Positions 1-42,633 of a stretch of 42,633 nucleotides of DNA are shown here, piece after piece (position 1 is the stretch's first letter; each line of letters opens with the position of its first letter). The DNA lies in assembly GCA_000388065.2 (NCBI GenBank), contig KB932212.1; one strand, given 5' to 3'. The notes under the pieces are model-generated. The model was not told where the DNA came from. It saw only the letters and a program-made list of their open reading frames with translations, and made no database searches. The translations under genes were made by a program, and so were the position numbers. This DNA comes from Fonticula alba ATCC 38817. Lineage: Eukaryota > Protista > Nucleariida.

Positions 1-119
1 GGGGGACGGGGGAGGGGGGGGGGGGAAGGACGAAGGAGGAACATCGACGCAAAGGGGGAGAGGGGCCTCGACAAGCGCGCGCGCGCACACACACACAGAC
101 GTGGCTCCCCGCCGCACCC

Positions 120-740
120 TCACTGCACCCCGAAGTAGTGGATGTAGTGATTGTCCAGGCGACTCTGTGCCACACAGGCCTCGATGATGGCCCGGCGGTG
201 CTGCAACGGCCCGGCCGTGGCGATGGCCGTGGCCGGGCCGGCCGCCACAGCCTGCTGCACCGACCGCGGCCCCCCGGCCGGGGACACCGGGCGCGGCCCG
301 GCAGCGGCAGCCCCGGCCGGCGACCCGGGCCGGCCGCCACCAGGCTGCGCCAGCGCCGCCAACGCCCCGCTCAAACCCTCGGCCGCTTGCTGCGACGGGG
401 TGGCCGGGCCCCGGGGGCCGCCCTCGGCCGGCTGTGCAGACCGCCCAGCCGGCCCGGCGGCCACTTGCAGCGATGCATGGATGGCCGCCGCACGCAGGGC
501 CACCCCGACGCCCCGGCGCGAGAGCACCGCCCCATCGGCCAGGTGCGGCGTGGCCACCGGCGCACTGTGCAACTCCGCCACCAGCGGCCACAGGTCGTGC
601 GTGTCGGCCGTCGGCTGCAGCCCCCCGCCAAGGGGCCCGGCCAGCAGCCCAGGCGTCTCGGCCATGGCGGCTGCTCCCGGCCACTGGCGGATGTCCAACA
701 GCGACACCATGCCACCCGGCAGGGGCCCGCCGATGCCGAT

Positions 741-773
<33 letters not shown>

Positions 774-3700
774 CGCCGGGCCCGACGCCAGGCGGTCCAG
801 CGTCGCCGGCACCGACACCGACGCATTCAGAGCCCCGCCACTCGCGGGCAGGCCCAGGAGCCCGGCCGGGTCGGCGGCCGGAATGCCCACCGGCGACCCC
901 GGCCCCAGGCCCAGCCCCCCGGGGGACAGATTGTGCATCGACTGGGCCGGGGTCTGGTCGGCCAGGCGCCCGGCCCGCGACACCAGCCCCGGCCCGGCCC
1001 CGGACGCGCTCCGGCCCCGGCCCCGAATGGCCACCGGGTCGATGGGCACCGGCGAGAAGGAGCTCGGCTCGATGAGGCCATCGACCGATGCCCCGGGGGT
1101 GGTGGCCGGGCCGGCGCCCCCGGTGGCCGTGGCCACCGCCGAGGCCGGCCCATCGAAGGACCGCCGGCCGCCCGGCGACCCGACCGCCACCACGGCCCCG
1201 GCCAGGTTGTCCATGGTCGCGCGGCGGGTCAGCCCGCCGGGCTCCGGCCCGGCCAGCGACGAAGCCACCGCCAGGGTGGCCCCGATGGTGGACAGGGCCG
1301 ACGCCGCCAGCGCCGCATCCATGTCCAGCGTGGCCGCCAGGCCCCGGCGCACGGCAAACGGATCCGTGTGGACATTCCACACCCGGACCCGGTAGAGGCC
1401 GGCATCGTGGCTGGCCGACCCGGCCCCGGCCCCGGCCGGCCCGCCGGCCCCCGGCGCCAGCGGCGACACAAACAGCACCACCTGGTACCCGAACACCGGC
1501 AGCAGGACCTCCCGGCCGAAGCGCGCAAACTCCGCCGGGTCGTCCAGCCACACGATGGCCACCGCCCCGAGGCAGGCCCGCACGCTGGCCAGCTCCAGCA
1601 GGTCGCCCTTCTCCGGGCCCAGGGCCGCGGTCAGCCGGGCCCGCGCCCCGGCCAGTAGGGCCGGCACCACGAACACCGCCTCCACCGAGGCATCGGCATA
1701 GTAGGGGACCCCGGCGACCGGGGCCCCGCCGGCCCCGGCCCCCGGGGTGCTGGCCGCCGAGCCCACCGGCGACCCGCCCGACCCGGCCAGATCCCCGGCC
1801 AGGTCCGCGCAAAACTCGAACAGCTCGGCCGGGCCCCGGTGGCCCACATGCGTGCGCAAGTCCACCAGCCACCCGAGGGAGGCCACAAACTGGGAGAACT
1901 CCGCCCGCCCGCGGGCGGTGGCCGGCCCGCGCAGGAGCCGGCTCACCGGGACCGGGGCCGCCGCCGGCCGTGGACCGCCGCCGCCGCCGCCGGCACCCCC
2001 GGAGGCCCCCTCCTCCGGGGTCAAGTACACCGAGGCCGACTCCGCATACAGAACCGGCAGGTTGAGGGCCGCCCGGACCGGGGTCGAGTCCAGCATGTCC
2101 AGCGCCCGCAGCAGGCGCCCATCCAGCCGCAGGGGGGTCACCTTGGATCGCTCCAACGAGGGCGGAAGCAGGCCCAGGTGCGCCAGCAGCCGGCGCCCGG
2201 TCAGGAACCCGGCGTGGGTCGACCGATCCGGCGGCGCCGGGCACAGGGGCCGCGGCCGGGTGCTGTGTCATAGAGGATCATCATCAGCAGGAGCAGCGGC
2301 GTCGTTGTTGTTGTGTCGTCGTTGTCGTCGTTGTCGTCATCATGATTAGCATCGTCAGCATCGTCAGCATCATCAGCATCATCAGCATCATCCGCATCAT
2401 CCGCATCGTCAGCATCGTCATATGGTCAGGGGAAGATGGAGCAATCGCAGAAAGAAAGGGGGCGACGAAAGAAGAACACAGGTCGCTCGGCCTCGCCGAG
2501 AAGCCAACAACCCCCCCTTGGCGGGGGGAAAGGAAAATAAACAAAAAAAAAGGACCCCCAGGGGTCACGCGCACCTGGCATGCGCGCGCGATGCCACCAC
2601 CTCCTCCGGGGTGATGTACAGCCGGGGCCCAGCCACGCCGGAGCCCGGGGCCCCGGTCAGATGCTGCGACCGGGCATACTGCCGGGAGATGGCCGCCCGG
2701 ATTTCCAAGTACTGCCCATCGGTCAGGATGGAGGCCGTCGGGACCACCAGGCCCGGGGGGGCGACCGCCGGGGCCGCGGCTCCCCCCGCCCCGGCGGTCG
2801 CCCCCGCCGGGATGGGAACCACCAGCTCGCGCCCGGCATCGGCAGCCGGCCCGGCCGGCAGGACCGGCGAATTCTGCGACTCGGCCACCAACCGCGGCGT
2901 GGAGGAGGCAATGTTGAAGTGATCGGCCGTGGTGGTCGACCCGACCAGCACCCGGTTGATCAGCGTCGGCGAGGTGTCAATGCGCAGGGCCTGGTGCAGG
3001 AGCGACGACCGCCGTGCCGCCACCACCGGCCGGTCCGGGTGCAAGTGCGCCGGCAGGGCACTGGCCGGCACACCGGCCAAGGGGGGCGACCCGCCCCGGC
3101 GGTCCGAGGCCAAGCTCGGGCCCCCAGCCGGCGGGCTGTCCAGCCCGGTCAGCGCCACCGACGGCAGCCCCGGCGACAGTGACCCCCCGGGCGTGAGGGG
3201 GCCCTGCTGCTCGGCCGCCTCGCGGCAGCTGCAGCACAGCAGGGCCCCGGTGCGGGTGGCGGGGTCGTCGGCTGCCGCGTCGGGCCCGAGCCCCGACGGG
3301 GTCAGCGCCGCCCCCAGCACCTCGACCGGGATCCCCAGCAGATCCGCCACCTCCAGATAGCGCACCGGCATGTCGAGACGCACGCGCGGGGCGGCCGGGG
3401 CGCCGGTCCCCGGGCCCGCGCGGCCCTGAGCCCGCGGCGACCCGGCCGCCGAGGAGGCCCGGCTGCCATCGCCACCGCTCGGCGACAGGACCCCCTGGCT
3501 GGCGAGGGCCGCCCGCGCGGCGCTCACAATCATCGAGGCAGACGGGCTGCCCAGGGGCGGCTGCCAGCCGTCCGCCGAATCGGCCCCGGCCTGCGCGTCG
3601 CGCTGGTATCCCAGGCCCAGCGGATGCGCACGCAGGACCCCCGACCAGGCGTAGGACCCATTCACATCGCGAATGATCACCAGCACCGAGGGCCCCTCGC

Positions 3701-6700
3701 TGGGGCGCCCGGGCGGCGCCGGCGCCGCCCGCGCACCGACCGGTGTCGAGGGACCCCCGGCGCCCGGCGCCTCGGCCCCACCGGTCGGCACATTCACCAG
3801 GGTATTCGGATACAGGCTATCGGCCAGGCCGGCCCGGTGGGCCAGCGAGTGCGACGCCGGCAGCTCCACCAGGCCGACAATCATTTGGTCTGTGCACGGG
3901 GGGGGGGTCCACGCGGGAGAAACCGAAGGAGCCGGCAGCAGGAGGAGAGGGAGGTCTGTCAGTCCGAGTGACGCCTGTCGGTGCAGGGAAGTAGAGGGAG
4001 AGGGGGAGGGAAAGAGAGGGAGAGAGGGAGAGAGGGAGAGAGAGAAAAAGACAACTCCCCTGTCCTCGAGAGGCGAGCAGGGGCGGAGGAGCAGCAAGGG
4101 AACCCATGGGCACCCGCCAGCCGAGCGAGGCGCCCAGCACGACGTACCGTTGATGGCGAAGTACCGGACGAAGTCCTGCGGCTCGACCAGCGGCCGCTCA
4201 GCCAGCGGCGAGGCCGGCCCCCCGCGGGGGGTGGTCACCGCCCCGACAGACATGTGGCAGTTGCTGCACGCCAGTGCCGGGACGCCAGGGCGCGAGTGGG
4301 CCACCACACCGGCCGCGCTCGCCGGGGGGCGCTGGGCGTTGGCCGCGGCCGCCACGCGTGCGGCCACCTCGCGCTCGCGGACCTGCGTCGACACGGCCGC
4401 CACGCCGGCCGCCGCCGGGAAGTTCCCCAGGTGGAAGACAACGCGATTCCACACTGAACACGAGGCGTGAGTAGTGGAAAGGACGGCAGGAGGCGGGCAC
4501 CTTTTCTCCTGTCCCACCCCCCGGCAAAAAGAACCCCCCCCCCCCCCCCCGCCATCCCCAACACACACGGACAGGCAACGCAACGGCGGCAAGAAAGCAG
4601 CCCCAGCGAAAAGGGCCCCGCCCGGTGCGAACGCACCGCTTGCCACGGCCTCCGACAGGGCCAGCGCCCGATCTGGCGTGGAGTACGCCCCGGAGGGGCT
4701 CCAGGAGGACCGGCTTACCGCGCCGGCCCACTGCTCCTCGGGCAGGGTGCCCGGCACCAAGTCCGAGCTCGATGCCAAGAAGCCCAGCTCCGCCGGCAGG
4801 GCCGCATGACTGACAAGCACACCGTCGGATGGGCTGCGCGGGACGGCCGCCAGAGAGGAAGGCCCGCGTCCGGGGAAGGAGGGTGGGAGGCGCAAATGCA
4901 GGAAACATCAGTAAGGGCGGCGGCCGGCCCACACCCACACCCACACCCACACCCACACCCACACCCACACCCACACACCCAACGCGAGGGGATCCACGCG
5001 AGCACGTACATGGTGGCGGTGGCAGACGGCCCCGACGCCGGGCCACGGCCCGCCGGCCCGGCCGCTCGCGTCACCTTCGACAGCATGCTCACCACCATCA
5101 GGGTGAGATCCGGCGACCAGGCGGCCGTGGCTGTGGCCATGGATGCGGCCGCGGCCGCGGCCGCCGGCGACCCAGTGCGCCCGGGCTCCGTCCCGGTGGG
5201 GGAATCCTCCGCCGGCGGAGACGAAGTAGCCGCCGTGCCCCACCAGGTGGCCAGGCAGGCCAGGGCGCTGAGGACACGCGTCGTGCGGGCCTGCGCCATT
5301 CCACAGGAACAGGGCCGCGTGCGAAGACACCGCAGTCAGCAGCCGAGGCAGACGACGCCACTGCGAAGGGACCGCACCAACACGAAAGAAGGAAGAGCCA
5401 AGCCCCCCCCCCCCCCCCCCCACGTCCCCCGCCGGGCGGGACAGTCGGCCCAACACACACGCACACTGAGGCACGCCTCGTGCAGGCCATTGTCGATGTA
5501 CCGACAGAGGGCCTTGACAATCTCGTGGGCGGTGCCCCCGAGCCCACCGAGCCCGGCCCCCGGACCGGCGCCCATGCGCGCCAGCGACTCGAGCACCGCC
5601 AACAGCGACAGCTCCACCTCGTCCAGCTCATACGTCTGGAGCAGCGGCCCGGGCAGCTGGCTGAGCGTGTGGCTGATGGTCCCGGGCCCGAGGCCGGGCC
5701 CCACCGCCGGGCTCAGCGCCGAGGCCAGCTGCATGAACGAGTGCACCGAGTAGGAGGCCGACAATTGCGACGGCGACTTCAGATGCCGGAAGGATGCGCC
5801 CACGCCGGATCCCGGATATGGCGACCCGCCCAGGGAGTGATAGTGCTGCGAGTGGCTTTGCTGGTGCATCAGCAGCGGGGCCGGGCTCTGCCCGGCCAGC
5901 GACCCGCCACTGGTCACCCGCGAATGGCCATCGGCCAGCAGCCCGGACCCGGAAGCAGGCCCGGCCAGCGACCCGGTCGGCGTGGCCAGGCCGCCAGCCG
6001 CGAATGTGGACGACACCGGGGTCGGTGGCGCCGATGACGCCTGCCCCGGGCCCCCGGTCAGCGAGGGCGTGCGGCCGGGGGCGCCCGCCCCGGCGCCCAC
6101 CCCGCCGGGCCCGGCAGCCACCGACACCGGCGGGTGCGCCGACAGCCAGAGCAGCTTCTTGGCCACGGCCAGCGAGACGATGCTCAACAGCCCGGGCGTG
6201 GCCCCGGCGTCATCGGCCACAAAGACAAAGAGCCCCGACGCGATGGACCGGAAGTTGGCCGGCTCCACGGCCGACGACCATGGCTGCCACCGGACCAGCA
6301 GGCTGGACAGCAGCAGGAAGAAGGCATGCACCCGCAGGTGGCTGTAGCAAAGCACGGCCGACATGTCGCCGGGGTGCAGGATGGTCGACCGGAAGATGGC
6401 CGCCAGCTGCGACGCGAAAAGGCACCCCCCCTCCCCGGCGGCGGGGAGCAGGAGCGAGCCAGTGTGGGGCCGTGATGAGTGATGCTGATGTGGGCGGCGC
6501 GCCAGTGCGATGGAGGGGGCGGGGGGGGGGGGGGGGGGGGGGAGGGAGACGCACCAGGATCTGGAAGTTGGTTCCCGAGGCCAGGAACTCGGTGTCCGTG
6601 GTGGCCTGGGCCATGTACCCGAGGTCCAGCTTGGCCCGGTCGACGAGACCGGCCGGGATGGGCGACATGCCGAGGTACCCGGGGACCGTGGTCACGGTGG

Positions 6701-8290
6701 ATAGGATCCGCAAGGCCGCCCGCTGTAGACGCGGCGCCGACACGAAGGGCACCTCCACAGTACACAGCTGAGGCGCGCGGTGTTGTTCGGGGAAGGGGCG
6801 GCCCCGCAGCAGTTGCGGCAGGGGGCGGCCGTTGTGGCAGGGGGCGGCCGTTGTGGCAGGGGGCGGCAGGGGGCGGCAGGGAGAGGCGGGTTGACACATG
6901 GGCGGTGAGAGACCGGGAGGGAGGAGGTGGTGCGCAGCGCACGCCACGTCTTCCGACAAGCAGGATGCCCATGTGTGTCGGGCTCCCCATGGATACAAGG
7001 ACACACAAGAGCGGGGAGAGGGGGCCAGAGAGGGAACGAGCGAGAGAGAGAGAGAGGGGGGGGGGGGGAAGAACCGCGCCCTGGCAAAGGAGCAAGCAAG
7101 ACACGCACCGGCAGCACATGACGCATGGCAAACAGGAAGTCCGGCACCAGCACCCGGACACCAGGGAGGTCACTGACAAAGAGATACACCCCGGACAGGA
7201 GGATGGCTGCGAGGGTCTGCGGCCCGGCGGCACCGGCCGGCGGGGTCAGGCCGCTGGCATCGCCATCGGCCGAGGCGTCGGTCGGCTGGGGAACATACCT
7301 CCCCCCGAGGGCCTCGCGCAGGGTGCCATAGAACCGAGCCAGGAACAGGATGTCCCGGCTGGGCCCGGCCTCCCCGAGCGGGAGCCCGGGCGGCATGCCA
7401 ACCCCACGCCGCCGGCCGACCAACGGCTGCGAGAACACCCGGCAGAGTGTGGCACAGGCCACGGCGCGCGCCGCATCATCATCATCCTGCCGCACCCCGG
7501 GGGCGGCAACCCCGGAGGAGTGCTGCGCGTGGGCGGCGGCGGCGGCGGCGGCAGCGGCGGCCGCCGCCGCCGCCGCCTTGCTGGTTCCCGGCGGGGAGGC
7601 CACATTGCCGAGACGCGACAGCAGCGACGAGGGAAGCAGCCCGGCCCCGGTGCTGACCAGGGCCGAGGGCGGAGGGCTGGCCGCATTGCCCATCGTGACC
7701 CCGGGCGCCACGGCCGACACCACGGCCGACACGTCGGACGACACAAAGCGCCCAAGGGCCGAGGTGACCCGCGAGGTGCCGGACGTGGAGGCCATCGTGG
7801 ACGAGCCGCCCGACGCGGCCGGGGCACTTTGCGTGCGCGTGGCCGGCGTCACCAACGGCGCCGAGCCCGGAGCACCCGCAATTGCCAGCGGGGCCCGGCC
7901 GCGCGCCACGCTGAATAGCCACGGGCCGAAGATCGACAAGATGGTCGCACGATCGGGGCTGGTCGGGGCGGGGCGCTGCATGGGGAAAAAGAGGGCCGGC
8001 ACAGGGTCAGAGCAGTGGCACAAGGGAGCACAATCGCCGCAAGGGTGACCACCCACACCCGGGCCACCGGCGGGCCCCCATGTGCGTGAGACAGACAGGC
8101 CACCGTACCTGCAGTGCAGGGTCCAGGGGCTCCGAGACAAAGGACAGCAAGTGCGACGCCTGGCCGATCTCCGACCGCTGGTACACGGACGGGTAAAGGA
8201 AGAGATTGACACAGCGCGCAATCCCGCAGATGGCCTCGAGCAGGATGGCTGACCGGAGCCCAGATAGGTCATCCACCAGGTCTGTTCCGG

Positions 8291-8348
<58 letters not shown>

Positions 8349-10776
8349 GAGCGCGTGTGCGTGTGCGTGTGCGTGTGTGTGTGGACAAGACAGTCAGAAG
8401 AGCGCGGTGCGGAGCCCGAGCCGACGCATGATGGCAGAAATGAACAGGGGGGCCAAGCAACGCCGGGGGGGGGGGGGGGGCCGGCACGCACGGAGGATGC
8501 GATTCCAGCAGAAGTACAGCTGGTCGAGCGGCAGCTCAATGATGACCATGCTGGTGCCCGACTGGATGACCACCACTTCGCTCCGGGGGTTGGACACCGG
8601 CTCGGCCGGCCCGGCAGGAGCGTCCCCGCTGTCGCTCATCGACTGCGCCGAGAGGGAGGCCCGCAGGCCGCCCTCGCGCACGGGGAGCCCATACAGCCGC
8701 GCGCACACCGACCGGCACAGGGACATGGTGACCAGATTCCACTGGACGATGGCCACCATGTGGTGCGTCCAACGAGGGAACATGGTCTGAGGGGGGAGGA
8801 AGGCGAGGAGCCGTGCCCAAACACCCAAGGGGTCAGCCAGGGGGCGACACATGCACCGCGGAGGGGTGGGCGGCGGGAGCGAGGAAGGCCGCGTACTTTC
8901 AGGGTCTGCCAAAGGTCCGAGTCGCGAAGGCCAGAGCGGATCATGATTTCGAACAGGTTCTACGAGGGGGAAAGAACGCGCGGAGGGCACGACGCACGGA
9001 AAAGGGGCGTTTGGAAAGGCATTAGTGGGCCGGCATTGCGGGAGGAGAGCAGGCCAGGAGGGCAGGGCAGAGCGCACCCGGAAGAGCGGCGCCGAGAGCT
9101 CCTCCGCCACCACCGCCGGCAGGGGCGAATCCTCCCGGACAACGTAATCCGTGACGCCGAGGGAGATCTGCACCAGCACGCGCCACGTCTGGGGAGCCAC
9201 CTCCCGGCCGAGGGTGCGAGCGAAAATGTTGTAGATGTCGATCACCTGCACATGGCGAGGGGCCATCCCCGGCCGAGTGGGGAACCGAGACAGCCAGCCA
9301 AACGCAGGAGGTCAGTGTGAGCCGAGAAGAAAGCACCAAACACCGGGAAGAGAGGCAGCAAAAGCAACAGGACCCCCGGAGGAGGAGGGGGGGGGGGAGA
9401 GAGACACATGCACATGCGCATGCCATGCAAAAGCAAAGGGACCGGCCCGGGAGCGCACCTTCTTGCACACCTCGATGTGCGCGCTGACAGAGGTGCCCTG
9501 CACCGGCGGCAAAGCCGACAAGGCCTGGTAGAAGCGCGTGGCCAGCAGAGCACGGTCGTGGGCATCGTTGGCGGCTTGGCGCTTACGCGCAACTGCTTGG
9601 CGCAGGGCCGCCATGCTGGCCGGGCTGATGCCCGGCCTAGGCCGCTGGCCCTCCAGCCCCGGGGATCGATCGTCAGACCCAGGCCCGCCCGTGGGACCGG
9701 GCTGGGTGCGCGCCAGCGGCGGCATCGACGAGTAGGACCCCCCGGAGGAAGCCCCGGACCCGAGGGAAGAGGCGCTTGCCTGGGGGAAGGGAGCGGACCC
9801 GGCCACGGCCGCGCGTGGCCGGGCCACCAGGTTGATGGCGGCATCGGCGGCCGCCGCGGCCGCCGCCGCCGCCGCCGCCTCGCTCCCGGTGCCGGACTCC
9901 TGCTCGGCCAGACGGAGAGTCTGCTCCGAGAGGATGGCCTCCTCTTGGGTGGCTGTGGCCAGGCTCTGCGCGGCGATGGCGGCCAGCTGCGCTGCTCGCG
10001 TGGACCGATCGTCCCGGTGGCGCTGCTGGAAGACCAGCGACAGGTGCTTGAAAATCATGCAGAAGAACCCCTGCAAGTCGCGATCCATGGCCGGCGGGCG
10101 GAAGGCCGGCTCCAGCAGCCACCGTCCGTAGACATTGGCCGAGGCGCTGTTGGGGGCGCGCACCGCCGGCCAGGCGGGGACGGGGACGGGGACGGGGGGG
10201 AAGGAGGGAGACCGGCAGGCGGACACCCGAACAGCGAGGGCGACCGATGAGTTGAAATCCCGGCAGCGAGGGGGAGGTGGCGTGTGTGGGTGTGTGGCCG
10301 CTTGAAGCCGGGCGAGAGACAGGGGCAGAAGAGCAGCCACCGAAGAGGAAGACCACGCACCTGATCAGGTCGACATCGGCAACCGGCAGGGCGCAGCCCT
10401 GGCCAATGATCTCGGCCACCCAGCGGGCGTGAGCTGGCCGCGAGAGGAAGGCCATGTCCGGGCACCAGGACAGGAACCCGGTGGTCGATTGGACAATGGC
10501 CCGGCGTGCCTGCAGCGGGAAGCCGCCGAGGGCGTCGGAGTCTATGTGCGCATGTTGCCAAGGGGCGAGTCCGGGCCAGGGGGAAGGGGCAAAAAAGAAG
10601 GCGGCATCAGTGTGGGCAGAGGCTCAGGGGAGAAGAGGAGGCGACGGGCGCGCATCGCCAACAGGCAGGGCGCCGAGGGGGGGGGAGATGGCCAGATGGA
10701 GGGAGGGCGAGACAGGGGCGAACGCACCCAGGTCAATGGGCAGAAGCCCCATGGTTTCGAGGTCAGGCAGCAACAT
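120..10776 (-). CDS. RALGAPB: Ral GTPase-activating protein subunit beta-like, 15 exons, about 2626 aa
   Basis: Exons (minus): 10776-10728, 10541-10361, 10146-9459, 9245-9078, 8959-8897, 8786-8492, 8281-8109, 7975-7109, 6767-6555, 6406-5465, 5290-5010, 4833-4637, 4453-4148, 3889-2575, 2262-120. All introns are GT-AG, phases are consistent, total 7881 nt. Blocks colinear with RALGAPB as I recall it: RWVAEIIGQGCALP, IFKHLSLVF, RWTHHMVAIVQW, TILSIFGPWLF, ACATLCRVF, FLARFY, VFHLGNFP, RRLLAHLGLL, FVASLGWLVDL, YYADASVEAVFVVP, LADGAVLSRR. The exon 12 acceptor is the least certain boundary (4833 or 4809). Confidence 0.85.
2286..2421. repeat. Intronic tri-/9-mer tandem repeat (CAGCATCRT units plus TTG/TCG triplets)
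   Basis: catcgtcagcatcgtcagcatcatcagcatcatcagcat... and gttgttgttgtgtcgtcgttgtcgtcg inside RALGAPB intron 14. Confidence 0.85.
4928..4980. repeat. (CCCACA)n hexamer microsatellite
   Basis: About 8 tandem CCCACA units in RALGAPB intron 11. Confidence 0.95.
6817..6880. repeat. 19-bp minisatellite GGCAGGGGGCGGCCGTTGT x2 plus truncated units
   Basis: Direct repeats visible in RALGAPB intron 8. Confidence 0.85.
8293..8347 (+). repeat. 55-nt G homopolymer (poly-C in the pre-mRNA)
   Basis: Uninterrupted G run ending about 11 nt before the exon 7 acceptor on the minus strand. Confidence 0.95.
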
Positions 10777-12709
10777 GGCCACTCGATCACGGAGACCGCG
10801 CCAGAGGGCGGCGAACTACTAGACAAAGAGAGGGGAGCCGGAAGAAAGGATAGGGAGGGGGCGCGAGGCCGAGGTCGAGCCCAGGCGCGCGCGCGCCGGG
10901 GGCGGAGTGGACCGGCTGGCGTTAGGCCCGAGCCGGAGTGCGGGTGGTTGGCAGCGGCGGCAGCGGCAACGGCAGCGACTCGCCTGTCAGAACGCGCGGC
11001 AGAGGGGAGGGGGGGGGGAGGGAATAGGATCAGCGGAGTGCGCGTGTGTGTGCGTGTGTAGATGGCAGGGCGGCAGGAGGGAGGACGGAGAGGGGTACCT
11101 CACGCCGGGGGGTGGCCGTAGCCGCCAAGGAGCCGGGCCAAATGTCCGGCCCGGCGGGGCAGATCGCGCGCCGGAGGCAGGGCGGCGCGGGCGAGGGGGG
11201 GCCGGCTGCCCGCCGGCGTATCTCCCATCTATGCGCCCCGGCACTCGTGAGCCCTGGCACAGAGAGGGGGAGCATGGGCCCCTTGTCAAGAAGGACGGGG
11301 CGGAAGTCGTGTCCGGGGGGAGGGGGGAGGGGGGGGGAGCGTCTAGACCGCGGGAGCGTGAAAAGAAAAAGGAAAAAGCCCCGATCTCCTGTGGGCGCCC
11401 AGCCCCACCGCGTATCAGCTGGTCCGAGGGCGGGGCACGGCCGGCTGGCGGCCGGGCGGCTGGGCGCCGGGCGGGTCGCGCCTACAAACACATTCCTTTT
11501 ACCGGGGCCCGGGGAAGCAGGGAGTGGGCAAATGGGGGCGGGCACGGGGGGGCGGGGGCGGGCGGGAGAGGCGCGGGGCCCGAGGCACGCCACACCCTGC
11601 AGCGGCCGAGCCAGCAGCTGGCGGGTGCCAGCCGGTCGACGCGTGATCATGACCCTGGGTGGTGACTTCCGAAGAATCACCCGACGCGGGTGCTCCCCGG
11701 CCGCCCCGGGACCGGAGCCGTCCCCGGTTGCCAGCCCGGCAGCCGCGCACCCACCGGCTGGCCCCCCTTCGTCCCTTCGCCGCCGGGCGGGTCCTGACCA
11801 CCACCCCCTCACCCGGCCGGCGCGGATGCCTCCGGGGAAGAGGGGGCGCAAGCCGCCGGCTTTGGGGAGAGGGGCGCCCACGACCAGGCCCCGATCTCCC
11901 GGCGCATGCCGCCACGGCAACACACACACACACACACGCGCGCGCGCACGCGCATGCTCGCCTAAGATTGTGCGGCCCGCGCCCAGACGCGCACACCAAG
12001 ATGGGCCGATCTTGTCGCCCGCCCCCGCACTCCGCCCCCCCCCCCCCCCCCGGGGGGCCAGGTGCGGGCCCCCAAGCCCTGGACCCAACCCCATCGAGGT
12101 CCGGAGGGGCTCGGGCTGTGAGAAAATTCCCGCCGGAATGAACCTGGCATTATCTTCAGAGAAACGGCCAGCCGCCCCAGCCGCGCTCCCCCCCGCCCCC
12201 CGGGCCGGGGGCGTATTGTTGATGTTCAGGCCGGCTTTTGCAGCCATACAACCGGGCGGCAACTGGCCCGGGGGATAAACCGCCCGCCGGGACCCGGGGC
12301 CTCGCCCAAATGCTGGCCCGATCTCCCCCCAGCCGCAGCTGCCGGCCCGGCCGGCCGGCCGACCACCACAGCCATAGCTCCCCCCCGGGAGCCGGGAAAT
12401 GTCACCGGGATGTGCCGCCGACCTCGCCCGGGGGCGGCGAAAAACAAAAACAACAACAACAACAACAACGCCCCCTCCTCACGCGCCCTCTGCGCGGCCA
12501 GCCGCGTCGGGGGGAGGAGAGACACGACCCAAGTCATCTGGGCACACCTGCGCCGCGCCCCCTGCGCTGTTGCGCCCGTCCTACATCGCCCCCTTCCTCC
12601 CCCCCAGGGATCTCACGGATCGCCCCTCTGGGGAGCCCGGCAGGATGCAGGACACACTGAAGCCCACGCGTCCTCCCGCCATGCCCACGGGCTGGAGAAG
12701 CCCTCCCTC

Positions 12710-12742
<33 letters not shown>

Positions 12743-12759
12743 ACACGCATACGCCCCTC

Positions 12760-12803
12760 GCCTCCCCGCCTCCCCGCCTCCCCGCCTCCCCGCCTCCCCG
12801 CCC
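12760..12803. repeat. (CCTCCCCG)n octamer repeat, about 5 copies, upstream of the SLC38 start
   Basis: cctccccgcctccccgcctccccgcctccccgcctccccg. Confidence 0.9.
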
Positions 12804-12856
12804 CCTACCCCCAGCCACGCACGCGCAGGCAGGATACACCCCCTTCGTGCCACACC

Positions 12857-15176
12857 ATGTCCGCGGCCTCCGACACTGCCCCCGATGACCAGTCGGTCAC
12901 CTTCGACACGGCTGGGCTGAGCTTTGCCTCCGGGGAAGCCCGGCCCTTCGGCGACCCGACCCCCGCCGGCAGCCCCGGCCTGCTGGCGTCCGACGCGGGC
13001 CCCGGCCTGCGGCCCTCGCAAACCGAGTACTCCAGCCTCCTGGATGGCGATGTGTCCGGCTCCGGCGACGCCTCCCAAGCTGGGCAGAAGTTCAGCGACG
13101 TGTACGACTTCGAGTCGGACCTGCAGGAGCGCCTCGACGCCACGAGCACCATCTTCAACGACGAAAACATCGTCCCCAGCGACTCGACCCTGCGCGTGGC
13201 CGAGGGCGTGGCGCGCATGCGCTTCTCCGTCTTCAACCTGGTCAACACCATTGTCGGCGGCGGCCTCCTGTCTCTGCTCTTCGCCATGCGCGTGCGTGTC
13301 ACCCACACCAGCCCCCGGGCCTGCGGCGCGCCTCGCCCCCTCCTCGCCTCTCTCTCTCTCTCTCTATCTATCTCTTCCCCCCACGCGCCCTGACCCTTTG
13401 CCCACTCCGCTCGACCGACAGCTCCTCGGCATTGTCCTCGGCCCGATGGCCCTGGCGGTTGTCTGCGTGGGGTCCATCTTCTCGCTCCACCTGCTGACCG
13501 AATGCGGCGAGCTGGCCCTGCTCAAGTCCCGGGCCTCCTACAGTGTCCTGGCCCGGCTGGCCCTCGGCCGCATTGGGCTCCTCTACTCGGACATTTGCAT
13601 GATTCTCTCCTGCTTCGGCGTGGCCACCTCCTACTTGGTGATTTTCGGCGACACGATCGCCCCGCTGATCGCCTCCTCGGACCCCACCTCCGGCGGCATG
13701 TCCTTCACCACCACGCACCGGATGCTGGTCGGGTGTGCCCTGCTGGTGGTCCTGCCGCTGTCCTCGCTCCGGCACCTGAACGCCCTGCGCCACTTCAGCC
13801 TCTTCGCCATCACCGCCTCCCTCTTCTTCATTGTTTGCGTTGTCGTGCGCAGTGTCCAGGAGATGGTCACCGTGGGCTTCACCGACTGTGCCACCACCAC
13901 CGCCGGCTGTCCGGAGTACTTCAACACCAACCCCAGCCAGATGCTCAGTGCCATTCGTACGTGCCCGGGCATCNNNNNNNNNNNNNNNCCCCCCATGATG
14001 GGCCCCTGATCGTTGCCCCCGCTGTTGTGTGTCCATCTCACACCCTTCGGGCGGGCCGCATGTGCCGACACACTTGACACCCCCTGTGCTCTCCTCCCCC
14101 TCCTCCTCCTCCTCCTCCTCGACCCCCTTCCCTGACCTCCCTCCTTTTCCCGGGTGCTGCCGTCGCTGCCCCTTTCCTCGACACAGCGCTCATCTGCTTC
14201 GCCTTCACCTGCCAAATGAACTTCTTCAGCACCTATGGAGAGATGAAGCTGCCCAACACCCGGCGCATCCACAAGGTCATCAACCGGTGCGTGTCCCCTC
14301 CCTCCCGCCCTCTGCCCCGCCGCCGCCGCCGCCGCCGCCGCTCCTTGCGGAAATGCGTCCGAAGAAGGGGCCAGCCCCCCTTCACATCCACTGATGCTGA
14401 CCCTTTTCCATTGCAGTGCCATGATCGTGGCCATTTCCGTCTACCTGGTGGCCTCGGTTTTCGGGTACCTGCACTTCCGCGCGGACATCCTGAGCAACAT
14501 CCTGCTCAATTACCCGGCCGACGATATGCTCCTGCTGTTTGGCCGGATCGGTGCGCCACATCGCGCCCCCCTCCCCCCCCCCCTCCCTCCTCCTCCTCTC
14601 TCCTGCCCTGTGCGCCTCCCTCGTCGCCTCCTCCCGCTGACTCCGGCCCCCATTTGCTCCCTTGCCCTGCATGTGACCGTGCGCTGGCATGTAGCCATCG
14701 CGATCGAAATTCTCCTCGGCGCCCCGATGGCCGTGCACCCCCTGCTGGCCACCCTTGACCGCCTGCTCTTCCCGGACAAGGAATTCTCCTGGACCCGGTA
14801 TGTTAGCTTGCTTGGGGCATTTGCCCGGCGCTCCCCTCTTCCTCCCTCTGGCCCACGGTCGCCACACATGCTAACTCGTCGAGAATGCCACGCGGCGCCA
14901 TCCCCCCCCCCCCCCAGTCGTATCATCTCGCTGCTGGTGGTTTTCTCCCTGGCCGTGACCCTGGCCATGACGGTGGCCGACATTGGCTTCCTCTTCGGCT
15001 TGACTGGTGCCACTGCCTCCACGTCCATTGCCTTCATCCTGCCGGCCCTTTTCTACATTCGACTGTCCTCGAACCAGCCCCTCTGGAAGGGCAAGCGCCT
15101 GGCGGCCCTGGTGCTGGCCGTGGTCGGCGTGGCCCTCTCCATCGCGGCCACCGTGGCAACCATCATGGAGAAGTGA
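12857..15176 (+). CDS. Amino acid transporter, Aa_trans (SLC38/AVT) family, 6 exons, about 521 aa
   Basis: Exons 12857-13291, 13422-13956, 14187-14286, 14417-14550, 14695-14797, 14918-15176; phases close. Motifs SVFNLVNTIVGGGLLS, SYSVLARLALG, FGVATSYLVIFGD, AIPLICFAFTCQMNF, FGYLHF..DILSNILLNY, FLFGLTGATAS..FILPALFY; multiple hydrophobic TM segments. Confidence 0.92.
13974..13988. other. Assembly gap (N) in SLC38 intron 2
   Basis: N run. Confidence 1.
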
Positions 15177-15721
15177 CAGCTCGGCCTTCTGCCCACCACC
15201 CATTCGCCCGCTCTCAGTGCGGGCCCCCCCTGTTCCCCGGCATTGGCTGGCTGCCTGCCTGCTGCGCTCTGAGCGGGGTCCCCTCCCCCTCCCCCTCCCT
15301 CCCCCCTGGCCGCTGCCACCGATACGATGGGGTGCTTCCACGGCGCGGGACGGGAGATCGTCCTTGTGAAATAGACATATCGCCTCTTTGGAGGAGAGCT
15401 CAACCCAGAGACACGCACACACGTCCTTGGCCGCCCCCGGTTGCTCTTTCGGGCTCTATGCTGGTGTGTGTGTGTGTGTATGTGTGTGTGTATGTGTACA
15501 TATGCGTGTATTGTGTGGATAAGCGGCATGGTGCATGGGCGCAACAATGGCCCGCTCCCTGCCGGGAAAGGGAGAGAGAGAGAGAGGGGGGGGAGGGGAG
15601 AGGGGGGAACAAGGGCATGCGCCGGGCGCGCGGACTGAAACTAGAGGGAGAAGCAAAGGGGGGAAACATGGAGAAATTGGCGGCCGAATCAGGGGAGAGG
15701 ACGGCGCGCGTGTCAACACAC

Positions 15722-16897
15722 TCACTCCCCGCGAAGGCCGTTGAGGCGCTGCTGGAGCTGCAGGTGGCAGAAAGGGAAGAAAAGGAGCGTAAGTGACGGG
15801 GAGAGCACACAGCAGGGGGAGTGGGGGGGGGGGGGGGGCGACAGGAATGCAAACACATTGACATACCTGACGGTCGAGATCGTCCTCCTTTTGCCCGGGC
15901 TGCGGGGTCGTCCCGACGGGCGTGGCGCCGAGCTGTGCGTTGCATACGTCCATGCGAGATCGAGGCGGGAGGGCGGAAATGCAGGGGGCATACACTGCGA
16001 TTAGCAACGACCCATGGTGGGAGAGGCTGGAGAGGGAGGAGTGGCCGGCCATTCGCTTGTCCCCNNNNNNNNNNNNNNNNNNNNNNNNNNNNNNNNNNNN
16101 NNNNNNNNNNNNNNNNCCCCCCGCGCACGACATGACAGAAGCAAGAAAAGGGCCAGGGAGAACACGCGCACCTGCTCGGAGATGGAGATGCCGGCCTCCT
16201 CGAGGACTTGGGAGAGGATCTGGTTGGACTCCTCCTCCTCATCGCCATCCTCATCCAGCACGTCGTCGATGGCGTCGCCCATCATCTCCTCCTTGTGGCT
16301 CATCATCTCGGACTCGCGCTCGAAGTCCTGCATGATCTTCTGGATGGCCGGCATCTTGAGGTTGTTGTTGAGCGAGCGCATGGCCTTGGTCACGCCGCCC
16401 ATGGCCTGCGCCATGGCCTGAGTTGAACGCATGGTCTGGTTCCATCAAGGGGGGGGGGGGGGGGTCGGTTAGCGGCGGCCACACGCGTAGAGACGCCCGA
16501 CAACCGGCATCTGATAGCGGCGTACCTGCATCTTCAGGCTGACAGCCTGGAGGTGGGTGCGCATCTGGATGAACTTCTGCACGTAGCGCCGGGTCCGGAC
16601 GATGTCCTTGGCCATGATCTGGCAGGTCTTCTGCAAACGCGGGCGGAGGAAAGAGGGGTGGTGAGAAAGGAACCATCCAAATACCCTGGCATCCTAGGTG
16701 AAGGGGCGGGCGAGGCACCCGAGGACACGCACGGTCTGGCCCTGCTTGGCAAAGCGCCGAATGTCGGCCATGAGCTTCTTCTCCTGGTTCTCGAGCTTGG
16801 CGCGCTCGCGGTCCAGCTCGCGCATCGAGCGGTCCAGCGCGCGCTGGTACCGCCGGACCATCTGCTCGGGGGTCTCCTTCTTGCCGAAAATCCACAT
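15722..16897 (-). CDS. CHMP2A: ESCRT-III subunit CHMP2A/Vps2 (Snf7 family), 5 exons, about 211 aa
   Basis: Exons 16897-16733, 16630-16526, 16435-16172, 15932-15867, 15757-15722. MWIFGKKETPEQMVRRYQRALDRSMRELDRER, MRSTQAMAQAMGGVTKAM, KIMQDFERESEMM..KEEMMGDAIDD, and a C-terminal MIM1-like DLDRQLQQRLNGLR. Confidence 0.95.
16065..16116. other. Assembly gap (N) in CHMP2 intron 3
   Basis: N run flanked by C runs. Confidence 1.
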
Positions 16898-17414
16898 GGT
16901 GAAGTGAGGGTGGCTGGTGGGTGCTGGTGTGGGTGGGAGGGGAGGGGAGGGGGGAGGGGGGAGGGAGGGGGAGGGAAGTGAGGCGGGGCTTCGTGTAGGG
17001 GAGGGGCGGGGGGGGATGTGCACAGCCATGGGGTGGGACATCGGCCGGCGAGGGGCTCTTTTCTCGCCGGCCCGCCGCGGCGGCCAACAGTCGAGATCTC
17101 TGCCCGGCCTTCGGCGTGGGGCAGGGCCCGGACCGGGCCAGGCTGACTCCCGGCCGGCCCCCCGGCCTCCAGTGCCACCGCCACCGCCGCCGCCGCCGCC
17201 ATACATGCGTGCATACGCCAGTCTGGGACATTCGTGCACCCGGGAGGGCGAGGAATGCCAGACCCTCGTTTTTTGCCCTTCTCACGATCCTCCGCGGGGG
17301 GAAAAAAGCGCGAAAGACCGACAACGAGGGGGCGAGAGAAGGGACCGAGGGAGATGCCACAGGAAGGATTGCCCCAGGCGGCCAGGCAAGGGCGAGAACA
17401 GGGGGGGGGGGGGG

Positions 17415-17529
17415 NNNNNNNNNNNNNNNNNNNNNNNNNNNNNNNNNNNNNNNNNNNNNNNNNNNNNNNNNNNNNNNNNNNNNNNNNNNNNNNNNNNNNN
17501 NNNNNNNNNNNNNNNNNNNNNNNNNNNNN
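17415..17529. other. Assembly gap (N), intergenic
   Basis: N run after a G run. Confidence 1.
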
Positions 17530-18910
17530 GTGATGGGCCGGCTGAGAGCGCCTCCTGGGAGCGAATCCGCTAGCCGGCGCCGGCCATTCCGAATCAGGAA
17601 ACAAAACGTCGCAAGTCAGTTGGCTCCTTATCGGCCCGGGGACCCGGCGTGACCAGCCCAGTGCGCGTGTTCTCGCGCTGCGGTGCTGAGGCCTTGCAGC
17701 ATGTGCGTGCTGCAGCCCCCGCGAAGGGCCAGCTGTCATCTGTTTATGCCACCACGGCGTGTGAGTGGTGTGTCCAGGCGTGTGCATCTTTATACATGTA
17801 TAAAGCGGCGTGAGGGGGGGGGGGGGCGAGGGCGCGCCCAGCCGCCTCCGGGCCGGTCTAACTCGGCCACCCGCGGCCGGCCCAGGCCCCTTCTGCTCGG
17901 CCAGGCGCCGAAGAGGGGGGAGCCGGCCAGCCGGCGAGAGGGAGCCGGCCGCCCAACGTCACACGATCGGCCTCCGGGGGCTCTGCGCGGTCGACAGAAC
18001 ATCGGGCCCGCGCTCGCCCACCGAGAGACAGGGGGCGCGGGGGGGCGAGAGAACCCGCGCGCCAGGGCGGGAGAGCGGGAGATTCCTTCCGCCCCAAGAG
18101 ACGGGGCCAAGAACATAACACCGGCCGGCGGCTGCGTGTTAATCTGCGCACCAACCCGCGCTGGGCCCCTGCCACCTCCCCCGCATCATCGCCGGGGCGG
18201 GGAGGGCGCAGGGCGCGCAGGGGGCGGCGGAGGATAAAAAATAAAAAACACCTGGCCCGCCAGTGACAGCTCCCCCCGCGGCCTCAGCGGCCACGAGTCG
18301 GGGAGATCTTGCGCGCGGCGGGTGGTTCTCCCCCCCCGCCGGAACTGACCGTGCCAAGGCGCGGCCCGAGACTGGACCAAGAGGGAACGGGTGACATTAA
18401 TTCGGCCCGGCCAGAGGGGGGCCGATCTGCTCCGGGCTCCGTGTGGGTCCGTGCACGGGTGCACGCTGGCGACGCACCCCCACCGCTCGGGAAGGGGGGG
18501 GGGGGGGACGGCGAGACCGGCGCAGCCTTGGGCCAATCCGGCGCCCGGGAAAATGTCCCCAGCCATCTCGCTCGCCTGGCGTGTGGCCCGGCCGGTGCCC
18601 TCCCCCCGGGTGCGGTGCAGCGCGATCGTGGCCCATTTGTCCCTGTGTCCGCCCGGCCAACTTGCCAAAGGGGCCACACCTGGCGGGGGCCTGCAGGCCA
18701 CCCCTTGCAGGCGCCCGCCCCCGCCGGGCCCGGGGGCTTCACAGGGCACCGTGACACGGCCAGGCCCCGGGGTGGCTGGGCAGACCTTTGCCAGCTGCTG
18801 GACTCCCCACCCCCCCCCCCCTGCTCTCGCTCTCCCCCTGCCCCTCCCCCTCTCGGCCCTCCCCGCTCTCCCGCACCACGCCGTCGCTCCAGGAAAACAC
18901 CCTCACAGCC

Positions 18911-20574
<1,664 letters not shown>

Positions 20575-21579
20575 GCCATTCCCGACGCTCGGCCGTGCGG
20601 TGTACACACGCACGCACGCACGCACGCATGTGGACACGCGCATGTGCGCATGTGGTCACACGCATGCACGCATGTGCATGTACATACACACTCATGCACA
20701 CTCATACACACACGCATGTATATATATACATGCATACATGCATACATGGCTGTGCGTGTGCGCTCGGCCCTGCGCAACTCCTCGCCCCCATTCGGCCATC
20801 TGTGTCAGGATGCCGCCGTGTGCCGCCACAGTTCCACGCGCAGAATCACATACATATATACTACATACAGACAGACACAGACACAGACACAGACACACAC
20901 ACACACACGCACGCACACACAGATCGGCTGATGCCCTGGGCGTTCGCACCTACACATGGACCCGCAGGAAGGGGAGTCGAGTGCGGCCACACAGGCACCT
21001 GGCCATCTGGATGCCACACGGTGCACATCCCCCTCCCCACCCCCGGCCGAGGAGGAGTTGCGGGCAAAGAGGGGAAGAGAATAACTATTTTGTTGTGTAT
21101 TAATAGGGGGGGGGAGAGGGAGGGCACAAAAGCGCCACGGTGTACTGTGTGTATGTGAGACAGGGGGGAGGGGGGGAGGGGAGAGAGAAATGGGGAAGGG
21201 CATGGCCACCACACCCGCCTTGGGAGGTGCGTGCGCATGCGCCATGTGGCCCTGCTTTGTTCTTTCCGCGTGCCGGCGCACGTGGGTGATACAGCGAATG
21301 GAAAGGCCGAGAGTAGCGGGAGGGACACACACACGCATGGACACGGCGCGCGCGCGCCATGGTACCACAGAGCAGGTGGCAGCACTATGAGGGATGGGGG
21401 AGAGGGAGGGGGCGGAGAAAGGGGGGAGGGGGCTGTTTGAGTGCTCTATGCGCGCGCGCGCGCGCGCGCGCAGACAACGCACAGGCCGCCATACGGGAGG
21501 GAGAGGCAGGCCAGGTATGCCCGGGGAATGACACACAGGCACAGAGAAACACAGGGGGGGGGAGGGGGACAGTACGCGC

Positions 21580-22385
21580 TTAGTCGTAGTGAGTGCGGTT
21601 GGGGTTGGGGCCGAACATCATCTGGCGGATCTCGGGGAGCATCTGTGAGCGCATATGCCGATTCACACACACACACACACACATACGCGCGCGCGAGGGG
21701 AGGGGAGGGGAGAAGATGCGAAAGAGAGCCGAGGGTCAGTAGAAGGAAGAAGCCCGTGGCGAGTCGAGAGGCAGAAGACCAGCGGGGGAGGGAGAAAGGG
21801 GGGGAGGGGGGCAAGAGAACGCACATCCTGCTGGAGGAGCTCAAGACGGGACTCCAGGGTGTTGGAAATGCGGACCTTGCCACCAGGAGTGTAGGCAAGG
21901 ACACCACCGGCGCTGTCCTCGGGGAGGGTGTTACGGGTGCAGACGGTGGCCTCCATCTTCTGACCGAGGGCCTCCTTCTCGTAGGCGGCAACGGCCTCGG
22001 GGATGAGCTCCTTGACGAGAGCGGCGTCCTTGGCGCGGCAGACAACGTTGACCTTGGTGTCCATGAGGGCGAAGAAAGTCTACGAGGGAGGGCAAGAAAA
22101 AGCACGGCAGAGGAGAGGAGGGGAGAAGGGGGGAAAAAGGGGAAGGAGGATGGCCGGTCAGTAGCGGAAGCAAGTCGGCGCCTCATCGGGGAGGGAAGAA
22201 GGCGGGGTGCACACACGCACCTGGATCAGGAGGTTCTTGAGGAGGGGCTTGTAGACAGCCATGTTGTCGGAGATCTGCGTGGGGCAGAGAGGCGGTCAGT
22301 GTCGGATGTCCATCGCATGGTAGCGGCCAGAACATGAAAGGGAGGGACCACAAGAGGGAGGCACGCGGTGGAGGGGGGGCCGGGC

Positions 22386-22424
<39 letters not shown>

Positions 22425-22948
22425 GGGGGGCGAGGAGGGCGGAGGGCGCATGGGGGAGGGGGGGGAGAGCGCGCGGGGAAGCACACAATGCACGCACAGA
22501 AGTCAGGCGCTTGGAGGTCTCGTCGAAGACCTTGACAAGGGCCTCCTCGCGGGCCTTGAGGACCAGCAGGCGGTTCTTGTTGAGGGCGTTGGAGTACTCG
22601 CTGCGGGACGGGGGCGCGAGCGGGACGGTCAGCGCGACAGCAGAAAATGGAGAGGGACACACGGCAGAGAGAGAGAGAGGGGGGGGGAAACAAAGGGGAG
22701 GGGGCGCCGGAGTGGCAGACGCACATCTTGCGCTGGACCTCGAGCTGCTTGATGCGGCGCTCGTGGGTGGCATCAATGCGGATCTTGGCGGCGTTGATGC
22801 GGTTGTTCTTCTCGGTGCTGGCCTCCTCCAGGGAGCTGGAGGTGATCATGTTGGCCTTGTCCTCAGCCTCCTTGGTGATGAACTCAACCATCTTGTCCAG
22901 CTGGGACGACTCGTTGCTAGTGGAAGCCATCTTCTTAACTGAGGCCAT
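21580..22948 (-). CDS. ATP6V1E: V-type proton ATPase subunit E, 5 exons, about 232 aa
   Basis: Exons 22948-22725, 22600-22498, 22274-22221, 22079-21825, 21642-21580. QLDKMVEFITKEAEDKA, IEYSNALNKNRLLVLKAREE, VVCRAKD..LV, GGVLAY..GKVRISNTLESRLELL, MLPEIRQMMFGPNPNR. The start could instead be the second Met at 22930. Confidence 0.95.
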
Positions 22949-25179
22949 TGTGTCGGTGCGAACGGGAGCGAGAGCGACTGGGCATTAGAAATGAGGGGAG
23001 GCGAAAGGCAGAAAGAGGGAGGGCAGGAGGGGGGAGAGAGAGGGAGGGAGGGAGGGAGGGACGACGGGACGCGTGTGGATCGGGGACGGGGCAGGGGGAG
23101 GCGTGTGTGAGAAAAGAGCAAGAAGAGGGAGAGAGAGAGAGAGAGGGAGGGAGGGAGGGAACAACGCGCAAAGGATAGGCGGGAAGACAAGCAAAGAGAG
23201 AGGGGGGGGGAGGGAGGGAGAGCAGCAACCGGATACCGACGGCGCCGGCAACACGCCGGGCAGGCCCCGAGAGGGAAAAGGGCCAGCCGGCACCGAGGGG
23301 CAACCGGAGCAGAGCGGAAGGAGGGGGCGGAACAGACGGAGGGGAGAGGGAGGTCGCACAGTGGGGGGGGGGGAAGGATCACTGAGCAGAAAGGGGGAAG
23401 GGGAGTGATTCTCTGGATCCGTCTGGGATGGGGGAATATGGGGCGGTGCCTCTTCTCCTGGTGCGGCAGCGCGCCGGGGCCCCTCCACCCGCCGGGGCCG
23501 ACCGGCAGGCGAGAGCCACCCTGCGCGCATCACTGGTGGTGTGGCAGAGTCGCCTCCCCCGGCCCGGGCCCCTCCACACCCGGCTCCGCCTGGGGAACGC
23601 CGGGGGGGGGGAGCACCGCGGTCCACGGCACCCTGGGCCCGGGCCCCGCCGTGTCCCCCCCCCGCCCCCCGGCGCCGTGGCAGATGCGCGGTCCGCGTCC
23701 CTGCGCTGCACACGGCGCGGTGGGGGCCGGCCGCGCCCAGCAGGCGCGCGCGGATCCGGGGGCGCGGGGCCCCACCCCGCTGGGCCTTGGATGTGGGGGC
23801 CCGCGCCGGCCAGAGCCCCCCTCCTCGGGCGGCCGAGGGGGGTTGGCCAGGGCCGCGCGCGCGCGCTCACTTGCCCCCCCCCCCCCCCGATGCCAGTCCA
23901 ACCGTGTAGGCACCGCCCTGGCCTGGTACTTCCCGGTGCTCGCGCTGCACTGGTTTCCCCAGGGAGACTGCCCCCCCCCCCCTCCCTTGGGCAGCTGCTG
24001 CGAGAGGCGCCCCCGGCTCCCGGCTCCTGCGGGAGCGCGCCCGGGCTCCAGTCATCCCCAGGCCGGCACGCGAAAAAGGCCGCACCCGTCCCCGGGGGAA
24101 CCTGTACCAGTGGCCGCGCCGCCCCCCGCTGCCAGGCCCCAGCTGCGGGCAAGCGGCGAATGTGCGCGAGCGCATGCGCGCCCAGCAGGGCGCCGGCGCG
24201 CGCCCTACACCACACACATACACACACATACACACACATACACACACACACGATGCATCGCCCGGGGCGAGAGCGCGCCGAGAGAGGGCGCGGACCCTAA
24301 TGCGCCGCTGCTGGCCGGCCGGCCGGCCCCCGCCCCCGGCGCCGGGGGCAGAGGAACCCTGGCCCCTCTCCGCATGCCCGGTCGCCTCGCCGGATGTTCC
24401 TGCCTAGACCGGGGGGGGGGGGCTGTTGACTTGGTCAATCCCCGCGCCGCCCGGCCCCTGCAGCGGCCGGCGCCCCGCCTCTCGTGCCGCGGCCGAGCCC
24501 TGCGTGGACATGCTGCCAGCGCCCCGGCGGCCTGGCTCGCAGGCCTAGCCGGCCCCCGCCGGAGAAGAGACGGCCGGCCCGACCAGCACCAAGGGACAGA
24601 GCAGGGGGGGGGGGGGGGGGGCTGGCCACAAGGGCCCACCCCCCCCCCACCGGCCCCCCCCTGACCCCGGTACCCCGCCCCCCCCCCGCCCCACACTGCT
24701 GCTTGGCTGATCCCCCCCCTCCCCCGGCCCGGTGGCGGTGGCGGTGGCTGCAGTGGGCGCGGTCGCGAGACGCACGATACACACCCTTGTGCACGCCCGC
24801 ATGCACACACATTCGCACGCGCACGCACAAGGGTGTGTATCGTGCGCACACGCCCCCCCCCCCCCCCACGCCAAGGACACCCAGTCCGGAAAAGGGAGCT
24901 TCCGAACGAGAGGGCGGGAGAGAGACGGAAAAAAGAAGTGCGTTTATTTTAAAGCCCCGAATATTTCGCCGGTTTTCTCCTCGCGCCCAGCCTCACGGGC
25001 GGGGGGGGGGGGGGAGCCCAGGGTCCCGCCCGCAGACGACAAGCGCAAGCAGGACAAGGCCCAACCAGCCGGGCCGGGGCAAAGGGACGGCGGCGGGCGC
25101 CCGCGTCCGAGAAAAGCACCAAGGGCAAGCCAGGCCCCGAAGAAAACAACAACAACGCCGGGGAATGGCATTCCGCGCA

Positions 25180-28100
25180 TCACATGCCGAGCACCAGATA
25201 GTGCGGCACGTTCAGGCGCTCCACACGATCGGCGCGGCCCCGCCCCGGCCGGGCGGCGGCCGGCACCACCAGGCAGGTCTTCCAGCCGAGGGCATAGTTT
25301 TCCAGGTCGCTGAGCACCGTCAGCGGGGTCCCGGCCAGCAGGAACCCGCGCCCGGGCACCGCGCCGCAGAATTGGCGGATGCCCTCGTCGCGCGGCCGGG
25401 CCGTGGTGGTGGTGGTGGTGGTGGCGGGCGATGACGGCCCGGCGGCCCCGACGTCCACCGGGTCCGGGGGGGGATCCGCGCGATCCTCGCCATCCGCCGC
25501 GCTGGCCGGCATGTTTGCCTCGTCGTCAGGGCGCCGGAGACCCCGGTGGCGGCACTTGCCATGCTGCTCCAGCGCCTGGGGCGGCTCCTCGTTGGCCGCC
25601 GCGTCGGCGCCCTGCGGCCCGGCCGCCGGATCCATCGCAAGCTGGCGGTGAAAGTGCTCGTTCAGCCGCGCGGAGACCGGCACGCTCGGCGGCACAACAC
25701 ACAGGTCTGTCTCCCCCCCGGGCCGGCGGAAGGGGCATTGGTGGCGGAGCCGCCGACGGGCCCCGCGGCGCGGGCGCGCAGGTCAGTGTCCGCCACAGGG
25801 GGGGGGATCTCTCTCCGCCTTCCGGCCGGTGCTGCCTCGCCCTCCCGCCCCCGGGAACACACACGCTTCCCCCACAAGTGTCATGGCCCCCCCCCCCCGC
25901 CTCCGCCTCCGTTCCCTTCCGCCTGGCTGCCCCGGCGCCGGATCTGGGCATGCCCCCCGGTCCCGCCCCCTCCCCGGCACTCCATTGTCTTGGCACTTGG
26001 CCTGCGGGTGGCGCGGCGGTGGCGGGTGGCGGTGGTGCGCCTGGGCGTACCTTCCAGCCGGCCCGGGCGCGGCGCCGCGCCGCCGAAGTACCACGGCTCG
26101 TCCAGTGACTCGGCCGCGTGCGACGAGTCCCACGCCAGGCGCCGGTGGCGCGCACCACGCCCGATGGCACACCGCTGCCCCGGGCCGCCGGGCGACGACC
26201 CGGCACTCCAGCCGCCGGCCGGATCCAGCGAGTCCATGGCCAGCTTCAGCTCGTACGCCAGCCGGCACACCTGCGAGCTGAAGGTGCACACCAGGTGCCC
26301 GGCCCGGGCCAGGAGCAAGATGTCCCGGACCACCGCCTCGAAGGCCGCCGGGCCATAGCGCTCGGCCAGGTCGCCGGCCAGCTGGGCCGCCGCCGGGTCG
26401 GTCACCACGGCCAGCGGTCGCCCCATCCGGCCGGACAGGCAATCCCTCGCGGCCGCCGGGTCGTCGGTCACCACCAGCAGCAGGGCCACCTGCTCGGGGT
26501 AGTGGTCGGCGAACCAGCCCCGCGCCACGCGCACATACTCCTCGGTCGGGTACAGCTGCGCCTCGACGCCGATCTTGTCGCTCCGGCGGATGTGAATCCT
26601 GCGGCACACCATGCCCGCCCCGGCCGACAACCGTGTTAGCCCGGGCGCCAGCGCCGGCACCGGCCAAGGCAAGGCCCACACAATGCGCCACCGCGCGCAC
26701 ACGCACCCGACATAGGGCCGGTCGCCGCCGGTGGCCGGCTCCCCCGGCAGCCCCGCCCCATACGCATAGCTGGCCAGCTGCTCGGCGAAGGCCGGCGTCG
26801 GCCTCATCAGGAACCAGGCCAGCATGCCGACATACCACCGGCCCGGCGTCGAGTGGAACCCGGCGGCCGCGTCCCACAGGTAGCCCGGCAGGGCCGGCGG
26901 CAGGAAGTCCGGCACCTCCACAAAGCTATCGATGATGGGGAACTGCAGCACCCTGCCGGGCCGCCACATCCCCCCGAGGGCCGGCATCGTCAGAGGGGCG
27001 CGCATGTCTTTCGGGTGTGTCGCACGCGGGCCGCGAATCTCCAGGAGCCCCCCCCGCCCCGCCCCGCCCCTGCGCGGCCTTTCTCGTGGCTTTTGCGTTT
27101 GGCGTACTGCTCCCCATTTGGGCGCCCATGGCGGTAGTAGGGCGCGTGCGGATCGTAGAGGGCCTCGCAGTCGCCGATGCGTTGGAAGAACTCTGCTCCG
27201 CACCCGGCAAGGCGGTCAGAAAGGGCGCAGCACGGGCGGCGGCGGCGGCGGCGGCGGCGGCGGCAAAGTGCCACATGGGGCCCCGGCGCCTGCCTCGCAA
27301 ACTCCGCCCCCCCCCCCCTCTTCCCTCCCCGACGAGCACGCACCATACCAGCCGCGGTCGGCGCGGCCACGATAGCGGATACTCCGGGGGCGGATGACCA
27401 GCGTGCGCTCCAGGTGCAGGGCTGCCGCCAGGCAGGTGACCAGATGGTGCGCCACGCAGCCGAACCCACAATCCTTGTCCAGCGAGCAAAGGAGCAGCGG
27501 CCGCTGCTCGCACGGGACTCCGTCCAGGGGCCGCGCCAGGCCGGCCCGCTCCGGCGACAGAGTCCCCCCGGGCAGGGCCAGGTCACGCTCCAGCTGCCGG
27601 AAGATCGGGCCCGGGTCCACGAATTGCAGGGTCCCCAGGCGCGACAGCAGGGTCCCGAGAGCCCGGCGTCGGGATGTGGCCCGGGCGCTCCGGAGCCCCG
27701 GGTCCTCCCAGACAATCTGGTCCACCTTGCGTTGGGCATAGTAGAAGAAGCCCAAGTCGTCCTGGTGGTCGGGTCCTCCGGGCAGCAAGTCAGCCACCCG
27801 GTCGGCGAGGGTGGCCGGCGCGTCGCCGGCTGGCGGGCGAAATGGCCCGATCCCGGGCCGCGAGGCCTGCTCGGCGAAGGCGCGGCGCTGCTCGGCTCGG
27901 ATGACCTGCTCCCGGTCGCCGAGGGCGCGATACAGCTGCAGCAGCCGGGCCACGGTGCCTTCGGCCTGGCGGCCGGCTGTCGCACCGGGCCCCGGCGCCG
28001 GTGACACCGGGTCTGCGACGGCTCCGGCCTCCGGACCCCGGCCGGCCATGGCCTCGGCCCGGGGAGGGCGCGCGGTCCTGCGGTCATCGGCATGGCGCCA

Positions 28101-28193
28101 GCCAGGCAGCACCGGGCCGATTGACAGGCCGACCAGGATGCCCAGCAGGAAGATCGCCGAGATGGCCGCCCGAAGGCGGAGATGGCGCTTCAT
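25180..28193 (-). CDS. FUT8: FUT8-like alpha-(1,6)-fucosyltransferase (GT23), 5 exons, about 751 aa
   Basis: Exons 28193-27344, 27192-27108, 26952-26707, 26598-26051, and probably 25706-25180. N-terminal TM anchor; CEQRPLLLCSLDKDCGFGCVAHHLVTCL; GIHIRRSDKIG; DILLLARAGHLVCTFSSQVCRLAYE; SLDEPWYFGG. These match the FUT8 motifs CGYGCQLHH, HVRRTDK, VCTFSSQVCR and SLDDIYYFGG. The last exon is less certain. Confidence 0.85.
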
Positions 28194-29877
28194 GGGGGAG
28201 GGTCCACGGAGGCAGGCGGGCAGGGGGGAGGGAGGGGGGGGGGGAAGATGACGTTATGCACGATACAAGCGACAAGCACGGGGGAATGCAGCTAGACGAG
28301 CGGGCGGGCGGGCGGGCGAGCAGGCGGATGACATGCCTTGTCACGGACGCCGGGGCAGGGCGCCAGGCTCCTCTTCAGCCCCACCCACTTCGGGCACCGG
28401 GCCGGGCACGCGGCTGGGCCCCGGGCGGGCAACTGCCCAAGCGGCACACGGGCGCTCGCCTCTCGGCCCGACGCACCTCGGTATGTCCCTCCCGCGCCAC
28501 ATGGGTCTCACTGCTGCGCGCATGCCGCCCGCCAGCCCTGTTCCTCGACGAGAGTGGCCCTCGCTCGACTCGGCCAGACCCATGGTGTGGCCATGTGGCG
28601 GGCCGCCAGCCACCGGCGCGCCATGGCACATCCCGCCCCCCGCCCCCCGCCAGCGGGCATCAGCCACAACACACCCGGCAGTTGGGAAGCGCACGCGGCG
28701 CCCAGGACGGCCAACAGCCTCATGCCAACTGGCGACCCTACATGCTCTCGCCACATGCCGATATACGCCTGAATTGCATGTGCCCGTGCGGGTGGGGCAC
28801 ACGGGGTGCCGAGAGGCGGCGAGGCGACCCAGGAGGCCAAGAGGACCTGCCCGGCAGGCTGCCTGCCGACCCGGACCCTTTCGTTCGCCCCCCCCCCCCC
28901 CTCCCCCCCGAGACCGATCTATTTCAGGCCGCTTGGCAGGCGAGGCCCCCTCCCCCCAGACCCCCTGCCCGCGCACGCGCGCCCTCTCCTGCCCATGAGC
29001 TCGCCGCCGCCGCCACTGCCACTGCCACTGCCGCGGTCGCGGTCGCCGCCGCCACCGGCATCGGGTGCAGAATAGGCCGACCTGCCGCCACGGCCCTGCC
29101 ATCCGGCCGCGAGACATTTGTTGATCATTCCACGGCGCAAGCCCCGGCTGCGCGGCATCCATGGCGGTTCGGCGCGCCGCTGCCGCCCCCTGGGGGGGCT
29201 CGCCGCCAGCGCGGCCAGTGTCCACCCCGGCCGCACCGCGGGGAAGGGGCATTCCAGCCGCGCGGCGCGCGCGTTACACCCACAACCGCGCACGTGCGGC
29301 GCCAAGATCACGCCGCCCAAACGAAAAAAACCGAACTTTTGTTTACCGCCCCTCGGACCGGGCATTTTCACCCGAAAAGCCGGCGCCGCGCGCACGCCTC
29401 CCACCCAACGGGGAGGCCCCGGCCCCCGGGGGTCCCGCGACGCATGTGCGAGGGCGCCCCCCCCCCCCCCCCCCCCGCCAGCCCGAGTCAGCCCGCTGTT
29501 CGCGCGCGCGCGCGCGCGTGAATCGCCTGATGTGCTTCGCCTGATGTGCTCGACGAGGCCCGGCCAGATTGCCCCCCCCCCCCGTCCGGCACGCCGCACA
29601 CAGGGGAAGGAGGTGGCCGGCGCCGCGGTGCGATCTCCGTGTGCGCGCGCGCACGCCCGCGATCTGGCGTCCGCCCCTTCTCTTGGGCCTTCCCTGCCTC
29701 GCCGGCCAGCCCCTAGCAGAGTCGCCGCGTAGAAGGGCCGCCACATGGGGCCTTCCCCCCTCCGTCCGGCAGTACCCACAGCCAGCCTCTCGTCTCTTCC
29801 CCCCCCTTCGGCCTTTTCTCTTGTTGCGACTCCTTCGCTCCCGCGCGTGTGCCACCCCGCCTCCCCCCCTGCTCAGG

Positions 29878-31731
29878 ATGTCCAGCCCCCCTGTTTACAT
29901 CGTCACCGGTTCCAACAGGTCCCTCCTCGGCCATTGACATCTTCCCCCTTTGCCATCCTCGCTCCTCCTCCTCCTCCTCCTCCTCCTCCTCCACCACCAC
30001 CACCACCACCGCCCACGCCCTCAGCGTCTGACTTCCTCCGGTGCCCGTGCCCCGCCGCTTGCCCTGGCGTGTCGCCCCACAGTGGCGTCGGCCTTGCGCT
30101 CGTCCATCGCCTGGTGCGCGAGCTCCCCCTTCGGACCAAGCAGAAGCCCGTGATCGTCATGGCCTGCCGGAGCCGCGACCGAGCCAGCGCCGCGCGCGAC
30201 GAAGTCATCGCCCAAAACCCCGATGCCCAGGTGGAGATCGGCATCGTCGACGTCAGTTCCCCGGCCTCGGTGTTCACTTTCTGCAAGTGGTTCCTCTCTC
30301 AGTGCGTCCCCATGAAGGAGGTCCTTCTCCCCTCCCGGCTTCCCTTCCTCCCGCCGCCGCCGCCGCCGCCATCCATGCTACGTCTTCTGACGCCCCTTGC
30401 GCCCGGAAGTTACAACCGCCTGGATGGGCTCTTTGCCAATGCCGGCATCTTCCCGAACACCGGCATCGCGTATGGGGTCCTGCCGCGTGCCCTGCTCCGC
30501 GGCATCCCGTACCTGATGATGTCCGGCGGGGAGGACCTTGTCATCCAGCCGGTCGGCCGTGTCACCAAGGACGGCCTCGGCGAGGTGTTCGCCGCCAATG
30601 TCTTTGGGCACTTCATCATGGTGCGTGCTTGCCTGCCCCATGCCGTGCCCCTCGCGCCTCCCGGCATGCGACCCTGACGCATCCCCCCTCCCACAGGTCC
30701 AGGAGTTCGCGCACCTCCTCCAGGCCAACAACGGCCGTGTTGTTTGGACCTCCTCGAGTACCGGCATGGCGGACAAGTTCTCCTGGAGTGACCCGCAGTG
30801 CATCAAGGGGTGCGTGCTCCCGTCTATGGACTTCCCCCCCTCGCTCGCTCTCTCTTTTTCTCTCTCTCTCTCTCTAGCATACACACATGCCGATCTCCCG
30901 GGACGCCCTGCCCCATGCGCGCCAGACCACCTTCCATGTGTCACGACCCCCTCCCCGCCTCCCTCCCCAGTCGCTCACCTGCCATTGCCCTTTCCACTGT
31001 GCACATCACAGCAACGCTCCCTACCAGTCCAGCAAGTATGGCGAGGCCCTGCTGAGTGTGGCCCTGAATGAGCGCCTGGCCCGGTCGTACGGCGCCCCGG
31101 GGGTCGGCACCGTGCGGTCCATCTGTGCCATGCCGGGCTTCGTCCACTCGCCCATGGTCAGTGTCTTCATGCCCAGCTGGCTGTGGCAGGTGGCCATCAT
31201 CTTCATGGTTTTGGTGCGTCTCTCGTGTCGCCGCCGGTCGCCGCCGTGATCGCCGCCGCTGCACCCATTTGCTGGTGTCCATGCGTCTTCGCTGCTCACC
31301 TCCCCCCCTCCCCCCCTCCCCCTCTGCCTCCCCACCAGGCTCGCTTCATCTCGCCGGTGGCCAACATCACCCCGGCGCACGGATGCGAGGCACACGTCTA
31401 CTCGGCGCTGGCGCCAATTGGGGATTTCACCGCCGACGACGAGGAGCTCATCTCCTGCACGGCCTTCTCGCCGGATAGCCACCGGCATCTGCTCACCGGC
31501 GCCGGCGGGCGCGGGTATGTCGACCGGTCGCGGGTGCATGTGGCCCGGCCGGCCGGCGTCAGCACCGGCTCCGGCCTCGTGCCGGCCCAGGACCGCGTGG
31601 TTCTCACCAAGGAGGCGCAGAACTACTTCCGGTACCTGGTGGACCTGGCCGACGACTTCCGCCAGAAGAACGGCCTCACCCCCATCGGCGATAGCACCAT
31701 CCCCCAGCCGGCCAACGCGATTGAGCTGTAG
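29878..31731 (+). CDS. ERG27: 3-keto-steroid reductase (ERG27/HSD17B7-like SDR), 6 exons, about 392 aa
   Basis: Exons 29878-29918, 30083-30301, 30410-30620, 30697-30809, 31012-31213, 31339-31731. IVTGSNSGVGLAL (TGxxxGxG), IVMACRSRDRA, RLDGLFANAGI, DGLGEVFAANVFGHF, VWTSS, PYQSSKY (YxxxK). Confidence 0.9.
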
Positions 31732-32206
31732 TTCACACACACGCGCGCCCCCCTCCCCCTCCCCCTCCCCCCCCCTCCCCTAGAGCCCCGGCCCTTTGTG
31801 CATATTCGATGTCCATGTCGCCCATGCATGTGCATGCGTGCTGCGCATGCGCCCGCACACACGCCTGCAGTGCTACCGCGCACTGTGCCCCGGCTTCCGC
31901 CGATGTGCCGCGGTGTCCCCGGATCCGGAGCCCCCCCTCACCGCCGCCGGCCGACGGGCTTGGCCTCAGTGCGGGGGACCTGCTTTGCCTTGAAATATAC
32001 CCTCTCACCCCCCCTGTGGATGTTCGTATGTGGGCTTCATGTGCATGGCCCTTGGGGACGGGCGGCCCCCGGGCCCCGGGTACACAGGCGCATGCATGCA
32101 TCGCGCGCGGCGACGCCCGCCTGCGGTCGGATGTGTTCGTTTGATCGGTCGCACAGGCCTGGAGTACCCCCGCGAGCGTTGTGCCCCCCCCCCCCCCCCC
32201 CCCCCC

Positions 32207-32216
32207 NNNNNNNNNN
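32207..32216. other. Assembly gap (N) with duplicated flanks
   Basis: cgagcgttgtg + poly-C appears on both sides of the gap. Confidence 1.
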
Positions 32217-32675
32217 CGAGCGTTGTGCCCCCCCCCCCCCCCCCCCCCCCGCGGCCGGTTTTTCTCCGCCGCCCCTCGCAGGGCGACCAGCCCGGAAAGG
32301 GGGCGGGAGCGTGCGGAGGACGGGCGCTCCCCCCGAGGCCTCGGGGGCGGTCCGTTGGCAGGGCGATGACAGATGCCCAGACCGATCGGGCCTGTGGGAC
32401 TGTCTGATCGGTCTGCGGCCGGGTGGACTGCGCGATCGTCCCGGACATCTGGCCATTCGGCTGGTTTTCATTTTGTTCTTCTTTTTTTTTTTCGGCCTGT
32501 GTTGTCCATTTCTGCCAGCATGTGCCCGCCCATGACAGGACACATGCAACTCTCGCCCGATGCATCTCCCCGACGCCGCTTTCTCAGCTCCTCCCTCGCC
32601 CTCCTCCCTCCCTTGCCTATCCCCTCCCCTTCTCCTCCTGTGTTGCCCGGCCTCTCCGCCTCCCCCGATCGGTCC

Positions 32676-34072
32676 ATGTACGCCGAGGGAACGCCCAGCT
32701 TCGCCTCCGGCTCGCAGGTGTCCCCACTCGTGGCGGCCCAGGCATCGCCCCTGCTACAGCCAGCGCCATCCAACTGGGACTCCCTCCTCCAAGAGGTGCG
32801 CTCGGCTGCCCCCCCCCCAGCCCGAGTCAGCCCGCTGTTCGCGCGCGCGCNNNNNNNNNNNNNNNNNNNNNNNNNNNNNNNNNNNNNNNNNNNNNNNNNN
32901 NNNNNNNNNNNNNNNNNNNNNNNNNNNNNNNNNNNNNNNNNNNNNNNNNNNNNNNNNNNNNNNNNNNNNNNNNNNNNNNNNNNNNNNNNNNNNNNNNNNN
33001 NNNNNNCCCCCCCCCCTCCGCCACAGGCCCGGCGAGTCGAGGTCTCACTCGAGCAGAGCATCAATGCCTACAACTCTCTGGCGCGGTCGTACCTGGAGTC
33101 TGGCCCCGGGCCGGACCCCACGTCGCAGCCTGGGACGCAGTATTCGGAGCGGGAGAAGCTCTGCCTCCCCGAGGGACCCATCCCGGTGAAGATTCAGCAG
33201 TATCTGGCGGAGGTCCGTGCGATGGCGTTCCAAGGCTTGCCGCCTCCGCAATGGGCTGCCCGACTGACAAACTCTGCCGGCCGCCCCCTTCCCCGACCGC
33301 CCAGCTGAGGCGCATCGTGGAAAGCATGGAAAAGTACCAGGCGCACCACATGGGCGATGGTGGGGACCCGACCGGCGGCCAGACGACCGCCTCCACGGTA
33401 GCCGTCTTCCTCCGGCGCTACCGCGAAAGCGTGGCCAAGTACGAGATGATCTACCGGCGGAACCTGGACCGGGTGCTGGCCAAGTCCAAGCGCACGGGCC
33501 TGCTGGCTGGGACGGCCGGGCAGCCGGGTTCCACGGCCGGCGGCGCCTCCTCCGGGCTCCTGGTCACCGGTCTCAACCACTTGGATCAGTCGAATCAGCA
33601 AGCGTTGGATCTGCTTGAGTGCGTGTCATGCCATCTGCGCCTCCGGTGTGCCCGTCTGGCTGTCTTTGTGCTAACGCGCGGCCCTCCGCGCCACCATCCT
33701 CCGCGGGCCCTTTCTTTTCCTCCCCTCCTGCAGCCAAGCACACGAAGCGCACGAGGCCCTCATCACCCAGCGCGAAATGCTGAACCGGGCACATGGCCGT
33801 GTGGCCAACATCAACAGTACGCACACCCGGCACACCGGGCTCTGTGTGCCGCTGCCGCGGCTGACGTTGTCCCCTCCCCCCCCCTGCCGCTCGCCTCTGC
33901 CGCTTGTTCCTCCATTGGTGACTGACGCCCGCACGCCCCCGGCAACCCAGGCCGCCTGCCGCGGATCAATGCGCTGTTGAAGAAGATCAAGCGGCGGAAA
34001 AAGCGCGAGACCCTCATCCTCGGCGCGGTGGCCGGCTTCTGCCTCTTCCTGGTGGTGCTGTTTCTCTTCTGA
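32676..34072 (+). CDS. GOSR1: Golgi SNARE GOS1/GOSR1 (Qb), 5 exons, about 274 aa
   Basis: Exons 32676-32795, 33027-33212, 33305-33618, 33734-33816, 33951-34072; intron 1 contains an N gap. WDSLLQEARRVEVSLEQSINAY, EALITQREML, RLPRINALLKKIKRRKKRETLILGAVAGFCLFLVVLFLF (tail anchor). Confidence 0.88.
32851..33006. other. Assembly gap (N) in GOS1 intron 1
   Basis: N run. Confidence 1.
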
Positions 34073-34552
34073 CGCGGCGCTGGCGCCCTGTCGCGCGCGC
34101 GCGCGCGCGTACACGTCTGGCGCTCGCTGTTCTCGGCCCCTGGTCCAGCACGCTGGGACGCCCAATCGACGCCCATTCTGAATGTGCAGATCTCTCCGGT
34201 CGCGCCGCCATGCGCGTGCGTGGCCAGTGTTGTCCTCCGCCCCGCCTCTGCGGGGCATTGGGGGCACGGCGGTGTGGCGGGCTGGTGCTCGGGAACCGGG
34301 CGCGGGGAAGGAGGGGGGGCCTGCGGATCTTTCGCGTGTTTGCCTGGCGACTGTGTGTGTATGTGTGTGTGTGTGTGTGTGTGGGGGGGGGGGGTGCCTG
34401 TGGCGGGCTCGATCGCGCCACTTGTCGGGTCTCGGGGGCAAGCGCAGCACTTGGGCTGGCAGGTTGGTGTGTACGGCACCAGGAGGCCGGGCAGCCAGCC
34501 ATCCTCCGCTCCCTCCCCCCCCCCTCTCTCTGTCTCTTTCGCATCTCCAACC

Positions 34553-35554
34553 ATGTCCGTCTCTCTCTTCATCTCCTCCAGCAAGGAGGCGATGACTCAG
34601 ATCGGTGAGCATCGCTTCGACCTGTCCATGACCATTGGTCGTCTCAAGGTGCGTATATGCTTATATGCGTGTGTGTGTGTCCACAGACGCTCGCCTGCCC
34701 TGGGCACAGTTGTCGCTGGCCATCCTGACCTGAGATCTCTCTTCTCTCTGCCCCGCCCACCGGCAGGAGCGCCTCGAGCTGGTTGTTGGCTCGAAGCCCA
34801 GCGACATGGCCCTGTACCTGGTGCCGGAGCGCAAGCCCGGCCAGGCGGCCGACTCCAAGACCACCGACTCGGTCCTGCTCGGCGACGACACCCGGCCGCT
34901 GGGCTACTACTCGCCGGCGGATTGGATGATTCTCCATGTGCGTCCCCCCCCCCCCTGTCTCACATTCACGACTCACATCTCTCTGTCTCTCTCTCTCTCT
35001 CTCTCTCCCTTCTCCTCGCCCTCCTGCCGCCCGTCCTTTGCCCGGATCCGCCCCAGGTTGTTGACACCAACCCCGACAGCCTCTATGGCGAGTTCACCAT
35101 CCCCTCACTCCACCGGAACTACGAGTATGTCACCCTCTCCGAGGAGGAGTACGACCGGCTGACCGGGTCGGTGCGTGCCTACATGAAGCGCATGAAGCTC
35201 GGCAAGTACAGCGACGAGGCCCGACAGCAGCAGGAGGCACAGCAGGTCCTGGAAGGCCAGCGGACCGAGCTGGCCCGAGGCATCACCGTCGGTGCCCGCT
35301 GCGAGGTCACCACGCAGGAGTCCGCCAAGCAGCGCGGCGAGGTGGCCTTCGTTGGCGAGGTGGCCTTCGCCCCCGGGACCTGGGTCGGCGTCAAGCTGGA
35401 CCTGCCCTTCGGCAAGAATGACGGAAGGTACGCGGCTCGGGCACTGCGGGCTCCCCTTTTTGCCGATCTTCATCCGCCCGCATCTTCCCCCCCCCCTCTC
35501 ATCTGCGCCCCGGTTCCAGGGGAAATGCGGTCCTCTCGCACGCTGTCCTAATCA

Positions 35555-35588
<34 letters not shown>

Positions 35589-35785
35589 CGGGTGTGGGGA
35601 CCGTGTTTTTCCCTCCCTCCCACAGCGTCGACGGCCAGCGCTACTTCACCTGCCTGCCGAAGTACGGCATGTTTGTCCGCCCGGATCGTCTGGAGGTCGG
35701 GGACTTCGAGCCGGCCTTCGATCTGGACGCCGCGCTGGAGGGGCTCACCTCCGACAGCGAGGACTCCGGCATCGAGGAGCTGTGA
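34553..35785 (+). CDS. TBCB: Tubulin-folding cofactor B (Ubl + CAP-Gly), 4 exons, about 265 aa
   Basis: Exons 34553-34648, 34767-34937, 35057-35427, 35626-35785. [90 protein letters not shown]. Confidence 0.95.
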
Positions 35786-35939
35786 AGATCGGGCCCGCGC
35801 TCGTCTATGTCGCGCCCCTCGCACGTGATAATGGAGCACCGTTCTCGTTGTCCAGCAAAGGGCGGCTCTTTCGGGCGGCGCGACCCTGCATGCGGGCAAC
35901 ACGCCCGCCACGGTCGCGAGCCAGAGGGGGGGGGGCGGG

Positions 35940-36316
35940 NNNNNNNNNNNNNNNNNNNNNNNNNNNNNNNNNNNNNNNNNNNNNNNNNNNNNNNNNNNNN
36001 NNNNNNNNNNNNNNNNNNNNNNNNNNNNNNNNNNNNNNNNNNNNNNNNNNNNNNNNNNNNNNNNNNNNNNNNNNNNNNNNNNNNNNNNNNNNNNNNNNNN
36101 NNNNNNNNNNNNNNNNNNNNNNNNNNNNNNNNNNNNNNNNNNNNNNNNNNNNNNNNNNNNNNNNNNNNNNNNNNNNNNNNNNNNNNNNNNNNNNNNNNNN
36201 NNNNNNNNNNNNNNNNNNNNNNNNNNNNNNNNNNNNNNNNNNNNNNNNNNNNNNNNNNNNNNNNNNNNNNNNNNNNNNNNNNNNNNNNNNNNNNNNNNNN
36301 NNNNNNNNNNNNNNNG
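35940..36316. other. Assembly gap (N), intergenic
   Basis: N run flanked by G runs. Confidence 1.
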
Positions 36317-36731
36317 GGGGCTGCGATCCATGACGTGCGTATGTGTGTGGGGGAGGGGGGGGGGCGGGGGGGGCGGGGGGAAAGGGGGGGGACACTCCCG
36401 GGGGCGATTGTGGCTTGTGCCCAGGACGGGAGCGGTGCATCATGCCATGCCGGGGAATGGGGCAGGGGGCGGCGGGAGTGCAGGTGGGTACACGAGTTTG
36501 GCGGGGCGCCTCACGGACCCGAAGGACGGGCAACAGGGGAGGCGGGGCAGGGGGGGGGGGGGGGGGGGCGCGGGGGCAACCGTCCGAGCGCGTTCATTGG
36601 GACATGCGGCGGCCGGCTAGCGGCGGCTGGGCGTCCGGTTGGGGCGGCACGCGCGGGCGGCGGCCGGATGTTCTCCCCGCGCCTTCTTCCACCGCGCCAC
36701 CGTGGCGGTGGTTTCATATGAATTCTGCGAG

Positions 36732-36765
<34 letters not shown>

Positions 36766-37163
36766 CGTCCATGTGTGTGTGTGTGTGTGTATGTGTTGGG
36801 CCTCGCTCACGGCCGGGCTTTTATCCAGATTGTTCTGCCTGAGCCCTTGTGTGTCCGCCCCGAGGGGACCCAGCGAGCGGGCGCCCCCCGCGCCCCTCCC
36901 GCGCCCCGGGCCGCGGGGCGTGAAATCCCTGCCCCTCCCGGCCCCAGGCGCCGGAGCCTGGGGCGCCGCGAGCGGGCGCGCGCGTCCAGCATGTGTTCGC
37001 CTTGCCTACCTGCCCATTGACATGTCCTTGCCCCGGGGGCGGCCGAGCGGGCCCGCGGCGCGTGCGACTGAGTGCATGCCGTGCGGGCGCCTGCGGGAGG
37101 ACGACGGGCGGGCGAGAGGCCCCCTCCGTGCGTCCCTCGCACCGGTCGCGGCCCCCCCCCCCC

Positions 37164-37503
37164 NNNNNNNNNNNNNNNNNNNNNNNNNNNNNNNNNNNNN
37201 NNNNNNNNNNNNNNNNNNNNNNNNNNNNNNNNNNNNNNNNNNNNNNNNNNNNNNNNNNNNNNNNNNNNNNNNNNNNNNNNNNNNNNNNNNNNNNNNNNNN
37301 NNNNNNNNNNNNNNNNNNNNNNNNNNNNNNNNNNNNNNNNNNNNNNNNNNNNNNNNNNNNNNNNNNNNNNNNNNNNNNNNNNNNNNNNNNNNNNNNNNNN
37401 NNNNNNNNNNNNNNNNNNNNNNNNNNNNNNNNNNNNNNNNNNNNNNNNNNNNNNNNNNNNNNNNNNNNNNNNNNNNNNNNNNNNNNNNNNNNNNNNNNNN
37501 NNN
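37164..37503. other. Assembly gap (N) upstream of PHO88
   Basis: N run after a C run. Confidence 1.
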
Positions 37504-37538
37504 TCCATGCAGCTCGGTGCCTATCCACTTCGTCCACC

Positions 37539-38449
37539 ATGTCCGCCTACCTCGGTACCATCATCCTGGTTGCCGGCATTGTCGTCGTGCGTCGGCCGCC
37601 CACACATTTCCCGCGACTCTGCTCGCTGCCCCGCGCCTGACCCACCCCCCTTCCCCGTGCCTGCCTGCCTGCCTGCCTGCCTGTCGCCCTGCTCTCGCCG
37701 GCCACAGTTCCAGCGCCTCCCGAAGGATGAGTTCACCAACAGCCTCATCCTGAAGGTCTTCGTCACTGTCTTCCTCGCGCAGTACCCCCTCTTCTTCTAC
37801 CTGTACCAGAAGATCAAGGGTGACGCGTCGCTGGCCAGCCAGACGGTCACCGTCCCCCCGCCCCAGGGCCTGACCGCCGACCCGAACGCCCAGCCCACCG
37901 TCACCAATGCCCAGGACTATGACCTCGGCCAGGTGTGGGACCTGGTCAAGAAGGTGCGCCCGTGGTCCCCCCCTCCCCCCCCCGCTCCGCCCCGCATAAG
38001 CTGACCCCCCCCCCTGTGTCCTCACACACACACACACACGCACACAGTCCCTCCTCAACGCCGTCATCATGGGCGGTATCTTCTACAAGTTCGGCTCCAC
38101 TCAGCCCCTCTTCATGCAGTCGCTCATGATCCCGGTCAACCTCTTCAACAACCCCCTGATCAAGGTCCACCTGCTGGGCGAGAAGGCCGAGAACGCCCTT
38201 GCCCGCCCGTGGGCCGCCTCGTCGCCCTCTCCCTTCGGCCTGGGCGGCTCGACCCCGGCCACCGGCGAGCAGGCTGACTCCGCCTCCGGCCAGCTGACCA
38301 CCTCCGAGGCCGAGGCCGAGGCCACCTCGTCCGATGTTTCCCGCTCGACCACCACCGCGCGCGCGCGCCAGGCCGAGCCCGAGGACGAGGCCCGCATCAC
38401 CGAGCTGCCGGACGAGGATGACTCCGAGAACCCCGCCAAGGAGGACTAA
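37539..38449 (+). CDS. PHO88: PHO88/SND3-family ER membrane protein, 3 exons, about 231 aa
   Basis: Exons 37539-37586, 37708-37953, 38048-38449. TVTNAQDYDLGQV, IMGGIFYKFGSTQPLFMQSLM..NLFNNPLIKVHLLGEKA..LARPW, followed by an acidic low-complexity tail. The start lies just after an N gap. Confidence 0.85.
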
Positions 38450-39311
38450 GAGGGGACGGCGGCATGCGGCGCCCCCCCTCCCCCTCCCCTCTTGCACGCG
38501 CGATGTGCCCCACCGCGGCGCGCCCTGCACCTGGGACGCGGGCGGACTCGCGTGAGCGCATGTATCCCCTGATGCCCCCCCATGCGCCTGCCTCCCCCTC
38601 CGTTTGCACGTCCGCCGATTGTGTGTGCACCTCTCTCTCTCTCTCTCTCTCTGCAGAGAGCCCTCCCCTCTCCCCTCTCCTGCCTCTCTACTAGACTCCC
38701 CACAATATAGTTTCCTCGCCCTCTCCTGGCCATAGCGGGTGTGTGCGGTTTCTCCCGGCCTCCCCCCGCCCCTTTCCAGCGCGGGGGGCCACAGGGACAG
38801 ATAATACCAAGAAGGATGAATGAAGGTAGGGTTTTGTATTTGTGAAGGGGGTATTCTCGGTGTGCGCGGCCCTGCGCTTTTTGGGGCCGCCGCACCACAG
38901 CAAACAGGGGGAAGGGAGAAGGGAAAAAAAAGAAGGGTAGGCAAGTACACAAGCAGGCTCTGAAGCTCTGGGGAAGGGTTTGGGAGGGAGGGGGGGGGAG
39001 GCGAAGGCAGGGAGGTCTCTATAAACACCACCCGGTGTGGGCCACCTCTGCCGAGGGAGGGAGAGGAAGGGCGGAGGAAGGGGGGCACGGCACGCACGCG
39101 CGTGTTCTGTCTCCGGCCCCTCCCCGGGGGCTGGCGGGGCGCCCCCTCCCCTTTCTTCGCCCTCCCCCTCTCAAGGGCGGCCAAGGCGGCGACACCAGGG
39201 GGCAGGAGGAGGGAGGGAGGGGGAAGGGGAGAGAGAGAAAGAGAGAGAGAGAGAGAGGGGGGGGGGGCGACAACAGACACGCGCATGCACATATCGACAC
39301 GGCTGGCGTGC

Positions 39312-41587
39312 TCAGTTCGAAGGGGCATCCTTCTCGCCCACCGAGGTGACCGGGACCTTGACTGGCCGGGCAACGTGGGCCCACTTGTCGTGGGTGTAAT
39401 CCGGGCGGGTGCCCTCCTGGAAGCGGCCAAACAGCTGCTCGGTGGCGCCCTCCCCGAAGAGCCCCTCATCGAAGAGCTCGGTCACCGTGGGAGACCACTC
39501 GCTCTTGAAGAGGCAGGCACCGTGGACGCGCTGCACCGCGCCCGGGGCGCGGGTCAGGAACTCCGGGAAATCGAAGAGCCGGCCGCCGCTCGGCAGGGCC
39601 GGCGCCTCGTCCCACAGGGCCTGCAGGGCGTCGGCGTCCGGCGCCACACCGGCCGCCTCCTGCCCGAACAGCAGGAAGGCAAAGCGGTGGACCTCACTGC
39701 CGCGCTCCGGGTGCGGCGCCAGATACGGCACAACCACGGTGCCGTTGGCCACATTGGCCACATTCTCCGGGGCCGGGGCCGCCGGGGCCGCATCCAGCAC
39801 CGGCACCGGGATGTCCTTCACCAGCCAGTGGATGCGCGAGCGGAAGGCACGCTGAATGGCATCCGGCGCGTCGAGGTCCACCATGGCCAGGGTATAGTGG
39901 CTGGGCGGGGCCTGGCCCTGGAGCAGGGCCGACCCGGCCACCGGCGGGATGAACCGGATGCGCGGCTCCTCGGCCGTCTGCGCGTTGGGAATGCAAAAAA
40001 AGGAAAGGAAAGAAGAAGCAGGAGGGGGAGGAGCGATCGTCGAGAGTTAGCACGGCCGGCGCGTCACACGCGGCCTCCCGGAGTGGGGGAGGAAGGGGAA
40101 GGAGCAGCGGCGGCGGCGGCGGCGGAGGAGGAGGAGCTGTCTGCCGGCGCCGGGCATGGCGGGTGTACCTCATTCGCATCGAGCATGTTGGCAAAGTGCA
40201 CGCGGGTGTTGTGCTGGAACTTGACCATCAGCTGGGTGGTCAGCGGCCCGGGGAGCGACCCGCGCAGGGCCGCCACAAGGGCCGTGTTTTCGCGGCGATG
40301 CCGGAAGGAGTTCTCGGTCATCCGGGCCACGGTGCTCTGCCAGGTGGCGAACTTCCCCTGGCGGCGGGCCGGGCGCAGGCCAAACAGCTGGCCAATCTGG
40401 CCATCCTCCACGAGGGAGACAAGGTGCTAGGGCGGGGTGGTGGTGGTGGTGGTGGTGGCGGTGGCGGTGGCGGTGGCGGTGGCGGTGGCGGTGGCGGTGC
40501 GGGGTCAGAGGCGTGCGCATGGGCTGGCCCGGGCGAAAGGGAGGAGGGGAAAGAAGCCGGCATGCCGGACACCGGGCGGTACCTTGTTGCCATACTTGCG
40601 GAAGAACTCCTCGTTGTTCTCCTCGAACGGGTCGATGCTGATCAGGTCGACTGCAGGGCAGGAGCGAGAGTAAGTGGGGAGAACCCTGCGCAGGGGAGGA
40701 ACCGACCAGCCTGGGCACCGGGGCACAACACGTACACAGCGAGTGGCGGATGCGCTGATCGCGGAAGAAGCAGGTGCGCTCCAGATGGGTGAGGATCTTC
40801 TGGCGCTCGTTGCGGAAGAGCTTCATGTTCTTGGAGTGCTGATTGATCAGAGGCCCATACTTGCGGGCATCCTCGGCTGGGGGCCACACCACCCACCACC
40901 GGCGGAGCGAACATGTCAGTGGCCCGGGCGCGTAGCGCGGGGAGGGGAGGGGGGGGCGGGCGGGGATGAGAGGGAAGCAGGGAGAGGAGGGCGGCCGCAC
41001 CACTGCCACCGGCCACCAGGGCCTTGTACTTCTGGACGAGGGCCTCCTCGGCCTCGATCAGGGGGACCAAAGAGTCGGCCTTCTGGTTGAGGCCCTTGCG
41101 ATGGTGGTAGATGAACCGACGCGCCTCGTCGTACGCCTCGAGGTACTGCACGGTACGCCGGTGGGGGAGGCGGCAAGAGGGAGTGCGGGCACCGGGACAG
41201 ACAGGTGAGGACACATGAACGAAGGGGGGGGGGGGGAGAGGAAGGAGGGAGGGAGGGGGGCGTGCGGCAGGACGACATACCCCGATGGCGGGCAGGCGCT
41301 TGTTGGCCGGGTCCAGGACGTAGGGCTCATCGGACGTGTCATACGGGGTCAGGTGCTCCTCTTCATCGACATCCTCGGGGTAGGTGTCGGCGCGCGATGC
41401 ATAGAACGCGGCTGCCCGAGGGGTCAGGGCGCTGTCCACGGGGGGGCCGGGCGAACGGGGGGCGCGGGGCACGGTGGTCAGCGGCCGGATATGGAAGTGG
41501 GCGGGCGACGGCAGGCATGGGGGGAACGGACTGCGAGGCGCGGAGAGCCGACGCGAGGGGGCGGCTACCAACAAGGCGGGTGAGCAT
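39312..41587 (-). CDS. MRPL38: Mitochondrial large-subunit ribosomal protein mL38 (yeast MrpL35-like, PEBP domain), 7 exons, about 494 aa
   Basis: Exons 41587-41532, 41431-41281, 41145-41001, 40876-40736, 40650-40583, 40426-40169, 39977-39312; phases close. Presequence-like N-terminus MLTRLVGSRPLASALRASHALTPR; YLEAYDEARRFI; PEBP motifs YTLAMVDLDAPD, HWLVKDIP, YLAPHPERGSEVHRFAFLLF. Confidence 0.82.
40434..40500. repeat. (GGT)n followed by (GGCGGT)n microsatellite
   Basis: Intron 5 of the mL38 gene. Confidence 0.9.
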
Positions 41588-42159
41588 GTTGGTAAAGGGG
41601 AAGGGGGGGGGGGAGGGAATGAGGGGACAGTCCTCTGTTGGCGAGAAAAGCAGGCGGGGACGGCGGGCGGGGCGTTAGCGGCGACCAGATGGAAAGAGAG
41701 GCGAGGTAGGGCAGGTGGCCGCCACGGATGGCCGCGTGGCGAGCCGGGCCAGGCCAGGCGCGCGGACACAGGGCGGGGACAGGGCCCACCGAGAAAGAGG
41801 GAGCGCCGGGAGGCGAAGGAGGAGGAGGAGGAGGAGGAGGAGGCAGGGCAGAGGGGGGGGGAGCGAGAGGCAGGGAGAGGCGGAGGGGTGAGGAGGGGGG
41901 GGGGGTAGATACAAAATCAGGGGGGATGGGATGGAGCGATGTCCAGACTCGGGGTGCCAGCAACGAGGTGCCCCCCGTCCAGCCGGAGGGGCTGGCGAAA
42001 AGTCGCCACCGTCGGCGGAGCCAGGCCAAGAGGGAGCCGCCCATGTGCGGCCCTTCTCGCCGGGAGTCGCGCCGGGGGCGCACGCGCTTCCGGCCGCCCT
42101 GGGCATACACCGCCAGCCGGCCGACCAACCGGGCGCGCGCGCACACACGCGAGTGGCCC

Positions 42160-42633
42160 TGTAGTGGAATCCCCATGTAAACGATAGATGAAGCAACACG
42201 TGAGTGAATTGCCACACGTGTTACATCGTGGGAATGATAGCATCCCAGAACAGCATTCCTCGGAGAGGAATGCGGGGTAGAACAACAGCCAGGTGGCCGC
42301 CGAGGCCGAGCGGCATAAACGCTCGACCGAGGACGGAGATACGCGGGTGGGCGGGCCCAGCCGCGGGGTTCTCAGTTCCAACCCCTGACCGAGCCCAAAG
42401 GTCAAAAAGGGGGACTCTCGTTGAGAGCCTCCTGAGAGCGAAAGCCTTAGCAGCTGTGTGTCGAAGAGTATACGGAAGTATAGCCGAAGCACCAGTTAGG
42501 CCGACGAACACCTGTTCTAAGGCTTCCTCTCGAACCCTTTTTAACATCCGAGTTCCTTTCTATTTTCGCTTGCCACTAACTCGTCTCAAGCCGAGTTACT
42601 GACTCATCTGGTAACAGACGACCGTGAACCGCT
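42160..42633 (+). ncRNA. Candidate structured RNA or mobile-element terminus, unidentified, truncated by the window end
   Basis: About 55% GC (counted for 42181-42633), with no G/C homopolymer texture. Many inverted repeats, including a long rod at 42404-42542 and GNRA-capped hairpins on the + strand. Family not recognised. Confidence 0.35.

Follow-up and report, generated by a model that had tools for sequence, protein, structure and literature searches.

Fonticula alba, a free-living amoeba, belongs to the opisthokonts and, within them, to the fungal side. Its genome contains elements with long terminal repeats (LTRs), and folds at the ends of retroelements serve strand transfer, priming, and packaging. 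Stem-loops are known in the long R regions of LTRs (PMC3601003). Elements of the Tf1/Tj1 type are self-priming; their RNA anneals by its 5' end to the primer-binding site, and cleavage then releases that end as the primer (PMC4600332). For the repeats of F. alba, a bulk figure of 0.36% is available (bioRxiv 10.64898/2026.06.24.734286). This figure was all that was found in the literature on this species; a family-level description was not found.

Here, we describe the end (positions 42160 to 42633) of a window of 42,633 nt, which is the whole stretch of DNA that was analyzed. We put the probability at about 0.95 that this segment belongs to a Ty3/gypsy-type LTR retrotransposon that was active recently, and that it makes up bases 1 to 474 of the 5' LTR, which is 593 nt long. 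The element is inserted into a G-rich spacer and has duplicated the sequence GGCCC. The LTR family of the window is undescribed. It is of a known type, that of the ordinary LTR.

Composition and folding of the segment

The segment differs from its flank in composition, as the original prediction had noted. The GC content was 54.4% in 42160-42633 and 71.9% in the preceding 1,000 bases. The purine microsatellites of the flank are absent from the segment. The change in composition falls exactly at 42160, which is where the repeat starts. An apparent dip in GC content to 46 to 51% at 36 to 38 kb was also considered. It comes from the N runs at 35940-36315 and 37164-37503 and is nothing biological. 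Other N runs in the window are at 13974-13988, 16065-16116, 17415-17529, 32207-32216, and 32851-33006.

The segment had been described as heavily self-complementary. The listed hairpins are all present in the sequence and in the minimum-free-energy fold of 42160-42633. They were retrieved at 42195-222, 42253-273 (9 bp), 42307-325, 42365-385, 42386-404, and 42577-598, with TCTG-GTAA-CAGA at 42607-18. The fold also contains the nested rod at 42404-42542 with the tip TATAC-GGAA-GTATA. The helices of the rod and hairpins exist, with a few of the short ones one base off in the register first given. The T5 run and the GNRA loops are where they were said to be.

A comparison of folding energy with shuffled controls had been proposed. 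The + strand folded at -178 kcal/mol, compared with -150.4 +/- 6.4 kcal/mol for dinucleotide shuffles (z = -4.3). The minus strand gave a z-score of -4.8. The rod by itself (42400-42546) folded at -55.2 kcal/mol with a z-score of -3.7. The self-complementarity of 42160-42633 is beyond chance, but it is equal on both strands.

Rfam contained no match at gathering scores for the whole 42,633-nt window. At E values of up to 10, the region 41900-42633 gave two chance-level matches only (E 2.6 and 9.9). The SRP-like hints of the original prediction thus find no support in Rfam.

Copies, target-site duplications, and interiors

The genome searched contained 31.3 Mb in 214 contigs. Between 47 and 48 matches to 42160-42633 (at least 45) were retrieved from it, many of them 100% identical. 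The 474 nt of the window are 100% identical to at least six other loci. Comparison of the copies gave a repeat unit of exactly 593 nt, TGTAG...CTACA, which starts at window position 42160. The LTR terminus TGTAG (42160-42164, + strand) and the CTACA at the opposite end are inverted repeats of each other, following the TG...CA rule. These ends are present in every complete copy, and the terminus is also kept in diverged relatives. The window contains bases 1 to 474 of the 593 (42160-42633, + strand) and ends there, and the sequence beyond is N. The left target-site duplication is GGCCC (42155-42159, + strand). GGCCC is found again after the LTR end at C12:351966 (L041), 25,428 bp downstream on the same strand of the contig that carries the window copy.

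Nine complete solo copies were retrieved, each with a perfect 5-bp target-site duplication. The duplications are cgcgc, atctc, ggcac, tcccg, and aaagg at five young solo copies. They are acacc, gaggg, tcgcc, and gccac at four older ones, which are 80 to 90% identical.

Five LTR pairs were retrieved in direct orientation, each with one common 5-bp duplication outside the pair. The pair at C9:1044620-1051400 is flanked by ctgcc and measures 6,781 bp overall. The pair on C12, to which the window copy belongs, is flanked by ggccc. It has about 25.4 kb between its two LTRs, roughly four times the size of the C9 element (6.8 kb). The pair at C1:2311440-2312238 is flanked by cgccc. The pairs L016 (C4:2270955-2272103; cctcc) and L020 (C1:4489587-4490587; cgccg) each contain an LTR, a 10-N run, and a second LTR. 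Each of these two looks like a full-length element in which a scaffold gap of unspecified size has replaced the interior.

Paired LTRs are identical where both are readable (0 differences in 347 nt and 0 in 547 nt). Both LTRs of the C4 pair carry one variant that is found in no other copy. The direct pairs with a common outer duplication, together with the identity within pairs, indicate that these are LTR pairs and that the isolated copies are solo LTRs left by recombination. Comparison of 28 LTR pieces gave 27 variable columns in 595, and the window copy contains no private difference. This near-identity points to very recent activity of the family.

A search for copies and target-site duplications by BLASTN had been suggested as a check on the original prediction. 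With at least 45 copies and 5-bp duplications, it decides for an LTR and against an RNA gene.

A tRNA gene within 1.5 kb was absent at 27 of the 28 copies. The young LTR family is not targeted to tRNA genes. A tRNA-derived SINE was also considered and was rejected. ARAGORN found no tRNA genes in the window, and only 1 of the 28 copies has one nearby.

Contig C40 begins (C40:1-441) inside a young 5' LTR, with a left flank ending in cgacc. At C6:392140-392231, the end of an LTR is followed by cgacc. C40 and C6 probably join across one element. The small contigs that touch an LTR (C82, C40, and C22) contained flanking DNA or more N only.

Everything between the end of the window and C12:351874 is N (C12:327013-351874). 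The interiors of all other young copies, primer-binding site and polypurine tract included, are likewise N, and the point within the LTR at which the N run starts varies. Unrelated elements too break off into N at their LTRs, so many of the runs are probably gaps left where repeats collapsed in the assembly. Since the interiors lie in N runs, the repeat content published for this genome is probably an underestimate.

Older relatives of the LTR were retrieved at 60 to 90% identity and can be aligned from TGTAG to CTACA. One of them, L053 (C1:153500-163400), has retained its interior. It contains a 616-nt 5' LTR (L053:1737-2352) that can be aligned end to end with the LTR of the window. An open frame at L053:5411-7228 encodes RVT_1 (E 4.9e-16), RT_RNaseH (E 6.6e-27), and Integrase_H2C2 (E 1e-14), in that order. 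The order of reverse transcriptase (RT), RNase H, and integrase is that of Ty3/gypsy; it is seen in this older relative, and the interior of the young family is N. By LTR descent from the older relative, with an LTR identity of 67 to 76%, the young family is very probably of the Ty3/gypsy type. RVT_2 gave no match in the genome, though the control genomes also gave none.

The orphan contig C202 (L065) contains 1,077 bp. It encodes an open 317-aa frame with an integrase core. Its DNA is 72 to 75% identical to two old relatives on C1, which is about the distance between the LTRs. On sequence grounds, C202 may represent part of the young family's interior in collapsed form.

Old, nested, and decayed clusters of LTR elements were found at C1:134-163 kb (L053 and L055) and C19:126-148 kb (L054 and L057). 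They contain LTR relatives at 67 to 86% identity and fragments of RT and integrase. Two gypsy-type elements with long open frames of 2,055 and 2,046 aa were found at C14:387300-397200 (L063) and on C42 (L064, the whole contig). The LTR pieces on C14 end in N runs. These two elements were considered as a guide to the young interior and were set aside. Their LTRs and interiors are unrelated in DNA to the window family and to each other.

The 593-nt unit might instead be a non-autonomous element (a MITE, fold-back, or SINE-like element) that moves alone. Most of the readable complete copies are isolated, and they have a 5-nt terminal inverted repeat and 5-bp duplications, as such a unit would. 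The interiors of the young family are all N, which also leaves room for it. We consider it very unlikely, because each of five direct pairs has one outer duplication, the copies within a pair are identical, and the C4 pair has its private variant. In the older relative, RT, RNase H, and integrase follow an equivalent LTR. The terminal inverted repeat spans just 5 nt and obeys the TG...CA rule. The fold-back element end of the original prediction fails for similar reasons; such an end would have long terminal inverted repeats, and the copies here are direct pairs around interiors of several kilobases. A retrotransposon LTR is the preferred reading.

Anatomy and conserved stems of the LTR

Sixteen LTRs were aligned, of which 14 are non-redundant. 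The alignment and the pair counts were made by script, and the copies were compared with no consensus. Measured against the young copy, 15 relatives had a mean identity of 0.49 to 0.70 in the first 160 nt and 0.7 to 0.9 from about 42320. Such a profile, low and then high along the LTR, is usual for U3 followed by R/U5.

The least conserved part of the LTR (42160-42320, + strand) is the probable U3. It contains two CACGTG boxes at 42197-202 and 42215-220 (together 42197-42220, with no strand assigned), which form the hairpin at 42195-222. CACGTG-like boxes are retained in most of the diverged LTRs. They are candidate enhancer or transcription-factor sites of the E-box/G-box type.

The box GGTCAAAAAGGGGG (42400-42413, + strand) is conserved in 13 of the 14 non-redundant relatives. 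It is also the 5' arm of the closing helix of the rod. It may be a TATA-like element about 30 to 40 nt upstream of the candidate transcript start. CATAAA at 42314-20 was rejected as a TATA box. It is not conserved and is merely the loop of a conserved hairpin.

RNAalifold on the 14 LTRs gave -51.5 kcal/mol for the + strand and -54.4 kcal/mol for the minus strand, compared with -20.4 +/- 4.5 kcal/mol for column shuffles. The structure, which was derived from the 14 LTRs themselves, contains 32 compensatory pairs, compared with 16 +/- 4 in column shuffles. It includes the core of the rod (42445-53 with 42512-22, and 42459-63 with 42502-06).

The nested rod (42404-42542, + strand) has a GGAA tetraloop tip at 42474-77. 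The tip loop is of the GNRA type in most relatives (GGAA, GAAA, and GAGA). The closing helix, AAAAAGGG/CCCTTTTT, pairs 42404-11 with 42535-42. It changes from A5G3/C3T5 to A4G4/C4T4 in relatives, with pairing kept. The copy C19b contains an ACAGGG/CCCTGT change in this helix and retains the pairing with 42535-42. The hairpin at 42415-27 changes from CTCTC/GAGAG to CTCCC/GGGAG or TTCCC/GGGAA in relatives. The rod is a putative R-region hairpin of the RNA of the element.

The 9-bp hairpin GCATTCCTC-GGA-GAGGAATGC (42253-42273, + strand) is in the fold, and 4 of its 9 pairs are compensatory among the relatives. Its cells are paired in 86% of cases, compared with 35 to 56% when the partner is slid. 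The hairpin TAACTCG...CGAGTTA (42577-42598, + strand) lies in the probable U5. It has 81% of its cells paired and contains two compensatory pairs. The hairpin TCTG-GTAA-CAGA (42607-42618, + strand) has the loop GTAA here and GAAA in most relatives.

The helices of the original prediction contain 83 G-U cells and 106 A-C cells across the relatives, with no excess of G-U. Comparison of the strands by these counts and by folding both strands found no difference. The LTR stems are probably under selection, to judge from the aligned copies, as RNA or as strong-stop DNA and on either the + or the minus strand. The proposal that the hairpins are functional gains some support from the stems kept by compensatory changes in diverged relatives.

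These stems also bear on another reading, in which a structured RNA gene of the cell (an expanded SRP, telomerase, RNase P-like RNA, ribozyme, or intron) has been multiplied in the genome. The significant folding z-score, the GNRA loops on the + strand, the T5 run, and the compensatory stem changes are what such a gene might show. This reading is refuted by the copy number (at least 45), the target-site duplications, and the direct pairs. Rfam gave no match at gathering scores and chance-level matches otherwise, the minus strand folds equally, and G-U pairs are not in excess. We regard its probability as close to negligible. The original prediction had placed RNA options first, among them an expanded housekeeping RNA and a ribozyme- or intron-like RNA. 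These are not supported, and neither is the fold-back end. Its other options, a retroelement UTR or LTR and the end of a mobile element, agree with the LTR reading.

For an LTR, the following layout is proposed. The first 160 to 280 nt would be U3, with the two CACGTG boxes and the A-rich GGTCAAAAAGGGGG as promoter elements. Transcription would start near 42441. The rod-like hairpin at 42441-42525 would be R or part of R. A T-rich stretch would come next, close to a possible poly(A) site, and the remainder would be U5. The hairpins would then form where the untranslated 5' and 3' ends of the genomic RNA fold, or in strong-stop DNA. The start site, the poly(A) site, and the borders of U3, R, and U5 as placed here are guesses. 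The closing helix and the hairpin at 42415-27 lie upstream of about 42441, so the start may be further upstream, or folding of these parts may be confined to the 3' copy or to DNA.

Priming and comparison with known systems

The older relative L053 contains GCTGCTAAGCTTTT in the 14 nt directly after its 5' LTR. This is the reverse complement of AAAGCCTTAGCAGC (42441-42454, + strand) save for one bulged base (13 of 14), and the match is exact over 9 nt (42446-54). By this complementarity, AAAGCCTTAGCAGC is a candidate self-primer and, tentatively, the start of R. An exact match of 9 nt between the post-LTR sequence of L053 and the young LTR was reached by 8 of 1,000 shuffles. The block 42441-54 is among the best conserved of the LTR (0.84) and lies 30 to 40 nt past the A-rich box. 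It is the 5' arm of the rod, and what follows the LTR in L053 is similar to the 3' arm, CTGTTCTAAGGCTT.

Because it opens with bases other than TGG, the post-LTR sequence of L053 is unlike a primer-binding site of the tRNA 3'-end type. Against its own decayed LTR, it forms 9 pairs with one G-U and one mismatch, which 208 of 1,000 shuffles reach. At the homologous place in a second old element, L055, there was no significant match. In L055, the GCCGC after the LTR and the GCGGC of the 3' LTR would form a compensating pair.

Given that the element is an LTR element, self-priming of the Tf1/Tj1 type has roughly even odds. The RNA 5' end, AAAGCCTTAGCAGC, would leave its partner in the rod and pair with the primer-binding site after the LTR. 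RNase H would cut the paired AAAGCCTTAGCAGC to yield the primer. A more specific version is that this Ty3/gypsy lineage self-primes from an RNA 5' end held in an R hairpin of about 85 nt, the 3' arm of which mimics the primer-binding site. We hold this version only tentatively, at clearly less than an even chance. If it is true, priming needs a switch between two pairings, which would be a hairpin-switch variant. Self-priming of the Tf1 type would also extend to a deep holomycotan branch.

The LTR may equally well be primed by a host tRNA or a tRNA fragment, for which the chances are even. The complementarity of 42441-54 would then be due to chance or would be a contact for dimerization or packaging. 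The self-priming statistics are weak, with 208 of 1,000 shuffles for the LTR of L053 itself, and L055 shows nothing at the homologous place. The proposed transcript start is a guess, and conserved structure lies upstream of it. A tRNA primer is in turn hard to fit to a post-LTR sequence that does not open with TGG. It also leaves the 9-nt exact match (13 of 14 with one bulge) to hit one of the best-conserved blocks of the LTR.

The LTR reading has consequences for annotation. A hairpin-dense island that resembles a new structured RNA is here, in all probability, a retrotransposon LTR, and its other copies in the genome give an equal false lead. The genome carries a very young family, very probably of the Ty3/gypsy type, that has identical LTR pairs and is probably still active. 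For work on how reverse transcription is primed in LTR elements, the stem conservation and the possible self-primer offer a modest lead.

The window family resembles Ty3/gypsy elements (Metaviridae) in its LTRs of a few hundred nucleotides, its TG...CA ends, its 5-bp duplications, and its solo LTRs beside full-length copies. It also resembles them in a variable U3 with conserved R/U5 and in the domain order RVT_1, RT_RNaseH, and Integrase_H2C2 in the older relative. It differs in that its coding part is known from the older relative alone, with the young interior being N. It is of the same general kind as the LTR elements that target tRNA genes (Ty3 and Tj1), but it is not itself targeted to tRNA genes.

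The likeness to retroviral R-region hairpins (TAR and poly(A)) and to the stem-loops of long R regions (PMC3601003) is a stable hairpin between a promoter box and a T-rich stretch. The hairpin of the window is conserved through paired changes in both arms. Unlike in those systems, R is placed here by prediction, and no trans-activator is implied.

The likeness to Tf1 of Schizosaccharomyces pombe, Tj1 of Schizosaccharomyces japonicus, and the sushi-type elements is that the post-LTR sequence of L053 is complementary to a block of the LTR and not to the 3' end of a tRNA. That block lies about 30 to 40 nt after an A-rich box, as would be expected of an RNA 5' end. Unlike in those elements, about 300 nt would separate the primer from the primer-binding site here. 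A long internal hairpin also encloses the candidate primer, and the 3' arm of this hairpin resembles the primer-binding site.
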